Assembly (NCBI GenBank): GCA_965219415.1
Contig: CBDCNP010000002.1
Location: 352,001 to 416,000, forward strand
DNA length: 64,000 nt
DNA from: Candidatus Marinacidobacterales bacterium
GTDB lineage: Bacteria; Acidobacteriota; Vicinamibacteria; Marinacidobacterales; DATDRI01
Reading direction: 5' to 3'
Part shown: one piece after another, positions 1 to 64,000 of the stretch
How the letters are laid out: each line of letters begins with the position of its first letter
Position numbering within the stretch: the first letter of the stretch is position 1
The notes under the pieces: model-generated
The model's input: the letters and a program-made list of their open reading frames with translations, nothing else
What the model was told of the DNA's origin: nothing
The model's database searches: none
Translations under genes and position numbers: made by a program

Positions 1-1276
1 ACCTCCCAGCGCGGAGATGAGGGAGATCGTGCTCCCAGGCTCGTAGGACCCCACCGCAGACGTCACCGGACGGAGGAATGCGATCTGGCGCCCATCGGGT
101 GACCATGTAGGCACCATGGCCACCCCGGGGCCGTCGGTCAGCTGAAGCAGCCCCGTGCCACCAATCTGTTTGACGTAGAGCTGGAGCGGAGCGCCGGCCG
201 TGCCTCCGTCCCAGTTGAAAGCGAGATGGCTTCCGTCGCGCGATAGCTCGGGGTCCCACTCCCCTCCCTCGAAGGAAGTAAGCGGTGAGGTTCGCGGTAT
301 CCGTGTGGAGCGCTCTGCCGGTTGAAAATAAGAAGCAATCGCTACTGCCAGAAGCGCAACTACGGCAGCGGCTGCCATCCCAATCCCGAGATTCCGCCCA
401 AGCCGGGAGACCTGTACCGGTTTCGGGGCACGTGCTTCCTTGACGTCTACCAGCGCCTCTCGTAACTCCTCCATCGACTGGTAACGCTGCTCACGGTCCT
501 TACGAAGCGCCTTGTCTATCACCGCCTCCAGACCCGCCGGCACCAAGCCAGCCACTCGCTCCGGCTCGTCTCGCATGATGGCAGCCAAAACCGAGGCGAC
601 GTTGTCCCCCGAAAAAGCCTGCTCCCCTGTCACCATCTCGTAGAGCACACTGCCGAAGGAGAAAATGTCACTCCGGACATCGATCTCTTTCCCCTGAGCT
701 TGCTCGGGTGACATGTAGGCCCCGGTTCCAAGGATCTCGCCCTCCCGGGTCAAAGCCATCTGTTTATCGACCGTTGGCGCCTCACCAATGGAATCTGGAG
801 GCTCGACAAGCTTCGCCAATCCGAAATCGACGACCTTCACCCGACCCTCTTCGCTCACCATCACGTTGTCCGGTTTCAGATCCCGGTGAACGATTCCGTC
901 CCGATGGGCCCGTGCCAGGCCGTCCGCCATTTGAATGGCGTAGTCGAGGGCTTTCGGCTGGTCGAGGGCTTGATTTCGAATGAGGTCACCCAGCGATTGG
1001 CCGGCCACGTACTGCATCACGATGAAGTGCAGGCCGTCGTGCTCAGTGATGTCGTAGATAGTGACGATGTTGGGATGATCGAGCGCCGAGGCAGCACGCG
1101 CCTCTTGAACGAATCGGCGGTGACGCTCGGGATCGGTGAAAAATTCTTTCCGCAAGGTCTTGAGCGCCACCGGACGGTTCAGCTTCGTATCCACCGCCAG
1201 GTACACCTCTCCCATGCCGCCCACACCGAGGTGCTTCTCGATGCGGTTAATGGCCGAGCGTGTCGCCGGGGTTCAT
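1..1276 (-). CDS. Ser/Thr protein kinase with C-terminal PD40/TolB-like repeats (frameshifted, runs off window edge)
   Basis: Manual minus-strand reading from ATG at 1276: MNPGDTLGH-(1-nt indel)-RIEKHLGVGGMGEVYLAVDTKLNRPVALK, later DLKPDNVMV, KVVDFGLAK, YMSPEQA, DIFSFGSVLYEM, a TM stretch, then WSPDGRQIAF. Absent from ORF track because of indels. Confidence 0.85.
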
Positions 1277-1427
1277 TTCAGCGAAAATCCTCCACGAGCA
1301 TGTTGTAGCCTCTGACACCGTCCAACTGCGTGTCCATGATCAATGGGCGGTCTGGAGACATCATGATTCCCAATTTGCGTTGCCCGTGCTGTTATTAATC
1401 TCGGGCGGTCGCGCCTGCAAACAAGAA

Positions 1428-1462
1428 CGGGCTCGGAGCCTTACACGATGGCTCCGAGCCCG
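1428..1462 (-). terminator. Intrinsic terminator-like hairpin downstream of TPR gene
   Basis: 13-bp perfect stem CGGGCTCGGAGCC/GGCTCCGAGCCCG, followed by T-rich tract on minus strand, ~20 bp past stop at 1481. Confidence 0.65.
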
Positions 1463-1480
1463 GTGAAGCACGAGTTTTTG

Positions 1481-3127
1481 CTACTTGATCTTCTCGCCGT
1501 TGGCCAACGCCTCGACTCGCGGCTGAAGGTTAGGATCATTGACCCCGAGCTCGACCGCCTTGTTGTAATTCTCCTGGACGGCTGCCACGATGGCTTCGTC
1601 GCCGTCGCAAGGACACCCCGCCTTGATCATTCCGAAGTTGGCCCACGCGAGAGCGTTATACGGAGCCCCCCAGTTTGAGGGTGCAGCTTCCGCGCTACGC
1701 TGCAGAGTGGCCTTGGCCGCCATGTAGTCCTGTTTGGCGAGCTGCACGCGTCCGAGGTTAAACAACCCTACCGGGTTCTTGTAATCGGGAGAGCTCGCGG
1801 CCTTCGTGAGCGCGGCCAGCGCCTCATCTACTTGTTGGCTTGCGATGAGCGCGGCACCATAGTCAGTCAGAAAATCCGCGTTGTCCGGCTCCAGGTCCAC
1901 CGCCTTTTGCAAGGAGGGAAGGGCGCCGGCGGCGTCTTGTTTCTTGTTGAGCAGGGCCTTGCCTCGCTCGAAGTGGGCGGTACCCATATTCGCGTCGATC
2001 GCCAAGGCGGCGTCGAACTCCGCGATGCCCGCGTCGATCTGGTCTTGCGCCACGAGGGCCAACCCCAGGAGATAGTGAAGGTCCGCGGAGCTCGCATTCG
2101 ACTCGAGGGCTTTCTTTAGGAACTCGGTTGCGCCGTAGGCGTCGCCCTTGTCGATCGAAATCGTGGCCGCCTTGAATACGGCATCGGTGGCACCCGGGTT
2201 CAACTCCGCTGCCTTCTTATAGTAATTGACGGCCATGTCGAGGTTGCCTTGTTTCTCGTACACCTCGGCAAACGCGAGTTGCGAAGCAAAATCATTCGGG
2301 TCCACGGTGACCGCCATCGCCAAATCAGAGTAGGCCGCGTCGGTGTCACCCCGGGCGTTGTTGGCAATGCCTCGAACGGCGTAGGCTCTTGTGAGCTTGC
2401 TGTTGAGCTCGATGGCTTTCGTAGCTCCCGCTACCGCACCGTCGTAGTCTTCCTTGGACAACATGATGTCGGCCATGCCGGCGTGTGCCTCCGCAAGAGA
2501 GGCGTCGATCGCCAACGCCTTATTGAAGGCGTCTTCCGCCCCCGGTTTGTCACCAGTTCCCAGCCGCGCCACACCCAGTGACGCCTGCGCGATCGCGTTG
2601 TCCGGCGCCATACCGATGGCCTTTTCCGCTGCATCCACCGCGGCTGTGTATTGGCCGGTCTTCGCCAAACTCATTGCAAGGTACACGTGGGCGTCGGTAT
2701 TGGAGGGATCGGCGGCGATGGCTTTAGGTGCCGAGACGGCCGCCTCCTGGTACTTCCCAAGCGTCACCAGGGCCTCCGTCAATCCGGCATACGCCTCCGC
2801 CTGCTTCTTTCCGTCGGTGTGCTCCGCCGCCAGGGCAAAGGCACCTGCCGAGTTCTCTATCTCCCCAAGCTCTTTGTATAGGCGCCCCAACTTCAGCTGC
2901 GCCTCACCATTATCGGGATAGTCGGCGGCGATGGTGTAGTAGTATCTCCCCCCTTCGGCAAGCTTGCCGTCTTTGACCAGCTTGTCGCCCTTGCGCATGT
3001 ACTCCCCGACTTGCTTCCTGGTCAGGGGTTTTCTCTTTTCCTCTTGGGACTGCGCGTTCGGCAGAATGACGATGAGGGCCAAGGCGGCAATGAACGCCGC
3101 CGGTATCCACCTCGGACGAAATCTCAT
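1481..3127 (-). CDS. Secreted tetratricopeptide repeat protein
   Basis: Start MRFRPRW at 3127 after AAAGGGAGG RBS; signal peptide; many TPR repeats (A..LDP.N..A...LG). Confidence 0.9.
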   Translation of the reverse strand: MRFRPRWIPAAFIAALALIVILPNAQSQEEKRKPLTRKQVGEYMRKGDKLVKDGKLAEGGRYYYTIAADYPDNGEAQLKLGRLYKELGEIENSAGAFALAAEHTDGKKQAEAYAGLTEALVTLGKYQEAAVSAPKAIAADPSNTDAHVYLAMSLAKTGQYTAAVDAAEKAIGMAPDNAIAQASLGVARLGTGDKPGAEDAFNKALAIDASLAEAHAGMADIMLSKEDYDGAVAGATKAIELNSKLTRAYAVRGIANNARGDTDAAYSDLAMAVTVDPNDFASQLAFAEVYEKQGNLDMAVNYYKKAAELNPGATDAVFKAATISIDKGDAYGATEFLKKALESNASSADLHYLLGLALVAQDQIDAGIAEFDAALAIDANMGTAHFERGKALLNKKQDAAGALPSLQKAVDLEPDNADFLTDYGAALIASQQVDEALAALTKAASSPDYKNPVGLFNLGRVQLAKQDYMAAKATLQRSAEAAPSNWGAPYNALAWANFGMIKAGCPCDGDEAIVAAVQENYNKAVELGVNDPNLQPRVEALANGEKIK

Positions 3128-3281
3128 GACTTCCTCCCTTTCGGGTTGTACTTGGCGTCCCCAGGGGCATCTGGGTCCAGGAATCCTGCTGGGTGCGGAT
3201 TCTAATCCACTCCGGGGCAAAGGTTCAACCGTCCGCTCGACGAGACAGGGAGGGGCCCCAAAGCGGCCCGACCGGAGCAGC

Positions 3282-4032
3282 CTAACAGGTAGCAAACAAA
3301 GACATAATCAGAATAGCGGCGATGCCCGCCAGGAAAACAGTGAGACCTAGGGTCGCCTTCCAATTGCCGAGGTTGATGGGTGTAGCCAAGGCCAAACCGA
3401 TTCTCCACGAAAATCGAAGGCTCGTCTCGATTGATGTAAAACAGCCCGTATTTCCAGTTCCTACTGTCCGTTGGTGGGTGCTTGGGCGCCCGAGAATACT
3501 TGGCTAGGATCACGACCACTCCCACCAAGACGTAGACCCCCATGGCAACAGCGAAAAAGAGGAAGGCGGTGGGTAAGCGATCGGCTTGACCGAGTCCAAC
3601 CTGGATCGCTCCGTACGAGAACAACGAGAGCATGCCGGTGACGAGGATTGACACGCCCGACAGGAACGTAGTCATAACGGATCGAAAGCGCTCCTGGGCG
3701 ATGACCGACGCACCGCCATCGCCGATCCGAATGCCCTGTTTGGCGTTCGCAATCAGGTAGGCGATGAGCGCCATCGCCGGCCCAATGAATAGAGTCGTGA
3801 CCGGCAAGAGCATCACAGATGCGAAAGAACGCGGAGCCCACCCATCCGGTTGACCACTACCACCAAAGTGAATGGGCACTTGCTCCGGGAGACGATGGTA
3901 GTTGGTCGCGGCATAAGAAAAGACGAGAGCTCCCGCGGTAATGGTAACCACGAGCGCGAGTAAGGGGAACACGCTGGGAGACTTCACCGCCGCCGGAGGC
4001 GGGTTTGGAGGAACCGAATTCGTTTTCTCCAT
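3282..4032 (-). CDS. DUF1648/DUF5808-type membrane protein (frameshift near 3378)
   Basis: YHRLPEQVPIHFGGSGQPDGW and WKYGLFYINRDEPSIFVENRFGLGYT motifs; shifted frame continues INLGNWKA...FATC*. Confidence 0.75.
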
Positions 4033-4047
4033 CGAAGTGCTTGTCAA

Positions 4048-4822
4048 CTACTCTTTTTTTTCGGTGAAGTTGACCATCATCTTCACCTCGCCCCCCTCGG
4101 CGGCTCCGGTCATGGAGACGCTACGCGTACCGTCGGGTGAGCTCGCGATAAGAACCGCGCCGCTGGGCATCGTCGTCCGCTGCGCTATCTCCAGCCCGAC
4201 CGCCTCGAGCTCGGCGACGTAGTAGTCCATCACGATTTCCAACCCGTCGTCGCTTCGCACGACATAGGCCCCCATTTCACCATCCGGGGTCTCAGTAAAG
4301 AAAGTACCCTCCGCCGACGCTCCCGGATAGATGGGTAGCCAATCTGGAAAATTCTCGAGGCCGACGCTGCTTCCCAGGATCGCGGTGCCGTCATCGCCGG
4401 TTATGGTGAGCCTCCCTGCTTCCCCACTTGCGTCTACATCGTACGTGCCTTCATCCGACGTGAAACTGAACTTACCTTCCTCGATGTCCTGATAGTTGAA
4501 GGTAAACTCCTCACTCCTCACCGGTCTTGCTATTCAAGAAGATGACGGTCCGTGTCTCCTTGTCCGCGGCAACCAACTCCACATCGGGATTCGTTGCCGC
4601 AATCAACCTCGCCGTCGCTAGCACAGGATTGTCTTCCATCTCTTCGACGACGTTCTTGGCCTTCTTGAAAACGTAGATCCCCCCCACGAAAGTCACGACT
4701 CCGACCAACACAAGGATGCCCGCACAACCGATGGCGACCCAGACTAGCGGGCTAAGCCCTTTTCGATCCGACGGTGCCCCCCTTCGGGGGTCCCTGGGGT
4801 GGCCATGCTGTCCGTTCGTCAT
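4048..4822 (-). CDS. Hypothetical membrane-anchored protein (frameshift near 4512)
   Basis: ORFs 4511-4930 and 4048-4521 join at KTGEE/EFTFNY; RBS AAAGGAG before ATG 4822; N-terminal TM helix. Confidence 0.6.
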
Positions 4823-4942
4823 TGTCTGCTCTCCTTTCGGAAGACTCGAGCGTGGTGGCTCATCATAGCAATCGCGGGCAATCAACGGGCAAATATCATC
4901 GGTGCGATTCCCCCCGACCGCTGATACCATCTACCCCATCGC

Positions 4943-7900
4943 ATGCCAGAAGGACATATCTTCGAGTCCCCTTCTGCCGCTCGTCGTGTCGCCGAAGTCA
5001 CCGCTTGGCTCGATCGGCACGCGCGAGGGGGAGAGGTGCTCATCCTCTGCTCTCAACTCAAGGCGGGTGACCATCTGGTCCGTTCCTTCGCTTCCCAACA
5101 AGGTTCCCTGTACGGACTCCGCCGACTCACGCTCAATGCGTTCGCTTATCAGTTGGCGCTTCCAGAGCTCGTAGAGGCAGGGCGCGCCACGCACAGCCGG
5201 CTAGGTCAACAAGCTCTTGCGGCAAGAGTCGCGCATGAGGCGCGGGCGGAAGGTGACTTCGGAGTTTTCTCGGTTGTCGCCCACGGGCCTGGGTTCGCTC
5301 GTGCCCTCGCGACCACTTTGAACGAGCTCCGTCTGCACGAAGTCGAGCCAGCGCAGCTGCCGGCTGCCGGTGAGACGGGAGCGAGCCTTTCCGAGCTCCT
5401 CGAACGCTATGAGAAAGCGGCGTTGTCGGCGGGAGTCGCCGATCGTACAGACGTTCTTCGGGCCGCCACGCGCGCCGCGGAATCGACGATGCGACCTCCC
5501 TTAGGGCTGCCTACGGTGTTGCTCGACGTACCGATCACCACACCGCTGGAGGCACGCTTCATCGCATCCGTAGCGCGCGGGGCATCGAAAGTGTTGGCCA
5601 CCGTGCCCGCGGGGGATGAAACGACGCTCGAAGCGCTGAAAAAGGCGCTCAGTGTGGTCCCGAAGGTTGACTACGCCGGAGACGACTCGTCCGACGCCGT
5701 CAAACAACTTCAACGCTACATCTTCAGTGGCTCCGCTCCTCCAGGCCCACCGGACGACCAGGAAGTGGTGGTGCTGTCGGCTCCCGGTGAGGCCCAAGAA
5801 GCGGTGGAACTGGCGCGATGTATTCAGTCGGAAGCGGAGGGCGGCGTCCGCTTCGACTCGATGGCGATTCTCTTGCGTTCACCCGAGGTCTACACACCAC
5901 TCATAGAAGACGCATTGGCTCGGGCGGGAGTTCCCGCCTACTTCGAGACCGGCACCCTTAGGCCGGCACCTGCGGGCCGCGCGTTTCTCGCTCTCCTCGA
6001 CTGTGCGGCGGAGGAGCTAAGTGCCACTCGCTTTGCGGAATATCTATCGCTCGGTCAGCTTCCCGATCTGAATGAAGATGGCGGGCCCGCGGCGCCGCCG
6101 GAAATGCCCTGGAGCCCCCCACAACACGAATTGGCTCCTCCCCCACCGGAGGGCTATAGCCAGCCCGTGCAACTCGATCTCTTCGCGGCACCAGAACGAG
6201 TCGCCGAGCCCGAAAGACTCCCGGCCATCGAAGGAACGCTTCGCGCCCCGTGGCGATGGGAGAGGTTACTCGTCGACGCCGCCGTCATCGGGGGACGGGA
6301 TCGCTGGGAACGAAGGCTTTCCGGGTTAGCTCGAGAGATTCAAGCACGACTCGATGAAGTCGACGACCCGGGTGGCAGCGAGGCGGCGACGCTCGAGCGC
6401 CAAATCGAAGACCTCGCGCATCTGAATTCTTTCGCGCTGCCCGTGATCGGCCTGCTTGCGGATTTTCCAGAGAAGGCCAGCTGGGGAAGATGGCTCGACA
6501 TTCTCGAAGACGCTGCGTCGCGCGTTTTGGGCTCGCCAGAAGGCGTGTTGTCGGTTCTCAAAGAACTCCGACCGATGGCCTCAGTCGGGCCGGTCGAGCT
6601 CTTCGAAGTGCGGGAAGTTTTGAACGAGAGACTCACCTTATTGTCCCAAGATCCTCCTCGCTATCCTTATGGACGAGTCTGGGTCGCTCCCATTGACGCT
6701 GTCCGCGGATTGAGTTTCGATGTCGTGCTCGCGCCGGGTCTCGCTGAGAGGATGTTTCCGCGAAAGATCGTCGAAGATCCCCTGCTTTTGGACGTGGACC
6801 GGCGGAAGCTCGATGCGAGTCTCCCGCTTCAGGAAGACCGCGTTTCCCACGAACGACTCTCACTGCGTTTGGCGGCGGGGGCGGCGAGGCGAAAGATCGT
6901 GTTTAGCTATCCCTCGATCGATCTGCAGAAGGGCCGCTCCAAAGTGCCTTCCTTTTACTTGCTGGAGGTGTTGAGAGCCAGCGAGGGAACTCTCCCGGAC
7001 TTCGAGTCCCTTGAACGCGATGCCGCCGATTCCTCGGGAGCGCGCCTAGGTTGGCCTGCACCGAGAGAGTCCTCGCACGCCATCGACGAAGCGGAGCACG
7101 ATCTTGCGTTCCTTTCCGATGCCTTGCGCCAAGACACGCCGAAAGAGCTCGCGCAAGGTACGGGCCGATACCTCCTGAAAGTCAACGATGCGCTCTCGCG
7201 ATCGCTTCGCACTCGGTACCAGCGCGGTCGCTCACGCTTCACGCCGGTCGACGGTTTTCTCGATCCTTCAACAGAATCGCAGAAGGTGTTGACCAACCAC
7301 CGCTTTGGCGCCCGGGCGTTCTCGGTGACCGCCTTGGAGCGGTTCGGGGCCTGTCCCTATCGATTTTTTCTGAACGCCATCTTGAGACTCCGACCACGCG
7401 AGACGGTCGAGCAAATCACTCACCTCGATCCATTGACCTACGGCAGCATCTTCCACGTCGCCCAGTACGAGATTCTGACGACACTCGGGGAGAAAGGGCT
7501 TTCGCCCCTACGTCCGGAAAATCTGGCTGCCGCACTAGAGGAAAGCGAGCGAGTGTTCAGCCGGGTAGCCGAGAAGTTTAGCGATGAGCTAGCGCCGGCG
7601 ATCGAGCGTATCTGGCGAGACGAGCTGACCCGCATTCGTACCGACCTGCGGGGCTGGCTCCGCAAGGAGTCAGAAGCCCCAGGTGGCTGGGTTCCACACC
7701 GATTCGAGTTTACGTTCGGAATGAAACCCCGAGGGCCCGCCGATCCGGCGAGCGTAACGCAAGAAGCCGTGCTAGCGAGCGGGCTTCGACTCAGGGGCGC
7801 TATCGACCTTGTCGAGAAACGAGAAGATGGAAAGATAAGGGTCACGGACTACAAGAGTGGCCGAGTACGCGTGCCGGAAGGCGCCGTCCTGTACGGAGGA

Positions 7901-8230
7901 GAAAGCCTTCAGCCAATCCTTTACTCGCTTGCCTATGAGGCTTTGACCGGGGACGAGGTCCGCGCGGCACGTCTTTATTACTGTACGGAGAAATCCGGTT
8001 ACGCGGAGCGCGCCGTCGAGCCCGACGACGAAGCGCTAGAAGTTGTTTCCGAATTTCAACGTCGCCTCGATAAAGCGATCGAAGAGGGCTTCTTTCCCGC
8101 ATCGCCGAGGCTGGGGTGCAAGTATTGCGACTACTTGCCGGTATGTGGCCCGGGCGCCGAGATCAGCGCCAAACGCAAGGAGGGCGACTCGAAGCTCTCC
8201 TTGCTGAACTGGCTTCGAAACTTGAGATGA
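4943..8230 (+). CDS. addB: AddB-like helicase/nuclease subunit with PD-(D/E)XK nuclease and Fe-S cluster Cys
   Basis: 1095 aa; FSVTALERFGACPYRFF, LRGAIDLVE...VTDYKSG, CKYCDYLPVC; directly upstream of addA-like gene. Confidence 0.8.
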   Translation: MPEGHIFESPSAARRVAEVTAWLDRHARGGEVLILCSQLKAGDHLVRSFASQQGSLYGLRRLTLNAFAYQLALPELVEAGRATHSRLGQQALAARVAHEARAEGDFGVFSVVAHGPGFARALATTLNELRLHEVEPAQLPAAGETGASLSELLERYEKAALSAGVADRTDVLRAATRAAESTMRPPLGLPTVLLDVPITTPLEARFIASVARGASKVLATVPAGDETTLEALKKALSVVPKVDYAGDDSSDAVKQLQRYIFSGSAPPGPPDDQEVVVLSAPGEAQEAVELARCIQSEAEGGVRFDSMAILLRSPEVYTPLIEDALARAGVPAYFETGTLRPAPAGRAFLALLDCAAEELSATRFAEYLSLGQLPDLNEDGGPAAPPEMPWSPPQHELAPPPPEGYSQPVQLDLFAAPERVAEPERLPAIEGTLRAPWRWERLLVDAAVIGGRDRWERRLSGLAREIQARLDEVDDPGGSEAATLERQIEDLAHLNSFALPVIGLLADFPEKASWGRWLDILEDAASRVLGSPEGVLSVLKELRPMASVGPVELFEVREVLNERLTLLSQDPPRYPYGRVWVAPIDAVRGLSFDVVLAPGLAERMFPRKIVEDPLLLDVDRRKLDASLPLQEDRVSHERLSLRLAAGAARRKIVFSYPSIDLQKGRSKVPSFYLLEVLRASEGTLPDFESLERDAADSSGARLGWPAPRESSHAIDEAEHDLAFLSDALRQDTPKELAQGTGRYLLKVNDALSRSLRTRYQRGRSRFTPVDGFLDPSTESQKVLTNHRFGARAFSVTALERFGACPYRFFLNAILRLRPRETVEQITHLDPLTYGSIFHVAQYEILTTLGEKGLSPLRPENLAAALEESERVFSRVAEKFSDELAPAIERIWRDELTRIRTDLRGWLRKESEAPGGWVPHRFEFTFGMKPRGPADPASVTQEAVLASGLRLRGAIDLVEKREDGKIRVTDYKSGRVRVPEGAVLYGGESLQPILYSLAYEALTGDEVRAARLYYCTEKSGYAERAVEPDDEALEVVSEFQRRLDKAIEEGFFPASPRLGCKYCDYLPVCGPGAEISAKRKEGDSKLSLLNWLRNLR

Positions 8231-8266
8231 ACGAGCTGAACTGGCTTCGAAACTTGAGATGAACGA
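8203..8266 (+). repeat. Exact 32-bp tandem duplication spanning addB stop
   Basis: GCTGAACTGGCTTCGAAACTTGAGATGAACGA x2 (8203-8234, 8235-8266). Confidence 0.9.
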
Positions 8267-8369
8267 GCCGATGGACCAACTGAAAGAGGCCTACCGCCGG
8301 ACTTCTATCGTTACTACAGCGGGACTCCGCCATGGTCCGAAGGGCAAAGGCGGGAGCGAGCATTAGGTA

Positions 8370-11300
8370 ATGCCTGAACACACTCTGGTCGATCAAGAAG
8401 CTCGAGACCGCATACGCACCAGTCTCGACGAAACGCTGCTTGTCGAGGCGGCGGCGGGGACCGGGAAGACCACCGAGCTCATCGAACGCATTATCGAAGT
8501 TATTCGGCGTGGCCGAGGCAAGCTTTCCACCTTGGTTGCGGTCACGTTTACCGAAAAGGCGGCGGGAGAGCTCAAGCTGCGACTTAGAACCAAGCTGGAG
8601 ACGGCTCGACGCGATGCGACCGGCCAGCCCGAAGTGCTAGCGCACCTAGAGGAAGGCCTCGCCCAACTGGAAGAGGCGCATATCGGCACGATCCACGGTT
8701 TCTGCGCCGATCTACTAAAGGAGAGGCCGCTCCAAGCGGGTGTCGATCCGTTCTTCGAGGTAGCCACCGAGGATGAGTCACAGAGACTCTACCGCCGAGT
8801 CTTCCTGCGGTGGCTACAGGAGAAGCTCGACGATCCACCGCCCGGGATCCGAAGGCTCCTGCGTCAACCCGTCGAGAACGAGTTGGGCCCCGTGGATCGA
8901 CTCTACCAGGCCGGGTGGGCTCTCATTGATCGTCGGGACTTCCCTACCCCATGGGAGATACGCCCATTCCCTCGAGAAAAGGAGATCGATTGGCTCGTCG
9001 AGAGATTCCTCCACTTGGCAAAGCAAAGCGAGGATTGCACGAGCACTAGTGACCGGCTCTACCGGGACTTAGCGGGGTTGCGATCTTTCGCCCTCGAGCT
9101 CGATCGCCAGGAGACCGCCAGCGGAAAACGCGATTACGACTTTCTGGAACACCGGCTACTCAAACTCGAGCTAGGCAAGACCAAGGGGCGGGGCCCTTAC
9201 TCGGATCGCGTCTCGCGCCAAGATCTCCTGGACGAGCGCGACTCCCTCCAAGAATCGCTGAAGGAGTTCCGAAAGAGGGCCGGTGCCGATCGGGCCGCCC
9301 ACCTTCAAAACGAGCTCCCCGAGCTCGTCGAGCGCTATCAGGAGATCAAAACAAAAGCGGGTCGTCTCGACTTCCTGGATCTCCTGGCTAGAGCCCGCGA
9401 CTTGCTTCGTGAGAACCGTCCTCTACGGGAAGAGCTTCAAAACCGATTCACCCACATCTTCGTCGACGAGTTTCAAGATACCGACCCACTGCAGGCCGAG
9501 ATTCTAGTCTTGCTCTCCTCCGACGACCCGTCAGTTGACAATTGGCGACGCGTGAAACCTCGCCGCGGGAAGCTCTTCGTGGTCGCCGATCCGAAACAAT
9601 CGATCTACCGTTTTCGTCGCGCCGACGTCTCCCTTTACCAGCAAATCAAAAGACAGCTCATGGAAGCCGGCGCCGAACGCGTTTTCTTGAGCGTGAGCTT
9701 TCGTGGTTCGCCCGAAATCCAAGAGGCAGTCAACGCCGCGATGTCGGAGGTCATGGACGGTTCGAAGGAGGCGCACCAGGCATCGTACGTGGGGCTCGAC
9801 CGGTACCGCGAGCCGATCATTGGTCAGCCATCCGTGATCGCCTTGTCCATTCCGCGGCCCTACAGCAAGTACGGCAACCTAGCTAACTACGCGATCGATA
9901 AATCCGAGCCCGGCGCGGTAACAGCGTGGATCAAATGGTTGCTCGAAGAAAGCGATTGGAAGGTGACCTCTCGGGGCAGCACCGATCCGTGTCCGATCCG
10001 CCCGTCCGACATCTGCCTTCTCTTTCGCCGCTTCGTATCCGGACGAAGGGATATCACTCGCCCCTACGTCGACGGATTGCAGGCACGGGACGTCCCTCAC
10101 GTGCTCGTTGGAGGACGCGGTTTTCACCAGCGCGAAGAGATCGACGCGATGCGGAACGCCCTCGCAGCGATCGAAAGACCCGACGATGAGCTCTCGGTTT
10201 TCTCTGCTCTCCGGGGTCCACTCTTCAGCCTCGCCGACGACGCGCTTTTTCTTTTTCGTACGCGCCACGGCCCTCTCCATCCGTTTCGCGAACCGAGTGG
10301 AGACCTATCGGAATCGGATCAAGAAATTGTGGCCACCCTGGAAATTCTCGCGCGTCTACACATAGGCAGGAATCACCGGCCGATCGCTCTCACTATCCGC
10401 CAGCTGCTAGACGAGACGCGCGCACAGGCGGGCTTCGCCCTTTGGCAAGCAGGAGATCAGGTGCTCGCCAATGTGTTGCGATTGCTGCAGCTGGCGCGGA
10501 ATTTCGAGAGTACCGGTGGGCTCTCTTTCCGCGGGTTCGTCGGCCACCTCGAGGGGTTGGCCGAGCGGGGCGAGGTCACCGAGCAGCCACTCATCGAGGA
10601 AGGCGTGCAAGGGGTCAGACTCATGACCGTGCATCGAGCCAAGGGCCTGGAGTTTCCCATCGTCATCCTCTGCGACATCACGTGCCCACTCGGAGAGAGC
10701 GCTTCCCGCCACATCGATCCCGATCGCAACCTTTTCGCGGTGCGATTGGCGGGGGGCGCCCCGTGGGAACTTCTCGACCATGAGGCCGTGGAGGGGCGTC
10801 GCGAGGCCGCCGAGAGTCAGAGACTTCTCTACGTTGCGGCAACGCGCGCCAGAGACATCCTCGTGGTCCCGGCGGTGGCGGACGCCATAAGACCCCGCAG
10901 CTGGGTTGCGGCGCTTGCACCGGCGCTCTATCCGATCGGTAAGACCTACCGTCTTCCCGTCGTTGCACCGGGATGCCCTCGGTTCGCAGAGGAGGCGGTA
11001 CTGGATCCACCGATGAACGCCCCGCCGCCGGGTGAGGGAATCAAACCCGGCCTCCATAAACCACGCAAGGGAGGCCACCGCGTCGTTTGGTGGGATCCCG
11101 CGCTGTTGGAAGAGGCGTACCAGCTAAAACCGAGCATCCGGCGGCACTGGATTCTGCAGGCCGACGAGGGGAGTGCGACCGACACCGGGACCGAGCGACA
11201 CGACGCTTGGCAGCGGCGACGAGACTCGCTTCTCGAGGAAGGAAGCGGTGCGTCGCTTGATGTTAGAACGGCCACCCGAGTTGCCGAGGAAACCACCGAG

Positions 11301-11798
11301 ACTCCTGACGGCGTTCGCGTCGAGGTCGTCGAGCGAGTGCCGAGACGCCCCGCCGGAAAAGGATTCGGCATCCTGGTGCACGAAGTGCTGGCGACAGCCG
11401 ACTTGAGCGCCGGGCGCGAACGACTCGACGCGTTGGCGCGGAGCCTCGGACGCGTCCTCGGCAACACCGAAGAAGAGGCTGAAGCCGCCGCTGAAGCCGC
11501 CGAGCGAGCCCTTGCCCATCCCCTACTTCGGCAGGCCGAGGCCGCGTCTCGACAAGAGGCGTCGCTCTTACGCGAAAGCCCGGTGGTGCTCAAAAGAGGA
11601 GACGGTTCGCTGGTCGAGGGAGTGGTCGATCTCGCGTTTCGGAAGCGGCGCGGTGCTCCCTGGACGGTCGTCGACTTCAAGACCGACGTGCGGGTGGATA
11701 TCCGACAAGAAGAATACAAACGCCAAGTGGCGCTCTATGCGGAAGCGCTCGGTCAGGCGACCGGAGCGGAAGCGGAAGGTGTTTTGTTGTACGTGTGA
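8370..11798 (+). CDS. addA: AddA-like UvrD-family helicase-nuclease
   Basis: 1142 aa; VEAAAGTGKT, VTFTEKAAGEL, FVDEFQDTD, DPKQSIYRFR, MTVHRAKGLEF, YVAATRARD, C-terminal GVVDLAF...VDFKTD. Confidence 0.88.
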   Translation: MPEHTLVDQEARDRIRTSLDETLLVEAAAGTGKTTELIERIIEVIRRGRGKLSTLVAVTFTEKAAGELKLRLRTKLETARRDATGQPEVLAHLEEGLAQLEEAHIGTIHGFCADLLKERPLQAGVDPFFEVATEDESQRLYRRVFLRWLQEKLDDPPPGIRRLLRQPVENELGPVDRLYQAGWALIDRRDFPTPWEIRPFPREKEIDWLVERFLHLAKQSEDCTSTSDRLYRDLAGLRSFALELDRQETASGKRDYDFLEHRLLKLELGKTKGRGPYSDRVSRQDLLDERDSLQESLKEFRKRAGADRAAHLQNELPELVERYQEIKTKAGRLDFLDLLARARDLLRENRPLREELQNRFTHIFVDEFQDTDPLQAEILVLLSSDDPSVDNWRRVKPRRGKLFVVADPKQSIYRFRRADVSLYQQIKRQLMEAGAERVFLSVSFRGSPEIQEAVNAAMSEVMDGSKEAHQASYVGLDRYREPIIGQPSVIALSIPRPYSKYGNLANYAIDKSEPGAVTAWIKWLLEESDWKVTSRGSTDPCPIRPSDICLLFRRFVSGRRDITRPYVDGLQARDVPHVLVGGRGFHQREEIDAMRNALAAIERPDDELSVFSALRGPLFSLADDALFLFRTRHGPLHPFREPSGDLSESDQEIVATLEILARLHIGRNHRPIALTIRQLLDETRAQAGFALWQAGDQVLANVLRLLQLARNFESTGGLSFRGFVGHLEGLAERGEVTEQPLIEEGVQGVRLMTVHRAKGLEFPIVILCDITCPLGESASRHIDPDRNLFAVRLAGGAPWELLDHEAVEGRREAAESQRLLYVAATRARDILVVPAVADAIRPRSWVAALAPALYPIGKTYRLPVVAPGCPRFAEEAVLDPPMNAPPPGEGIKPGLHKPRKGGHRVVWWDPALLEEAYQLKPSIRRHWILQADEGSATDTGTERHDAWQRRRDSLLEEGSGASLDVRTATRVAEETTETPDGVRVEVVERVPRRPAGKGFGILVHEVLATADLSAGRERLDALARSLGRVLGNTEEEAEAAAEAAERALAHPLLRQAEAASRQEASLLRESPVVLKRGDGSLVEGVVDLAFRKRRGAPWTVVDFKTDVRVDIRQEEYKRQVALYAEALGQATGAEAEGVLLYV

Positions 11799-11935
11799 TC
11801 GGCCCACAGCGCCGAAAGGCGACGTTTCCTAGTCGTGCAGGCACGCGGCCGTCAAAACCCCCCGGCACTTGCGCTCGTGCGTAGACACGGTTAGTCTGCG
11901 GCTGGCTAGAACGCAACCACGCCGGGGGACAAAAG

Positions 11936-12376
11936 TTGAGCGCAAAACTGAGAGTAGCGAGCTGGATCCTGCTGACCCTCATCGGAGGGCTGACGCTTCT
12001 CGGATCCGTGGCCTCCGTGTATGTAGCCTACGTCGCGGACGCGGGGCAAGATCAAATCGGTCCAATGACACTGAGCGAGCTCGCCGAAGGTCGGAACGAA
12101 GTCGAAATCGCCCTCCGAGCCCGGCGCGGCACCGCTGCGGCGTTCGCGACTGGTTATGCTCTTTTGTTCCTGACGATCGTGCTCGTCCCCTACCGCAAAG
12201 GGGAAGTATGGGCCTGGTGGGCCCTTCTGATCGGGACGATCGCAACGACCGGCGTTATTTTGATGCGCGTCCCGACGATCGGGACGAATCTCGGCCTCGC
12301 AGCGGCGACGATTCCGCTCGCTGTCGGCATCGTCGCCCTTCTGCTCGATGCCGGCCGCCTGAAAGCTACAACCTAG
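11936..12376 (+). CDS. Hypothetical membrane protein (about 4 TM)
   Basis: 146-aa ORF with alternating hydrophobic helices. Confidence 0.6.
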   Translation: MSAKLRVASWILLTLIGGLTLLGSVASVYVAYVADAGQDQIGPMTLSELAEGRNEVEIALRARRGTAAAFATGYALLFLTIVLVPYRKGEVWAWWALLIGTIATTGVILMRVPTIGTNLGLAAATIPLAVGIVALLLDAGRLKATT

Positions 12377-12501
12377 CGCTAAATTGCCCGGGCGCGAGAC
12401 CAACTGCATGCGCGTGCGTCTCGTGGGCTTTCGCATAACCCTGGCGTTCCCCTACCTCGATACCAACCGCTGCTTAAGACGCGGGGAAAACCCGACGACT
12501 C

Positions 12502-12586
12502 CGGCGGATGAAACCGCCCCATCTGCAGCCGTCCAACCATCATCCACGAACAACACGGTGCCGGATACGTAGCTCGCTGCGTCGGA
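12502..12586 (-). pseudogene. Remnant 3' end of an SDR gene, diverged copy of 15312-15395
   Basis: Translates SDAASYVSGTVLFVDDGWTAADG/RFHPP versus SDAASYVTGTVLFVDGGWTAADGRFQPP in the intact SDR. Confidence 0.85.
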
Positions 12587-12674
12587 TACGCGGGTGAACG
12601 TGAGTGGATTTCAAACCAAGGGATTCCTGTTCAGTATGGGGAACACTCCGATCCGCGATCGAAATTGCGGTCTA

Positions 12675-15257
12675 CTAACGGAGCATCGTATTGAAAAGTA
12701 GCTTGAACGTCCCGTATGTCTGGGCACGATGCTGCGTGCGGAAGCCGATGAGAACCACCTGGCCCTCACCCTGCTTCGCAGCGACCATTGCCGCTTTCTT
12801 CGACAAATGTTCCTCGCCGATGAGCCACCCGCTTTGCAGAATGTCGCGATCTACGTACGTGACGATGCGCTCGTACCGATCGTTGTTTCTGTTGGGGACG
12901 ATCTCGAACGCTGGGTTCTGCCAGTTGAGCACCAAGCCCCGCGACGGCATGCCGTACGCGAGTGGGTGGCCGTTGTCGAATGCCACTCTTAGTGTCGAGC
13001 CGGGGCAGAAGTAATCCTCCGAGTCGATGTCCTCCAGGACGTTGCGAACCTTCAGCTCAAATGTTTCGATGGCGAAGTTGCTAGCCTCCCCCAGAGCGAC
13101 GACGGCGCCCCCGGATTCGACGAACTGTTTCAACGACGCCACGCCCTCGTCTCCGATGCCGGTCATATACTCGGGAGGATAGATCTCGGGGGGCCGACCG
13201 GGCCTCGGTTCCTCTTCCTCCCCGGTGATCATTTCCTTGGAGTCGTGTGGCAAGAGGATTACATCGTATTTGGCGTCGAGCCCGCCTTTCTTGATCTCCT
13301 CGTCCATAAGCGAGGTGTAAGGAAAGGAGAATGTTTCCAGCAAGAACCGGGTCCATCCTTCGTCCATGTTTCCGCCCCGGTAGCGTTGATACATACCTAC
13401 GCGCATCCGCTTCACATCGTGGATTCCATCCCGCGGCTCCGCATCGAGCGGTGTAAAGTCCACTCCCGTCTCCCCGGCTACTTCCCGAAGAGTGGATTCT
13501 GAGCCACCACTCACGATGAAGTCTCCGAGGTGGAGGTCATCGGTCGCCTCGTCCACCCGCCGCACACTAACGCCTTTGTCGAGCAAGAGGTTGGCCGCCT
13601 TAAAGCTCTGATTCAGTCGGCCGTCCAGGACGAAGTGCGACCCCGAGCCCACTGTACCTGCCATCGGGACCGGCCCAGTCAGTCTCTCGAAATCGCCACT
13701 CACCGCGCCGTCTATCGCGTCCACCCGGACGCCCATGAACTCGCTCATGGTGTGAGTGGAAGTATCGTAAGGACGGAGGGGAGATCCGTCCCGCGCCCGC
13801 GTCCACTCATTGTCGGGGTAGAGCGTACGCCCGAGGAGGTTCCGGATCAGTCCCATCTTGGGCTGCGCGAGAGAGATGACGTAGGAGCCCTCCTGGTAGC
13901 TCATTTCCCCGACACTGAATGGCTTTTCGGCCCTCTGGATCTCGATATCGGATTGCAGCAACGTGTTCACCATCTTGATCGTCGTCAAGCGATCGTGCTG
14001 GACGGTGGGGATGACATAAGCCTTGGGTGTTCCCAGAGCACCCCGTTCCGTCTGCCTCTTCGCCTTCAGGTAACCGTTCCAGAGCACCGTTTCCTTGTTG
14101 CGCGCGGCGAGATCCTGTATGGCCCAAGCGGCTATTTTCTGCTGCTCGACGATGTCGCGAAGCCTCCACCAGCCTCCCTCCCAGGGGTTCGGCATCGTCG
14201 ACTGCGCCTCGTACTCGGGAAGCCCGCGGGCGCCGCCGCGAAGCTGGTCGGGATGGAGGTAGAGCGGCGTCGCGAGGCTTGCGCTCGCCGCCTCGGTGAG
14301 CATTCCCGCGATGTTGTGGACCGGCGTGATCCAGTGCCATCCGAAATGCCCCCAGCCAGGATACTGGCCAGCATTGAGCACCCCGGCCTTGCCATTCTCC
14401 TCGAGCTTGTAAGCGATGTGCGCGCCATACCAACTGAGCTCCCGCCACATAAGAGGGTCTGCATACGGACGAATGGGCTCGCTATAAGGGGGCACGTAAA
14501 AGCGGGCCCCGTAAGCTCCCATTTGATGATGGTCGACGTACGCCTGTGGCTTCCAGTCGCGATAGAGCACCTTGGCCGTGTACACCGCCTCCACCATGTT
14601 GAGAAAATCCGCGTCCCGATTGTTGTCGTGGCCAACGTACTTGTGGTAGAGCCAAGGAAGGCCCACCCCCTCGTACTCCGTGCCAAGGTTGTCGCGATAC
14701 CAGTCGGTCACCATGATCTGACCGTCCGGGTTGAAGCAAGGAAACAGGAGCAGGATGGTGTTGTCCAGGATGCGCGTGGTTTCCGCGTCGTCGCGTGAAA
14801 GAAGGTCGTAGGTGAGCTCGGGAGCCGTCTGCGCCCCCCCGACCTCCGTGGCGTGAAGCCCGAAAGACTGACTCACTACGGCCTTGCCCTCATCGATCAA
14901 TCGTCGGATCTCTTCCTCCGGGATCCGCGGGTCCTGAAGCTGCAGGTTCACTTCCCGAATCCGCTCCAGATTAGCAATGTTCTCCGGCGAAGAGATGATC
15001 GCCAGGAGATACGGATGGCCGTCGGTGGAGGGCCCCATGTTGCTCACTTGAATTCGATCGCTCTCCTTGGCGAGAAGCTCGTAGTACTCGACGATCTTGT
15101 CCCAGCGAGCCAGCTTCCTGTCCGTGCCAAGTTGGAAACCGAAGAACTCGTCGGGCGATGTAACTTCGTTCACCGCTTGAGCGGAGGCCAGACTGGAGCC
15201 CATTAGCAGAGCGCCAAGCGCACAAGAGCTCACGATGAAACGCGTTTTGAGCGTCAT
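12675..15257 (-). CDS. Secreted M14-family zinc carboxypeptidase
   Basis: 860 aa; signal peptide; LHATEVG (HxxE), NPDG, HDNNRD, DHHQMG motifs. Confidence 0.88.
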   Translation of the reverse strand: MTLKTRFIVSSCALGALLMGSSLASAQAVNEVTSPDEFFGFQLGTDRKLARWDKIVEYYELLAKESDRIQVSNMGPSTDGHPYLLAIISSPENIANLERIREVNLQLQDPRIPEEEIRRLIDEGKAVVSQSFGLHATEVGGAQTAPELTYDLLSRDDAETTRILDNTILLLFPCFNPDGQIMVTDWYRDNLGTEYEGVGLPWLYHKYVGHDNNRDADFLNMVEAVYTAKVLYRDWKPQAYVDHHQMGAYGARFYVPPYSEPIRPYADPLMWRELSWYGAHIAYKLEENGKAGVLNAGQYPGWGHFGWHWITPVHNIAGMLTEAASASLATPLYLHPDQLRGGARGLPEYEAQSTMPNPWEGGWWRLRDIVEQQKIAAWAIQDLAARNKETVLWNGYLKAKRQTERGALGTPKAYVIPTVQHDRLTTIKMVNTLLQSDIEIQRAEKPFSVGEMSYQEGSYVISLAQPKMGLIRNLLGRTLYPDNEWTRARDGSPLRPYDTSTHTMSEFMGVRVDAIDGAVSGDFERLTGPVPMAGTVGSGSHFVLDGRLNQSFKAANLLLDKGVSVRRVDEATDDLHLGDFIVSGGSESTLREVAGETGVDFTPLDAEPRDGIHDVKRMRVGMYQRYRGGNMDEGWTRFLLETFSFPYTSLMDEEIKKGGLDAKYDVILLPHDSKEMITGEEEEPRPGRPPEIYPPEYMTGIGDEGVASLKQFVESGGAVVALGEASNFAIETFELKVRNVLEDIDSEDYFCPGSTLRVAFDNGHPLAYGMPSRGLVLNWQNPAFEIVPNRNNDRYERIVTYVDRDILQSGWLIGEEHLSKKAAMVAAKQGEGQVVLIGFRTQHRAQTYGTFKLLFNTMLR

Positions 15258-15302
15258 AGGAATACTTCCTTCCTTTTCAAAGTGTGCGTCACGGCTCCAA
15301 CG

Positions 15303-16096
15303 TCACATCCCTGGCGGTTGAAACCGCCCGTCCGCAGCCGTCCAACCACCATCCACGAACAACACGGTGCCGGTCACGTAGCTTGCGGCGTCGGAGGCGA
15401 GAAAGACCGTCGGCCCTACCATCTCCTCGGCCCGTGCCCATCTCTTCAAGACGGTCTTTGCCGCGTAGGCTTCATACCAATCGGGGTTCGAGCGAATGGG
15501 AGCGGTGAGAGGTGTTTCGACGACTCCCGGGGCAACCGCGTTCACTCGCACACCGGACGGGCCGAGCTCGGCCGCCAGCGTCCGCACGATTTGAACCATG
15601 CCCGCTTTCGTCGCCGCATACACCGCTTGACCGGGCTCGACGACCAGAGATCGAATCGAAGAGAAGATGACGATGCTTCCACCTTTTTGCGCGGCCATGA
15701 TTCTCCCCGCCGTCTGAAGTACATGAAAGTTACCTTTCAGGTTCAAATCGATCACGCGGTCCAGTTCCTCTTCCTTGTACTTCAAGATCGGCTTTCGAAC
15801 GTTGATGCTGGGCGTTGATATGACGACATGAGTCGATTATGAGTTTCCCGGATCTTTCCCAATTCGGCACTCACCGCCTCACGGTCTCGGATGTCTAGGT
15901 GCGCCGAGCTGGCTAGGCCTCCGGCAACTTGAATTCTCGTAGCGATGGCGCGGGCTGCGTCGGCGTTGATGTCGAGACACGTGACGTGCGCCCCTTGTGT
16001 AGCGCAGCCCTCCGCCACTGCCTCACCGATACCGGATGCGGCACCCACCACCGCCACGGTTTTCCCGTCTAACCGGAACAGCGCTTCGTCCGCCAT
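15303..16096 (-). CDS. SDR family oxidoreductase (frameshift near 15810)
   Basis: VVGAASGIG, YAATK, NAVAPG, split over two ORFs. Confidence 0.85.
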
Positions 16097-17517
16097 CAAA
16101 TCTCCCCGGCTCCCTCAGTGGGCCTCGCTGAACCGATTCGAGCGAGCGCCACCACCGCGAACCCGAGGCCGGAAGCGATGAGGCCGATGAGCGCCGGGGT
16201 CCAGGCGCCGAAACCCATTCCCCTCGTGTGCAGGTGCACGGCAAGCAAAACCGAGACTCCGACGCCGATCGCGGCCAGCACTTCGGGCGTTCCCGCGCGA
16301 CGATAGTGAAGCCCTGCGACGATAGGCACGAACAGAGAAACCGATAGAAGAGAATAGAAGACCTTCAAGGCTCCGATCACGGTTGGCACCACGATCGCCA
16401 GCAACACTCCCAGCGCTCCCCCGGTCACGGCAGCGATGCGGGCGACTCTCAAGACACGCGAATCACTCGCGCCGGGATTCACAAAACGGCGATAGAGATC
16501 TTGGGAGAGCGACGTGGACAACATGAAAAGGATGGCGTCGCAGGAGCTCAATTCGGCGGAGAAAACCGCCGCCAGTCCCAACGTGCCGACAGCCAGCGGA
16601 AGCTCGTAGACCAAAACCGTCGCTAGTGCGTCCTCATGGTTCAAGAGCTCTGGGTGATGGACTCGGGCGATCATTCCGAGGAGTGGAGGTACAAAGGCGA
16701 ACACCAGGAGTACCAGGGCGGTCGCAGAAACCCCGATGCGAACGGTTCTCTCGTCTCGCGCGCCGAACGTCTTTTGCAAGATCCCCGGAGAAATAATGAA
16801 GGCTGGAACGATCATCGCGACGTAGATCCACCCCGAGCCTCCCCCCCGCCAGAAATTCGTATACGCTGGGTTGGTGGCTGCTTCCGTCGCCATGACTGCG
16901 CCCCAACCACCCGCGGCGGCGAGCGACATCGGCAATGCCACCGCGAAGCCAACCAATAACACAACGAGTTGGACCGCGTTGACCCAAGCCGAAGTCAGCA
17001 AGCCACCGGCCGTGAAGTACGTCGTCATGACCACGCCACCGATGAGGCAACCTAAATACCGCGGCACGCCCGCGACCACGTGCAGGATCGTAGAAATGGC
17101 GATGAGCTGCCCAGCGAGGATGACGAGTGTCCCAATCCAAAGAAGTGTCGCCACGACACCCCGAACCGAACTGCTGTAGCGAAGCTCGAGGAAATCCCCG
17201 ACCGTCCGGAGATCGTGGCGCTTCGCCAACCGCCACAATCGTGGGCCTACCCAAAAAGCCAAAAGGACGGAACCAATGCCCGCCGAGCCGACCCACCACC
17301 ATGCGCTGAGGCCATCCCGGTATCCGAGTCCCGCCGCCCCGACGGTCGAGCCGGCTCCAATGTTTGCGGCAAGCAAGGTCGAAAAGAGCAGCACCGGACC
17401 GAGCTGCCTCCCGGCGACGAAAAAAGCTCCTGTGGTTTTGACGAGGCGCCCTATGATGAGCCCGAGGAAGACTAGAAGAAGCGAGTAACCGATGAGGAAG
17501 AGGAGATGCAGACTCAC
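16096..17517 (-). CDS. Sodium:solute symporter family protein
   Basis: FFVAGRQL, AANIGAGSTVGAAG, about 13 TM segments. Confidence 0.9.
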   Translation of the reverse strand: MSLHLLFLIGYSLLLVFLGLIIGRLVKTTGAFFVAGRQLGPVLLFSTLLAANIGAGSTVGAAGLGYRDGLSAWWWVGSAGIGSVLLAFWVGPRLWRLAKRHDLRTVGDFLELRYSSSVRGVVATLLWIGTLVILAGQLIAISTILHVVAGVPRYLGCLIGGVVMTTYFTAGGLLTSAWVNAVQLVVLLVGFAVALPMSLAAAGGWGAVMATEAATNPAYTNFWRGGGSGWIYVAMIVPAFIISPGILQKTFGARDERTVRIGVSATALVLLVFAFVPPLLGMIARVHHPELLNHEDALATVLVYELPLAVGTLGLAAVFSAELSSCDAILFMLSTSLSQDLYRRFVNPGASDSRVLRVARIAAVTGGALGVLLAIVVPTVIGALKVFYSLLSVSLFVPIVAGLHYRRAGTPEVLAAIGVGVSVLLAVHLHTRGMGFGAWTPALIGLIASGLGFAVVALARIGSARPTEGAGEI

Positions 17518-18563
17518 TTCGTCTCGCTGGACAGATCGCGCGCGGAGGGATAGCCCGGAATGCCTTCGACCGCCTTTACCGCCCGAACAATCGCATCCGC
17601 AATGACCTCTGCCGCCAAAGCACCGACAAGCGTTACGTTTGGATCCCCGTCCCAGGTACCGGTGGCCAGAGCGAAAATGGTGTCGCCGTCACTGGCAGTG
17701 TGAGCAGGGACCACTGCCCGCGCCAAGCCGTCGTGCGCCATCTGCGCGATCTTCGTAACCTGAGTCTTCGTCAGCCGAGCGTTCGTCGCAGTGACCCCGA
17801 TGGTAGTGTTTTCTCCCGGACGAGCCCGCAGGAATTCGCCGGACCGTAGTAGCTTTCTGACATCGGCCAATCTCTTGCCGTCTTCGGTGCGGACGCCGGC
17901 GAGCACTCGTCCGGTTGCCGGATCGATGACGTCTCCTGCAGCGTTGACGGCGACAAGGGCGGCGACGGTGAGACCACTGGACAATGTGATCGCCGCGGTC
18001 CCCAGCCCTCCCTTCATGGCGCGAGCGTACCCGGCGAGCTTCCCCACGGTTGCTCCTGCCCCGGCACCGATATTCCCTTCCAGGACTGGACGGTCGCTTG
18101 CTGCGAGCGCGGCCTTGTAACCACACTCTGCGCCGGGTCGAACATGAGGTTTGTCGCCGACTCGGAGATCGAGAAGTACGGCGGCGGGAACAATGGGTAC
18201 CGTGGCATAGCCCAGGTCGTAGCCGATCCCCTTCTCCTCCAAGTACCGCACCACACCGGAGGCCGAGTCGAGCCCAAAGGCACTACCACCCGAAAGCACC
18301 ACCGCGTGAACCTCCTCGACGGTATCGGTAGGATCGAGTAGCTCCGTCTCGCGAGTTCCAGGAGCCGAGCCGCGTACGTCGACTCCAGCCACCGCTCCTG
18401 CCTCGGTGAGAATGACGGTGCATCCGGTTGGACGTTCGGTGAGCGTGTGGTGGCCGACTTTGATGCCCTCGACGAGGGTTAAACCGGAAGGAGTCGAGTC
18501 TTGGCCAAGCGCCGGGAGGCAAACGGCCAGAACCAGCAACGGTGTGACCTGGAAGGACTTCAC
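17514..18563 (-). CDS. P1/S58 family (DmpA-like) aminopeptidase
   Basis: TGCTV, DVRGSAPGTRE, LSGGSAFGL, ENTTIG, HTASDGDTIF. Confidence 0.9.
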   Translation of the reverse strand: MKSFQVTPLLVLAVCLPALGQDSTPSGLTLVEGIKVGHHTLTERPTGCTVILTEAGAVAGVDVRGSAPGTRETELLDPTDTVEEVHAVVLSGGSAFGLDSASGVVRYLEEKGIGYDLGYATVPIVPAAVLLDLRVGDKPHVRPGAECGYKAALAASDRPVLEGNIGAGAGATVGKLAGYARAMKGGLGTAAITLSSGLTVAALVAVNAAGDVIDPATGRVLAGVRTEDGKRLADVRKLLRSGEFLRARPGENTTIGVTATNARLTKTQVTKIAQMAHDGLARAVVPAHTASDGDTIFALATGTWDGDPNVTLVGALAAEVIADAIVRAVKAVEGIPGYPSARDLSSETK

Positions 18564-18611
18564 GCCCAGAACCTACCAAACTAATATAATGTTGCCAAGT
18601 TGCTCGAGCTA

Positions 18612-19872
18612 ATGGACGCACTACTCAGAGAAGTCGAAGCGGCCCGCGACGAGATCGTCGACTTTGCGGTGGAGCTCATACGGATCCCGACGGTGAATCC
18701 GCCAGGAGAAAACTACCGCGAGTGCGCGTCGTTCATCGGAAAGAAGCTCCAGGAATTCGGATTCCAAGTTGACTATCACGTCGCCGACGACCGCGACGAG
18801 CACACTGAGAAGCACCCACGCGTCAATATCGTCGGACGCCGCAGTGGCGACGAGCCACGCCCTCTCGTTCACCTAAACGGTCACATGGATGTGGTGCCGA
18901 CGGGCCAAGGCTGGACGGTGGATCCTTTTGGCGGTACCGTCCGTGACGGCCGTCTTTACGGTCGAGGCAGCTCGGATATGAAATCCGGCATTGCCGCCGC
19001 GGTTTTCGCCGCCGAGGCTCTCCGACGCGCCGGAGTCTCGCTTCGAGGGAGCGTCGAGATCAGCGGCACCGTGGACGAAGAGAGCGGAGGGTACGCCGGA
19101 GTCGGATGGCTAGCCGAGAAGGGCCATATTGCCTCCGACCGGACCGACTATGTGATCATTCCGGAGCCCTTTGGTCGAGATCGCGTCTGTGTGGGCCATC
19201 GTGGCGTCTATTGGTTCAAGGTAACCGCTCGAGGCCGAATGGCTCACGGGAGCATGCCCTTCCTCGGCGTCAACGCTATCGAGCGAATGGCTCCTCTTAT
19301 GGAAGCCTTTCGCACGGAGCTGATTCCGGCTCTTGCCCAACGCACGACGGAGATGCCGGTCGTTCCTCACGAGGCACGGAGGGCGAGCATCAATTATAAA
19401 TGCGATCCAGGGCGGCCAAGTAGCCGAGTTTGGACAAACACCGTGCGTTCCCGACCGTTGTGAGATCATCGTGGACCGCCGCTTTCTCATCGAAGAAGAT
19501 GCGGAGCTTGTGAAAAAAGAAATCTCGGCAATTGTCGACAGAGTCGGTTCGCGGACTCCCGAGGGAGACTATGATTTGAAGGAGTTGCTCCTCTTTCATC
19601 CGGTGATGACGCCCGAGGACTCACCGCTTACCGCTGCTCTCGAAGACGCTATAAAGAAAGTAACCGGAGAAAACGCGCAACTGGTCGCCAGCCCCGGAAC
19701 TTATGATCACAAGCATGTCTCCCGTGTTGCGGGAGTCGACCATTGCGTTGCGTATGGGCCAGGCATCCTAGAAATGGCTCATCAACCGGACGAGTACTGC
19801 GAAGTGGAAACCTTGGTCGACGCCACCAAGGTTCTGTCATTGGTCCTATTGGAGTCGGTGGGAAAAAACTAG
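18612..19872 (+). CDS. M20 ArgE/DapE-family deacylase (frameshift near 19395)
   Basis: HLNGHMDVVP, GRGSSDMK, DEE, C-terminal YGPG...AHQPDE across two ORFs. Confidence 0.88.
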
Positions 19873-19895
19873 AGACTTGCCACGAGAGGACACTT

Positions 19896-20135
19896 ATGGA
19901 CGTAGTCACACCAAACCAAATGCATCGTATTTTCGTAGTTACGGACGCGATGTCCATTCACCGCGAAGGGATCATCGTCCCACTGGGCCCGGAGGGTTCA
20001 GGAAGCGTTCGGCTCATCGGCAACAAAGTCGAAGTCACGGTTCCCGCCGAGGGCGATTTCGATGATTGGATCGCGGGGCTTCGCGACCAGATCGCCAACC
20101 TCGATCTGTCCGGGGTCAGAAAAGCAGAAACGTAG
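19896..20135 (+). CDS. Small hypothetical protein (79 aa)
   Basis: GAGAGGA RBS before ATG; protein-like composition; fills gap between genes. Confidence 0.6.
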   Translation: MDVVTPNQMHRIFVVTDAMSIHREGIIVPLGPEGSGSVRLIGNKVEVTVPAEGDFDDWIAGLRDQIANLDLSGVRKAET

Positions 20136-20138
20136 CCG

Positions 20139-21494
20139 TTAAGCCGAAGCCAGCTCGCCCAGCGCATCCCGAAACACGCCGATCGTATGGTCGATGTCCT
20201 TCTCGTCCATCGACGTCGAGTTACACATCAAGCCCCGGGGAGCGATCGAGACACCGCGGTTCAGCAACATCAAATGTAGGAGTTGTAGCGGCTCGAACGC
20301 GCTCAGTTTGCCGGCGCGATAATTCGTCACTTCGATTTCCGAGAAATGGATCTGCAGGAGAGAGCCCACTCCGGTTATCTTGGCCCATGGCACCTGTATC
20401 GGCCAGGGCACTTCTTAATCCGAGGCGCAGGCGTTCACCGAGCGAATTGATCCGTGTGATCTCCCGCCGCGTGAGGAGCTCGAGCGCGGCCAGGCCCGCG
20501 GCCATGGTCATGGGATTGCCATTGAATGTCCCGGAATGAAAGAACTTGCCGGCGCGCGGATCGTATGGGGACATGAGCTCGTCGCTGCCGCCGAACGCCC
20601 CCACCGGGAACCCGCCTCCGATGACCTTGCCAAGCGTCGTGATATCCGGCGCGACGTGATAACTCTCCTGTGCTCCACCCCAGGCGAGCCGGAGCGTGAT
20701 CACTTCGTCGAAAATCAGCAGTGACCCACAAGTCTGCGTCGCTTCCCGAAGTAGCTCGAGATAACCTGCGGCCGGTGGGATCATACCTGCTGCACCCATG
20801 ACGGGCTCGACGATGACGGCGGCCAACTCATCGGCGTGGCGGTCGATGATGCTTCGCGTGGCCTCCAGGTTATTGAACGGAGCCACGACGACGTCTTCCA
20901 CGACACCCTCGAAGATTCCCTGCGTATCCGCGCGACGGAATGTGGAGCGTCGGGCGGTCCCTCCTGACTCCACAAACTCACTTCCGCGGCATCGTGACTC
21001 CCGTGATAGCCGCCTTCCATCTTTAAGATCTTCGGCCGGCCGGTTTCTGCCTTGGCGAGCCGGATCGCGTGCATCGTCGCTTCGGTTCCGGAGTTACAAA
21101 AGCGGAGCTTCTCCAATGAGGGAATCCGGTCGCACAGAGCCTTGGCGAGTTCCGTCTGGCTCTCTACCGGCGATCCGAACGCGGTCCCTTTTCGGAGCTG
21201 AGCGCTGGTCGCCTCCACGATGCGTGGGTGCGCGTGGCCATGGATAAGCGCGGTGTAGTTGTTGACCAAATCCAAGTAGACGTTACCGTCCACATCGATC
21301 ACAGAACAGCCTTCTCCCTTGTCGATGACAAACGGATAGGGGAAGAAAAAGGCCGCCGCCCGGATACCGCCCCCCGGTAGAAACTTCACCGCTTCGTCGA
21401 AGAGTCGCTTCGAGGCTGGGGTTCGGTTACGATATTCCGTTTCGACGCGGGCTCGGATGCTGGCGAGCTCGTCGATTCTGTTAGGGGATTCCAT
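20139..21494 (-). CDS. Class-III aminotransferase, glutamate-1-semialdehyde aminomutase-like (2 frameshifts)
   Basis: DVDGNVYLD, FCNSGTEA, EGGYHG, IFDEVIT, LGKVIGGG, HSGTFNGNP over three ORFs. Confidence 0.85.
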
Positions 21495-21546
21495 CCTTGA
21501 TTATCTAGAGCAGAGAGTCGTCACTGTCAAGCCTTCGGAGAGTGTA

Positions 21547-23694
21547 ATGCTAGTCGCACTGATTCTGACCGCCATCTTGGGTAGCCCATGGCAAAGGCCG
21601 CTTCAAGTAACTGTCCACCCCCAGACCGTCTATCTAGAAAAGGGCGCAACCCATCAATTTCTCAACTTCGACTTCATGTTCGAGAATCCAACCGATGAAC
21701 GACTTCAGCTCGAGCTCATCCGAATGTCGGCCTTTGACGAAGAAGGCCGGCTGCTTCGACGACTCCGGCTGGACCGAAACGCGGTGAGCCCCAGCATGAA
21801 TACCCTTCCGACCGCCGAGCTCGAAGGCGGTGGAACGCTTTTCGTCTTCAATCCGTTTCACACCTTCGACTCCGAGCTGAGGCTCGCACTGTTGCGCTAC
21901 GAATTTATCTTTGCCTCGGAGAATGGTGGGACCCAGCTCGCCGAAACAATCGTGACTCCGGCAAGGTACGAAACGAAAACGCGGCTGGTCCTTCCCCTGC
22001 GAGGACGCATCATCGTCGACGACGGGCACGATTTCTACGCGCATCACCGGCGAGTAAACCTCGATCACCCCTTCGTGAAACAGATCGGAGCCACCGCTAA
22101 CGCCGTTCGTTACGCCTACGATTTCTGCGCCGTGAACGAAGCCGGCGAGCTGCACCGCGGCGACGGCGAGCGCCTGGAGGAATGGTTCGGTTTCGGCGAC
22201 CCGGTATTTTCTCCCGGAGACGGTGTGATTGCGGAGGCGGTAAACGACATCCCGGACAACACCCTCGTCGACGGCAAAGTCGTTTACTCTGATGCGCTAA
22301 CGACGGACGACCCGAAGACCTTCTTCGGCAACTACGTCATCATCGATCATCAAAACGGAGAGTTTAGCTACATAGCCCATCTAAAATTGGGCAGCGTCCG
22401 GGTGAAACCGGGAGCCAAAGTGCTCGCCGGCCAGCTCGTCGGTCTGATGGGCCTGTCCGGCGACACGAGCTTTCCTCACGTCCACTATCAGCTTCAGACG
22501 GGTGTCGATACTTTCCGAGAGGAGGGACTCCCCTCCTACTTTCATGATTTCCGTCGCGTGGTGGGCTCGCAAGAGGTGTCAGTGGGGCGGGGGCACGTCG
22601 ATACTGGAGAGGTCCTCGAATCCACGGCACCGGGAACCGAGCCATCGATGCTGCAGGCCGGCCGCCTGCTCATGGTGCCGGCACCAGACGCCGATCGGGA
22701 GCTCAAGGTACTCGTCTACTACGACATGGAAGGATTGAGTGGGATCGACGACTGGCGGATGACCATGTTCTCGAGAACCGATCGATACCGGAAGGGCCAG
22801 GCTCGGCTGGTGGCCGATGTCAATGCCGTTGTGGAGGGCCTCTTCGAAGGAGGGGCGGATGTTGTTCATGTCGTGGATGGCCATGGAAGCGGAAACCCGC
22901 ACCCGGACATGCCACTGGAGCGCCTCGATCCCAGAGCGCAACACATTCTGAGAGACGCGCCTTTCGATGCGTACGCCGATCTCACGGGAGCCGGGCTCTA
23001 CGACGCGGTCGCGGCTGTCGGCATGCATGCCAAGACCGGCAGTGCCGGTTTCATTTCCCACACGATGTTTCTGGGGACGAAGGTTCGACTCAACGACGCC
23101 TGGGTTACCGAGACCGAGGTTGTCGCCTACTCCTGGGGCCGTGTCGGAGTCCCCGTTATCTTCGCTTCAGGTGACGACGTGCTGGCCCGCGATCTCGAGA
23201 CTATGCCGTGGGTTGAATACGTGACCGTGAAGACCGTGAAGACAGCCCACGGTGCCGACGGAGCGGAGCTCAAGCCTGGCGACGAAGTGGCCGCGCAATT
23301 GCGGGAATCGGCGAAGAGGGCCATTCAAAACCGTCTGCAAGCTCGTGCAATGAGGCTCGAACCTCCGCTCCGTGTTGAATTCCGGGCCGTTCATCCCGCC
23401 AGCTTGTCGTTGCTCGAAAAGATACGTGGCATCGATTACTCAGGCGGGAATGTTTCCTTCACCGCCTCCGATTTCGCCGAAGCGACTCGTGGCATTCAAG
23501 GGCTGCTCGCCGTGGCGGAACAGGGCTACGACCGCGTCCTCTGGGACACCATCGAGGCCCACCCATCGGGAAGCGAGCTCGAGCACCAGTTCGTGGATGA
23601 CTTGTTGGAGCGCTACGCCGAGGTGGAAAACGGCGAATGGCTACCGACCGAGCAAGAGTCCGCCCCGAAGCGCAAATACCACGGCTACAACTGA
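21547..23694 (+). CDS. Fusion of M23-like peptidase domain and M55 (DppA-like) D-aminopeptidase
   Basis: YAYDF, GNYVIIDH, AHLKLGS, PHVHYQL (M23); YYDMEGLSG, VDGHGSG, GMHAK...ISHT (M55). Confidence 0.8.
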   Translation: MLVALILTAILGSPWQRPLQVTVHPQTVYLEKGATHQFLNFDFMFENPTDERLQLELIRMSAFDEEGRLLRRLRLDRNAVSPSMNTLPTAELEGGGTLFVFNPFHTFDSELRLALLRYEFIFASENGGTQLAETIVTPARYETKTRLVLPLRGRIIVDDGHDFYAHHRRVNLDHPFVKQIGATANAVRYAYDFCAVNEAGELHRGDGERLEEWFGFGDPVFSPGDGVIAEAVNDIPDNTLVDGKVVYSDALTTDDPKTFFGNYVIIDHQNGEFSYIAHLKLGSVRVKPGAKVLAGQLVGLMGLSGDTSFPHVHYQLQTGVDTFREEGLPSYFHDFRRVVGSQEVSVGRGHVDTGEVLESTAPGTEPSMLQAGRLLMVPAPDADRELKVLVYYDMEGLSGIDDWRMTMFSRTDRYRKGQARLVADVNAVVEGLFEGGADVVHVVDGHGSGNPHPDMPLERLDPRAQHILRDAPFDAYADLTGAGLYDAVAAVGMHAKTGSAGFISHTMFLGTKVRLNDAWVTETEVVAYSWGRVGVPVIFASGDDVLARDLETMPWVEYVTVKTVKTAHGADGAELKPGDEVAAQLRESAKRAIQNRLQARAMRLEPPLRVEFRAVHPASLSLLEKIRGIDYSGGNVSFTASDFAEATRGIQGLLAVAEQGYDRVLWDTIEAHPSGSELEHQFVDDLLERYAEVENGEWLPTEQESAPKRKYHGYN

Positions 23695-23815
23695 GGCAAA
23701 CTGACCTCCTGAGAGGACACCTCTAGCCCCCCGTTTCCCCGTCGAATCCACTCCCCCAACGAATCAAACCCTTTATACGGAACAATAAGCGCCTGAAACC
23801 GGGGCGCGCCGTTTC

Positions 23816-23831
23816 TGGAATCGACCTTGCA
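23816..23831 (+). promoter_or_regulatory. Putative sigma54 (-24/-12) promoter of BON gene
   Basis: TGGAATCGACCTTGCA: GG-N10-GC spacing with TTGCA, 39 bp upstream of ATG. Confidence 0.5.
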
Positions 23832-23869
23832 TTAGTCATGGTATCGGGAGCCGAAAAGGAGGAAGGGAG

Positions 23870-24604
23870 ATGACAAGGATTCTTGCATTCACGTTGATTG
23901 CAGCCCTTGGAGGGCTTTCACTGGCGGCTGCTGCCACTTTGAATGATGCCGAAATACAGTCCGCGATTGAAATTAGTTTAGAGAAAAAGGAGATCTTGAA
24001 CGGCGGCGGAGGCCCGCGAGTCGCGGTCGAGAAGGGTGTGGTCACGCTCGAAGGCAAGGTAAAGAGCGTGTGGGCCAAGAACGAAGCCATCAAGCTCGCG
24101 ATGGAGATCGACGACGTGGTCGCGGTCGAGGACGAGTTGAAGATCGCCTTTGGGGAGAGCGATGAGAAGGTCGGCGAGGAAATTGCAAAACGAATCCGCA
24201 ACTACGTCTACTTCACCGTTTACGACGACGTCAATCTCGCAGTCGAAGACGGTCACGTCCTTCTAAAGGGCCGTGTCACGATGCCCTTCAAGGCAACGGA
24301 GATCGAGAAACGTACCTCCAAGGTTCTGGGTGTCCAAAGCGTCACCAGCGAGATCCAGACTCTTCGGACCAGCATTTACGACAACCGGCTTCGAGTCGTG
24401 CTCACGAATCGAATCTACCGGGACCCTCTGTTTCAGCGCTTTGCCCATCGGGTCAATCCCCCGATCCACATCATCGTCGAGGGTGGTCGGGTTACCTTGA
24501 CCGGCGCCGTCTTCTCCAATCTCGAGAAAATCAAGGCGGAGAGAATCGCGCGGTCGACGTTTGGCGTGTTCAGCGTAGAGAACCGGCTACTGACCGACAC
24601 CTAA
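23870..24604 (+). CDS. BON domain-containing protein
   Basis: Signal peptide; three repeats with G.VTL.G.V pattern; strong RBS. Confidence 0.88.
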   Translation: MTRILAFTLIAALGGLSLAAAATLNDAEIQSAIEISLEKKEILNGGGGPRVAVEKGVVTLEGKVKSVWAKNEAIKLAMEIDDVVAVEDELKIAFGESDEKVGEEIAKRIRNYVYFTVYDDVNLAVEDGHVLLKGRVTMPFKATEIEKRTSKVLGVQSVTSEIQTLRTSIYDNRLRVVLTNRIYRDPLFQRFAHRVNPPIHIIVEGGRVTLTGAVFSNLEKIKAERIARSTFGVFSVENRLLTDT

Positions 24605-24631
24605 GAAGTGACCTCGGCCGGTTTTCCACCG

Positions 24632-24662
24632 GGAGCACCTCATCGAGGTGCTCCTTTTTTTT
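24632..24662 (+). terminator. Rho-independent terminator
   Basis: GGAGCACCTC-atc-GAGGTGCTCC followed by T8. Confidence 0.9.
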
Positions 24663-24720
24663 CGCTCCACACCTGTCTCATCTTGCCGGCCCCCATGGCA
24701 TGGGTTATTGTCCATGACCG

Positions 24721-25920
24721 ATGGTCGGCATCACGTCCGCGCGCAGTTGGTTTCCCGGACTACGCGAAGGTGTCTATCTCGATACCGCGAACTTCGGTCT
24801 GCTCGCCTCACCCGTCGTAGATTCGATTTCCGAGCAGATTCGCGAGCTGACTAGAATCCCCGAAAAAGGAGCCGACCGTCGATGGTTCGCGCTGGAAGCC
24901 GAGTCTCGGGCCGCGCGCCTAGCGGTGGGGCAGATCATCGGCGCCGGAGCCGACCGGATTGCACTGGTCGAGTCGACGAGTCATGGACTTCAGATTGCGG
25001 CATCATCCATTCCCCTGGCCGCAGGCGACGAGGTCTTGATCGCGGGTTGGGACTTCGTTGGACTTTCCCTCGTTTGGCGCTCGGCTATCGCACAAAAGGG
25101 CATTTCGGTTCGCACGCTCGACCTGGGTCAGGCTTCGGATCCAACCGCATCGTTGGTGTCAGGGTTGCGCCCGGAAACACGCGTGGTGTGTACCAGCTCG
25201 GTTTCGGAAAACCATGGCTTTCGCCTGAACCTTGCGGAGCTCGGAACGGCCTGCCAAGCAAACCGATGCTGGCTGATTCTTGACGTTATGCAGGAAGCGG
25301 GAGTGCGGCAACTGGAGTTGGATCGCACCGCGGTGGATTTTGCATCAGCAGGGGGCCACAAATGGCTGGGCTGCCCCTTCGGGTCGGGATTCCTGTATGT
25401 CGGCGAGAACCGTTTCGATGAATTGATAACTCCCGCCCTGGGCTACCTCGGGATCGCTGAGCCTCGTGAAGGATGGGCAAACTACCTGAGCTCACCGCTG
25501 GCCGGACCCCTCGATGAACTTCCACGGCGTCGCCAAGGACAGGCTCTAGAGATCGGGGGTACCCCGAATTTCCCGGGTCGCTTGGCTCTCGCCGCCTCGT
25601 GCGGACTCATGAACCAAGTTGGCATCGAGTCCATCGAGCAGCACGTCTTGAGCCTGACCGGAAGTTTGTGGGACGAGTTGTCCGACCTCGGCCTGAAGAT
25701 GGTGACTCCGCGTGACGACGAGTCTCGGGCGGGTATCGTCACCTTCTCGCTTGGCCAGCCCGAGCGGGACCGCGACTTAGCCAAGGCTCTTGCGACCCGT
25801 GGCGCACACGTCTCCTGTCGTTACCGTCAAAGTATCGGTGGCGTTCGCGCCTCGGTCCATTTCTACAACAATCGACAGGACATCGAAGATTTTCTAAGAG
25901 CTTTGGCAGACGCCAGGTAA
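24721..25920 (+). CDS. Class-V PLP-dependent aminotransferase / C-S lyase-like
   Basis: VYLDTA, STSHG, LDVMQEAG, GGHKWL (PLP Lys), VRASVHFYN. Confidence 0.85.
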   Translation: MVGITSARSWFPGLREGVYLDTANFGLLASPVVDSISEQIRELTRIPEKGADRRWFALEAESRAARLAVGQIIGAGADRIALVESTSHGLQIAASSIPLAAGDEVLIAGWDFVGLSLVWRSAIAQKGISVRTLDLGQASDPTASLVSGLRPETRVVCTSSVSENHGFRLNLAELGTACQANRCWLILDVMQEAGVRQLELDRTAVDFASAGGHKWLGCPFGSGFLYVGENRFDELITPALGYLGIAEPREGWANYLSSPLAGPLDELPRRRQGQALEIGGTPNFPGRLALAASCGLMNQVGIESIEQHVLSLTGSLWDELSDLGLKMVTPRDDESRAGIVTFSLGQPERDRDLAKALATRGAHVSCRYRQSIGGVRASVHFYNNRQDIEDFLRALADAR

Positions 25921-25985
25921 CGCCCATCGGGATGGGGCTCGCTGCGCTAGTTATGATAGGGTCGCACTTTGCACGGGAGGTAAGA

Positions 25986-26423
25986 ATGCTAGAGGCCGGT
26001 GCTCAAGCGCCAGACTTCACGGTTCAGGATCACACCGGGAAGACTGTCAAGCTTTCAGATTTTGCGGGCAAGCACGTTGCCCTCTGGTTCTACCCCAAGG
26101 CGGATACGCCCGGGTGAACGGCCGAGGGTTGCGGGTTCCGCGACCGAATCCAACTGTACAACGACAAAGGTGTCCAGATTCTCGGAATCAGTTTCGATAC
26201 CGTAGAGGAAAATGCCGCCTTCGCCAAGAAGTTCGACTTCAATTTCCCTTTACTTTGCGATACGGACCGCACGGTCGGCCTGGCCTATGGGGCCTGCGAC
26301 AGCGCCGACGCTCAGTACGCAAAACGGATCAGCTATCTCATCGATGGTGAGGGAAAAGTCGTAAAGGCGTATCCGAACGTGGATGCTGCCAAGCACCCGG
26401 AGGAGGTGCTGAAAGATCTCTAG
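25986..26423 (+). CDS. bcp: Peroxiredoxin (BCP/PrxQ) with in-frame TGA at the peroxidatic Cys; probable selenoprotein
   Basis: GGGAGG RBS; MLEAGAQAPDFT...WFYPKADTPG-[TGA 26115-26117]-TAEGCGFRD...GISFD...NFPLLCD...KRISYLIDGEG...HPEEVLKDL*; 145 codons on readthrough. Confidence 0.85.
26127..26145 (+). promoter_or_regulatory. Bacterial SECIS-like hairpin
   Basis: GGTTGCG-GGTTC-CGCGACC stem-loop starting 10 nt after the TGA, G-initiated apical loop. Confidence 0.6.
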
Positions 26424-26433
26424 CGGGAGCGTT

Positions 26434-26536
26434 CACTCCCTCTCCCTTCCGCCTTCGCGAAAGCTTCGGCGGAACCGCCGAAGTTCTTGGAACACACGCG
26501 GACGGCGGCGGGCAGGGAGAGGGCCGGGGTGAGGGT
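26434..26536. repeat. REP-like nested palindrome between convergent genes
   Basis: Outer CCCTCTCCC...GGGAGAGGG enclosing CCGCCTTCGC-gaaa-GCTTCGGCGGAACCGCCGAAG; inner module recurs at 28471. Confidence 0.7.
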
Positions 26537-26545
26537 AGTCTTACC

Positions 26546-27319
26546 TCACTCCTTGAGAAAGGACATCCAGTCGTCGAAATCATCGTCCCCGATGACCACG
26601 CCGCCGTCGATGGGGTCGGTACCGAGGCCGGGGTCATAGATGAATCTGCCGGCGCCCGGCTCCCTTGTACGACGCACTGGGCCCGCATGGCTGGAACTCG
26701 ATACCCACCGCCTCAGAGAGGCGCGTGGGTTCAGGACCCGCGCAACTGGATCGTTGTCGTAATGCCAGCGGAAGGTTTTGACCTCTTCCAAGATATCCAG
26801 GTTGGGGAAATCGACGAGTAGTTCCTCAACAAACACCCCATCCAGCTTTCGGCTAAACGGATAATCAGGAATCTGATTCTCGAGGTACTCCAGAATTTTC
26901 GCCGTCGCCGAGTCCCGAGGGAGGTGACCATTCGATTCTACGATTCCATCCGAGGCTACGACGTCCTTGGTCGCCAGCCGATTCAAATCGAGCGGACCGG
27001 CGAACTGCACGCCGTTTAGTGCGAGACCATGTGTAGCCGCACCAGAATCATCCTTCCCCCACACAACGCGAGCATCGGTGTCATAGCTGACCTGAGGATA
27101 GAAACAGATCCGCAGTCGCACCTCTTGTCCCGACGAAAGGCATTCATCGGCGACGATCCCTGCTCCGGAGTCCGAGATGTCGTTCACAATGCCGTACATG
27201 GGGGTGGACCCGCCCCCCTGCACCGTCAATACCAAGAGTTTTCTCGGCATGAGGCGCCGGAGCGCCCTTTGCTCGCGGCGACGAAGCGATCTTCGATGGC
27301 TCTCGCCGTGCAAGGTCAT
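26546..27319 (-). CDS. PilZ domain protein with conserved C-terminal helical domain (paralog A)
   Basis: R-rich RxxxR N-terminus, NDISDSG, ARVVW...GVQF; C-domain shared with the next gene. Confidence 0.75.
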   Translation of the reverse strand: MTLHGESHRRSLRRREQRALRRLMPRKLLVLTVQGGGSTPMYGIVNDISDSGAGIVADECLSSGQEVRLRICFYPQVSYDTDARVVWGKDDSGAATHGLALNGVQFAGPLDLNRLATKDVVASDGIVESNGHLPRDSATAKILEYLENQIPDYPFSRKLDGVFVEELLVDFPNLDILEEVKTFRWHYDNDPVARVLNPRASLRRWVSSSSHAGPVRRTREPGAGRFIYDPGLGTDPIDGGVVIGDDDFDDWMSFLKE

Positions 27320-27392
27320 AGCAACCCTTACTCTGTTCGCCCGTTGCCGTTGCCGTTACCAGTGCTGTCGTAATACTCATTGCCGTTCTCAA

Positions 27393-28172
27393 TCAAGCTA
27401 CCGGCCAGCGCCTAAGCGCGGAGCGCAGGTTCGTGAACTGCGAAACGGGTTGGCTGTCGTAGTGCCATCGGAAGGTCTTGACTTCTTCTAAAATGTCGAC
27501 CTCCGGAAAATCACCCATTAGCTCGACGATGAACTCGCAATCAAGCCTGCGGTCGAACGGGTAGCCGGAAACCTGGTGCTCGAGGTATTCGAGGATCGCC
27601 CGGGTCACGTCGTCGCCCCAGCTTCTTTCTTCGTAAATCCTTGTTACGTATCGCTCCAAGTAAGGCTCGAGTTCCTTGCGGATCTGCGCGATCCCATCTG
27701 TGTAATCGATTTTCTCGTCGGAAATGAGATGTTCTATGTCCGGGTCGATGATGATGTACGCGAGCTCCTCTTCCTCGGGCGGGTAGTTTTTCAGGAACCC
27801 GGGATTCAAGATCTCCGGGAACAAAAGCCGCCTCCTCAGTTGCTCGCGGCTGAGTGGCGAAAGATCCGCAAAGAACACACCCTGAAGCGAGCCGACGATC
27901 TCCGAGCTGGGGTCGAAGCCTTCGGTGCTCCAAACGATGCGTGCCTTGGTATCGAGAACCCTGCGACGCCCTTCGCTGAGCACCAGCCTGATGGCCGCAC
28001 CTCGGACCAGGGTATGGTCGGTGACGAGGAAGGCGCCGGTCTCCGACATGTTGGAGACCGTGCCTTGTGCGACTTTCAGGTCGCCGTCGAGAATCGCTGC
28101 GGAGAGAGACCGCGTTGGCGCAACACGGGGCGAAATCCGCAAGTCTCCGGGGCTACGTGCTGGTTGAACCAT
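27393..28172 (-). CDS. PilZ domain protein with conserved C-terminal helical domain (paralog B)
   Basis: RISPR, NMSETG, ARIVW...GVFF; ILEYLEHQVSGYPFD...DILEEVKTFRWHYD; AGGAGG RBS. Confidence 0.78.
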   Translation of the reverse strand: MVQPARSPGDLRISPRVAPTRSLSAAILDGDLKVAQGTVSNMSETGAFLVTDHTLVRGAAIRLVLSEGRRRVLDTKARIVWSTEGFDPSSEIVGSLQGVFFADLSPLSREQLRRRLLFPEILNPGFLKNYPPEEEELAYIIIDPDIEHLISDEKIDYTDGIAQIRKELEPYLERYVTRIYEERSWGDDVTRAILEYLEHQVSGYPFDRRLDCEFIVELMGDFPEVDILEEVKTFRWHYDSQPVSQFTNLRSALRRWPVA

Positions 28173-28389
28173 TGTCCCCCCCTCCTTGGACTATGGCTCG
28201 GGGTATGCTTGCTGGCAGTAAGATGGCGACACCTATAAACCCCTTTGACGCACCAATTAGCACATCCTAGCACTAACGAAATTATAAGGCCGTCCTAGTC
28301 GCCGAAACGAGTAGGCAACGCTCAGCCTGGGTTGGGGTAGGCTTGCCTCTAACTTTTTACTCCAACTGCCCAACGGGTGTCAAGTCTCA

Positions 28390-28600
28390 GTGCGCGCGGG
28401 GCCCCACTTCCACGCGCTGGCCCTTGTTCGCTCGGGCCCAAAACCACGGCCGAATCGCGGCAATTCCTCTCCGCCTTCGCTCAACACGTGCACGTGCGTT
28501 CGAGCTACGGCGGATCCGCCGAAGCCTTTTGGCGAAGGCGGACCGGCCGGCGGGCCTCCGGCCCGTCCGTGCGCGGGGACGCCCTCCGCTTCCGGGCATG
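28390..28600. repeat. Composite REP-like palindromic region downstream of TonB receptor
   Basis: GCGCGGGGCCCCACTTCCACGCGC module (similar at ~53163) and CCGCCTTCGC...GCTACGGCGGATCCGCCGAAGC...GCGAAGGCGG (28471-28541; similar at 26449). Confidence 0.65.
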
Positions 28601-28609
28601 GCTGCCCTC

Positions 28610-30796
28610 TCAGAACTCGGCCTGCAGAGTGATCACAGCGCTGATTCCAGGGGCCGGGACCGCCCGACTGTCCGCGCTCACGGGGTACGACTGGTCTAAG
28701 AGGTTCCGCACCCAAAGCCGGACAGAACCCCACGAATTGAACTTCCAACCCCCACCCAGATCCATGATGAAGTAAGAAGGTGTTGGCCGCTCCGTCGGCC
28801 CCGGATCGTTGTCGGCGGCGAACCATGCAACCCGGAGCAGTCCATACACTGTGTCGCCCATCTGCTTCCGCAACTGTCCTGTGATCCGCTCCGCGGGAAT
28901 GTCGTCCAAGGGCTCGTCGTCATCAAGGGCCACGCCGGTCTCGAATTGAGCTCCCAGCTCCAAAGTCAAGTCCGGTGTTAGATCCACTTGGGCTTCCCCT
29001 TCGATTCCTTGCAGTCGCGCTTTGCCACGATTGCGAAAGAAGAACAGCCCTTGCCCTTCTTCGAAGCGCTCCACGAGATCGTTGATATCGTATCGGTAGA
29101 AGAAAAACGCCCAGCGCAATTTCTCCCGTCCGTAACGTAACGCCACATCGAACTGTAGAGAAGTCTCCGGCTCGAGATCGGGATTTCCGAAGGCGGTTCC
29201 TCGCCCGGTGACTCCTTTGAAGTACCGATCAGAAAGAAAGGGATCTCGGAAGCCGCGCGAGACCTGCCCAGTCAAATGGAGTCGCGAAGCGAGCTCGATT
29301 CGAAGCGAGCCGTATCCGGAGACTGCGTCGTTGCTCGTCGATTGGTCGCCATAAAACCCGCCGCGATTGGCGCTGGTCAAATGGTCGAACCTCACCCCGC
29401 CCCAGGCGCTCACTCGCCTGCCGAGCATGATTTCCCCGTTCGCATAGACTGCGGTATCGGAGCGATTCGCGTTTTCGATGGCCGGCTGCTGCTCGCGTTG
29501 GAAACGGACCGCTTCTGAAGCATCGGTGATGACCTCCGAATCCAAGGCCTCGAGATCGAAGCGTCCGTTTACGTCGAAACCCAACTCCAGTCGGGATGGC
29601 CCCAGGGGACGTACGGCGAGGGCTCGAAAGCTGAAATCATTGGCCGACACATCCGCCCCGCTCACGCGCCGAAAACCGGAAGGCCGAAGCTGCTCATCAC
29701 GTTCGGTGATCAGTCGATAGCTCCCGAGAAATCCGTTGAAGTCGACGCGCGTGAAACCGGCCACCGGATCTAAATCGTATGAGACCGTGAGCCGATGCGA
29801 ATTCTCCTCGGGGTGCGAGATACGAACCGGTTCGGGATCTTCTCTTGGGCGACCGATGTCTCGGCCGAGATCACTTTGCCACCCCACCGAGAAGAGACCT
29901 GCGCCAACCTCCTGGGTCACTCGGGCGAGGAATCCTCCATCGCTTGCCGAAGAGTTCGGAACCGTTCCCTCGGAACTTCGGTAGTCGGTGAAATTGCGGT
30001 AGCGAGCCTGAAAGAGCAAGCCGCCCTCGCCGAAACCCTGTGATATTTCTGCGCCCATACTCCGCTCTGGAATTCCGGCTCCCAAGCTCCCACGCAGGCG
30101 AACGCGCAACGGTGCGCCCGATTCGGGACGTCGGGTGCGAGCGTCGATGACTCCCCCGAACGCATCCGACCCATAGGCGACCGAACCGGGGCCTCGCGAT
30201 ACTTCGGTACCCTCTAGGAAGAAAGGATCAAGATATGTGGCGCTGGGACCGGCCCGGCGCTCCGTCGACACGCGAGCCCCGTCGATCAGGACGAGCGTGC
30301 GCCCCCTGGCCAAACCGCGGATAACAGGAACCGCAGCGTGAAGGTCCGATACCTGGCCCACCCCAGGGACGTTCTCCAACACTTCGGTCAACCGGACCGG
30401 ATGGCGCTGAGCGATATCCTCCTTGGGCACGACGCTGGTGCCGCTCGCGGGGGGTGCCTCGATGTGGGGGGCCGCGCCGCTGGTAACAAGCACCGTCTCC
30501 GACACCAAGGGCGACACCGTAACGACAACAGGCCCGGCGTCGGGGATTTCCTCGATGAGGACGGGGGCCATGTACTGCCCACCTGGCATGACTACCAGGA
30601 TCTCGAAGGGAAGCGGCGGATCGGGGCTGCGAGAGAACCAACCTTCGTGATCGGTTCGGGTCGAACCCGGATGTCCAAGCACGGAGACTGTCGCGTCCCC
30701 CACCGGTGTTCCGTCCTGCAGCACGACCCGGCCTCTGAACGCGAAGGCCGGCGACGCACAAACTGCGACCCCCGCAACCAACCACCAGAACTTCAT
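28610..30796 (-). CDS. TonB-dependent outer membrane receptor
   Basis: Signal peptide MKFWW; plug motifs LENVPGV, IRG, RGPGSVAYGSDAFGG; GNPDLEPE; RNLLD; C-terminal Phe. Confidence 0.92.
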   Translation of the reverse strand: MKFWWLVAGVAVCASPAFAFRGRVVLQDGTPVGDATVSVLGHPGSTRTDHEGWFSRSPDPPLPFEILVVMPGGQYMAPVLIEEIPDAGPVVVTVSPLVSETVLVTSGAAPHIEAPPASGTSVVPKEDIAQRHPVRLTEVLENVPGVGQVSDLHAAVPVIRGLARGRTLVLIDGARVSTERRAGPSATYLDPFFLEGTEVSRGPGSVAYGSDAFGGVIDARTRRPESGAPLRVRLRGSLGAGIPERSMGAEISQGFGEGGLLFQARYRNFTDYRSSEGTVPNSSASDGGFLARVTQEVGAGLFSVGWQSDLGRDIGRPREDPEPVRISHPEENSHRLTVSYDLDPVAGFTRVDFNGFLGSYRLITERDEQLRPSGFRRVSGADVSANDFSFRALAVRPLGPSRLELGFDVNGRFDLEALDSEVITDASEAVRFQREQQPAIENANRSDTAVYANGEIMLGRRVSAWGGVRFDHLTSANRGGFYGDQSTSNDAVSGYGSLRIELASRLHLTGQVSRGFRDPFLSDRYFKGVTGRGTAFGNPDLEPETSLQFDVALRYGREKLRWAFFFYRYDINDLVERFEEGQGLFFFRNRGKARLQGIEGEAQVDLTPDLTLELGAQFETGVALDDDEPLDDIPAERITGQLRKQMGDTVYGLLRVAWFAADNDPGPTERPTPSYFIMDLGGGWKFNSWGSVRLWVRNLLDQSYPVSADSRAVPAPGISAVITLQAEF

Positions 30797-30957
30797 TTTG
30801 GACAGTATAGCTCGTCGTAGTACCTTGACATCACAAGCGATATGGCGTTTCATTAGGTTTGGGTAGACACTCCTCAAACACCGGGGACAGTACACGTAGC
30901 GGTCGCCGCTTTGGCGCAGCCGGGTCGACGAGGCCGACCTGGCGCGAGGGGGTACCG

Positions 30958-31515
30958 ATGGCAAGTTATGTCAACATGGATTCTTTTGCGGCTCGGCTGG
31001 AGAGCATGGCTGCCGCCGGTTTCGACACCGACGAAGTGCATGCTTACCTCAGCGACACGTTGATCGAGCCGTCTTCGCTCGACGCCTACGTGAGCTTCAA
31101 GTCGACTCGGTACGCCCGCAACCTGGTCCACAAGAGCAAAAGGTTCGAGATTCTCGTTGTTTGCTGGAAAGTTAGCCAAGGGGCACCGGTCCACGGACAT
31201 GAGGGAGAACGTTGTTGGGCCCGCGTGGAACGAGGCACGCTTCGTTTCGCAAACTTTCGGGAGGTATCGGAGAACCCTTTGATCGTAGAGGCATTAGGAG
31301 ACCCGGTCGACGGGGGCCCCGGGCACCTGGACGGTCCCGCCGATATCCACACCGTGGAAAACCCAGGCGACTCCGGGGAGGACGCTGCGAGTCTTCATGT
31401 GTACTCCTTCCCTTTCGACGAATGCGACATCTACGACCTGGCGCGAGGTGAGAAAAAACGAGTTCGGATGGAGTACGACACCATGTTCGGGAAATCCTTG
31501 GACCAGGCTCCCTGA
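30958..31515 (+). CDS. Cysteine dioxygenase type I family protein
   Basis: YARNLV, EILVVCW, APVHGH...CW, IHTVEN, SLHVYS. Confidence 0.85.
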   Translation: MASYVNMDSFAARLESMAAAGFDTDEVHAYLSDTLIEPSSLDAYVSFKSTRYARNLVHKSKRFEILVVCWKVSQGAPVHGHEGERCWARVERGTLRFANFREVSENPLIVEALGDPVDGGPGHLDGPADIHTVENPGDSGEDAASLHVYSFPFDECDIYDLARGEKKRVRMEYDTMFGKSLDQAP

Positions 31516-31528
31516 AAGGTTCGTGTAA

Positions 31529-33676
31529 TTGGTCGAGCTCAATCACCACGAACGCTACGTAAGGGCCAAAATCCTCTACTACGGTCCTGCCGCTGGTGGA
31601 AAAACCACTAGTCTTCAAGTTCTCCATGCGCGTGCGCATGGAAACCAGAAGATGGAGCTGATCTCGGTCAATACCGCGCAGGATCGGACGATTCTGTTTG
31701 ACCTCCTCCCTTTGCGGACCATCGCCTTCCGCAGCTACGAGCTTCGATTCCAAGTGATCGCCGTTCCGGGACAGCGTCTCTACTCCGCGACACGCAAAAT
31801 GCTTCTCAAGGGAGCGGACACCATCGTCTTTGTCGCTAATTCCGCTGCCGATCGCTTCCAAGAAAATCTACAAAGCCTCAATGAAATGACCGAGAACCTC
31901 TTGAGCCACGGAATCGATCCGTCTTCGTTACCGGTGGTCTTTCAATACAACAAGAGGGATCTCCCGGATACGACGGAGATCAAGACCTTGGATCGTGCCC
32001 TCAACGCTCGGAGCTCCGAGAGCTTCCCTTCCATCGCTATCGAAGAAGAGGGCGTCTTGGAGACGTTCGCCGCTGCACTTCGTCTCACGATGACCGAGCT
32101 TTCGACTCGATACAAGATCGGCGAGGACGTCCGTGGACCGCGCGCGGCGCGCGAATGGGCGGAGCGCGCCATGAAAGCGACCTTCAAGATGGCGCAACCG
32201 GCTCCAAAAGAAGAACCCGTACCCGCCCCCCCGAGGCTGGTGCTTCGTCAACGGCGGATCCAGCGTCAGCGACGGAACCACCACCCGCGACCGTGCTCCG
32301 GGTGCGAACGCCCTCATCGCCTCGGACCAAGCTCGGGTCCGCCCCGGCGGATCCGCCATCCACAGAGTCACCCGCGCCGTCCGCATCAGCCGAAGCTCAG
32401 GATCCCATGGCAGCCCAGGCACTCGTCAACAGCTACGCCGAGGCGGCAGCCGGACTCACCGACCATTTGGGCCGACTCCGCGAGGAGAGGGACGAGGCGA
32501 ACCGAAGGCTGGAAGAACTCTATGCCGTGGCCGACATTGGGCGCAGCCTACTTCATGCCTCGCGCGATCGAGCCAAAGTGTTGCTGGAGGGCGTGGTGAA
32601 GAAGATGTCGGAAATCTTCCGCACTTCGCAGGCTTCGCTATCCCTCATGCGACCGGACGGCGAGTTGGAGGTCGTCGTTCACCAAGGGATCGAAGACGAT
32701 CCTATTGTCTACGGAACTTCGTCCGAAGGTCATTCACTCGGCCCATCACTTCTGGAAGCTGGACAACTTCGCCTCGAGCTGCGCGGAGCGGCCGGTCCCC
32801 TCGGTGAAGCGATCGAGCGAGTCGGTTCGCAGTGTGTCGCGGTCCTGGTGCTTCCACTCCAGACACCGGCTCGCCCCATCGGGATGCTGGTTTTCTATCT
32901 CCCCGAGGAAGCGTCGATCCCGACCGAGTTCGAAATGGAGCACCTCGAGCGCTTGGCGCTCGGGCTGACGTTGACGCTGGAGGTCGCCTCCGAGGCAGTC
33001 TCGACCGACCGTTTGGAAACGATGACCAAAGCGGTGCTCGCCGGACAGCTTGCGCAGCATGTTTTTCGCTCCGCAGACGCGCCCATCGACCAAATCGTGT
33101 CCGCCCTTTATCGACTTCGCTCGCGCCCCGGTTCACCGGCATGGATCACCGACGGCCTCGGCCAGATGGAAGACACGATCTTCCAGCTCCAGAAATTGAG
33201 TCGGGGGGTGGCGGCATTCGGGGACGACGAGCTCCCTCCCGCCGACCGCGTCTCCTTGGAGGAGCTCCTCGGCGAAATCGAGGCTGACTTTCGCGTGCCA
33301 TTGGCCGAGGCGGGGATCACCTTTCAAATCGAGAACAAGGCCGGCGGTGCTTTCATGAAAGCGGAGCCAGTCCTGCTCCGCGCCCTCGTCGGGGGATTGG
33401 TAGAGAACGCTCGCCGGGATCACATCCGGAGGCATGATACGGGTGATCGCACAATTGTCCGACCGAACCGTGCGGCTCGCCATTTTCCATAACGCCGGCG
33501 CGTTGGTTGCTAGGAGAGCTCCCGCGCAAGCCCTGTCATGGCCGTTCGAACGGCGTCTATCCGACATCAACCTGAAGCTGGTCGAAACTATGGTCTCCTA
33601 TTTTCAAGGCGAGCTGACGACCGAAACCCGAGAGAAGGTCGGTACGATGACGACGCTGGCGCTACAAAGCGAGTGA
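31529..33676 (+). CDS. MglA-like small GTPase fused to GAF and degenerate histidine-kinase-like domains (2 frameshifts, ~32230 and ~33430)
   Basis: KILYYGPAAGGKTT, DRTILFD, VPGQ, QYNKRD; Pro/Ala linker; coiled coil; GAF (LPL...IGML); HK-like tail ending GTMTTLAL. Confidence 0.72.
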
Positions 33677-34846
33677 ACTAGGGGTCGGTCGAGGAAGTCG
33701 CGCGCGCCACCGATGCTCGGCCCGATCCCACCGCAAGACCTGAACCAGCCGGGACCATCCCCAAGCCATGACCTGGCACAATCGACGGAGATAAAACCAG
33801 CGAGTGGCACCGCCCGGAAACACTTCGCGCAGGACGTTGTGGCGAGGAAAAGTGAACTCCCACAAGTAGCCCAGCTTTCCGAGAGCCGAGGGGATCGAGA
33901 AAACCACCAAGAGCTCTCCCGTCGCCTCCGCAGCCCGCCTAGCCACGACCGCATCCACGAACTTGCATTCCATGCGATTCAGGCGCGGCAAAGAGACCCT
34001 TACTCCGGGTGGAATCTTCACCGAGAGCAGTTGCTCCATCGCCGAGACCGCATAGGCGACGGAACGCTGGGTCCCGGTTTTCTCGGCTTCGAGCAAGAGC
34101 TCTTCCCAGTCCAGCCGCCGGGAAACCAAGACTAAATCGACCAACCAGATGAGTCGGGAGAACGAGTGCTTCTGCGCGTGCACCGCGAGATGGAGAAACT
34201 GATGAGCGGGTGGCAGAGTCAGCAAGCTTTCGTCACCGGGATCCAAGGGCACCGCCTTGGCCCAGACCGCTTCGGCATCGAACCGAAACGCGAGAACCCG
34301 TCTGCGGATTCGAGACGCGTTGATGAGGTCGGTATGGAGGTCGAACATCACCGGCCCCTTCGTGAAAAGCGTCCCCGATGAGCCCGGGGAACGGAAGCCC
34401 CGCTGAAAGAGCGTATCCCGTACTCGGGGAAGGTCTATCTCTTTCACCAGGAGATCCAGGTCGCTCAAAGGGCGTAACCCCAGCTGGCCTCCGTAAGCGG
34501 TGGTGGTCAGCGCGTCGCCTTTGAGAAGAATGATCCGAAACCCTTCCTTCTGGAGAGCAGCACGAAGCGCAAGTAGCTCTGCGAAATGGCTTCCGTTGGA
34601 GACGAAAATCTCATGGAGCGCCTTGGAGAAAGGCTCCAAGGGAAGCTTCAAACCGTCGATTCTTGTGAGCTGCTCGAGCTGAAGCGCCAGCACACCGCTC
34701 ATGCCTTCTTGCCCCGCCAGCCCGAGCAGACCCGCCCAGTCCAAGGACGGACCGATGCATTCGAGAGCCTCCTCCTTCTCGGCGTTGCCGAGGAAGAGAC
34801 GCCCCGCGGCGAGGAGCAGGTCTAGCTCTGGGCTTCTAGCAACCAC
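33662..34846 (-). CDS. Nucleotidyltransferase family protein (NTP_transf_5-like)
   Basis: ILLKGDAL...Y...LRPLSDLDLLV, DLH, LHLAVHAQKH..SRLIWLVD. Confidence 0.85.
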   Translation of the reverse strand: MVARSPELDLLLAAGRLFLGNAEKEEALECIGPSLDWAGLLGLAGQEGMSGVLALQLEQLTRIDGLKLPLEPFSKALHEIFVSNGSHFAELLALRAALQKEGFRIILLKGDALTTTAYGGQLGLRPLSDLDLLVKEIDLPRVRDTLFQRGFRSPGSSGTLFTKGPVMFDLHTDLINASRIRRRVLAFRFDAEAVWAKAVPLDPGDESLLTLPPAHQFLHLAVHAQKHSFSRLIWLVDLVLVSRRLDWEELLLEAEKTGTQRSVAYAVSAMEQLLSVKIPPGVRVSLPRLNRMECKFVDAVVARRAAEATGELLVVFSIPSALGKLGYLWEFTFPRHNVLREVFPGGATRWFYLRRLCQVMAWGWSRLVQVLRWDRAEHRWRARLPRPTPSSLAL

Positions 34847-35372
34847 AATTGTTGGCAGCCTGACCCGGATTCATGCAGATGCCGTTGCAGCATCGCCACG
34901 TCGGGGTGCAGTCTCCGCCCGGGTTCGCGCACGGTGTACAGTCGGCGAGACCGGAACAGTTAGAATTCGGAATGCAGCTCTGGGCGTGTGCCGGAGTGGG
35001 TGCAACGATCGAGCTCACCACGGGTAGCATTACCGAGGCCGCGAGGCCGACTTTCTTCAACCGACGAATGAAGTCACGCCGAGAGTACGCCTCGATGAAC
35101 GCTTCGTCTTCCAGCAAGCCGACGCGCGCGAGGCGGCCCAAGGCATAGCGCACGACCTCTCGGTCGGCAGGTTCGTCGAGCTCACTCGCCAAGATGCGGG
35201 CCAACTGACTGACGGTCTTCTTGCCATCGCTCCGGCGCCATACGATCGCGGCGGCACGATTGAGACGATGCGCTCGATGGTTTCTCAAGTCATAGACCAG
35301 AACTTCGTCGAGAAGGTTCTGCACCGCTAGATCCTTTTTCCTCCGACGAGGTTTGTCGCGTCCTCTGCGCAT
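34836..35372 (-). CDS. PqqD/RRE domain fused to leader-like segment and Cys-rich peptide (putative RiPP precursor)
   Basis: LAVQNLLDEVLVYD...AHRLNRAAAIVW..SDG...L...GLL (PqqD-like); SRRDFIRR...LPVVSSIVAPTPAHAQS; 46-aa tail with 10 Cys. Confidence 0.8.
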   Translation of the reverse strand: MRRGRDKPRRRKKDLAVQNLLDEVLVYDLRNHRAHRLNRAAAIVWRRSDGKKTVSQLARILASELDEPADREVVRYALGRLARVGLLEDEAFIEAYSRRDFIRRLKKVGLAASVMLPVVSSIVAPTPAHAQSCIPNSNCSGLADCTPCANPGGDCTPTWRCCNGICMNPGQAANNCGC

Positions 35373-35389
35373 GTTCGCTCCTTGCCAAA

Positions 35390-36226
35390 CTAGGCGGCGC
35401 TATCGAACTCGGCCAGCATTTTCTCCAGTACCTCATCCACTTCGCCTCGCGCACCGATCAAGACCGGCGCCCGACGGACGGCGCGCTTCAACATCTCGAG
35501 CGCCCGTTGAGGCGCCAGGCGGGCCGAGGCGGTGTTGGCCAACAGCGCGAGCGCCGCTTGACCGGGAGATAGCGTCTGCGGACTCCAACTTGCTCCCGGC
35601 TTGTACTCACTCACAATGACCAGCCCGACGGGTAGCGGTGGCCCCCCGGCCGTCACACCCAGTTCCTCAACCAACCCAGATATGGAAGGCCTGTCCCCCT
35701 CGAGGGTCCCAGTTGGGTGGGGAAAAGCGTGTACGCGGCCGCGTGAATCGAAGACCGCATATTCGTGGGAGTAATACGTTGCGCCCGCCCTGACCAATCC
35801 GGCGACCAGAGTGCTCTTGCCGCTGAAGGTCTTGCCCGGCAAAACGATTGCCCGGCCGTGCCATCCGACCACCCCGGCGTGGACGAACACTCGTGTCTCC
35901 GAGGTTTCGGCAACAAAGAGCCGCATGTCCGACGCGAAAACCTGAAGTAGATCGTCGAGGTCCATCGTCCTCGAGATCCGTTCCGTATTGGCATAGAGAA
36001 GGTTGTACCAGCGGACCCGCTCGGGGGAGCCTGTTGCCTGGTTGGACCCCACCCGGAGCGAATACAAACGATCCACGACGCGGGATCTCGCCGGTTTCCA
36101 ACCAGGAGAGAGCAACGGCTCGAGACGCTCGAGCACTTCCGCTTGGTTGACGCGAATCCCTACACGAGTACCGTAGACTTGATAGGCGATCCCCGCTTCC
36201 CAACCCAACCGATCGAGCTCCTTCAT
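35390..36226 (-). CDS. HprK-related P-loop kinase
   Basis: FVHAGVVGWHGRAIVLPGKTFSGKSTLVAGLVRAGATYYSHEYAV; probable start MKELDRLGW at 36226 (ORF extends to 36361). Confidence 0.8.
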   Translation of the reverse strand: MKELDRLGWEAGIAYQVYGTRVGIRVNQAEVLERLEPLLSPGWKPARSRVVDRLYSLRVGSNQATGSPERVRWYNLLYANTERISRTMDLDDLLQVFASDMRLFVAETSETRVFVHAGVVGWHGRAIVLPGKTFSGKSTLVAGLVRAGATYYSHEYAVFDSRGRVHAFPHPTGTLEGDRPSISGLVEELGVTAGGPPLPVGLVIVSEYKPGASWSPQTLSPGQAALALLANTASARLAPQRALEMLKRAVRRAPVLIGARGEVDEVLEKMLAEFDSAA

Positions 36227-36510
36227 GGATGGCGAGCCACCGTCGAGCCGTGGCAGAAGCGAACGTGCCAAGCGATTCTCTCCCTGTTCGAGTTTAGACC
36301 CCGGCGCCTCGGAGACACAGTGTTCCCAGAGAGTCCGACGAAAACCCGTTGTGATGAACACTTAAATTTATCTGTTACTTGTATCAACAGGTTACCAAAA
36401 GTACTCGACCGAGGCAAGAACCGCCCACGCGCAGATCTCGTTTGCGCTAGCGACCGCCGCTATATAGCCTGGGCCGCACGAAAAAGGCGGTTTTACAGGA
36501 GTCAGGGGCA

Positions 36511-37278
36511 TTGGGTGTTCTCGAGGGAAAGCGGGCGCTCATCACAGGTGCGGCTTCCGGCATCGGAAAGGCCGCCGCACTTCTTTTCGCCAAGGAGGGC
36601 GCCGCGGTCTCGGTGACCGACCGGGATACGGCGGGTGGACTGGAGACGGTGCGAGAGATAGAGGGACAAGGGGGCCGGGGCCTTTTCGTTGCTGCCGATG
36701 TAACCCGCGCGGAAGACTGTGAAAGCGCTGTGCAGCAGACCGTCGCTTGGCTCGGAGGCCTGGATGTGCTCTTCAACAATGCCGGGATCATCATTCGCCG
36801 CTCGGTCGTGGAACTCGACGAGGCCGATTGGGACCGCGTGATGGCGGTCAACGTGAAATCTATCTTCCTTATGTCGAAGTATGCGATTCCGATTATGCAG
36901 GCGGGTGGCCAAGGCACCATTATTAATATGTCCTCCGGATGGGGCTTGGTGGGAGGCCCGAAGGCGGCCGCGTACTGTGCAAGCAAAGGAGCCGTCGTTC
37001 TCCTGACGAAGGCGATGGCCGTCGATTGTGGTCCGGACGGCATCCGCGTCAATTGTCTATGCCCGGGCGACACCGATACTCCATTGCTGCGAGTCGAGGC
37101 ACGTCAACTGGGAACGAACGAGCCGGAATTCCTGGTCGAAGCCGCGCGAAGGCCGCTCGGGCGCGTCGGTTCCCCGGAAGATATTGCACGTGCGGCACTC
37201 TTCCTCGCCAGTGACGCCTCGAGCTACGTGACCGGAACCACACTGGTCGTCGATGGCGGCGGCCTCGCCGCCGGCTAG
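36511..37278 (+). CDS. SDR family oxidoreductase
   Basis: TGAASGIG, NNAG, YCASK. Confidence 0.92.
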   Translation: MGVLEGKRALITGAASGIGKAAALLFAKEGAAVSVTDRDTAGGLETVREIEGQGGRGLFVAADVTRAEDCESAVQQTVAWLGGLDVLFNNAGIIIRRSVVELDEADWDRVMAVNVKSIFLMSKYAIPIMQAGGQGTIINMSSGWGLVGGPKAAAYCASKGAVVLLTKAMAVDCGPDGIRVNCLCPGDTDTPLLRVEARQLGTNEPEFLVEAARRPLGRVGSPEDIARAALFLASDASSYVTGTTLVVDGGGLAAG

Positions 37279-37293
37279 CTAAGAAGGAGGATT

Positions 37294-38091
37294 ATGATGA
37301 CAGTCAAACGATCTCTGTGGCTCTTCATGATGCTGGCCGGCTTTTCCTGCTCGCCACCTCCCGCAGCTCCACCCGAGCTGGAAATGCCCCGAGCCATCGT
37401 GGACCTGTCGCCCACTATAGGGGAGGACATGCCAACCAAGTCTCTCGGCGTCACGGCTCTCGAAGCCTTCGGTGTCCCGGTCACGACGACCTTCGAAGTC
37501 AAGGTCACCGAAGAGCCTTTCTATATCGCCGATGCCCTCATCACTTTGTTCAATCACGTGGGGCCCCATCATGATCCTCCCAGTCACCTCATAAAAGGGG
37601 GAGAGTCCGTAGATCAGGTTCCACTCGATCGGTTTTACGGTCCAGCTAAGTTTTTTGATTTTCGCTCCAAAGCAAAAGACGACCCCCTCCTTCCCTCGGA
37701 CTTCGAGAACCGCGGCATCGAAGCGGGCGACATCGTGCTCGTCTTCGTCGACTACGAGCAGCCCGCCGACGGGGAGCTCCCCTCCTACGCGTACTTGTCG
37801 GGAGACGCGGCCGAGTACCTTGCCAATGTCCCCATCAAGGCCTTCGCCTCGAACATGCCGAGCCTCGGAAACGTGAAGCGGTACTTCCAGTTGATCGAGG
37901 AGGGACGCACCGGCTCGGAGAACATTTTCCCCGAGCACTATGCGTTCTTGTCCCGCGACATCCCGAACATCGAGGGGTTGGCGAATTTGGAAAGCCTATT
38001 GGGAGAGGAGGAGATCGTCTTCGTCGGCTTTCCGTTAAAGATCAAAGACGGGAATGGCGCGCCCCTGCGCGCGGCGGCTCTCGTGTATTGA
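37294..38091 (+). CDS. Cyclase family (kynurenine formamidase-like) lipoprotein
   Basis: HVGPHHDPPSH, IEGLANL, PLKIKDGNGAPLRA; lipoprotein-like signal ending in Cys. Confidence 0.85.
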   Translation: MMTVKRSLWLFMMLAGFSCSPPPAAPPELEMPRAIVDLSPTIGEDMPTKSLGVTALEAFGVPVTTTFEVKVTEEPFYIADALITLFNHVGPHHDPPSHLIKGGESVDQVPLDRFYGPAKFFDFRSKAKDDPLLPSDFENRGIEAGDIVLVFVDYEQPADGELPSYAYLSGDAAEYLANVPIKAFASNMPSLGNVKRYFQLIEEGRTGSENIFPEHYAFLSRDIPNIEGLANLESLLGEEEIVFVGFPLKIKDGNGAPLRAAALVY

Positions 38092-38106
38092 TCAAGGAGA
38101 AAGACA

Positions 38107-39289
38107 ATGAGCTCACACGCTCGACTCACACTTCTTGTTGGATGGATTCTGGCGTCTCTAGCCGGAGTCGCGGCGCCTCTGGCGGCTCAGGAGTACTATC
38201 CCGCGGCCCACCCAATGGAAGATGCGGTCACCGGAGGAAGTCGGAATGGACTCAGCCCTGCTCGACGAAGCCGTCCGATTCATCAAGGCATCCGAGAATG
38301 AGAACCCTCGGGATCTCGGTGAGTACCTCACGGTCAGACTCACGAGCGAACCCCATAGCGAGATCGTCGGCCCGGTCAAAGAACGCGGCGACGTGAGCGG
38401 CGTCATTCTTCGTCACGGCTACATCGTTGCCGAGTGGGGTGACCCACAACGGGTGGATATGACCTTCAGCGTGACTAAGAGCTTCCTCTCGACGACCGTT
38501 GGGTTAGCCTACGACCGTGGTCTCATTCGAGACGTACAAGATCCCGTCCAAGAGTACGTTCCTCTGGAGCATTTCGACTCGGAGCACAACTCGAAGATCA
38601 CTTGGGACCACCTTCTGCGGCAGACGAGCGACTGGAAGGGAACGCTTTGGGGTAAGCCCGACTGGGCCGACCGTCCCGGCGACAACCCCGCGGAGTGGCT
38701 CACCCGAGCACGACACGAGCCGGGTACCGTCTACAAGTACAACGATGTCCGTGTGAACGTCCTGGCCTTGGCGGCGCTCGAAGTCTGGCGCCGACCTCTG
38801 CCGCAGGTTCTGAAGGAATACGTCATGGATCCCATAGGAGCCTCCAACACGTGGCGCTGGCACGGCTACGAGAACTCTTGGGTCACCATCGATGGATTGA
38901 AGATGCAATCCGCGAGCGGGGGCGGACACTGGGGCGGCGGCATGTTCATATCCGCCCGCGACCAAGCTCGGTTCGGTTACTTCACGCTGCGGCGTGGCAA
39001 ATGGAAGGGCCAACAACTCCTCTCGGAAGAATGGTTCGACATGGCAACCACGCCTACCAAGGCCCGGCCAGGCTATGGCTTCATGAACTTCTTTCTCAAC
39101 ACCGATCGAGAGATGCTACCGAGCGCCCCGGAAAACGCCTTCTGTCACTTGGGCTCGGGGACAAACATGGTTTGTGTGCTTCCGGACCAGGACTTGGTGG
39201 TCGTGGCGCGCTGGATCAAGAGGGATATCGAGGACGGCATCATTCAAAGGGTGCTGGCTTCCCTCAAGCCATCATCGACGACGAACTGA
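38107..39289 (+). CDS. Serine hydrolase, beta-lactamase family (frameshift ~38215)
   Basis: SVTKS (SxxK), HLL.QTS, YND, ARFG; signal peptide in upstream frame. Confidence 0.85.
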
Positions 39290-39293
39290 GGGA

Positions 39294-40499
39294 CTACCGG
39301 CGGCGGTTCCGAGTCGGGAACTTCTGGAATTTCTGGGTAGCGGCGATTTCGTTCAAGCCCTCGCGGACGAGCGATTCGATATCCGAACTCGGCTTCAAAT
39401 CGAGCGCATCCATTAGGTGCTGGTAGGCGGCGGTCGGCTCTCGGAAGGCGTGAAGCTGCAGGAGACCGGCATAGGCGTGGGCCTCAGCCGCGCCCTTATC
39501 CGCCGGATAGTCGCGAAGATGGCGCTGGTAGATAGTGAGCGCGGCCTTGGCGTGCCCGTTCCTCGCAAGCCAATTCCCCAGCGAGATCGAATCATCCGGA
39601 TCCAAGAGACGGCGAGTCGCGTTGGACGGTAGCTCGAAGTAGAGTTTCCCTGCCTCTTCGAACCTCTGTTCTCGAATCGCGTCGGCGACCTTTTTCCGAA
39701 TGGGCGGTGCCTCCGCTGCCGGTGCCCGTCGAGCGCGAAACTCTTCCGGTCGCGAGCGGACCTCGCGAAGACCGGCGATCCATGCCACCAACACTCCCGC
39801 TAAGAAACCCCCGATGTGCGCACCATGCGCCACACCGCCACCGCCACCTCGTGAGATCAGAAAGGGGAAGATATTCTCGAGTACGAGATAGACCCCCAGC
39901 ACCAGGCGCGAACGCAATAGCATCGTTTGCATGATGAACGGAAAAAAGAAAATGAAGACCCGCACTTTGTTGTGAGGAAACCATAGGAAGTAGAAACCGA
40001 GCACTCCGGAAATGGCTCCCGATGCCCCCACCAGCGGAAGCGGTGACCGGCCGGAGAACATTCCGTAGAACAGAGTCGCCGCGACACCGGTGGCCAAGTA
40101 CCAAAAGAGATACTTGAAGGATCCCAGTCGGTGCTCCACGTTGTCTCCATAAATCCACAGGAACAGCATGTTTCCGAAGAGATGAATGAAGCCGCCGTGG
40201 AGGAACATCGCGGTGAAGAGGGTGACCAGAGAAGGGTCTATGCTTCGAAAGCCCCATGAGAAGACAACCAGGTCGTAGGCTGATATTTGTTGAATCACCT
40301 GGGACGGTGAGACGCCCGGCGGCAGGCTTTCACTCACCGCGTTCACATACTCCTGCACGCGCGGATCCTGCGGGTCGGCGGCATTGAAACTGAGTGGCAA
40401 CGAGATGAGAACGTAGACCGCGACGTTCATCGCAATGAGAGCGTAGTTTACGTACGGAACGCCTTGGGGATTAGGCTCATCTCCTAGTGGCAAGAACAT
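39294..40499 (-). CDS. Rhomboid intramembrane serine protease with C-terminal TPR-like region
   Basis: FLHGG..HLFGNM, GASGA, AHIGGF. Confidence 0.92.
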   Translation of the reverse strand: MFLPLGDEPNPQGVPYVNYALIAMNVAVYVLISLPLSFNAADPQDPRVQEYVNAVSESLPPGVSPSQVIQQISAYDLVVFSWGFRSIDPSLVTLFTAMFLHGGFIHLFGNMLFLWIYGDNVEHRLGSFKYLFWYLATGVAATLFYGMFSGRSPLPLVGASGAISGVLGFYFLWFPHNKVRVFIFFFPFIMQTMLLRSRLVLGVYLVLENIFPFLISRGGGGGVAHGAHIGGFLAGVLVAWIAGLREVRSRPEEFRARRAPAAEAPPIRKKVADAIREQRFEEAGKLYFELPSNATRRLLDPDDSISLGNWLARNGHAKAALTIYQRHLRDYPADKGAAEAHAYAGLLQLHAFREPTAAYQHLMDALDLKPSSDIESLVREGLNEIAATQKFQKFPTRNRRR

Positions 40500-40567
40500 G
40501 GCGTGGGTTCGTCGTTTTCGACGTTATTGTCAGGGGGACTATACCACTTGGAAACGCGCCCGAACGC

Positions 40568-42066
40568 CTACCGATAACGCCCCAGCACCGGCCGGCCGGG
40601 CTGGGCGCCGGGAACGGTTTTCCCCTCTCGCACCACGAAGGTGCCATGGACCAGTACGTGCTCGATTCCCTGCGAAAAGCTCAGCCCGTTTTCGAACGTA
40701 GCGGTATCGAGTATCTTGTCCGGATCGAAGACGGTGATGTCCGCGTCGGCGCCCACCTTGATCCGCCCCTTGTTCTTCATGGACGGAGCAATCCCCTCTA
40801 GCCGTCGAGCCGGCATGAGCGTCATCTTGCGCAGGGCTTCCATCAAGGTCAGGACGCCTTGTTCGCGGACGTATCGGCCGAGCACACGGGAGAAGGTCCC
40901 GGCGCCACGAGGATGGGCCCCGGGCGCGTACGGCATACCATCCGACCCAATCATTACGAACGGCGTGCGCATCGCGAGCTCTATCCATTCTGGTTTCATC
41001 ATGTGGATGATGACGACGCCGCCTTTCTCGCGGTATGTCTCAAAAGTCTCCTGGGTGAGTCGCTCTCCCGTATCTTGCCACTGCAGATCCCGGTACGAGA
41101 TCTGCATACGCTCTCGCCATCCTTCGTCGAAGATCGCCGATTGCAAGAACGTGGAAGCGGCGGTGTAAGGGTAGGCTTCCGTAGTCACGTCCAAACCCCT
41201 CTGTTGCGCCCCCGCAATCAACTCCAGAACCGTCGGCAGCGCGCCAAGACTCATGCTGTTCACGTGGACGATGTGGAGCGAGGCGCCGGTGGCAGCGGCG
41301 TTGGCGATCACCTCTTGCATCGCATCGATCCGCATCGCCCGGACGTGCGTGAAGATCGGAACCTCCCAGCCTTCGGCCATTTCAAACACTCGATAGATCT
41401 CCTCGTGGGTCGCGCCCGGGAAGTATTGATGCTCCATGCCAATTCCGAGGGCACCTTCGCGGAGACCCGACTCAAAGCTTTCCTTCAGGCGAGCGAGTCC
41501 CTCGAGACCCAGCCTCTCGTAGGCACCTTTCATCAGCGCCAAATAGTCGGCGTCCCCGAAGGGGCGACTCTCCAACTCCGCTCGAAGTCTGTTTCCGATC
41601 TCTTGGAACTCCGGCATCACCGTCGTCCGCAGCATGCCGTGGCCGGCGGTGGCACCGAAGTTGATGAGCGCCTTCCCCGCCCGTGAACGGATGAAGGCGC
41701 CGACGAACGGCATCCCCCCTTCGAGCTCGAGCGCGGTGGTGACTCCGTCGTGAACCTGAAACTCATTGGCTTCGTTGGTTTGGCCGTGTGCGTGCAGATC
41801 GATGAAACCTGGGGCGACCACCAAGCCCCGGACATCGACGATAGTTGTCCCCTCGAGAGGTTGGGTAGAAATCTCAGAAATCCGGTCACCTTGAATGCCG
41901 ACGTAGCGCACCGCATCGAGACCGCTCTCTGGATTCATCACCCGCCTCCGGCCAGAACGATGTCGAACCGAGTGGCCGCGGACTGGGAGTAGACTTCACA
42001 CCCCGGCAACGCACACAAGCTGAGGAGCGCCAAAACGTAAACGTAGCGACGGGTGAGACTCTGCAT
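40568..42066 (-). CDS. Amidohydrolase, N-acyl-D-amino acid deacylase-like lipoprotein (frameshift ~41940)
   Basis: PGFIDLHAH, EAYPY, IGSDG, HPRGAGTF, GADADITVFD; LPGC lipobox. Confidence 0.85.
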
Positions 42067-42074
42067 CTTGGTTC

Positions 42075-43677
42075 CTAGTTCAAATCGGAGAACGTGTTCT
42101 CGGCTTTTTCGATGAACGGCGGCCGCCAATTCGGGAACCGGTCTCGAAAAATATGGTCCCGTCCGTAATGCTCCTCCAAGAGACGTCCCTTGGCGGTCCC
42201 TCCGTTCCAGAGGTCGTACTCGGGGACCGCGTACCTCTCGAAGAAAGCGTTCAATCTCTCGTCGAGCGTCCCCACGACCTCTCGGTAGGCGGGATCGGCT
42301 GCTAGGTTGATGGTCTCGCCGGGATCGGCCTCCATATCAAAGAGAGTATCCGGCTCCTCTCGATCGAAACGCTTCATGTACTTCCACTTGGGCGTTCGGA
42401 TCACTCGGAGAGTGACGAACTCGAAGAAAGCGGCGTCCTCCCAGCCCATGTCTTCTCCACTTAGGAGCCCCGCATAGGTCTTCCCCGGCGTGTTCTCGAT
42501 CGTCACGTCACCCATCCCGAGATAGTCGAGGACCGTCGGGAAGAAATCGTATTGCCCGACGAGTCGATCGGTCTCGGCGCCGGCTGGAATACGCCCAGGA
42601 TGCCGAAAGATCATAGGGATCTGCATGTGGACGTTCAACACCGTAAAGGGAAACGACCAGGAGGTGTTCCCCCAGAAGCCATGCTGCCCGTATGAGGCCG
42701 CCTGATCGGAGGTGTAGATGACCAACGTATTGTCATCGAAGCCGTGCCGGCCCAGCGCCTCCATCACTCTGCCCACGCCATCATCCACCATGGTCGTCTC
42801 GGACGCGGTGTTGACGACCGCCGCTCTGTTCGTCAGCGCATCGATGGCCTTCGCCGCCGTCGTTCCTTCGTCGATCATCAAGTCCGAGGGTCCCCTGCCT
42901 CGCGCCCACCTCATCACGTAAGGATGGGGCGCCGACTCCCGGGCGAAGTCGGGCGTATGCGCCTCGTAATGGGCCGCGTGACGGGTTCGCGGTTCCATGT
43001 TCACGGTGGGTGGCAACATGTAGGGACCGTTGTAAGGAAAGATACAAGAAGAAAGGTCTGTCGTCGGTCTGGCGCGAAATGAAGTCGATTGCCTTATCGG
43101 TCCAGAAGTCGGTGAGATGATTCTTCACCGTGTACGCCTCGCCGTTGTCGATGACCGACTGGTCATAGAAAGTCGTGGTGTGGCCAGAGGGAAACGTCAC
43201 CCAATACTGGAAGCCGAGCTGCGGCTCGGCAGCCTCGCCTAGATGATACTTGCCGACGAGACCAGTGGTATAGCCGGCCTCGGACAAGGTCTGGGGCAAC
43301 GAGCGGAATTCCTCGACGGCCGACCAGCCGGAGACGCCGGTGACACCGGGGAGCGCTACGTGGATACCGGTCTGAGAAGGGATGAGTCCAGTTAGTAAAG
43401 TCGCACGTGTCGGAGAGCACACGCCGTTCACGGCGAAAGCGCGATTGAATCGAATTCCTTCCTCCGCCAGGCGATCGATGTTGGGGGTTTTGACCTGAGT
43501 ATTCCCATAGGTCCCGAGTAACGAATGACTCTGGTTGTCCGAGACGATGAGAAGCAGATTGGGGGGACGAGACGAGTCTTCCCCAGCGCAGCCGATGGCC
43601 CCAACCGCGATTGCAAGAGAGAGTACGTCTCGTATTCGTAGCACTTGAGCGCTTCCTTGGCATTCATGCGCGACCAC
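42075..43677 (-). CDS. Sulfatase (frameshift ~43035)
   Basis: PNLLLIVSD, TPNIDRLA, CSPTR (FGly motif), GKYHLG, YTSDQ, DFFPT across two ORFs. Confidence 0.88.
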
Positions 43678-43760
43678 CGTAATGGTCGCGCATGAGCGCG
43701 CAGAATACTCGCCAGCCTCTACGGTAGCAAGTTGGTTTGGAGGAAGGCGCTCGAACAGAT

Positions 43761-44213
43761 CTAACTGAGGAAATCGGCTGGGTCGACCCGCTGCACTTCA
43801 TCCACGACGTCGAAATCGCTATCGGTAGACAAGAGACGACGTAGCCCACCCTCTTCCATCGCAGCGATGTGGATGGCGTCGCGGGCGGTGATGCTTCCGT
43901 ATCGGAGCAAGAGCTCGCGGGCCCGAGCGGTGGTTCGCTCCGATACCGGGAGTACCTCGTCGCACAACTGAGTCGCCGCGCCGTAGACCTCGCGAGCAAC
44001 GTCGGGCTTCTGAAGTGTGAAATAGCGGTGCAGAATCTCCTGCAGGACCTCCGAGTCCGTTACCAGGCTCACGCGTTGATCGATTGCCGCCTGTAACGCG
44101 GCTCGGCAAGACTCGCGGAGAGAATGAGGCCCACCCGCGGCGTAAATCAGAACATTGGCGTCGAGAAAGTAGGCGTCAGGCTTTGTCTTTCCTGATGTCC
44201 GTCTTGAGACCAC
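43761..44213 (-). CDS. vapC: VapC-like PIN domain toxin
   Basis: FLDANVLIYA, VLQEI, RDAIHIA, STDSDFD. Confidence 0.88.
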   Translation of the reverse strand: MVSRRTSGKTKPDAYFLDANVLIYAAGGPHSLRESCRAALQAAIDQRVSLVTDSEVLQEILHRYFTLQKPDVAREVYGAATQLCDEVLPVSERTTARARELLLRYGSITARDAIHIAAMEEGGLRRLLSTDSDFDVVDEVQRVDPADFLS

Positions 44214-44445
44214 CGTACTGCTGCTTCCAATCGCCGTAGATTTCAGGAGCCGCCGTCGGTGCGAGCGAGAGAAGCTTCTGCAACGCTCGCCGCTTGACCC
44301 GTTCGGCCTCTGGCGTCAGGCAATACTTCTGGATTGACTCCCGGACCAATCCCGCGAGCTTCTTGCCGTCTCGGCGCGCGATACGCGACAGTTCTTGATA
44401 CTGCGCTTCGTCCAGCGTCACCTGGATCTTCTTGGTTTTGGGCAC
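44176..44445 (-). CDS. Ribbon-helix-helix antitoxin (VapB/CopG-like)
   Basis: KKIQVTLD...L..IARRDGKKLAGLVRESI; immediately upstream of PIN toxin. Confidence 0.78.
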   Translation of the reverse strand: MPKTKKIQVTLDEAQYQELSRIARRDGKKLAGLVRESIQKYCLTPEAERVKRRALQKLLSLAPTAAPEIYGDWKQQYGGLKTDIRKDKA

Positions 44446-44477
44446 TTTACTCTCCTATTAATAAGTGTATAAATTAA

Positions 44478-44491
44478 TAACACATGTGTTA
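44478..44491. promoter_or_regulatory. Palindromic operator upstream of TA operon
   Basis: Perfect 14-bp palindrome TAACACATGTGTTA in an AT-rich patch ~33 bp upstream of antitoxin. Confidence 0.6.
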
Positions 44492-44724
44492 ATAATTTTG
44501 TGTCATACCGAACATAAGGAAACCAAGGGAAATCCAGAGCCTGAACGAGGGAGGCAAGTGGCAGGAAGCGAAGTCGTTTTTTATTAGGAAGATAGGCGGA
44601 TCGGCTGACTGCGTCCGGCCGGTCGGCGTTTTCTCAAGCCTTGTGGTACGATTTAGGAGTGGAAGGTCCGACCCTAGGCCCGCGCGCCGCGAGACAAATA
44701 AGCCGCTGAAAGCAGCCTTCTAAA

Positions 44725-45445
44725 ATGGCAGCCATCCCTAGGCGAATCGATCTACCCGTCCCTTACCCGGTGCTTTTGAAATCGGCCCTCAACTCCGGCC
44801 GGGGACAGCTGGTCAACGTCTCTTCAGATGGTGTCTATGTGGCCACGCCGATGCTTCTCCTCCCCCAAGCGCAGGTGAGTATGCTCATCATCCTGCCGGA
44901 GATGAAACCGGTGAAGGCCGAGGCGATCGTCACCTGGGAGAACCGGGGTACCGTGCGTCGCGGAGGCCTACCGGAGGGCTATGGCCTGCGCTTCATCAGG
45001 CTCCCCGAGGAGACCGCGCACAAAATCCGGGAGCTCCTAGACACCGCCACGGATCCGACGCCGACCATGCCCTTGGGACAAAAATACAGCGACTACTTTC
45101 AAGCCGAAGAAGAGCAACCCGAAGGACCTCCCTATCCACTCCAGGAGGACTCGCTCCTCCACCACGCTCCGGACCGGCCCGGAATATTCTCACTCTCTTA
45201 CGATCGGGCCCAGGAGGCTTGGATTGGCCGGGCGGACCACAGCCTTCGAGGGACCCTCGCGAGTTTCGTCGGCGAGTATGCTTACTTCTACTGTGAGGTC
45301 GTCGAGGACGAGACGGAGCGCTTCTATAGCGAGTGCAAGTCCTATCACCGCATGGGTGGCGAGCGGGGACAGCTCGACAACCCCGAGCATCCCACAGCGC
45401 CTTCACGTTCGGGCCTCGAATAGTCCCGTCTGCGTGCCAGTCTAA
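44725..45445 (+). CDS. PilZ domain fused to GIY-YIG-like small domain (probable 1-nt indel at 45422)
   Basis: PRR...NVSSDG...AIVTW...GYGLRF; PGIFSL...WIGRAD..LRGTL...EC..YH...DNPEHP; removing one A extends it to ECPVCVPV*. Confidence 0.62.
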
Positions 45446-46041
45446 CGGGCCCGGGCATCAATCCAGCGCGCGTGGCGCCCCACCCCCCCACGCGCGGCGG
45501 CGCCCAGTGCCAAGGCCTTGAAGATGTCGGTTCCGCGGCGGAATCCACCATCGATCAGAACCGGGAGCCGACCTTGAACCGCTTCCACTACTTCCGGCAG
45601 GCATTCGATAGTCCCTCGGTTGCTCTCTTCTCCGGGATGTGGCGCCTCGGGCCGAAGCCAACTCCCCTTCCGGATGCATGGGGCGTTGCAACCCTACCGG
45701 GGCCAGGATGATCGGCGTCTCATGGGTCTCCCCGAACAACCGCACGCTCGTGTCGACGTTGCTCACGTCCACGAGTCTTCGAACACGCAGTTGCAACCGG
45801 TCGAAGGCCTCGCGATGGCGCGCATTGTTTTTTCATCGTCGGATCCACCGGCGATGAAGTCATAGAATGGCTTGGGCAGCTTCCCGCGTGCCACGGGCTC
45901 GAGCTGGAAAACATTGATGGCGTCCCCAGCGGTGCCCGGAAGCTTTTCCTCGAGCGCATTTGCGACACCGGTGGCGAAGTAGCCAATGAGAGGCGAGTAG
46001 GCCAAGAATCGCAGGAATTCTCTACGCGGGTTGACGTCCAT
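45442..46041 (-). pseudogene. FMN-dependent alpha-hydroxy acid oxidase pseudogene
   Basis: N-terminal FIAGGSDDE...[15 protein letters not shown] joined almost directly to [20 protein letters not shown]; central barrel and C-terminus missing. Confidence 0.8.
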
Positions 46042-46068
46042 CAATCTCCTTTTGACCAGCCGGCTCGC

Positions 46069-46821
46069 CTATCGACTAGCCAGTCCGCCGGCCGTTTCTC
46101 CACCATCCATCGTATAGACATGTCCGGTAATGAAGGCAGCATCGTCCGAAGCTAGGAAAGAGAACAGGGCGGCGATTTCCTCTGGCTTGGCGTGGCGGCC
46201 GAGCGGTATCTTTTGATTCACCTCTTGCAGCTCCACGTCGGAGTATTCGGCGCGCTGCATCGGCGTCAGGACGTAGCCCGGGGAGACGGCGTTGACTCGC
46301 ACTTTCGGCGCCAGCTCGAGAGCCATCGAACGCGTGAGCGCAATCACACCGGCCTTGCTCACGTTGTAGTCGGCATAGTTGGGATAGCCGAAGCGGCCGC
46401 TGGTCGACGCGGTGTTCAGAATCACCCCCCCCTCGCCCTCGACCATGCTGCGCGCCGCGGTCTGCGCCACGTAGAACATGCCGGTGAGATTTACCGCCAA
46501 CACCCGATCCCATTCCTCCGCGGTGATGTCCAAAAAAGAGTGGCGGATACTGATACCCGCGTTATTGATCACGACGTCGACGCCACCCATGACCTCATTC
46601 GCCTCCGCGAAGGCGGCTCGAACCTGTTCTAGGTTGGAAACGTCGCACGCGATTGAGCCAGCGAGCTCCGGGAGATCTTCGGCGAATTTCCTTCCCGCCT
46701 CTTCGTCGCGATCCAGAATCGCCGTCCGCGCCCCTTCATCGAGGAAGCGATGGGCGGTTGCCGCGCCGATGCCGCTCGCACCGCCGGTGATCAAGACCCT
46801 CTTTCCCGTCAAGCCTAGCAT
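46069..46821 (-). CDS. SDR family oxidoreductase
   Basis: TGGASGIG, NNAG, YNVSK. Confidence 0.92.
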   Translation of the reverse strand: MLGLTGKRVLITGGASGIGAATAHRFLDEGARTAILDRDEEAGRKFAEDLPELAGSIACDVSNLEQVRAAFAEANEVMGGVDVVINNAGISIRHSFLDITAEEWDRVLAVNLTGMFYVAQTAARSMVEGEGGVILNTASTSGRFGYPNYADYNVSKAGVIALTRSMALELAPKVRVNAVSPGYVLTPMQRAEYSDVELQEVNQKIPLGRHAKPEEIAALFSFLASDDAAFITGHVYTMDGGETAGGLASR

Positions 46822-46836
46822 ATCACCCCTGCCCGC

Positions 46837-48168
46837 TCAGTCCGCGCGGGACAGATCGTCCAACGCCTCGCCGATAGCAACCACCGTGGCGTCGATGTCG
46901 GCGTCCTGGTGGGCGAGACAGGTTACCGAGTGAAGAGCGGCGGAAGGGCTGATGTAAACGCCCCGCCGAATCAGACTGTGGGCGAAGCGCTTGAACTTGG
47001 CCGCATCTACATGTGCACAGTAGTCGCGATAGTTGCGAATAGCAGGTTGTTCCGTGAACATCACCTGAAGCATGGGGCCGACGCCCTGAACGATCGCCTT
47101 CACCCCGCTAGCCTCGATGGCATCAGCGATTCCCCTCTGCAGCCTCTCCCCCAACTCATGAAGACGTCGAAAGCCACCGTTCTCGTCTCGCGTCAGCTCG
47201 TCGAGACTCGCCTGCACGATGTGCAGCCCGAGCCGAGGGGCATTCTGCGTGCCGTAGTGAAGCACGCCTCCCCATCGAAGGCCATCCATGATCTCGACTG
47301 CGCCGCTGATCGCGGCCACCGGGTAGCCGCACCCAAGCGCCTTACCAAAGATCGTGATGTCCGGTCGAACGTCGTAGAGCTCGGCGCAACCACCTGCAGC
47401 GACGCGAAAGCCGGTCACCGTTTCGTCCATGATCATGAGGATCTTGTGATCCTGCGTCAGTTCCCGAACGTGTTTCAAGAAGCCTGGCTCCGGCGGAATG
47501 ACTCCGATGTTCGCCATGATCCCTTCGGTGATCACCGCAGCAAGCTGCCCCAAGTGAGAATCGATCGCGCGCTCGAGGGCGTCGGAGTCGTTCCAAGGAA
47601 CGACGACGGTGTTGGCGAAGGCTTCCGAAGGCACGCCCGAGCTGTCGGGAATCGTCACCGGATCATGAGGATGCCCGAGGGACGTGATGGGATGAGGGTG
47701 AGAGCTGAGCAGAAAATCATCGTACCAACCGTGGTAGTGCCCCTCGAATTTGATGAATTTGCTCCGCCCGGTGATGCCGCGCGCCAGTCGAATGGCGGCC
47801 ATGGCGGCCTCGGTGCCGGTGTTCGCGAACCGGATCCTCTCCGCACCGGGGACCATGCCGACGAGCTTTTCTGCGACTTCGACTTCGACCGCCGACGCGG
47901 TGGCGAAGAGACTTCCCCCGGCGATGGTGTTGCGGACCGTCTCGACGATGCGCGGATGGGCATGCCCTAAGGGCAAGGCTCCATAAGAAAGCATGAGATC
48001 GATGTACTCGTTGCCGTCCACATCGTAGAGTCGGCATCCTTCGCCCCGATCCATAAAGATTGGATAGGGCTCGTAGTTGACGCGCCCCCGCGACGGTGAG
48101 CTTACGCCCTCGACCAAGACCTCGAGCGCGCGCGCATACCACTCGGCCGATTTGTTCGTTGAAACCAT
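46837..48168 (-). CDS. Class-III aminotransferase (GSA-aminomutase-like)
   Basis: DVDGNEYID, FANTGTEA, FEGHYHG, MDETVTGFR, FGKALG. Confidence 0.88.
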   Translation of the reverse strand: MVSTNKSAEWYARALEVLVEGVSSPSRGRVNYEPYPIFMDRGEGCRLYDVDGNEYIDLMLSYGALPLGHAHPRIVETVRNTIAGGSLFATASAVEVEVAEKLVGMVPGAERIRFANTGTEAAMAAIRLARGITGRSKFIKFEGHYHGWYDDFLLSSHPHPITSLGHPHDPVTIPDSSGVPSEAFANTVVVPWNDSDALERAIDSHLGQLAAVITEGIMANIGVIPPEPGFLKHVRELTQDHKILMIMDETVTGFRVAAGGCAELYDVRPDITIFGKALGCGYPVAAISGAVEIMDGLRWGGVLHYGTQNAPRLGLHIVQASLDELTRDENGGFRRLHELGERLQRGIADAIEASGVKAIVQGVGPMLQVMFTEQPAIRNYRDYCAHVDAAKFKRFAHSLIRRGVYISPSAALHSVTCLAHQDADIDATVVAIGEALDDLSRAD

Positions 48169-48185
48169 TGCACTCCCCTCGATGT

Positions 48186-48315
48186 CTACCTAGTCTGCTT
48201 CAAATAGGTATCGAAGCAGCGACGCAACTCGCTCGCCGCGGCCTCGACCTCCTCGAACCGCATCCGCGGCCAATCGTACCGCAAAACTCTTGCAGTATAC
48301 GCACCGTCTTGTCGG
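48186..48315 (-). pseudogene. Displaced 3' end of gene 55093-56256 (direct repeat)
   Basis: About 130-bp repeat of 55093-55223 with 72 identical bp (48215-48286 vs 55122-55193); encodes ...EEVEAAASELRRCFDTYLKQTR* vs ...RRCYDTYVEQTG*. Confidence 0.9.
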
Positions 48316-48340
48316 GACCTAACCCCCTCCCGCTCGGCCA

Positions 48341-51300
48341 TCAGCGGGAGTCGAGATCTCCGTCATCAAGGTCCTCCGCGACTCGCGCCGGCTTCCCATA
48401 GCGAAGGAAAAGAGCGGGCACCACGACCATGTTGAGAGCGGTGGAGCTCAGAAGTCCTCCCAGCACCACTATCGCCATCGGGGACTGGATCTCTTTTCCA
48501 GCCTCACCGCCGCCGATAGCGAGTGGAACGAGCGCGAGTGCCGTCGTCAAGGCGGTCATGAGAATGGGGTTCAGACGTTCGAGCGAGCCGCGGAAAACCG
48601 CTTCCCGGCGAGGCTCGCCTTCGAGCATCAGGCGATTGTAGTGGCTCACGAGCAGGATGCCGTTGCGCACAGCGATGCCGAAGAGCGTGATGAAACCCAC
48701 CAGGGAAGCAACGTTCAGTACACTACCCGCCGCGAGAAGCGCCGTCACGCCGCCGATCAGAGCCAGCGGTAAGTTGACCATGATGAGAAGCGCGGTGCGG
48801 GCACTTCCGAACTCCTGGTAGAGGATCAGAAAGATGGCGAGAATGGAAGCGGCGGAAAGAACGAAAATCGCGCGGGCCGCGGCCTCCCCGCTTTCGAACT
48901 GACCGCCATACTCGACGTAGTAGCCCTCGGGAAGGTCGATGCTCGCTTCGATTCTCTCGCGGAACTCCTGGACCACGCTCGCCACGTCACGGCCGCTGAC
49001 GTTCGCTTGCACGACAATCTTTCTCTGTACGTTCTCCCGGCTGATCGTGTTGGGCCCACGGTCCTCCGCGACCTCGGCGAGCCATGCGAGCTTGACCTTC
49101 GCGCCGAGAGGCGTATCGATGACCGCGTTCCGTATCTTCTCGGCACTTCCACGGTGCTCCTCATCGAAGCGCACGACGAGGTCGAAGGCGTTTTGTCCCT
49201 CGAGCACCTGGCTGACGGGCTCTCCATAGAAGGCCACATCGATGGCCTCCGCAAGAGTCCCCGGAGTCACGCCGTACTTGCTCATGGCGTCGCGGTCGGA
49301 CACGACGCGAAGTTGGGGTACGTCCGCCTGCTGCTCGACCGTCAGGTCTGCTACCCCGGGGACGTCCTCCACGGCCGCCCGCACAGACTCCGCGAGCCGG
49401 CGGAGCTGGTGGAGGTCGGGTCCGAAGATCTTGACGGCAATCGCAGCACGAGTGCCGGAGAGCATATGATCGATGCGATGGCCAATCGGTTGACCAATCG
49501 TGATGTTGGTTCCGGGAACGGCAGCGAGGTCGACCCGGAGCTCGTCCATGACGTCTCCGAGCTCGCCCTGGGAAAGATCGAGGAGAACGTCGATCTCCGC
49601 GGCGTTCACACCCTGAGCGTGCTCGTCGAGCTCGGCTCGCCCCGTGCGCCGCGCCGTCGAAACCACCGCAGGGTGCGCTAGCATTTTTCGCTCGGTCAGC
49701 CGACCGAGCTCGTCCGATTCTATGATGCCCGTTCCTGGCATGGTCACCGCGGACACGGTCAGCGTTCCCTCCTGAAACTCGGGTAGAAAACCTCGTCCCA
49801 GAAACGGGAAGACGACTATCGTCACCGCGACGAAAGGCACCGCCGCCATCGTGACCGCCGTCGGGTGCTTCAGAACGACTGCGAGCGTCCGCGCGTAGGC
49901 TCCCTTCAAGTGTTCGACTAACCAGCTCTCACGCTCCCGGTCGATGAAGGCCGCCCGGGGAAGTAAGAACGAGCAGAGGACCGGGGTGATGGTAACCGCC
50001 ACCCCGAGGGAAGCGAGGATGCTGACGATGTAAGCAAAGCCCAGAGGCTGCAGCATGCGGCCCTCGACTCCGGAGAGGAAGAACAGAGGAACGAAGACAA
50101 TCGAAATAATGACCGTGGCCTTCACGATGGGAGCACGAATCTCTCGCGCTGCGTCGTAGACGACGAGAAGAGCCCGCCGTCGCCCTCCTTCCGGAAGGCG
50201 GCGGTTCTCCCTCAGGCGGCGGAAGGTATTCTCGACGCCGATGATCGCATCGTCCACGAGAGCGCCCATCGCGATCGCCATCCCGCCCAAAGTCATCGTA
50301 TTGATCGTGATTCCGAGGAGCATCATCGTGATGACGGCGACAGCGAGCGACAACGGGATCGCGAGGACGGAAACCGCGGTGGTGCGGAAGTTCCAGAGGA
50401 AGAGGAACAGGATGACGACGACGAGAACGGCGCCGTCACGAAGCGCCTCGACGACATTGTCTATCGCCAAAGAGATGAAGTCGGCTTGCCGGAAGATCCC
50501 CCGGTTGATGGCGATCCCCTCGGGGAGGCTCTCCTTCAGCCGGTCGAGCTCTTCGTCGATCCGGTCCGTCAGTTCGAGCGTGTTCGCGTTCGGCTGTTTC
50601 TGGACGGAAAGGACGACGGCCGGCTCGGCGTTGACGGAGGCGGTCCCGAAACGAGGCTTGGCGCCGACCCGCACGTCGGCGACGTCGCCGATGCGGACGG
50701 GAGTGCCGTTTACGAGGCGCACCACTGTTTTCTCGATGTCCGCGAGTTGCTGAACGCGGCCCAGGCCCCGGATGAGGATTTCCTGCCCGCTCTCGAGATA
50801 GACACCGCCCGAGGCAACCGCGTTGGAGCTCTCCGCGGCGCGGAGCACGTCCGATAGCCCCACGCCGTAGAATCGCATGCGGTCCGGGTGAACCAGCACC
50901 TGATACTGCTTCACGGCGCCTCCGATGGGAACAACTTGAGCCACGCCCGGAATCGCGAGAAGCCGTTTCCTTACCACCCAGTCGGCGACGGTTCGCACCT
51001 CCATCGGAGGGAGACTGTCGCTCGTCATACTGTCGGTCGGAGTCAGGCCCACGAGCAAGATCTCACCCATGATGGAAGTGATAGGCGCGAGAACCGGTGG
51101 GCTCGTGCTCCCGGGGAGCTGGGCGGCGACGAGCTGAAGCTTCTCACCTACGATCTGGCGCGCACGGTAGATGTCCTCACCCCAGTCGAACTCGACCCAG
51201 ACGATGCTGATGCCTTGGGCGGACGACGAGCGCACCCGCCTCACGCCGGCGGCACCATTGACTGCTGTCTCGATGGGGAAGGTGACGAGCAGCTCGACCT

Positions 51301-51478
51301 CCTCGGCCGCCATGCCGTGCGCTTCGGTGAGCACGGTCACAGTGGGCGCGGTCAGGTCCGGAAAGACGTCGATCGGGATCGTTACAGCCGAATAGATGCC
51401 TCCGGCCAGGACAGCGGCGGCGCTGAAAAGCGTGACGAGCCGGTTCTGCAAGGACCAACGGATGACTTTGTCCAGCAT
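48341..51478 (-). CDS. CusA/CzcA family heavy-metal efflux RND permease
   Basis: IPIDVFPDL, GALVDDAII.VEN, ERLNPILMT; start MLDKVIRWS; about 1045 aa. Confidence 0.92.
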   Translation of the reverse strand: MLDKVIRWSLQNRLVTLFSAAAVLAGGIYSAVTIPIDVFPDLTAPTVTVLTEAHGMAAEEVELLVTFPIETAVNGAAGVRRVRSSSAQGISIVWVEFDWGEDIYRARQIVGEKLQLVAAQLPGSTSPPVLAPITSIMGEILLVGLTPTDSMTSDSLPPMEVRTVADWVVRKRLLAIPGVAQVVPIGGAVKQYQVLVHPDRMRFYGVGLSDVLRAAESSNAVASGGVYLESGQEILIRGLGRVQQLADIEKTVVRLVNGTPVRIGDVADVRVGAKPRFGTASVNAEPAVVLSVQKQPNANTLELTDRIDEELDRLKESLPEGIAINRGIFRQADFISLAIDNVVEALRDGAVLVVVILFLFLWNFRTTAVSVLAIPLSLAVAVITMMLLGITINTMTLGGMAIAMGALVDDAIIGVENTFRRLRENRRLPEGGRRRALLVVYDAAREIRAPIVKATVIISIVFVPLFFLSGVEGRMLQPLGFAYIVSILASLGVAVTITPVLCSFLLPRAAFIDRERESWLVEHLKGAYARTLAVVLKHPTAVTMAAVPFVAVTIVVFPFLGRGFLPEFQEGTLTVSAVTMPGTGIIESDELGRLTERKMLAHPAVVSTARRTGRAELDEHAQGVNAAEIDVLLDLSQGELGDVMDELRVDLAAVPGTNITIGQPIGHRIDHMLSGTRAAIAVKIFGPDLHQLRRLAESVRAAVEDVPGVADLTVEQQADVPQLRVVSDRDAMSKYGVTPGTLAEAIDVAFYGEPVSQVLEGQNAFDLVVRFDEEHRGSAEKIRNAVIDTPLGAKVKLAWLAEVAEDRGPNTISRENVQRKIVVQANVSGRDVASVVQEFRERIEASIDLPEGYYVEYGGQFESGEAAARAIFVLSAASILAIFLILYQEFGSARTALLIMVNLPLALIGGVTALLAAGSVLNVASLVGFITLFGIAVRNGILLVSHYNRLMLEGEPRREAVFRGSLERLNPILMTALTTALALVPLAIGGGEAGKEIQSPMAIVVLGGLLSSTALNMVVVPALFLRYGKPARVAEDLDDGDLDSR

Positions 51479-51610
51479 TTTGCAGTCTTCTTTCAGTGCT
51501 CGCTCACTCGGCGTTCGCTCGCTGGCCGCGCTCCTCGCGCGGCCTCCCCGGCCCATTCGGGCCGTGCTCGCTCCGCTCGCGCAGGGTGCGTCGCATCTGT
51601 TAGCACCCTG

Positions 51611-53116
51611 CTAGTGGGGATGGCCGTGATCCGCGATCTTCGACGCGTTGAGCGACGCGAGACGGACCTGATACGCGCCCTCGCTGACGACGCGCTCGCC
51701 AGATCGGATGCCGCTCGCCACGAGAGTCCACTCGCCATCGGAGGGTCCGAGAGTGAGCACACGCCGCTCGAAGCTCTCTCCACCGACCTGCACGTACACA
51801 ACGTCGAGCGCATCCTCTTTACGCACCGCTCGTGACGGGACCGCGACTCCTTCGGCGCTGGCCGGGAGGAAGAGCCTGGCTTCGACGAGCATCCCGACTT
51901 TCAGGCTTCCATCTCGATTGCGCGCTTCGAGAAGCACCGGAAGCGTTCGCCTTTCAGGGTCGATGGCGGCGCCGACAGAGACGAGCCGGGCACCTCCGTA
52001 CACTCGTGGGCTCCCTTCCACGGTGAACGACGCGCTCGAAGCCTTGGACACGAGGGCCGCCTCCCGAGCGGGAACTTGGATTCGTAGCCAGAGCATTGCC
52101 GGATCGACGATACTGAAAAGGCGCTGGCCTGCGGCAACCCTTTCGCCCAAGGTCAGATTGCGCTCCGTCACGAGACCGTTGATGGGGGCGGTGAGCGTCA
52201 GCTCGTAACCCTCGCCGTCCACGTTGCCGACGGCTTCGAGGGCGGCGCGGCTCACTTCCAGATCGTGCCGCGCTTCGACGAGCCGTCTCTCCGGGATGGC
52301 CTCGACCGCGCTCAGTCGCTCGGCACGCTCGACTTCGCGCTCCAAGCGCTCCACCTTGGCTCGCAGCGCCGCGTAGGCGTTCTCCTCGGGGACGGGGGAC
52401 AAAACGGCGATTCGTTCTCCCGCTTCCACCCAATCACCGGGAATGGGTGCACCGAGGTTGTGCTTCGCGCGTACGAGTCCCTCGACAGGCGCCGTCACAC
52501 GGGCGACGGCGTTCGGGACAGGAACGATTTCACCGTTCGCCGATATCGACCGCTGGAGCTTGCGCTCGACCGCGGGCGCGGTGGCGAAGGGAATGATCCA
52601 CTGCTGTTCCTTCAGGAAAGAGATGCGCGCGGCGGGAGCGTCGTCCATGTTCGGGAGCTCCGCACTCGAGCCGAAGACGCGGATCTCGCCCACCGGAATC
52701 TCCTCGTCTCCTCTGGGGCTTTCCAACGTCATGGCGAGCTGGTAGGCCCCTTCCTTCGGAAGCGAAGGAGCCGGCGTGAAGATCCCGTCTCGTGCCGAAG
52801 TTTCGGCGACCGTCGTGTACTCTTTCCGATCCGGCCCGACGAAGCGAAGCGTCAGCTTGCCTCCTCTCACGGGCTGAAAGTCTTCCAGAAAGGTCAGATG
52901 GACGGCCCAGGGTCCTCCGGCTTCACCCGCCACCATAGGGGGATACTCGAAAAAGAGCTCCACGCTCTCTGTCCACAGCGTGACCGCGGCGCCGCCCCCG
53001 TGCTGGTAGTCCTCCTCCCGGTGGGTCTCACCGCTCGGCCCTGGTTCGACGCAGCTCGCAAGGCACGCCAGGAGGACGACGACAAGATGCCACGTTAATC
53101 GATACGCTGTCTTCAT
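51611..53116 (-). CDS. RND efflux membrane fusion protein (CzcB/CusB-like)
   Basis: Lipoprotein-like N-terminus; APING.V, IDPERRT, GERVV..GAY; His-rich tail DHGHPH. Confidence 0.88.
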   Translation of the reverse strand: MKTAYRLTWHLVVVLLACLASCVEPGPSGETHREEDYQHGGGAAVTLWTESVELFFEYPPMVAGEAGGPWAVHLTFLEDFQPVRGGKLTLRFVGPDRKEYTTVAETSARDGIFTPAPSLPKEGAYQLAMTLESPRGDEEIPVGEIRVFGSSAELPNMDDAPAARISFLKEQQWIIPFATAPAVERKLQRSISANGEIVPVPNAVARVTAPVEGLVRAKHNLGAPIPGDWVEAGERIAVLSPVPEENAYAALRAKVERLEREVERAERLSAVEAIPERRLVEARHDLEVSRAALEAVGNVDGEGYELTLTAPINGLVTERNLTLGERVAAGQRLFSIVDPAMLWLRIQVPAREAALVSKASSASFTVEGSPRVYGGARLVSVGAAIDPERRTLPVLLEARNRDGSLKVGMLVEARLFLPASAEGVAVPSRAVRKEDALDVVYVQVGGESFERRVLTLGPSDGEWTLVASGIRSGERVVSEGAYQVRLASLNASKIADHGHPH

Positions 53117-54468
53117 GGGTTCCTTTCCCCTGTCGTTGCGGCGATGGGGGATTTCTCGAATGCCGCGGGGCCCCACCCCCACGGCTCGCCCTCCGGCGAC
53201 TTCGCGCCTACTGACGGGCTGACGGCTCCACCCATCGCCCGCTCGAGGTCGTAGTAACGAATCCAGTGCTCCGACTTCAGTTGCGACTCCATGATCTGTG
53301 ATTCTCTGAACGCCTCGGCGGCATCGAGGAGCTCCAGCAGAGACATCTCGCCCTCGCTGTAGCTGACGCGCGCGATCGCAAGTAAGTCGTCGACCCCCGT
53401 CAGAAGCTGATTGCTAATCAACGCGATGCGTTCGGAGACGGAAGCATACGTCGCCAGCGACCTCCGCACGTCGTTCTCGATGGAGCGCCGGGTCAGATGG
53501 GCCCGAGCGACCGCGGCAGGTAGACCAGCCTCCGCGGCTTCGAGGTCCCCTTTCCGACTGTCGAACAACGGAAGCGGCACGTTCACTGCCAAGAAATAGC
53601 CGTCGAGCCCATCGGATTGCCGCTTGTAGCCTCCCGTCAACGTGACATCCGGCCCCGTGAAGGTCGAGAGATACCGGATGGAAGCGTTGGCCGCGGCCAT
53701 CCGCGCCTCAGCGCTTCGCATCTCCGGCCGCCGCTCGAGAGCGAGGGCGATCGCGGCCTTCTCTTCCAGTTCCCGAACGGACGGAGGTGCGTCCTGGGCC
53801 GCCGCCGTCGGGGCGATCTCCTGGAACTCTTGCTCGGGCTCTGCGGGCAGAATCAAGAACGCGAGCCTTAGACGCGCGTTCCTGAGATCGATTTCGGCCG
53901 ACGCGCCGAGGTTTTCGTAGCGCGCTCGCTCGATGCGAAGTCGTCGCGCGTCGTACCCTGATAGGTCCCCCTCTCGGAAACGCTCCCGGCCGCTATCCTC
54001 TGCCATCCGGAAAACCGTGCGGACTTCTTTGACAACGGCCTCCCGTTCCTCCGCGGCCGCGGCTTCAACGAAAGCCCGCTTCACCTCGAACGCGAGTCGT
54101 CGTCGCTCCGCATCCAGCCTGAATTTCAACGCGGCCGCCTCCTCGTCCGACGTCTCTGCTCGCGCCTCACGTCGTCCTGGCCACTCCAGCCGCTGGCTGA
54201 GGGTGAAGTAACTTTCCGAGTAGTCGAGCCCACTCTCAGACAAACCCTCGTGGCTGACTCCCGCCACCGGATTGGGATGGGTTCCGGCCTGCTTGGCGAA
54301 ACCGAGTGCCTGGTCACGCTCGGCCGCGACGACGCGCAGCTCAAGGTTGTTCGCTTCGAACATCTGTAACGCCTGCTCGAGTGTGATTCGTTGGATGGAC
54401 TCTTCCGCCGACGCGTGGGTCAGGACGGTAACAACCGCAGCCATCGCCGCAAGAACCTTCTGGGACAT
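53113..54468 (-). CDS. TolC family outer membrane efflux protein (CzcC-like)
   Basis: Signal peptide; PNP, VPLPLFD, YSEGEMSLLELLDA. Confidence 0.88.
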   Translation of the reverse strand: MSQKVLAAMAAVVTVLTHASAEESIQRITLEQALQMFEANNLELRVVAAERDQALGFAKQAGTHPNPVAGVSHEGLSESGLDYSESYFTLSQRLEWPGRREARAETSDEEAAALKFRLDAERRRLAFEVKRAFVEAAAAEEREAVVKEVRTVFRMAEDSGRERFREGDLSGYDARRLRIERARYENLGASAEIDLRNARLRLAFLILPAEPEQEFQEIAPTAAAQDAPPSVRELEEKAAIALALERRPEMRSAEARMAAANASIRYLSTFTGPDVTLTGGYKRQSDGLDGYFLAVNVPLPLFDSRKGDLEAAEAGLPAAVARAHLTRRSIENDVRRSLATYASVSERIALISNQLLTGVDDLLAIARVSYSEGEMSLLELLDAAEAFRESQIMESQLKSEHWIRYYDLERAMGGAVSPSVGAKSPEGEPWGWGPAAFEKSPIAATTGERNP

Positions 54469-54555
54469 GCACGTCCCTCCTATGCGGGCGTCAACCCGCG
54501 AATAATTCGAAAAAAGGAAAGTGAGGGTGCCTCTAGGAAGGCAGAGTTACTTGCC

Positions 54556-55005
54556 TCAGCAAGTGGAGGGTGGGGCGCGGACAGGCTTTCGGAAGAGAAG
54601 CGGCGGCGGGCGATAGACGTCAAATCGAGCGTCTGAGAGGGCAAGACACGTAGTCGATGAGGAAGTAAGCTGGACCTTGGACGCGAGGGCGAGGAGGGAA
54701 CTCGATGGCCGCTCGACGCGTGGCGAGTCCATCCGACCGTGCGAGATGTTCAGAGAATCGTGGTGGCTCTCGCCCTGGCTGCTGGGATCATCAGTGGACT
54801 CTTGGTTCGAGCCGTGCGGGTGGCTGTCTAGATGAGAATGAAATGTGATCCCGTAATGCGGCGGGCGCTCCCCGTGACTTTCGTAATGATCGAAGTGACC
54901 ACGATCGCCTTGATGAAGATGAGCAAGAGGAGCGGCAGCCGAGAAAAGGATCAGCGCAGCCGTCTGGAGGCTTGCGATGACAATCCTAAGGACATGGCCC
55001 TTCAC
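54556..55005 (-). CDS. His-rich protein upstream of czcCBA-like operon
   Basis: AHLH...HFDHYESH...FHSHLDSHPH; C-terminal RAPP; position typical of CzcI-like leaders. Confidence 0.55.
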   Translation of the reverse strand: MKGHVLRIVIASLQTAALILFSAAAPLAHLHQGDRGHFDHYESHGERPPHYGITFHSHLDSHPHGSNQESTDDPSSQGESHHDSLNISHGRMDSPRVERPSSSLLALASKVQLTSSSTTCLALSDARFDVYRPPPLLFRKPVRAPPSTC

Positions 55006-55092
55006 AGCGCTTGATTCTCGCCGCAGCCTCGCGCGAAGTCAAGCGCTCGATGCCGAGTCGCTTTCTCGAAGATCTTGAGTCCCGCCCGCCCC

Positions 55093-56256
55093 CTAGCCCG
55101 TTTGCTCCACATAGGTATCGTAGCAGCGACGCAACTCGCTCGCCGCGGCCTCGACCTCCTCGAACCGCATCCGCGGCCAATCGTACCGCAAAAACTCTCG
55201 CAAGATACCTACCGTCTTGTCGGTGAAGACGACCGTTCCATCATCTTCAATCGATTCGATGCCGTCCCATCGATGAGAGGCACGATTCACATCGACCGCA
55301 TCGTCTTTTCGCCAGGTGGGCGGGAGATCCAAACTCACCGCTCGGTCTTTCACAACCACCGGATAGCCACCCGGCAAGCCCGCGGGGGCGGGAAGGTGCA
55401 TGTGCGTCGGCCTCTCGGGCGACTCCACAAAAGCGCGAATGGCCGAGATGAAGGTGCCGACGGTCAGGAACTGAAACTCCAGTCCGGCCGGCAATCGGTA
55501 CTCCCCTAGCAAGATCGACCGCAGATCCGAATCCGGCCCGAAGCATCGACCGTCCACTTCGACCCTCACGAGGAACGGCGGAGGTTCGGCTCGGTTTTGC
55601 GATCGAGTCAACACGTAGGGCTGGAGGGCGTGATGCGCGGCAAGCCATACTCGCACTGTCGTTGGTTCAACCGATAGCCGATCGGCGATCAAACACTGGA
55701 GCTTGGGAATGAGCTCGCAGACGTTCCCGACACCACCCGTCGGCGCCAGCCCTTGCGTTGCCAGGATCGGGTTGACGACGTCCGGGTAGGGGGCCGAAAG
55801 GATCGGCGTATCCAGCTCCGATTGTCTCCAGACTTTCATGAAACGGATCATCGGTAGCAACTGGAAGGGCAGCCACGCACCGAACCCCGCCGATCGAAGG
55901 GGGTCGGCCAAGCGTGCCTCGACATGATCTAAGACCCACCAGGACTGCAGGCTGGGGGCGGCGAGCGTCACGTCGGGTCGAAGGGCGGCAAGGGTTTCCG
56001 CGGAAACCGCGATATCGTTCAGATCGAAGTCGACCACTCGAAACGACGGGAAGAAGCCCTCGGCGGCGGCCCCCATACGAGCGAGGTGGACGGCGGGCCG
56101 AGCGCGCGACGGATTCCGCGTGGCAACGATGATCTCGCCGATTCCCGGCCGCCGAGCCAGGATCTGAAGGAGTAGGCCGTTCAGCTTTCCGAGACTCACC
56201 AACAGGATGCGACTTGTCCGCTCGCTGGTCACGTCTAGCTCAAAACTCACATTCAA
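55093..56256 (-). CDS. NAD(P)-binding Rossmann-like oxidoreductase (saccharopine dehydrogenase-like, uncertain)
   Basis: N-terminal Rossmann-like ILLVSLGKLNG...IIVATRN; YPDVVNP, GVGN, PAGLPGGYPV. Confidence 0.55.
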   Translation of the reverse strand: MNVSFELDVTSERTSRILLVSLGKLNGLLLQILARRPGIGEIIVATRNPSRARPAVHLARMGAAAEGFFPSFRVVDFDLNDIAVSAETLAALRPDVTLAAPSLQSWWVLDHVEARLADPLRSAGFGAWLPFQLLPMIRFMKVWRQSELDTPILSAPYPDVVNPILATQGLAPTGGVGNVCELIPKLQCLIADRLSVEPTTVRVWLAAHHALQPYVLTRSQNRAEPPPFLVRVEVDGRCFGPDSDLRSILLGEYRLPAGLEFQFLTVGTFISAIRAFVESPERPTHMHLPAPAGLPGGYPVVVKDRAVSLDLPPTWRKDDAVDVNRASHRWDGIESIEDDGTVVFTDKTVGILREFLRYDWPRMRFEEVEAAASELRRCYDTYVEQTG

Positions 56257-57833
56257 TTCACTCTAGCCTCGGCAACGAGCGCATCCGCACCGTGGCGAGC
56301 CGCGAACACCGCCGCGGTAAGTAGCCCACATATCAAACCGAAGAGCGCGATGCCTAATAGCTGGAGCCAATCCGAAACGCCCTCAGGCTGAAATAGCACG
56401 ACAAGCGGCGTCACGATGTCGAAAGAGCCTGCCTCGGCCCTCATAGCCTTGAGGGCAGCGAGCGCCGCCGCCACCACGGTGGCACTTGTCGCACCGGCGA
56501 TACCCCCTAACAACCCTCTGATCGAAAGCTGTTTGACGGAGAGAGGCTCGAGGTGCGATGGTGCTCTGACCTCGAACTTTGGCTCACGGACTCCGAAAGG
56601 AACGAACCGCGACAGCAACACCAGCCCTGGGATCGAGCAGGGTATCGTGAACAAGAAGAACATCCTCCAACCCATCGCATCGACGAGAAAACCACTGATC
56701 GGTCCGGCGAGGAGCCGGGGCAGGCCGAAAAGGCTGGTAAACAGCGCGTACTGAGTTGCGGAAAAACGCTTCTGGGTCATGCGAAGGAGCAGAACCGAGT
56801 AGGCTCCCGTCCCCATACCGGAGGTCAGGAGCTCGAAACCGGTTGCTCCGTACATCAGCGGGCGACTCAACTCGCTCCCCGCTAGGATGAAATAGCCGAT
56901 GTTCGAGAACGCCTGAAGAAGCCCGAAGACCCATAGCGAAGGCCCCAGACCGATCACCGTGGTCACCGCACCACCGAAGAATGCGCCCACCATCGTAGCG
57001 ATGGCTCCCACTGAAGCGAGTGCCACACCTCGATCGAAAGCGTCGTACCCCATGTCGATCAGAAACGGTCGGGTCAGAGACTGAGCCAACTGATCGGCGA
57101 ACTTGTAAAAGAAAACGAATGCGAGGATCTCGAGCGCCCGGTGTCGGCTCAGAAATCCCAGGAAAGGTAACCAGACCGCATCGCGGAGCGTTCGCGGGGC
57201 AACCAATTTTTCCTCGAGCTCCGGTGCCTTCCACGTGATGACGAGCATCGGCAGATAGGCCAGTGCCAGGCCGATGTTGACGAGCGACCAGGAGTAGGCG
57301 GCCGCCAGCGTGATGCTCAGACCGCCGGCCACGAACATGGCGGCCCGGTAGACAGCGATGCGGGCGCCCACCGCCACACCCTGCTCGGCCGGACGGAGGA
57401 CGTCCACCGCGTAGGCATCGATGGCGATGTCTTGGCTCGCCGACGCGAAGGCGATGGCCAGTGCCAGAGCCCCCACGACCCAAACCGAGTCCGGTTGATC
57501 ACCCACTCCGGCCAGCATCAACGTCGTGGCAAACAACGCGACCTGCGCGATAGCCGTCCATCCTCGCCGGCGACCGAGGAACGGAGGGACGTACCGGTCC
57601 ATGAGGGGCGACCAGAGAAACTTGAAGGTCCACGGTGCTTGCGCCAGGGTGATGAGGCCCACGACACGGATATCGACACCGATATCTCGCATCCAGTCGG
57701 GAATGGCGAACCAGACGAGCCCAAGCGGCATCCCGGAAGAGAAAGAGAGAAGGGAAACGAAAAGCGTGCGTCGCGACTTCGCGGCCGCGATCAGACTGTC
57801 CCAGGTCCGGAGTCGGTGCCGGTTCTCGCTCAC
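56253..57833 (-). CDS. ampG: AmpG-family MFS muropeptide transporter
   Basis: FSSGMP, KFLWSPLMD...GRRRGW, SASQDIAIDAY, SATQYAL. Confidence 0.85.
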   Translation of the reverse strand: MSENRHRLRTWDSLIAAAKSRRTLFVSLLSFSSGMPLGLVWFAIPDWMRDIGVDIRVVGLITLAQAPWTFKFLWSPLMDRYVPPFLGRRRGWTAIAQVALFATTLMLAGVGDQPDSVWVVGALALAIAFASASQDIAIDAYAVDVLRPAEQGVAVGARIAVYRAAMFVAGGLSITLAAAYSWSLVNIGLALAYLPMLVITWKAPELEEKLVAPRTLRDAVWLPFLGFLSRHRALEILAFVFFYKFADQLAQSLTRPFLIDMGYDAFDRGVALASVGAIATMVGAFFGGAVTTVIGLGPSLWVFGLLQAFSNIGYFILAGSELSRPLMYGATGFELLTSGMGTGAYSVLLLRMTQKRFSATQYALFTSLFGLPRLLAGPISGFLVDAMGWRMFFLFTIPCSIPGLVLLSRFVPFGVREPKFEVRAPSHLEPLSVKQLSIRGLLGGIAGATSATVVAAALAALKAMRAEAGSFDIVTPLVVLFQPEGVSDWLQLLGIALFGLICGLLTAAVFAARHGADALVAEARVN

Positions 57834-57840
57834 TAAGGAA

Positions 57841-59487
57841 TCAACTCCGGCACCGGTAGATTTCCTTCATTTGGTCGAGCTCGGATGACATCTTGGAATC
57901 GTCCCAATTCAGCTCGCCAGCCATGATGGTGGCACACGATTTCAAGCACTCGCCTCCCGGGTGCCCGGCCGAGCCAAGCTCGGTGCGTCGCATCACGACG
58001 CTGGCTAGGTCCGTCGCCTGCTCCTCCCGGATCGCATGAATCACTTCCGCTCTCAAGACAGGTGCACCTTCTTTCACGGGTTGGGCGCATGCCGGTTCTT
58101 CATCGATGTACGCCAGGATTCGTCGGTACTCCGAGCCATAGGTGTAAACGAGATGACGGACGCACTCATCGTCCAAACCATGGGGCCTTCGTTTCGTCTC
58201 CCGATCTAGGAAGTCTGAGAAACTCTCGATCGCCCCTCCAAAAACGGGAGTGCTGGCGGTGCGGCATGGCGGCGGCTCCTTCCCAAGCACCTGGAAGACC
58301 TGCGTGATCGCCTTTTCCGCCACGTCGCGCGCCGTGGTGTACTTGACGCCCACCATGCTAACGAGTCCTTCCAAGCCCTCTCGGCGGTGATCGTGAATCC
58401 GATACTGCTTGACGAGCTTGACTGGCGCGACGCCGTTGTTGTTTTTGTCCGGCGGCACCATCGGGAGGAGTCCCCGGTGTACGAGGCGGACATCCTCGCG
58501 GCGTAGTTTGCCGGCCGGATAGCCACTATTGACTTCGTCCAAGAGCTCTTGGACGTCCTCTTCCTTCGCCTCGAAGTCGTCAACATCCCCGTCATAGACG
58601 GCGTGCCTCGTACCGACCATCGACAAGCCCCGCCACGGTATGACGAATAGAATCTGATTATGCTTGCTGGTCACCCCAACCGCGACATCTTTTACGATGG
58701 GCCGGGTGACTAGATTCGTCGCCTTCGAGAAATAGAAGAATCGGGGTAGATTCGTCCCCTCCAAACCATCGAGCATGCGATCGACCCATGGACCCGCGGC
58801 GTTCAAGACGACGCGTCCTTTGATCTCGAGCTCCGTTTGTCCGATGCGATCTTTGGCCGAGATTCCTCGTACTCGGTCTCCATCGCGAAGGAAGCCGGTC
58901 GCTTCGACATAATTAGCAACGCGTGCGCCTGCCTCGTCGGCCGACAGGACGAACGATAGTGTCAAACGGTCGGAGTTATAGATCTGGGCGTCATACCAAA
59001 GCGCAGCTCCGGTCAACCCTCGTTCCTCGACGCCGGGGACCCATCGCTGGCACTCGGCGCGTGAGATGGTCCTGCCCGGAGGAAGGAATTTCTCGGAATC
59101 GAGATTTCGGTTCCGATCGAAACTCACCACGTCGTTCAAGAAGAGAGCGGCTGCCAGGATGGAACGACGGCGGAGCCCTTTGCGGTAGGTCGGCAAGAGA
59201 AACGGTAGCGGATGGACGAGATGTGGGGCTATCCGCATTAGGGTGCGTCGCTCCCGGACCGACTCGCGCATGCGGGGCAGATCGGCGTGTTGAAGATAGC
59301 GGAGGCCGCCGTGAACCGTCTTTAGGTTGTTGAAGGAAGTGGCCCCGCCGAAATCCCCCTTATCCACCAGGGCAACCGAGAGCCCCCGGAGAGCGGCATC
59401 CCATGCCGCAGCCGCTCCGTATACACCGGCCCCGACAATTACCAGATCGAACTCCTGGTTTTCGAAAGTAGCGAGGTCTCGCTGCAT
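57841..59487 (-). CDS. glpD: FAD-dependent glycerol-3-phosphate dehydrogenase/oxidase
   Basis: GAGVYG, DFGGATS..KTVHGGLRYL, NAAGPWVD, KYTTAR, MRRT. Confidence 0.85.
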   Translation of the reverse strand: MQRDLATFENQEFDLVIVGAGVYGAAAAWDAALRGLSVALVDKGDFGGATSFNNLKTVHGGLRYLQHADLPRMRESVRERRTLMRIAPHLVHPLPFLLPTYRKGLRRRSILAAALFLNDVVSFDRNRNLDSEKFLPPGRTISRAECQRWVPGVEERGLTGAALWYDAQIYNSDRLTLSFVLSADEAGARVANYVEATGFLRDGDRVRGISAKDRIGQTELEIKGRVVLNAAGPWVDRMLDGLEGTNLPRFFYFSKATNLVTRPIVKDVAVGVTSKHNQILFVIPWRGLSMVGTRHAVYDGDVDDFEAKEEDVQELLDEVNSGYPAGKLRREDVRLVHRGLLPMVPPDKNNNGVAPVKLVKQYRIHDHRREGLEGLVSMVGVKYTTARDVAEKAITQVFQVLGKEPPPCRTASTPVFGGAIESFSDFLDRETKRRPHGLDDECVRHLVYTYGSEYRRILAYIDEEPACAQPVKEGAPVLRAEVIHAIREEQATDLASVVMRRTELGSAGHPGGECLKSCATIMAGELNWDDSKMSSELDQMKEIYRCRS

Positions 59488-59550
59488 GATTTCAGGGGCG
59501 CCTTCTTCTGATAAACAGATACTATAATAAAGTCGACACTGGGAGGTTGA

Positions 59551-60342
59551 ATGCCGTCGGAGACCGCCACAACGATCGATCCCACTTCACCGCTGGGACG
59601 AGTCCAGAAATATTGGAACGAGCGGATCCATGACCTCGAGATGACCTCCCACGAGCCCGGGAGCCGGGACTTCTTCGCCGACCTCGACGAATATCGATTC
59701 GATAAATTACGCTATCTCCCCAAGCTGGTGGATTTTTCCGGCTATAAGGGGAGGCGTCTACTCGAAGTCGGTTGCGGAATCGGAACGGACTTGGTTCGCT
59801 TCGCCAAGGGAGGAGCGCACGCGGTCGGAGTCGATTTCTCCAGTACCGCTCTAGGTCTTGCCCAGAAGAACGCCGATTGCTCGGAGGTCTCGGTCGAGCT
59901 TCACCTTGCCAACGGGGAAGATCTCCCCTTCGATGACGGCTCCTTCGACATCGTTTATGGCCACGGCGTCTTGCAGTACACGGCCAATCCCGAAAAGATG
60001 GTCGCAGAGTGCCGCAGGGTCTTGGTGCCCGACGGCCAGGCCATCTTCATGGTCTACAACCGAGTCTCTTGGTTGAATGCGCTCTCCAAACTCATGAAAG
60101 TTCCGCTCGAGCACGAGGACGCACCGGTGCTAAAAAAGTATTCGATCGGGGAGTTTCGGCGGCTATTGAGCGGCTTCGGTAGAGCCCGCATCGTTCCCGA
60201 ACGGTTTCCGGTACGCTCGCGCCTTCATGGCGGATGGAAGGGCTTCGTCTACAACAACCTCTTCGTTGGCCTCTTCCAGTTCCTCCCAAGACCCATGGTT
60301 CGGCCGTTAGGCTGGCATCTGATGGCGTTTTGTCGACGTTAG
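59551..60342 (+). CDS. Class I SAM-dependent methyltransferase
   Basis: LLEVGCGIGTD, LPFDDGSFD; GGGAGG RBS and TATAAT upstream. Confidence 0.9.
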   Translation: MPSETATTIDPTSPLGRVQKYWNERIHDLEMTSHEPGSRDFFADLDEYRFDKLRYLPKLVDFSGYKGRRLLEVGCGIGTDLVRFAKGGAHAVGVDFSSTALGLAQKNADCSEVSVELHLANGEDLPFDDGSFDIVYGHGVLQYTANPEKMVAECRRVLVPDGQAIFMVYNRVSWLNALSKLMKVPLEHEDAPVLKKYSIGEFRRLLSGFGRARIVPERFPVRSRLHGGWKGFVYNNLFVGLFQFLPRPMVRPLGWHLMAFCRR

Positions 60343-60353
60343 CCTGCCCGCCG

Positions 60354-61058
60354 CTACTCCTTTACTTGGAACGACGGTCCATTTTTTATAGCGAAAGTCT
60401 GCCCGTCGAAACTCGCCTCGACCGAGTGATCCTGTCGATAGGATACGTCGTCGCCCTTGACCGTGAACCAGCGGTCGGCGGTGAGACGAACCGAGTCCCC
60501 GTCTCGAACGAACGTACCCGATCCGGCCATCGCCTCGCCTTCCGGTGTGGCCACCAAGATAAAGTGGTCGTCGGTCAGAGCCAGATATCCGTGGTCGAGA
60601 TTCACGATTTGAGCGGATCCATCGTCTACCCTCTTGAACTTCTGGATGGTGCTGGTGCCGAACGTCACGGTAAGCTCGTCGCTGGCTCGCTCTACCACCA
60701 AATCGTGTTGCCCCTCGCGATTCTCGGCGAGCGGCTTCTCAGCATCGGGGAACACTACCAGGCCCAAATCGGCAAAAAGCTTGAGAGCATCCCCGTCTAC
60801 CCGATAGGAGCCCGCGTGGGCTTGCCCCACCTGATCCTCGAGCGGCCCCGCTCCTCCGATCGCCTGTTGGACGAAGTGTCCGTCGTGAAAAAGGAAGAGA
60901 CCTACGATGGGCGTTTGCTCCTGCCCCCCGGATTGAATCGTCGTATAAGCCCAAAGACCTTGTACCATCTCTTCGACCGACTCCTCTGATTCATGTGCCA
61001 CCGTACTCACCGAGGCCAGCAGCGCCGCGAGCACTACCGTGAGACGCAATCCGTTCAT
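60354..61058 (-). CDS. Secreted hypothetical protein with two lipocalin-like repeats
   Basis: Signal peptide; GLW; repeated AG[S/T][YF]..DGD.[LV].L.AD. Confidence 0.6.
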   Translation of the reverse strand: MNGLRLTVVLAALLASVSTVAHESEESVEEMVQGLWAYTTIQSGGQEQTPIVGLFLFHDGHFVQQAIGGAGPLEDQVGQAHAGSYRVDGDALKLFADLGLVVFPDAEKPLAENREGQHDLVVERASDELTVTFGTSTIQKFKRVDDGSAQIVNLDHGYLALTDDHFILVATPEGEAMAGSGTFVRDGDSVRLTADRWFTVKGDDVSYRQDHSVEASFDGQTFAIKNGPSFQVKE

Positions 61059-61172
61059 TAGGCCTCCCTTTCGCTGCTTTCAGCGCGGACCTTAACAGCG
61101 ACGCTCCGCCGGTGTCAATCCCTTTTAAAATGCTCGTTTCGGCTATAAGATGAGCCCGGAAGAGGAGGTGTC

Positions 61173-61586
61173 ATGAAGAAGTTAGTGCTCATCGCTGTTC
61201 TCGTTCTATTTTCCCAAACATTGGAAGCCTCGGGCAACAAGCTCGTCGGCGCCTGGGACACGCATAGTTATGTCATCGAAGGCAAGACCCATGCACTGGA
61301 CGGTATTATCATTTTTACTGAGAACTACTTCGCAGGCACCGCCTACTCGAGCTTCTCCGGTGGAGAAATGGACGACTCCAACGCCAACGCCGGAACTTAC
61401 ACCATCGAGGGAAACAAGGTCACTTTCCAGCAGCAGGTGCAGATCCACATCCGCCCCGGCGACAAGAAAGAACCGATCTTCTATGGGAAGGATGTGCCAG
61501 AAGAAGCGACCTTCAAGGTCGACGGCGACAATCTCACCATCTACTTCCCGTCAGGCACCAAGTACCTGGCTAAACGCCTGGAATAG
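61173..61586 (+). CDS. Secreted lipocalin-like protein
   Basis: GAGGAGG RBS; signal peptide; LVGAW, AGTYTIEGN. Confidence 0.65.
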   Translation: MKKLVLIAVLVLFSQTLEASGNKLVGAWDTHSYVIEGKTHALDGIIIFTENYFAGTAYSSFSGGEMDDSNANAGTYTIEGNKVTFQQQVQIHIRPGDKKEPIFYGKDVPEEATFKVDGDNLTIYFPSGTKYLAKRLE

Positions 61587-61595
61587 CGCACATTT

Positions 61596-61636
61596 TTAGA
61601 TCCGACCCCTGTTATATAACAGGGGGTCGGATCTAA
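61596..61636. terminator. Long inverted repeat between convergent genes (bidirectional terminator/REP-like)
   Basis: TTAGATCCGACCCCTGTTA-ta-TAACAGGGGGTCGGATCTAA (one extra G in right arm). Confidence 0.7.
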
Positions 61637-62184
61637 TAGTGTGACACTTTTGTTACTTTTGGTTACGAACCGTTAGCGCTTCCTTCGCAGCAGCCACCTC
61701 GGCCACCGGGACGTCCGCCTCTCCCCATAAGGAAAGAAACTGCTCGTACATCGCCTTGGCCTCGGCACGCCGCCCCATCTGTTCGTACAGTTTTCCGAGT
61801 TGATAGTGGGCCTTGACGTAATGGATGGGTATGTCGAGTCGGGCATCGGTGAGCTCGATCAGGCGGACCAACTCCTTCTCGGCTTCTTCGTGCCTGCCCG
61901 ATGCAGCATAGGCACGAGCCAGCGTCTCCCTATAGAGAGGATGGTCGTAGGATTGAATCGCCAGGGGGAAATTGACGAGCGCGTCCTCAGCACGGCCGCG
62001 CGCCAATAGGATTTCCCCGTTGAGATGATAGAAGCGCCGAATGTGGGGCGCGAACTCTTCCTGCAGCGTGGCATCACCAATGATCCTCAATTGATTGCCA
62101 GCCTTGTGCAGTCGATCCTGCTTGATCTCCAACAGTCCCATCAGGTGTTGCAGATCGAGATTGAGGTCGCTCACCGAATGCACA

Positions 62185-63584
62185 GAGTTATAACCAGAAG
62201 TTGTGGATCGCCTGAATGAGAAAGGCGGCGTATCCTTCCATGTAAGACAAAGGCCAAACCGGTTTTAGCGAACCGGAGGAAGGAAACGCCACCGATGCTG
62301 AGGATACAAGATCCACCGAAGGAAACGAAACATGAGGAAGTCGGGACTGCGCTCGATGAGCTGGCTCGTGAGGGGGCGCGTCGAATGTTGATGACGGCGC
62401 TGGAGGAGGAAGTCGGAGACTACATCGAAAGCCACTCTCCGGAACGAGACGAGAACGGACACGCGAGCGTAGTCCGCAACGGTCGAGCTCGAGCCCGCAA
62501 AGTGACGATGGGCTGCGGAACGATGGAAGTCGAGGCGCCGCGAGTCAACGACAAGCGGGTGATCGATGGAGAACGTCAGCGCTTCACGAGCAGCATCTTA
62601 CCTCCGTATATGCGTCGCTCCCCGAAGGTGAGTGAGGTTTTGCCGTTGCTGTACTTGCGCGGATTGTCGACGAACGATTTCGGGCCTGCGCTGAAGGAGC
62701 TGCTGGGCGAGGAGGCTTCGGGGCTTTCGTCGACGGCGATCACGAGGCTGACGGCGAAATGGCAGTCGGAGTACGAAGAGTTTCGGAAACGAGACTTGAG
62801 CCGCGAGGATTACGCGTACATCTGGGTCGACGGCGTTCACTTCAATGTTCGTCTCGAAGACGACAGGCTTTGCACCCTTGTCGTTCTTGGTGTTCGGGCG
62901 GATGGGACGAAGGAGCTGCTCGCGGTGGAGGACGGTTATCGAGAGAGCGAGGAGAGCTGGGCGTACGTGCTGAGGGAACTAGATCGCCGCGGGATGAAAC
63001 CTCCTCTTCTCGCCATCGGAGACGGCGCCTTGGGATTCTGGGCTGCGGTTCGAAACGTATGGCCGGAAACCCGTCACCAGTTGTGCTGCGTTCACAAGAC
63101 AAAAAACGTCCTCGACAAGCTACCGAGGCGTCTTCATGGCCGTGTGAAGGGTGCCCTGAACGAGATCGTCAAGGCTGAGACCAGGGAGCAGGCGGAAGAA
63201 GCTCTTGAGCGGTTCGAATCGGACTACGGGGCCAAGTACCCCAAGGCTGTCGCATCCCTGACCAAGCACCAGGACAAACTCCTGACGTTCTACGATTTCC
63301 CCGCCGAGCACTGGGAGCACATCCGAACCGCCAACCCCATCGAGTCGGCGTTCGCCACGGTGCGACTCCGGCAGAGAGTTACCAAGGGAGCAGGCTCCCG
63401 TTCGAAAACCCTCCTCATGGCCTACAAGTTACTCGACATGGCGAGCCAACGATGGCGCCGGGTGAACGCCCCCGCACTTGTCGCTCGGATACTTGAGGGA
63501 GAGAAGTTCGTCGACGGATTAAACGAAGAAGCGAGGAACGCCGCTTGACTCAGAAAGTTGATCCACAACTCTTGACAATATCTC
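62185..63584 (+). mobile_element. IS256-family insertion sequence, 1400 bp
   Basis: Imperfect TIRs GAGTTATAACCAGAAGTTGTGGATC / revcomp GAGATATTGTCAAGAGTTGTGGATC; flanking 9-bp duplication GAATGCACA (62176-62184) / GAATGCGCA (63585-63593). Confidence 0.92.
62295..63548 (+). CDS. IS256-family (Mutator-type) DDE transposase
   Basis: VRNG, LYLRGLST.DF, YIWVDG, IGDGALGFW, QLCCVHK, IRTANPIES. Confidence 0.95.
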   Translation: MLRIQDPPKETKHEEVGTALDELAREGARRMLMTALEEEVGDYIESHSPERDENGHASVVRNGRARARKVTMGCGTMEVEAPRVNDKRVIDGERQRFTSSILPPYMRRSPKVSEVLPLLYLRGLSTNDFGPALKELLGEEASGLSSTAITRLTAKWQSEYEEFRKRDLSREDYAYIWVDGVHFNVRLEDDRLCTLVVLGVRADGTKELLAVEDGYRESEESWAYVLRELDRRGMKPPLLAIGDGALGFWAAVRNVWPETRHQLCCVHKTKNVLDKLPRRLHGRVKGALNEIVKAETREQAEEALERFESDYGAKYPKAVASLTKHQDKLLTFYDFPAEHWEHIRTANPIESAFATVRLRQRVTKGAGSRSKTLLMAYKLLDMASQRWRRVNAPALVARILEGEKFVDGLNEEARNAA

Positions 63585-64000
63585 GAATGCGCAAGCTGCA
63601 ACGCCTCTCCGTAGGCTTCCGCCACACCCTCTAACTCCCCGATTTCGCTCAGGAAGTAGCCCACGTACAAGAGTCGATGCGCTTCGGCTCTTGAATCGCC
63701 TCTCTTGGACGCTAACTCCCGCCCGGCTTTCTTGCTTGCCGTAGCCTCCTTGAAGCGTCCCTGGTACAGCTCGATGAGCGCTAGCTCGTCGTAGGCTTTT
63801 TCGCGGGTCTCGGACGCTTGTCGTCGGAGGAGCGGCTCCACCGTCCGGCGCGCTTCGTCGAACTCACCTTGCAAGACCGCGGTTCGCGCCAGTTCGATTC
63901 GCGCCTCGATGTCGTCCGGGTGCCCTTTCAGCCTTTCGTCGAAGAGGACGCGCGCCCCGTCAAAATCGGCTTCGCGCCTCGAGAGAATCCCAGCCGCCAA

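Follow-up and report, generated by a model that had tools for sequence, protein, structure and literature searches.

Three closely spaced minus-strand genes in a 64,000-nucleotide stretch of DNA (the window), which we call K, M, and N, raise the question of what they make together. With a probability of about 0.55, we favor the reading that K-M-N is a self-contained module for an exported disulfide-rich peptide, in which M is the precursor, with a leader made up of an RRE and an export signal, and K and N act before export. The features on which we base this reading are collected in Table 1.

Table 1. Features of the K-M-N locus, in window coordinates
Feature	Position	Strand	Description
Gene K	35390..36226	-	278-aa P-loop protein, HprK/PEPCK fold; kinase-like enzyme
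Shine-Dalgarno AAGGAG for M	35378..35383	-	seen in the letters themselves, 5 nt before the start codon (ATG) of M
Gene M	34836..35372	-	178 aa; precursor-like: PqqD/RRE domain, twin-arginine-type signal, Cys-rich tail
PqqD/RRE domain of M	35109..35339	-	residues ~12-88; PF05402 and AF2 fold
Twin-arginine-type signal/leader of M	34983..35087	-	residues 96-130: YSRRDFIRRLKKVGLAASVMLPVVSSIVAPTPAHA
Variable Cys-rich tail of M	34839..34982	-	residues 131-178: QS and a 46-residue peptide, 10 Cys
Gene N	33662..34846	-	394 aa; NTP_transf_5 nucleotidyltransferase-fold enzyme; GTG start

The K-M-N locus and its distribution

In the ORF coordinates, K and M are separated by 17 bp (35373-35389) and M and N overlap by 11 bp (34836-34846), which bears out the tight coupling described in an earlier reading of the letters alone (the sequence-only reading). 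The longest ORF of K covers 35390-36361 (323 aa); an alignment with 23 homologues favors the start at 36226, the ATG of MKELDRLGW, which gives 278 aa. Judged by sequence comparison, K, M, and N are not chance ORFs, because each has many homologues and the gene order is kept in other genomes.

At E<=1e-30 the M family comprises 2557 representatives. We found K, M, and N together in 23 of 40 loci, and by record titles these span three phyla (Acidobacteriota, Methylomirabilota/Rokubacteria, and Gemmatimonadota); at the other 17 loci one or both enzymes do not adjoin M, and some loci are interrupted by contig ends. When 401 genomes were sampled, K (E<=1e-20) was present in 31 of the 31 genomes with M (E<=1e-24) and absent from 365. 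The synteny of M with a kinase-like gene and an NTP_transf_5 gene is thus conserved, and the K-M-N module is widespread in soil-type bacteria and previously unstudied. Used as a tblastn query, the window's own N yielded no N adjoining any other M locus; N beside other M loci is recognizable by HMM only, and distant downstream genes there also belong to PF14907. It is extremely improbable that K, M, and N are mere neighbors without a shared function. That flanking genes change from locus to locus would fit such a view, as would the frequency of PF14907 in the phylum (242 of 401 genomes), and genome-level presence of PF14907 is therefore not specific to the module; however, the 17-bp gap and 11-bp overlap leave the genes translationally coupled, and the view is contradicted by the order kept in those 23 loci across three phyla and by the complete co-occurrence of K with M when K is missing from most genomes.

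M also occurs in other arrangements. Two loci (L050 and L051) carry tandem arrays of three M genes with differing tails. At a split locus (L084), the order is PqqD as a free gene, then an RR-leader peptide of 48 aa, then a K-like gene, with N alongside on the opposite strand. Of 9 loci with K-like genes, 3 have a small RR-leader ORF immediately upstream of that gene, and 4 have a free PqqD gene in that position.

The sequence-only reading had seen neither a lasso cyclase nor a leader peptidase nearby, and no radical SAM or YcaO enzyme; among the eight flanking proteins that we scanned (28610-40499), we likewise found none of these, the lasso peptidase included. In the genome as a whole, PF13471, searched for the lasso peptidase, reaches just 22 bits, and the search for a lasso cyclase gave a single Asn_synthase, both on contigs other than that of K-M-N. 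We rejected a lasso system for K-M-N, with cyclase and B2 peptidase absent at the locus. The genes that flank M vary between loci.

Protein M: recognition domain, signal, and tail

The PqqD-like domain claimed for the middle protein scores above the Pfam cut-off for PF05402 (E 2.8e-7, 31.2 bits vs 23.4, residues 23-86). AF2 models it with three strands and three helices at a pLDDT of 91-97, and the best PDB folds are TbiB1 with leader (5v1v_A, target TM 0.75, Foldseek E 3.8e-3) followed by a lasso B1 protein with leader (6jx3_B, TM 0.78, Foldseek E 4e-2). In the predicted structure, then, the RRE of M is closest in fold to leader-bound lasso B1 proteins. Its most conserved positions are A34, L37, and N38 in strand 3 and V74, A77, and L81 in helix 3, a surface that we take to be the groove by which RREs bind leaders. 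The window's M lacks two PqqD-domain Cys that are kept by 135 and 145 of 150 relatives. Membership of M in PqqD_rel_X was rejected (18.7 bits vs a cut-off of 35).

The segment after this domain had been read as leader-like. It is indeed a conserved leader, and its identity is corrected here to a twin-arginine-type signal with an A-x-A site: the layout is S-R-R-x-h-h-K/R, a short proline-containing hydrophobic stretch, and then A-x-A. In an alignment of 150 M sequences, R98 is present in 150 and R99 in 149, the surrounding consensus is S/T-R-R-x-[VLMF]-[IVL]-[RK], and position 97 is S/T in 88%. P117 and P125 are each kept at 99%, S/T121 and A130 at 93%, and 93% have S/T at +2 after A-x-A (S/T132). 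The Tat-like signal starts at residue 96 and not at the N-terminus. TIGR01409 scores the window's M below its cut-off (E 0.044, 14.2 bits vs 16.7), and at E<=0.1 TIGR01409 matches 10 and formate_TAT 12 of 61 family members, so that 49 to 51 of the 61 have no match to a given Tat HMM at that threshold. TatC is encoded in the window's genome. The combination of a twin-arginine-type signal with A-x-A suggests that the peptide is most likely exported and oxidized outside the cytoplasm.

We considered it quite unlikely that M is an uncleaved single-pass membrane sensor or adaptor, with a cytoplasmic PqqD domain, a variable Cys-rich outer domain, and K and N as signaling or effector enzymes. In favor of this reading, the hydrophobic segment lies within the protein, behind a folded domain of ~95 residues, an arrangement also seen in type II membrane proteins or anti-sigma factors, and the outer part varies in the way that receptor domains can. 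However, the hydrophobic stretch is short, and its two near-invariant prolines and small-x-small end (A130) are marks of a cleavable signal; AF2 does not model it as a membrane helix, showing no long helix there. The tandem M arrays with different tails fit a product better than a receptor, and so does the split-form RR-leader peptide, which has no domain in its 48 aa.

The 46-residue peptide that the sequence-only reading had singled out (10 Cys, with DCTP and NPG each present twice) is the exact C-terminus of M, and we presume the tail to be the mature secreted peptide. We found that the tail is hypervariable while the parts before it are conserved, as that reading had anticipated: mean pairwise identity is 50% in the signal, the best conserved part of M, and drops to 43% for the PqqD domain and to 23% for the tail. 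As an architecture, a precursor with a built-in recognition element holds up, because of the PqqD match, the conserved leader and variable tail, the synteny, and the absence of lasso enzymes.

Family tails are 16-102 residues long, 16.3% of their residues are Cys, and the Cys count is even in 102 of 106; the window's tail ends in Cys. Compared by sequence, the tails resemble inhibitor-cystine-knot (knottin) peptides in a C-C-CC-C-C spacing (C-x3-7-C-x3-8-CC-x1-7-C-x1-13-C) that is present in 39 of 106, although all of their matches lie below Pfam cut-offs: six-Cys tails weakly match knottin families such as UPF0506, Conotoxin_I2, and Tryp_inh, and the window's 10-Cys tail weakly matches a single family, Stig1 (0.095). 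No relative of the window's tail was found among PDB sequences. Two parsed tails are Cys-free (L065 and L067), one of them collagen-like. Tat commonly carries cofactor proteins, and this, together with the Cys content of the tails, would suit a tail that takes up a metal or iron-sulfur cluster while still cytoplasmic and then passes through Tat in folded form, like small cofactor proteins, with K and N loading the cofactor or having no direct role on the peptide. We regard this as highly unlikely: hypervariable length and Cys spacing speak against one cofactor site, the even Cys counts and the recurrent spacing point to disulfides, and some tails have no Cys at all.

The enzymes and a proposed mechanism

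For K, the best curated match is TIGR04352 (E 2.2e-12, 46.7 bits; cut-off 200), a search against Pfam gave no match, and K lies below every curated family cut-off. A profile search against the PDB aligned K with HprK 1ko7 (E 0.1) over H-x-G...GxxGKS/T...DD/DE, and the AF2 model (pLDDT 88.9) has HprK/P 1kkl_B (E 3e-4) and PEPCK as top Foldseek matches. In the alignment of homologues K keeps the catalytic residues, with H116, G136-K137, and G148 invariant and S153-D154-E155 nearly so. Sequence and predicted structure place K among the P-loop proteins of HprK/PEPCK type, as a kinase-like enzyme outside all curated families. The earlier call of an HprK-related kinase therefore stands for the HprK-like fold and the alignment of the P-loop region; membership in HprK_rel_A or HprK_rel_B falls, at 46.7 and 17.2 bits vs cut-offs of 200. 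N matches PF14907 well above the cut-off (E 6.1e-40, 137.8 bits vs 31.2) and has an intact DxD motif; G110, R125, D129, D131, D169-L-H171, H223, and D237 do not vary among the 20 N proteins encoded next to M genes.

That the core is phosphorylated and then nucleotidylated, as the sequence-only reading proposed, is a conjecture; characterized relatives suggest what K and N might do. According to PMC6993621, PsmK phosphorylates Ser, and PsmN, a characterized relative of N, is needed for a hexose (+162 Da), not a nucleotide, on the phosphate. According to PMC8498205, the substrate of lasso kinases is the linear precursor, and these kinases recognize and act on a C-terminal Ser. The target residue of K must differ, since just 7 of 106 tails have a C-terminal Ser.

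We propose that the leader of M has two parts, an N-terminal PqqD/RRE domain that would stay in the cytoplasm and then the twin-arginine-type signal. The RRE domain would hold the conserved leader segment, or dock K, which would let K and N work on the precursor while it is still cytoplasmic. If K behaves like PsmK, it may phosphorylate a conserved Ser/Thr of M, and N, by analogy with PsmN, may add a hexosyl or nucleotidyl group to that phosphate; candidate sites are S/T132 (position +2 after the predicted cut), S/T121 (within the hydrophobic stretch), and S/T97 (next to RR). Export of the precursor would be post-translational, most likely via Tat, after which a signal peptidase would be expected to cut after A128-H-A130 and the 48-residue tail would form five disulfides outside the cytoplasm.

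The placement of these sites also bears on whether K and N gate export instead of decorating the product, which we consider unlikely. The fused RRE would then bind its own signal like a built-in Tat proofreading chaperone, reversible phosphorylation of S/T97 or S/T121, with capping by N, would time release to the translocase, and the mature peptide would carry disulfides only. In favor of gating, the signal contains two of the three conserved Ser/Thr and is better conserved than any other region of M, which would be uncommon in an ordinary signal peptide; the top conserved PqqD positions fall on the presumed leader-binding groove, and AF2 gives a short strand at residues 119-122 in place of a helix. 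We know of no precedent for export gating of the fused RRE-signal type, and our literature search found none; S/T132, in the mature part, is as conserved as S/T121. The characterized relatives modify the product itself (PMC6993621, PMC8498205).

Comparison with known systems

The clusters for phosphorylated and phosphoglycosylated lasso peptides (paeninodin PadeK; pseudomycoidin PsmK/PsmN) have the same protein types as K-M-N, namely an HprK-like kinase, NTP_transf_5, and PqqD/RRE, and in them a ribosomal precursor is the substrate, with the kinase working on its linear form and the transferase on the phosphate (PMC6993621, PMC8498205); by analogy K and N may do the same, and lasso B1 proteins are the nearest folds to the modeled RRE of M. 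In contrast, K-M-N has no lasso cyclase or B2 peptidase, the precursor itself carries the RRE as a fusion, and a twin-arginine-type signal serves as leader. The predicted product is Cys-rich, with no lariat and no conserved C-terminal Ser.

The uncharacterized HPr-rel-A system (TIGR04352, HprK-related kinase A, and TIGR04353, PqqD family peptide chaperone) likewise pairs an HprK-like protein with a PqqD protein, and TIGR04353 matches 42 of 61 M family members at E<=0.1. Split loci within the same phylum, where the K-like gene is immediately preceded by a free PqqD gene and N is nearby, are similar. However, K (46.7 vs 200 bits) and M (18.7 vs 35 bits) are far under the cut-offs, and the PqqD domain of M is fused to a signal and tail.

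Long-leader RiPP precursors (NHLP, Nif11, proteusins) have a conserved domain-like leader of ~80-130 residues and a short hypervariable, often Cys-rich core, with several precursor genes per enzyme set. M resembles them in its domain-like leader, its hypervariable Cys-rich tail, and its tandem genes. None of these leaders is known to be an RRE, and they terminate at a Gly-Gly site where a transporter-linked peptidase cleaves, whereas the leader of M is an RRE and a Tat-type signal ending in A-x-A, with no dedicated transporter or peptidase conserved beside it.

The S/T-R-R-x-h-h-K motif, weakly hydrophobic stretch, and A-x-A of M resemble Tat signals served by proofreading chaperones of the TorD, DmsD, and NapD type; TorD and NapD are cytoplasmic peptide-binding proteins tied to the Tat signal. 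In M, by contrast, the signal sits within the protein and is joined in cis to a binding domain of PqqD fold. The Tat route is a prediction, and Tat HMMs match just 10-12 of 61 members.

The SynChlorMet cassette (ScmC/ScmD; TIGR04248, PF27840) includes radical SAM enzymes, and in the window K-M-N has no radical SAM genes next to it. Among NCBIfam models, ScmD gives the top match to M, below its cut-off (21.1 vs 100 bits), and it matches 58 of 61 M family members at E<=0.1. On the K side, PF27840 ScmC is found in a few homologues and in 14% of the members of one nearby ESM Atlas cluster.

Composition of the K-M-N triad

In the window we found three tightly coupled genes on the minus strand: K, which encodes an HprK/PEPCK-type P-loop protein, M, which encodes a precursor-like protein, and N, which encodes a PF14907 (NTP_transf_5) protein. 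A gap of 17 bp lies between K and M, and N overlaps M by 11 bp, which confirms the three-gene arrangement described in the sequence-only reading. That reading placed the start of K at 36226 (278 aa), and an alignment with 23 homologues, which begins MKELDRLGW, supports the same start. An AAGGAG sequence sits 5 nt ahead of the ATG of M. Upstream, the triad borders on a short-chain dehydrogenase gene in divergent orientation; downstream, on a convergent ORF.

Open reading frames of the triad, in positions of the window
Feature	Position	Strand	Source and length
K ORF	35390-36361	minus	ORF listing (longest ORF)
M ORF	34836-35372	minus	ORF listing, 178 aa
N ORF	33662-34846	minus	ORF listing, 394 aa

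When we scanned the eight flanking proteins (28610-40499), we found a TonB-dependent receptor, a cysteine-dioxygenase-like protein, two ORFs without a family, a dehydrogenase, a cyclase, a beta-lactamase-fold protein and a rhomboid, and no peptide-maturation enzyme among them. On the plus strand, 31529-33492 holds two long ORFs that overlap each other (356 and 445 aa); neither has a Pfam match at E ≤ 1e-4, and the first starts with a P-loop-like GPAAGGKTT. A reading of the triad as a defence system was dropped because K, M and N all lack a match to the PADLOC anti-phage defence models at E ≤ 0.01.

For K we found no Pfam family. The best curated match is HprK-related kinase A (TIGR04352), which covers residues 135-215 only at 46.7 bits (44.2 bits in the genome search), below the 200-bit cut-off for membership. 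K has the features of an HPr kinase/phosphorylase-like P-loop protein, namely H-x-G, a Walker A motif (GxxGxGKS/T), an acidic pair and the HprK/PEPCK fold, and in the window these motifs read FVHAGVVGW...PGKTFSGKST...YYSHEY. H116 and G136-K137 are invariant and S153-D154-E155 nearly invariant; the K of the window has H at 154. The K family profile aligns with the HPr kinase 1ko7 across the H-x-G, Walker A and acidic motifs at an E value of 0.1, and the predicted structure (pLDDT 88.9) is closest to HprK/P and PEP carboxykinase (Foldseek 1kkl_B, E 3e-4, target TM 0.52). Among the 120 matches listed, relatives of K have no source name or are called "hypothetical protein". A second K-like gene of 225 aa is present in the same genome outside the window (L075:1330-2007; G000:C3:541385-542125). 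It is shortened by about 35 N-terminal residues and by an internal segment (model positions 196-222), neither M nor N adjoins it, and it is probably a decaying duplicate.

The assignment of N to NTP_transf_5, also made from sequence, was borne out by a PF14907 match of 137.8 bits against a gathering score of 31.2 (E 6e-40) and by the presence of the acidic motif. In 20 N proteins encoded next to M, the residues of the nucleotidyltransferase signature (G110, D129-x-D131 and D169) never vary; these proteins fall into two subfamilies that share just ~20% identity, yet both keep the signature. N gave no match to PDB sequences.

Domain architecture of M

As proposed earlier, M begins with a PqqD domain: PF05402 matches residues 23-86 at 31.2 bits, above the gathering score of 23.4 (E 2.8e-7). 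We modelled M with AF2 from 61 sequences (mean pLDDT 85.6) and found that its RRE (pLDDT 91-97) is predicted to have three strands (15-19, 24-28 and 33-37) followed by three helices (39-47, 54-65 and 71-83), the order of the PqqD/RRE fold. The closest solved folds are TbiB1 (5v1v_A, target TM 0.75) and a lasso B1 (6jx3_B, 0.78), both lasso-peptide B1 proteins crystallised together with leaders, at Foldseek E values of only 3.8e-3 to 4e-2. M scores below the cut-offs of TIGR04353, the HPr-rel-A PqqD chaperone (18.7 bits against 35), and of the ScmD model of the SynChlorMet cassette (21.1 against 100). A complex prediction for K and M scored 0.74, against 0.60 in one control that used an unrelated partner, and we count this result neither for nor against binding.

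We aligned the M of the window with 149 representatives of mutual identity ≤ ~50%. Within the PqqD domain, C36 is found in 135/150 and C48 in 145/150 family members (window 35227-35267, M residues 36-48); the M of the window has R at 36 and S at 48, and close relatives also lack one or other of these Cys.

After the PqqD domain, M continues with YSRRDFIRRLKKVGLAASVMLPVVSSIVAPTPAHA, then QSC... The sequence-only reading called this part a leader-like segment. A conserved segment does precede the tail; its identity, however, is that of a twin-arginine-type signal, given the RR consensus and a weak TAT_signal_seq match. Residues 96-130 read as a Tat consensus, then a short hydrophobic stretch broken by prolines, then a putative small-x-small cleavage site. 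Set against the general Tat pattern, in which S/T-R-R-x-F-L-K leads into a moderately hydrophobic stretch that ends at A-x-A, the window has SRRDFIR...AHA. Among the 150 aligned sequences R98 is present in all and R99 in 149, position 97 is S/T in 88%, position 101 is V/L/M, 105 is I/V/L and 106 is R/K, and G109 is found in 134. P117 and P125 are conserved at 99%, S/T121, A130 and S/T132 at 93% each and C133 at 71%.

TIGR01409 (TAT_signal_seq) matches residues 97-130 weakly (E 0.044); at 14.2 bits it stays below its cut-off of 16.7, and a motif that starts at residue 96 falls outside the N-terminal position of such signals. Among 61 M members, Tat-type models matched at E ≤ 0.1 in 10 (TAT_signal_seq) and 12 (formate_TAT) cases. 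TatC is present in the source genome. Two features nevertheless set the segment apart from a plain Tat signal: it begins behind a folded domain, and the stretch from RR to AxA is the best conserved region of M. This conservation, together with the conserved Ser/Thr at 97 and 121, may be set beside a reading in which K and N gate export via Ser/Thr of the signal itself, with the RRE as a built-in signal chaperone; S/T132, beyond the cleavage site, is conserved to the same degree, and we think this reading unlikely. The AF2 model of the signal region has a helix at 98-108, a four-residue strand at 119-122 and no membrane-spanning helix. A reading in which M stays uncleaved in the membrane and exposes a variable outer domain would fit the internal hydrophobic stretch but goes against this model and the A-x-A site; it appears quite improbable.

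Of the 149 best representatives, 106 had tails that a regular expression could parse, and 43 were left out only because they were unparsed. The expectation of a hypervariable tail behind a conserved RRE and leader held: over 600 random pairs from the 106 representatives, mean pairwise identity is 23% in the tail, as compared to 43% in the PqqD domain and 50% from RR to AxA. The tails are 16-102 residues long (median 44) with a Cys content of 16.3%. The number of Cys is even in 102/106, most often 6 (43 tails), 8 (24) or 10 (13), and the cystine-knot-peptide spacing C..C..CC..C..C occurs in 39/106. Matches of six-Cys tails to Pfam knottin families are all below cut-offs, the sole match of the 10-Cys tail of the window is Stig1 at 0.095, and a comparison of this tail with PDB sequences gave chance-level rows only. 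Binding of a metal or cofactor, for which a Cys-rich tail might also serve, is to be set against these even, knottin-like Cys patterns and seems very improbable.

Some M-type proteins carry other C-terminal parts. At L067:5890-7086, an M-type leader is followed by a 242-residue collagen-like GPTGPTG repeat without Cys, with K and N on the opposite strand; therefore, the leader also carries cargo that is not Cys-rich. At another locus (L065) the tail has 21 residues and no Cys. One M-type representative (P0289, 338 aa) has a C-terminal part of ~140 residues beyond the Cys-rich region that starts with C-V-L-Y-D-T, has S-H-N near its end and looks like a Hint/intein-like domain, as judged from its sequence.

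Genetic linkage and family size

With HMMs for K, M and N, derived from the collected loci, we scored 39 loci picked for an M match plus the window (n = 40); the related-locus search was run with an alignment of 11 closer rows. K, M and N occur together in 23/40 loci, M with K only in 5, M with N only in 3 and M alone in 9, counts that are not independent, since contig ends truncate several of the loci, and several share a genome or belong to close kin. Synteny with kinase-like and NTP_transf_5 genes is thus conserved, and full-triad loci nearly always read K, M, N along a single strand. By their record titles, the loci belong to Acidobacteriota (Vicinamibacteria, Pyrinomonadaceae and Thermoanaerobaculia), Methylomirabilota/Rokubacteria and Gemmatimonadota. 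A tblastn search with the N of the window on the first 3.5-kb loci had matched its own locus only; this apparent lack of synteny was overturned by Pfam and HMM searches, which identify the genes downstream of M in other loci as distant PF14907 proteins.

Among 401 sampled genomes of the phylum, M is present in 31 (E ≤ 1e-24), all of which have K (E ≤ 1e-20), and K is present in 36. PF14907 occurs in 242/401, too many for a co-occurrence test. The tallies of 158/401 and 242/401 include the unpublished genome G152, on which no other claim rests. Among 1.84 billion representatives, the M profile matched 2557 at E ≤ 1e-30, 6436 at 1e-10 and 11930 at 1e-3, the weaker matches presumably including ordinary PqqD proteins. 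With 2557 M representative clusters and at least 2772 K-like partners (E ≤ 1e-5, 8000 candidates scored), the family is large.

Besides K and N, we found no neighbour common to all M loci. Two of the loci with M alone (L050:8876-11778 and L051:1674-3745) hold three M genes in tandem, whose Cys-rich tails all differ and which no K or N adjoins; the genomes with such orphan arrays carry a single K elsewhere (G346:C25 and G386:C2). At L041:588-11537, and also in L042, L043, L044, L049 and L052, the triad closes a sugar/glycan cluster that encodes epimerases and transferases of families GT1 and GT4; a Glycos_transf_4 gene immediately precedes K, and TsaD-like and GNAT genes come after the triad. 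Because these genomes are kin, this placement may reflect inheritance rather than function. In another group of related genomes the triad lies among TPR, Wzy_C and peptidase C25 genes.

Proposed pathway and related systems

In lasso clusters, passages of one report describe an HprK homologue whose substrate is the linear precursor, phosphorylated at its C-terminal Ser (PMC8498205), and passages of another describe a requirement for the NTP_transf_5-type PsmN in adding one or two hexoses to that phosphate (PMC6993621). K-M-N resembles the tailoring part of such phosphorylated lasso clusters, not the lasso part. In agreement with the earlier statement that no lasso cyclase is nearby, the eight flanking proteins include neither a cyclase of this kind nor a B2 transglutaminase-like peptidase. 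Genome-wide, PF13471 reaches just 22 bits on contig C1, with no B2-type peptidase above cut-off, and the single PF00733 match is also on C1, a contig other than that of the triad. Ser is the final residue in 7/106 tails; the M of the window ends in ...CGC and lacks the C-terminal Ser that lasso-type HprK kinases use as substrate. A lasso reading of K-M-N was ruled out on these grounds: no B2 peptidase above cut-off, the Asn-synthase match on another contig and no C-terminal Ser. HPr-rel-A and SynChlorMet systems likewise pair an HprK-like protein with a PqqD protein; K-M-N falls below every curated cut-off, and its scanned neighbours include no radical SAM partner of the SynChlorMet type.

The architecture is that of a precursor-like M, in which an RRE and a Tat-type signal precede a variable Cys-rich tail, linked genetically to HprK-like and NTP_transf_5 enzymes whose catalytic residues are intact. 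Taken together, these data suggest that K and N modify M in the cytoplasm and that export and disulfide formation follow, a reading to which we assign a probability of roughly 0.55. The fused RRE would be the recognition element through which K and N act on M. The modified residue would be one of the three conserved Ser/Thr of M, and we favour S/T132 because, apart from the first Cys, nothing else in the presumed mature peptide is conserved. M would then be exported post-translationally and cleaved after A130, and the Cys of the tail would form disulfides once outside the cytoplasm. Small, unstructured hydrophilic peptides are among the cargo that Tat can carry, which would permit export of the modified, still-reduced tail. 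The RiPP-like interpretation first offered for the triad is supported in part; the specific chemistry on M, phosphate and then a hexose or nucleotide, is a tentative proposal that we regard as doubtful.

A more elaborate version, which we consider rather unlikely, would make the triad a new class of RiPP pathway. The fused RRE would clamp the twin-arginine signal of its own protein, Tat release would come only after K and N had put a phosphate-linked hexose or nucleotide on the Ser/Thr beside the first Cys, and the pathway would yield phosphoglycosylated, knottin-like peptides that form a very large and hypervariable family. If such a clamp exists, modification would be a checkpoint for export.

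Under the reading that we prefer, modification by K and N before export, K-M-N joins tailoring enzymes of the RiPP type to a precursor architecture and an export route that are both new; it is widespread, and unstudied in the literature searched. NHLP and Nif11 are long-leader precursor families with a similar logic, and the leader of M differs from theirs in consisting of an RRE and an export signal. RiPP biology takes the recognition element to belong to an enzyme or a free helper; here it lies on the substrate, ahead of the export signal, and would tie cytoplasmic tailoring to Tat or Sec export, a link for which we found no description in the literature searched. That literature also held no description of a precursor with an RRE and a Tat leader beside a kinase and a nucleotidyltransferase, although supplements of RRE surveys may list the fusion; the main texts of the RRE-Finder paper and a 2025 RRE structure paper (PMC7470986, PMC12710340) contain none of the terms kinase, nucleotidyltransferase and Acidobacteri. 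Acidobacteriota, Methylomirabilota and Gemmatimonadota, the phyla of the M family, have few characterised natural products. The tails form a natural library of small disulfide-rich peptides, many with a knottin-like spacing that is rare in bacteria. The three-gene module offers a simple system for HprK-like and NTP_transf_5 pairs outside lasso clusters, and could hence tell what uncharacterised HPr-rel-A-type systems do.

An RR-type leader also appears where the PqqD domain is a separate gene. At L084:6539-9310 we found a free 90-aa PqqD gene, a small RR-leader ORF and a K-like gene in this order, with a PF14907 gene on the opposite strand. The last 48 residues of the small ORF comprise M-A-E-K-K-R-T-R-R-E-V-L-K, a hydrophobic stretch, P-S-K-A-Q-T and a short Cys-free tail, and the K-like protein scores 76.5 bits with TIGR04352, below cut-off. 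In nine loci with a K-like protein of this type, a free PqqD gene lies directly upstream in 4/9 and N adjoins in 5/9. A regular expression for the RR leader matched a small same-strand ORF directly upstream of the K-like gene in 3/9 (L087, L090 and L092), a suggestive result rather than a statistic, as it also gave four obviously spurious Arg-rich matches. These loci are suggestive of an RR-type leader that accompanies the PqqD and K pair, fused or unfused, as expected if the pair recognises that segment. Two further loci, L085 (7005-7540) and L086 (7960-8500), where a PF14907 (NTP_transf_5) gene is close to a free PqqD gene, were set aside as different systems; at L086 the PqqD match is followed by a radical-SAM-like CxxxCxxC protein.

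Follow-up and report, generated by a model that had tools for sequence, protein, structure and literature searches.

Twin-arginine (Tat) signals follow the consensus S/T-R-R-x-F-L-K, signal peptidase I recognises its site by the -3/-1 rule, and an h-region rich in Ala and Val with 15% Leu is Tat-like rather than Sec-like. Some Tat signal peptides are held until the substrate is ready by cytoplasmic proteins, the REMPs (TorD, DmsD and NapD). Conotoxin and knottin precursors combine a conserved signal and a hypervariable mature part with an even-numbered Cys framework. The systems closest in fold to the protein described here are those of the lasso peptides. PMC10368454 reports that Ser3 of a lasso core is phosphorylated by BsfK, an HprK homologue, with strong enhancement by the RiPP recognition element (RRE) BsfB1. 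In PMC8498205, pseudomycoidin is phospho-glycosylated by a kinase and nucleotidyltransferase pair, and the C-terminal Ser is the target of most known lasso kinases. The Tat pathway tolerates small, unfolded, hydrophilic substrates (PMC13673990).

The window, i.e. the whole stretch of 64,000 nucleotides that was analysed, belongs to a Candidatus Marinacidobacterales genome (Acidobacteriota) and carries, at 34836-35372 on the minus strand, a gene of 178 amino acids (aa) in which a PqqD/RRE domain, a Tat-type signal and a Cys-rich tail follow one another (ORF list). The gene lies between two genes for candidate modifying enzymes, and the features are as follows.

35390..36361, minus strand: HprK-related kinase of 323 aa (TIGR04352), ending 17 nt upstream of the fusion gene
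34836..35372, minus strand: fusion gene of 178 codons plus stop (ORF list), with RRE domain, internal Tat-type signal and Cys-rich tail
35106..35357, minus strand: PqqD-like RRE, about residues 6-89 (PF05402 and structural matches)
35085..35105, minus strand: variable linker, residues 90-96 (mean information 0.86 bits, against 2.47 in the RRE)
35052..35084, minus strand: n-region and twin-arginine motif, S97-K107, with the RR codons at 35076-35081 (family logo)
35001..35051, minus strand: h-region V108-A124, 17 uncharged residues (family hydropathy and composition)
34998..35024, minus strand: conserved motif P117-x-V-x-S-I-V-A-P125, a predicted strand docked on the RRE sheet (AlphaFold2 strand and alternating conservation)
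34983..35000, minus strand: c-region P125-T-P-A128-H-A130, with a predicted signal peptidase I site after A130 (34983/34982; from conservation)
34839..34982, minus strand: predicted mature peptide Q131-C178, 48 aa with 10 Cys (family tails)
33662..34846, minus strand: NTP_transf_5 nucleotidyltransferase of 394 aa (PF14907, E 6.1e-40), whose start overlaps the end of the fusion gene by 11 nt

In the AlphaFold2 model the RRE has three strands (15-19, 24-28 and 33-37) and three helices. Pfam places PqqD (PF05402) on residues 23-86 with 31.2 bits (cut-off 23.4), and the same family is matched by all 148 relatives in our alignment A2, which are 33-82% identical to the query. When the model was used for a fold search, the matches were taken up by the RRE (residues 4-92). 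The closest structures are leader-bound RREs of the lasso-peptide B1 type (6jx3_B, Z 10.2, rmsd 2.4 over 83 aligned residues; 5v1u_A, Z 9.7), with Foldseek TMt values of 0.70-0.77. A search of 1.84 billion representatives identified 5,588 clusters matching at E<=1e-3. The best 150 of these match near full length and share the same layout throughout, and 51 close homologues have the same length. The relatives carry at present no annotation beyond 'PqqD family protein' or 'hypothetical protein'. The fusion layout defines a very large, unnamed family, which probably gives rise to secreted disulfide-rich mini-proteins by an undescribed mode of production.

The signal segment reads Y96-S97-R98-R99-D-F-I-R-R-L-K-K107, then V108-GLAASVMLPVVSSIV-A124, P125-T-P-A128-H-A130, Q131-S132 and C133, the first Cys of the protein. 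A sequence-only reading of this DNA had described SRRDFIRR, a hydrophobic stretch and AHA followed by QS just before the first Cys, and this is exactly what the ORF at 34836..35372 encodes; the RR codons, checked by hand, are acgccg at 35076-35081 of the plus strand, with reverse complement CGG CGT. The window protein thus has the S-R-R-D-F-I-R motif, a hydrophobic h-region (17 uncharged residues, mean hydropathy 2.12) and small residues at -3 and -1 of a Tat signal, with the arginines at residues 98-99, behind a folded domain of 90 residues, instead of at the N-terminus. The same reading took Tat signals to be normally N-terminal. Internal signals are indeed a minority class, but internal ones behind a folded domain are already known (PMC13673990).

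A strict composite pattern ([ST]RR.[FLIVM][LIVM][KRQ], a hydrophobic 12-mer, and AxA 22-42 residues on) occurs three times in the 22,155 ORFs of at least 100 aa in the same genome (4.65 million residues); two occurrences are N-terminal, and the only internal one is in the fusion gene. Since the motif is internally unique in the genome and conserved throughout the family, it is not a product of chance. Non-conservation of RR and AxA among homologues had been named as the result that would speak against the signal, and both proved nearly invariant in the 148 sequences (R98 100%, R99 99% and A130 91%, the last with a further 2% G at -1). At the other positions, S/T97 is found in 87%, P117 in 98%, V/I119 in 98%, S/T121 in 95% and P125 (-6) in 97%; A128 (-3) is present in 76%, with V in 11%, I in 3% and S in 2%, and S/T132 in 93%. 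The family logo is [S63 T13]-R100-R100-[E/D/Q]-[V/F/L]-[L/I/V/M]-[R/K]-[R/K]-[L/V]-G. By script, 194 of 199 relatives show RR with a hydrophobic stretch behind it; four of the five misses are fragments, three of them still with RR, and the fifth, the full-length P0070, reads R-Q.

The h-region of the family has a median of 17 uncharged residues, a mean Kyte-Doolittle hydropathy of 2.09 and a composition of A23, V19, L15, I11, S9, G8, P6 and T5%. The uncharged stretch reaches up to 21 residues, being 19-21 long in 30 of the 148 members, and in 11 the last charged residue lies no more than four residues ahead of A124, within the P117-P125 motif or at its end. A basic residue in the c-region occurs in just 10 of 148, so Sec is also compatible with the sequence. 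The signal segment is conserved to the same degree as the RRE, and the tail is variable: information per residue is 2.3-2.8 bits at 96-130, 2.47 in the RRE and 1.18 in the tail (148 sequences). The curated Tat profile TIGR01409 is the top NCBIfam match of residues 93-178, with 14.5 bits (14.2 for the whole protein), under its cut-off of 16.7. Among the relatives, TIGR01409 matches 39 of 148 at E<=0.1 (best 2e-5), TIGR02811 matches 33 of 148 at the same threshold, and PF10518 only three at E<=0.01. The genome encodes TatC (231.6 bits), two TatA/B proteins (73 and 65.8 bits) and three signal peptidase I proteins.

The sequence-only reading had further proposed that LPVVSSIVAP docks on the RRE sheet, and this is supported indirectly, from the secondary-structure output. 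V119-V123 form a five-residue beta-strand in the full AlphaFold2 model (pLDDT 88.5, pTM 0.72) and also when the modelled chain is truncated at residue 136 (pLDDT 83.8, pTM 0.78), where all other strands belong to the RRE. Because the strand is kept in the model without the tail, its predicted partner is the RRE sheet. Conservation alternates along the segment (4.15, 3.51 and 3.55 bits at 117, 119 and 121, against 2.05 and 1.43 at 118 and 120), which fits a strand bound on one face. A complex prediction of RRE residues 1-95 with residues 96-135 scored 0.02 (mark 0.32) and is evidence neither way. Taken as a whole, the earlier interpretation is upheld in part: the motif is conserved and the docking is indirectly supported, and its premise on internal signals has been corrected.

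The tails of the family have a median length of 44.5 aa (range 20-85) and contain 17.2% Cys, compared with 1.4% upstream. The number of Cys is even in 140 of 148 tails, which suggests an oxidising compartment. In the genome, whose completeness is 96%, no VKOR gene (PF07884) turned up. The window tail is modelled with pLDDT 85-96. It matches no Pfam family above cut-off (Stig1, 17.2 bits against 24.1), a sequence search of the PDB gave nothing meaningful (best E 1.5), and weak knottin-type Pfam matches occur among the 148 tails (UPF0506 in five, Toxin_29 in two and Toxin_22 in one). The last residue is most often C (35), P (25) or V (11 of 148), and one relative (L050) ends five residues past the AxA-type site. 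Identity between random pairs is 0.47 at residues 96-130 and 0.32 in the tail. In the one codon comparison, with L002, which was the single locus returned by a related-locus search with one protein, the signal is 97% identical (dN/dS 0.023), the RRE 85% (dN/dS 0.32) and the tail 49%. The family therefore has one trait of RiPP precursors, a conserved leader (96-130) followed by a hypervariable core (tail).

A second trait of this kind is the genetic coupling of the fusion gene to candidate modifying enzymes. The kinase matches TIGR04352 at residues 135-215 (E 2.2e-12, 46.7 bits, under the cut-off of 200); a PDB sequence search gave nothing meaningful for it (best E 0.57) and no match for the nucleotidyltransferase. 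The strongest context fact, which the sequence-only reading had missed, is the co-occurrence genome by genome. Among 301 Acidobacteriota genomes, this kinase accompanies the fusion in 21 of 22 cases and occurs in 3 of the 279 genomes that lack the fusion. The pattern extends across 10 families, and the counts overstate the number of events, as kin genomes are not independent. In 21 related loci the kinase gene is adjacent to the fusion gene in 13 and the NTP_transf_5 gene in 11, and in six the kinase or the nucleotidyltransferase is not adjacent. Kinase and nucleotidyltransferase remain neighbours where the fusion genes are dispersed or multi-copy (up to four matches per genome), and in three loci the NTP_transf_5 gene directly follows the kinase with no fusion gene between. 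The remark that a dedicated leader protease and transporter are missing is borne out within about 10 kb of the gene. A rhomboid gene at 39294-40499 was considered as a dedicated protease and set aside; three opposite-strand genes separate it from the cassette, and the rhomboid family is absent from the gene families common to at least three of the 21 loci.

We give about an even chance to the following explanation, in which export, cleavage and modification are inferred: the fusion is a RiPP-like precursor that chaperones itself and yields a disulfide-rich peptide, which is exported and cut by signal peptidase. The RRE would fold in the cytoplasm and, as predicted, bind its own P117-x-V-x-S-I-V-A-P125 in cis as an added beta-strand. 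The HprK-related kinase and the NTP_transf_5 enzyme could then act on the RRE-held protein; by analogy with the lasso-peptide kinases, phosphorylation of Ser/Thr would be the likeliest reaction, perhaps with a second group then transferred to the phosphate, and with S/T132, S/T121 and S/T97 as candidate acceptors. The RR signal would insert N-in/C-out via Tat, or possibly Sec, and signal peptidase I would cut after A128-x-A130 to give a peptide of about 48 aa. Outside the cytoplasm the ten Cys would form five disulfides, a number proposed because of the even-Cys rule. Such a scheme would need no dedicated leader protease or exporter. The near-invariant RR, P117, P125 and A130, the even Cys, the lasso B1-like RRE, the co-occurring kinase and the Tat and peptidase genes are points for the self-chaperoned precursor. 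On the other side, the window protein is under the TIGR01409 cut-off and PF10518 is found in 3 of 148 members, the C-terminal Ser that is the usual lasso kinase target is missing in the family, the uncharged stretch, with a median of 17 and a maximum of 21 residues, could span the membrane as an anchor, and the conservation of AxA could serve RRE binding, not peptidase recognition. A bolder version, to which we give little weight, is a kinase-licensed export switch: the RRE would sequester the h- and c-regions of its own Tat signal as a beta-strand and so retain the precursor in the cytoplasm. Phosphorylation by the HprK-related kinase, with further transfer by the NTP_transf_5 enzyme, of a conserved Ser/Thr within or beside the bound strand (S121 or S/T132) would free the signal for Tat export or mark the mature N-terminus. 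If this were true, one short segment would be RiPP leader, chaperone ligand, export signal and protease site at once, and the Acidobacteriota would hold a large unrecognised class of modified knottin-like peptides with no dedicated protease or exporter.

The main rival, and a serious one, which the sequence-only reading did not list and which we consider doubtful, is an uncleaved membrane anchor: a FecR-like 'class V' Tat substrate, bitopic, with a cytoplasmic RRE, an RR anchor and a periplasmic Cys-rich domain, which might couple an outside signal to the kinase and nucleotidyltransferase inside. To our knowledge, a membrane anchor has no need for an AxA-type site with P at -6, and in the family A128, A130 and P125 (-3, -1 and -6) are conserved in the signal peptidase I pattern. 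Class V signals, internal, uncleaved and behind a folded cytoplasmic domain, are known from PMC13673990, kinase linkage would suit a signalling device, and the even Cys number suits a periplasmic domain whether cleaved or uncleaved. The uncharged stretch of 19-21 residues in 30 of 148 members agrees with such an anchor, but 11 of 148 have a charged residue inside the stretch and P117 (98%) falls in its middle. The tails are hypervariable and multi-copy (up to four matches per genome), L050, ending five residues past the AxA-type site, would have no ectodomain, and Pfam found no FecR-family domain. It is rather unlikely, in our judgement, that the segment is an RRE-bound leader or a Sec-type signal in which RR serves RRE or kinase binding, or positive-inside charge, with no role in Tat. 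Disulfide-rich peptides normally leave the cell unfolded, the Sec-avoidance charge is missing in 138 of 148 members, the window protein is under the curated Tat cut-off, and the segment is conserved far above the usual level for signal peptides, even at positions of the h- and c-regions that play no part in Tat recognition. Yet the full Tat consensus is kept, with S/T at -1 of the arginine pair (87%), hydrophobic residues at +2/+3 and K/R at +4/+5, an arginine is missing from a single full-length member among the 199, and the h-region is Ala/Val-rich with 15% Leu.

Two further readings have very low probability. One, which we judge highly improbable, is a lipoprotein exported by Tat or Sec: A130-Q/A131-S/T132-C133 would then act as the lipobox, with signal peptidase II cleaving first and a lipid being attached to C133 thereafter. 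The residues before C133 are small (S 64% and T 29% at -1, A 39% and Q 29% at -2), C133 itself is present in 77%, and class II Tat substrates are lipoproteins (PMC13673990). A lipobox with an invariant Cys is not what the family has, C133 being missing in 23% of members, and with C133 counted the Cys total is even in 140 of 148, whereas lipidation of C133 would leave an unpaired Cys; C133 is for this reason argued to be disulfide-bonded, and Cys parity is the ground on which the lipoprotein reading is rejected. T at -1, as in 29% of members, is moreover unusual in a lipobox. The chance is practically nil that the layout is an artefact, i.e. that the motif arose by chance, the start codon is misplaced or a gene pair was merged, and this is refuted on the sequence evidence. 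Open frames of 336-462 aa are listed for some relatives, but these reflect upstream read-through in GC-rich DNA, and the proteins start at the usual place. The linker has no conserved start codon (position 96 is M in 9%), which also excludes an internal alternative start. At the sensitivity of a homology search with residues 93-178, no protein of 30-96 aa was found that would represent a stand-alone signal-plus-core gene. All 150 best relatives of the 5,588 share the layout, and the composite motif as an internal site is unique in the genome.

If the fusion is a self-chaperoned precursor, RiPP logic would gain a recognition domain fused to its substrate and a leader that doubles as a general export signal, and a three-gene cassette without leader protease and transporter would be explained. 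The internal, cleaved signal would be a sixth kind of Tat substrate beside the five given in a 2026 review (PMC13673990), and the RRE would be a cis-acting counterpart of the Tat signal chaperones. The widespread, uncharacterised pair of HprK-related kinase and NTP_transf_5 enzyme would acquire a concrete protein substrate, and a dominant soil phylum would hold thousands of hypervariable disulfide-rich mini-proteins, which may be antimicrobials or signals. No description of a natural RRE-Tat signal-Cys-rich fusion was found in the literature searched, from which subscription journals and supplements were outside. Papers near the subject concerned, by title and abstract, lanthipeptide systems (phage-display engineering and a heterologous nisin study) and, for PF14907, phosphonates.

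Several described systems resemble parts of this locus. The HPr-rel-A system (kinase A, TIGR04352, and PqqD chaperone, TIGR04353) likewise has a PqqD-family gene beside an HprK-related kinase, and TIGR04353 matches 93 of 148 members at E<=0.1. The window protein differs from such a chaperone in being fused and under the TIGR04353 cut-off (18.7 bits against 35), and its kinase also falls short of TIGR04352 (46.7 bits against 200). In five loci above the cut-off, true TIGR04353 members stand alone, are about 93-135 aa long and lack both RR segment and tail; in the genome of the window TIGR04353 has no match at E<=1e-5. The class V Tat substrate FecR has the same order of parts, with a folded cytoplasmic domain first, then an internal RR signal and a C-terminal part bound for the periplasm (PMC13673990). 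Its signal is described as non-cleaved, in contrast to the AxA-type site with P at -6 of the fusion family; by Pfam there is no sequence relationship, and the predicted exported part of the fusion is small, hypervariable and multi-copy.

The closest RRE fold is that of the lasso B1/E RREs, which work with HPr-kinase homologues and nucleotidyltransferases (BsfB1/BsfK/BsfN, PadeK and PsmK/PsmN). As in these systems, an HprK-type kinase and a nucleotidyltransferase stand in one cassette, and it is by its HprK type that the kinase is likened to BsfK. In the bsf system the RRE boosts kinase action on a Ser close to the beginning of the core (PMC10368454), and in the fusion family S/T132, which would be the second residue (+2) of the mature peptide, is present in 93%. 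The fusion locus differs in having no lasso cyclase, B2 protease or ABC exporter nearby and in joining the RRE to its own presumed substrate. The lasso leader carries YxxPxL, whereas the segment predicted to be bound in the fusion family is Tat-signal-like; the lasso core has about 20 aa, and the presumed core of the fusion family has 20-85 and is Cys-rich. Conotoxin and knottin precursors are alike by analogy, with a conserved signal region before a hypervariable, even-Cys mature part as in the fusion family, but they share no homology, have N-terminal Sec signals and lack a fused chaperone domain or kinase. The REMPs work in trans, differ in fold and assist enzymes that carry cofactors, whereas the candidate chaperone of the fusion is a PqqD-like RRE in cis and its cargo is a cofactor-less Cys-rich peptide.

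The fusion gene belongs to a tightly packed three-gene unit on the minus strand, composed of the kinase, the fusion gene and NTP_transf_5:

35390..36361, minus strand, HprK-related kinase, upstream of the fusion gene and ending 17 nt before it
34836..35372, minus strand, fusion ORF, 178 aa
33662..34846, minus strand, NTP_transf_5 nucleotidyltransferase (NTase), downstream, its start overlapping the end of the fusion gene by 11 nt

Pfam PqqD matches residues 23-86 of the fusion protein with 31.2 bits (cut-off 23.4). After a short linker the sequence reads Y96-S-R-R-D-F-I-R-R-L-K-K107, followed directly by 17 uncharged residues, V108-GLAASVMLPVVSSIV-A124, and then by the c-region P125-T-P-A128-H-A130 and Q131-S132-C133. 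C133 is the earliest Cys anywhere in the protein, and ten Cys lie within its final 48 residues. A previous sequence-only reading had described an internal Tat-like signal behind the PqqD domain, with the cleavage site AHA|QS, and re-reading of the ORF bore out its coordinates and its wording of the motif.

The genome (8.05 Mb, 3 contigs) was searched with a stringent pattern that combines a Tat motif, a hydrophobic stretch and AxA. Among 22,155 ORFs of at least 100 aa it has three matches, of which the fusion gene is the sole internal one. A word-indexed search with the fusion protein returned 51 homologues, and HMMER over 1.84 billion cluster representatives returned 5588 matches at E<=1e-3 and 2980 at E<=1e-10. 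The best 150 of the 5588 are all 123-292 aa long and aligned almost end to end, and the order of the parts is identical in all relatives read among these 150. An artefact is excluded. Public annotations call the members 'PqqD family protein' or 'hypothetical protein', their commonest phylum, where known, is Acidobacteriota, and the nearest named record is a Candidatus Marinacidobacterales MAG. Alignment A1 comprises 44 of the 51 first homologues, omitting fragments and odd lengths (P0009, P0011, P0027, P0041, P0045, P0049 and P0050). Alignment A2 (148 sequences) combines 21 members of the first set with 127 of the 148 proteins P0052-P0199, and omits P0055 (a fragment), nine longer proteins (215-292 aa) and P0189-P0199.

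Table. Conservation in and around the signal segment (A2)
S/T97: 87%
R98: 100%
R99: 99%
P117: 98%
V/I119: 98%
S/T121: 95%
A124: 83%
P125: 97%
A128: 76% (plus V 11, I 3, S 2)
A130: 91% (plus G 2)
S/T132: 93%
C133: 77%

Both the RR pair and AxA are therefore kept among homologues, a point on which the earlier reading had staked its Tat proposal. The family logo at RR, [S/T]-R-R-[E/D/Q]-[V/F/L]-[L/I/V/M]-[R/K]-[R/K]-[L/V]-G, corresponds to the Tat consensus of the textbooks. A script detected RR with a hydrophobic stretch in 194 of 199 proteins; the five misses are four fragments and one full-length protein, P0070, which reads R-Q. Curated Tat profiles recognise the segment only partly: TIGR01409 scores the fusion protein at 14.5 bits (cut-off 16.7) and matches 39 of the 148 A2 relatives at E<=0.1 (best 2e-5), while TIGR02811 matches 33 and PF10518 three (E<=0.01).

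Mean information per column in A2 is 2.47 bits in the RRE, 0.86 in the linker, 2.38, 2.33 and 2.84 in the n-, h- and c-regions, and 1.18 in the tail. In one codon-level comparison, between the window gene and that of the related locus L002 (overall identity 77%), identity is 97% in the signal segment (dN/dS 0.023; A130 to G is its sole change), 85% in the RRE (dN/dS 0.32) and 49% in the tail, where dS is saturated and the ratio unreliable. Constraint of this kind fits a leader and a core and not an ordinary signal peptide. Across 148 members the tail has a median length of 44.5 aa (range 19-85) and contains 17.2% Cys, versus 1.4% upstream of it. The number of tail Cys is even in 140 of the 148, mostly 6, 8 or 10, odd in seven and zero in one. 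Because even parity is expected if every Cys is disulfide-paired, the tail probably resides in an oxidising compartment, i.e. outside the cytoplasm. A Pfam scan of the tails found no family that covers them, with a few weak matches to knottin-type families. Two members, at L050:6887-7390 (+) and L052:6926-7423 (-), retain the RRE and RR with little or no tail; one stops five residues past the AxA-type site, and in the other the h-region is degenerate and Cys are absent. Either could be a copy in decay or a form that serves as chaperone only.

The AlphaFold2 model built on A2 is confident (mean pLDDT 88.5, pTM 0.72). The closest structures to the N-domain are leader-bound lasso B1 proteins (6jx3_B, Z 10.2, rmsd 2.4, 83 residues aligned; 5v1u_A, Z 9.7), with Foldseek TMt of 0.70-0.77. 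Instead of a single long helix, the signal is modelled as a helix, 98-108, followed by a five-residue beta-strand, V119-V123. Alignment A3 (residues 1-136) was folded to see whether the strand survives removal of the tail, and it persists (pLDDT 83.8, pTM 0.78; five models 82.0-83.8). Since the other strands of the 1-136 model (9-10, 15-19, 24-28 and 33-37) all belong to the RRE, strand 119-123 must be modelled against the RRE sheet, as read from the secondary-structure strings of two AlphaFold2 runs. The models, with and without the tail, are thus consistent with the docking of LPVVSSIVAP on the RRE sheet that had been proposed. Information at positions 117, 119 and 121 is 4.15, 3.51 and 3.55 bits, versus 2.05 and 1.43 at 118 and 120 (A2); this two-residue period fits a strand bound on one face and lends the docking independent support. 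A charged residue falls within the last four positions before A124 in 11 of 148 members; a membrane helix would accommodate it poorly, but on the exposed side of a strand it would do no harm.

The NTase matches PF14907 (E 6.1e-40). Among the outlying genes of the window are those for an SDR, a cyclase, a beta-lactamase-fold protein, a rhomboid, a TonB-dependent receptor, a cysteine dioxygenase, a small GTPase and a GAF protein. No leader protease of a known RiPP type and no ABC exporter was found among the genes neighbouring the cassette in the window, which agrees with the previous statement that a dedicated protease or transporter is lacking here. Some 3 kb upstream of the cassette, and sharing its strand, is the rhomboid intramembrane protease gene (39294-40499, minus strand, PF01694 E 3.2e-32). 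An ORF of equal length (401 aa) occurs at a comparable position in L002, matched by length and place only, and the rhomboid is absent from the gene families common to at least 3 of 21 related loci. A Ras/Arf-like small GTPase gene (31529-32599) and then a GAF-domain gene are directly downstream of the cassette, and three PilZ-domain genes are found within 20 kb (26546-27319 and 27393-28172, minus; 44725-45423, plus).

The related loci (L002 and L033-L052) number 21, with 22 fusion genes, and are a non-random sample, as 20 were picked mostly as high-scoring full-length matches. Using neighbour-built profiles, the kinase was identified in 13 of the 21, NTP_transf_5 in 11, both in nine and neither in six. 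Other recurring neighbours, each in 4-5 loci, are glycosyltransferases, a Wzz/tyrosine-kinase protein, very large Peptidase_C25 proteins and TPR proteins. The very large proteins (1021-2270 aa; cluster in 4 of 21 loci) adjoin the fusion gene at L033:2691-5756, L034:8504-14188 and L047:7585-14397; the single representative scanned carries a Peptidase_C25 (gingipain-type) domain at its C-terminus, and these proteases might process the exported peptides. In five loci of genome family f39 (L037, L040, L041, L042 and L043) the cassette sits inside a polysaccharide-type locus with 2-3 glycosyltransferases (GT1/GT4, Glycos_transf_4), a TsaD-like gene in four and a GNAT in three.

Each genome search covered 301 Acidobacteriota genomes, taken as the same set since the handles agree. 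A family-profile match running through the AxA site is present in 22 and the kinase (E<=1e-10) in 24. Both occur in 21 genomes from 10 families, and neither in 276. The one genome with the fusion and no kinase is G077, where the gene is cut at a contig end; the three with the kinase only are G190 (decayed fusion copy), G011 and G017 (weak match). As related genomes are non-independent, this co-occurrence is linkage and not a statistic. Where a genome holds several fusion genes, up to four matches are seen but just one for the kinase (two in G211), and in three loci kinase and NTase adjoin directly without an intervening fusion gene. The arrangement points to a single enzyme pair for one substrate gene or for several. 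Outside the window, the same genome carries a second kinase copy (C3:541385-542173; L073:1330-2007), 49% identical and shortened (225-aa ORF), with an in-frame TGA within the match and no PqqD gene beside it; it is probably decayed. A second NTP_transf_5 (C3:1753866-1754592) is split across two frames.

The account with the best support has five parts. The RRE is predicted to fold and hold its own P117..P125 motif, and the kinase and NTase would act on the tethered protein, as linkage and lasso precedents suggest. Among lasso precedents is the bsf cluster, whose HprK homologue, BsfK, phosphorylates core Ser3, a reaction greatly enhanced by the PqqD-like RRE BsfB1 (PMC10368454). A conserved C-terminal Ser is absent from the 148 fusion members, whose conserved hydroxyls are S/T97, S/T121 and S/T132 (A2). 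The RR signal would then insert N-in/C-out, signal peptidase I would cleave after A130, to judge by the -3/-1/-6 pattern, and the Cys-rich peptide would oxidise outside the cytoplasm, as parity suggests. As a whole the account, in which sequence, models and linkage are our grounds for inferring export, cleavage, modification and binding, has about an even chance of being right.

The main rival takes the product as an uncleaved FecR-like bitopic protein, which we consider doubtful. A partly overlapping alternative, rather improbable, is that Tat itself is not used. Tat is favoured for insertion because the consensus is complete and near-invariant and the h-region is Ala/Val-rich and Leu-poor, while Sec may serve instead, because 138 of 148 members have no basic residue in the c-region. 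A lipoprotein is unlikely, Cys parity being against it. The genome encodes one TatC, two TatA/B and three S26 signal peptidases; its assembly is 96.33% complete with 8.45% contamination, and their presence could in principle stem from a contaminant contig. A 2026 Tat review lists five substrate classes and describes tolerance of small unfolded hydrophilic substrates (PMC13673990), and polytopic Rieske proteins are reported to carry internal Tat signals (PMC3471235, PMC5449189). With these classes and the Rieske proteins, there is precedent for an RR signal placed internally after a folded domain; a signal that is internal, keeps a conserved peptidase site and is predicted to be bound by the preceding domain is outside the five classes.

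Membership in the curated HPr-rel-A-type families was rejected for the fusion protein (TIGR04353, 18.7 bits versus a cut-off of 35) and for the window kinase (TIGR04352, E 2.2e-12, yet 46.7 bits, far under the cut-off of 200). True TIGR04353 proteins, as read in five loci scoring above the cut-off, stand alone, measure about 93-135 aa and lack the RR segment that the fusion family has. At L059, another locus with a true TIGR04353 PqqD gene or one of these, a small ORF (1042-1413, plus; about 84 aa if begun at an internal Met) with a Tat-like R-R-A-L-I-K and a hydrophobic stretch, no Cys and no AxA, is directly upstream of the true TIGR04353 PqqD gene (1465-1746) and kinase (1724-2629). It could be a separate precursor of the canonical HPr-rel-A system; a scan for this type of motif in nine further loci (L060-L068, about 1.5 kb per side) found nothing. 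Full-text searches of the openly accessible literature turned up no account of a naturally occurring PqqD/RRE joined to a Tat-type signal or to its own substrate; subscription journals and supplements lay outside them, and an earlier description may exist. In the way it is proposed to work, the fusion system resembles both an RRE-dependent RiPP system and a chaperone-held Tat substrate.
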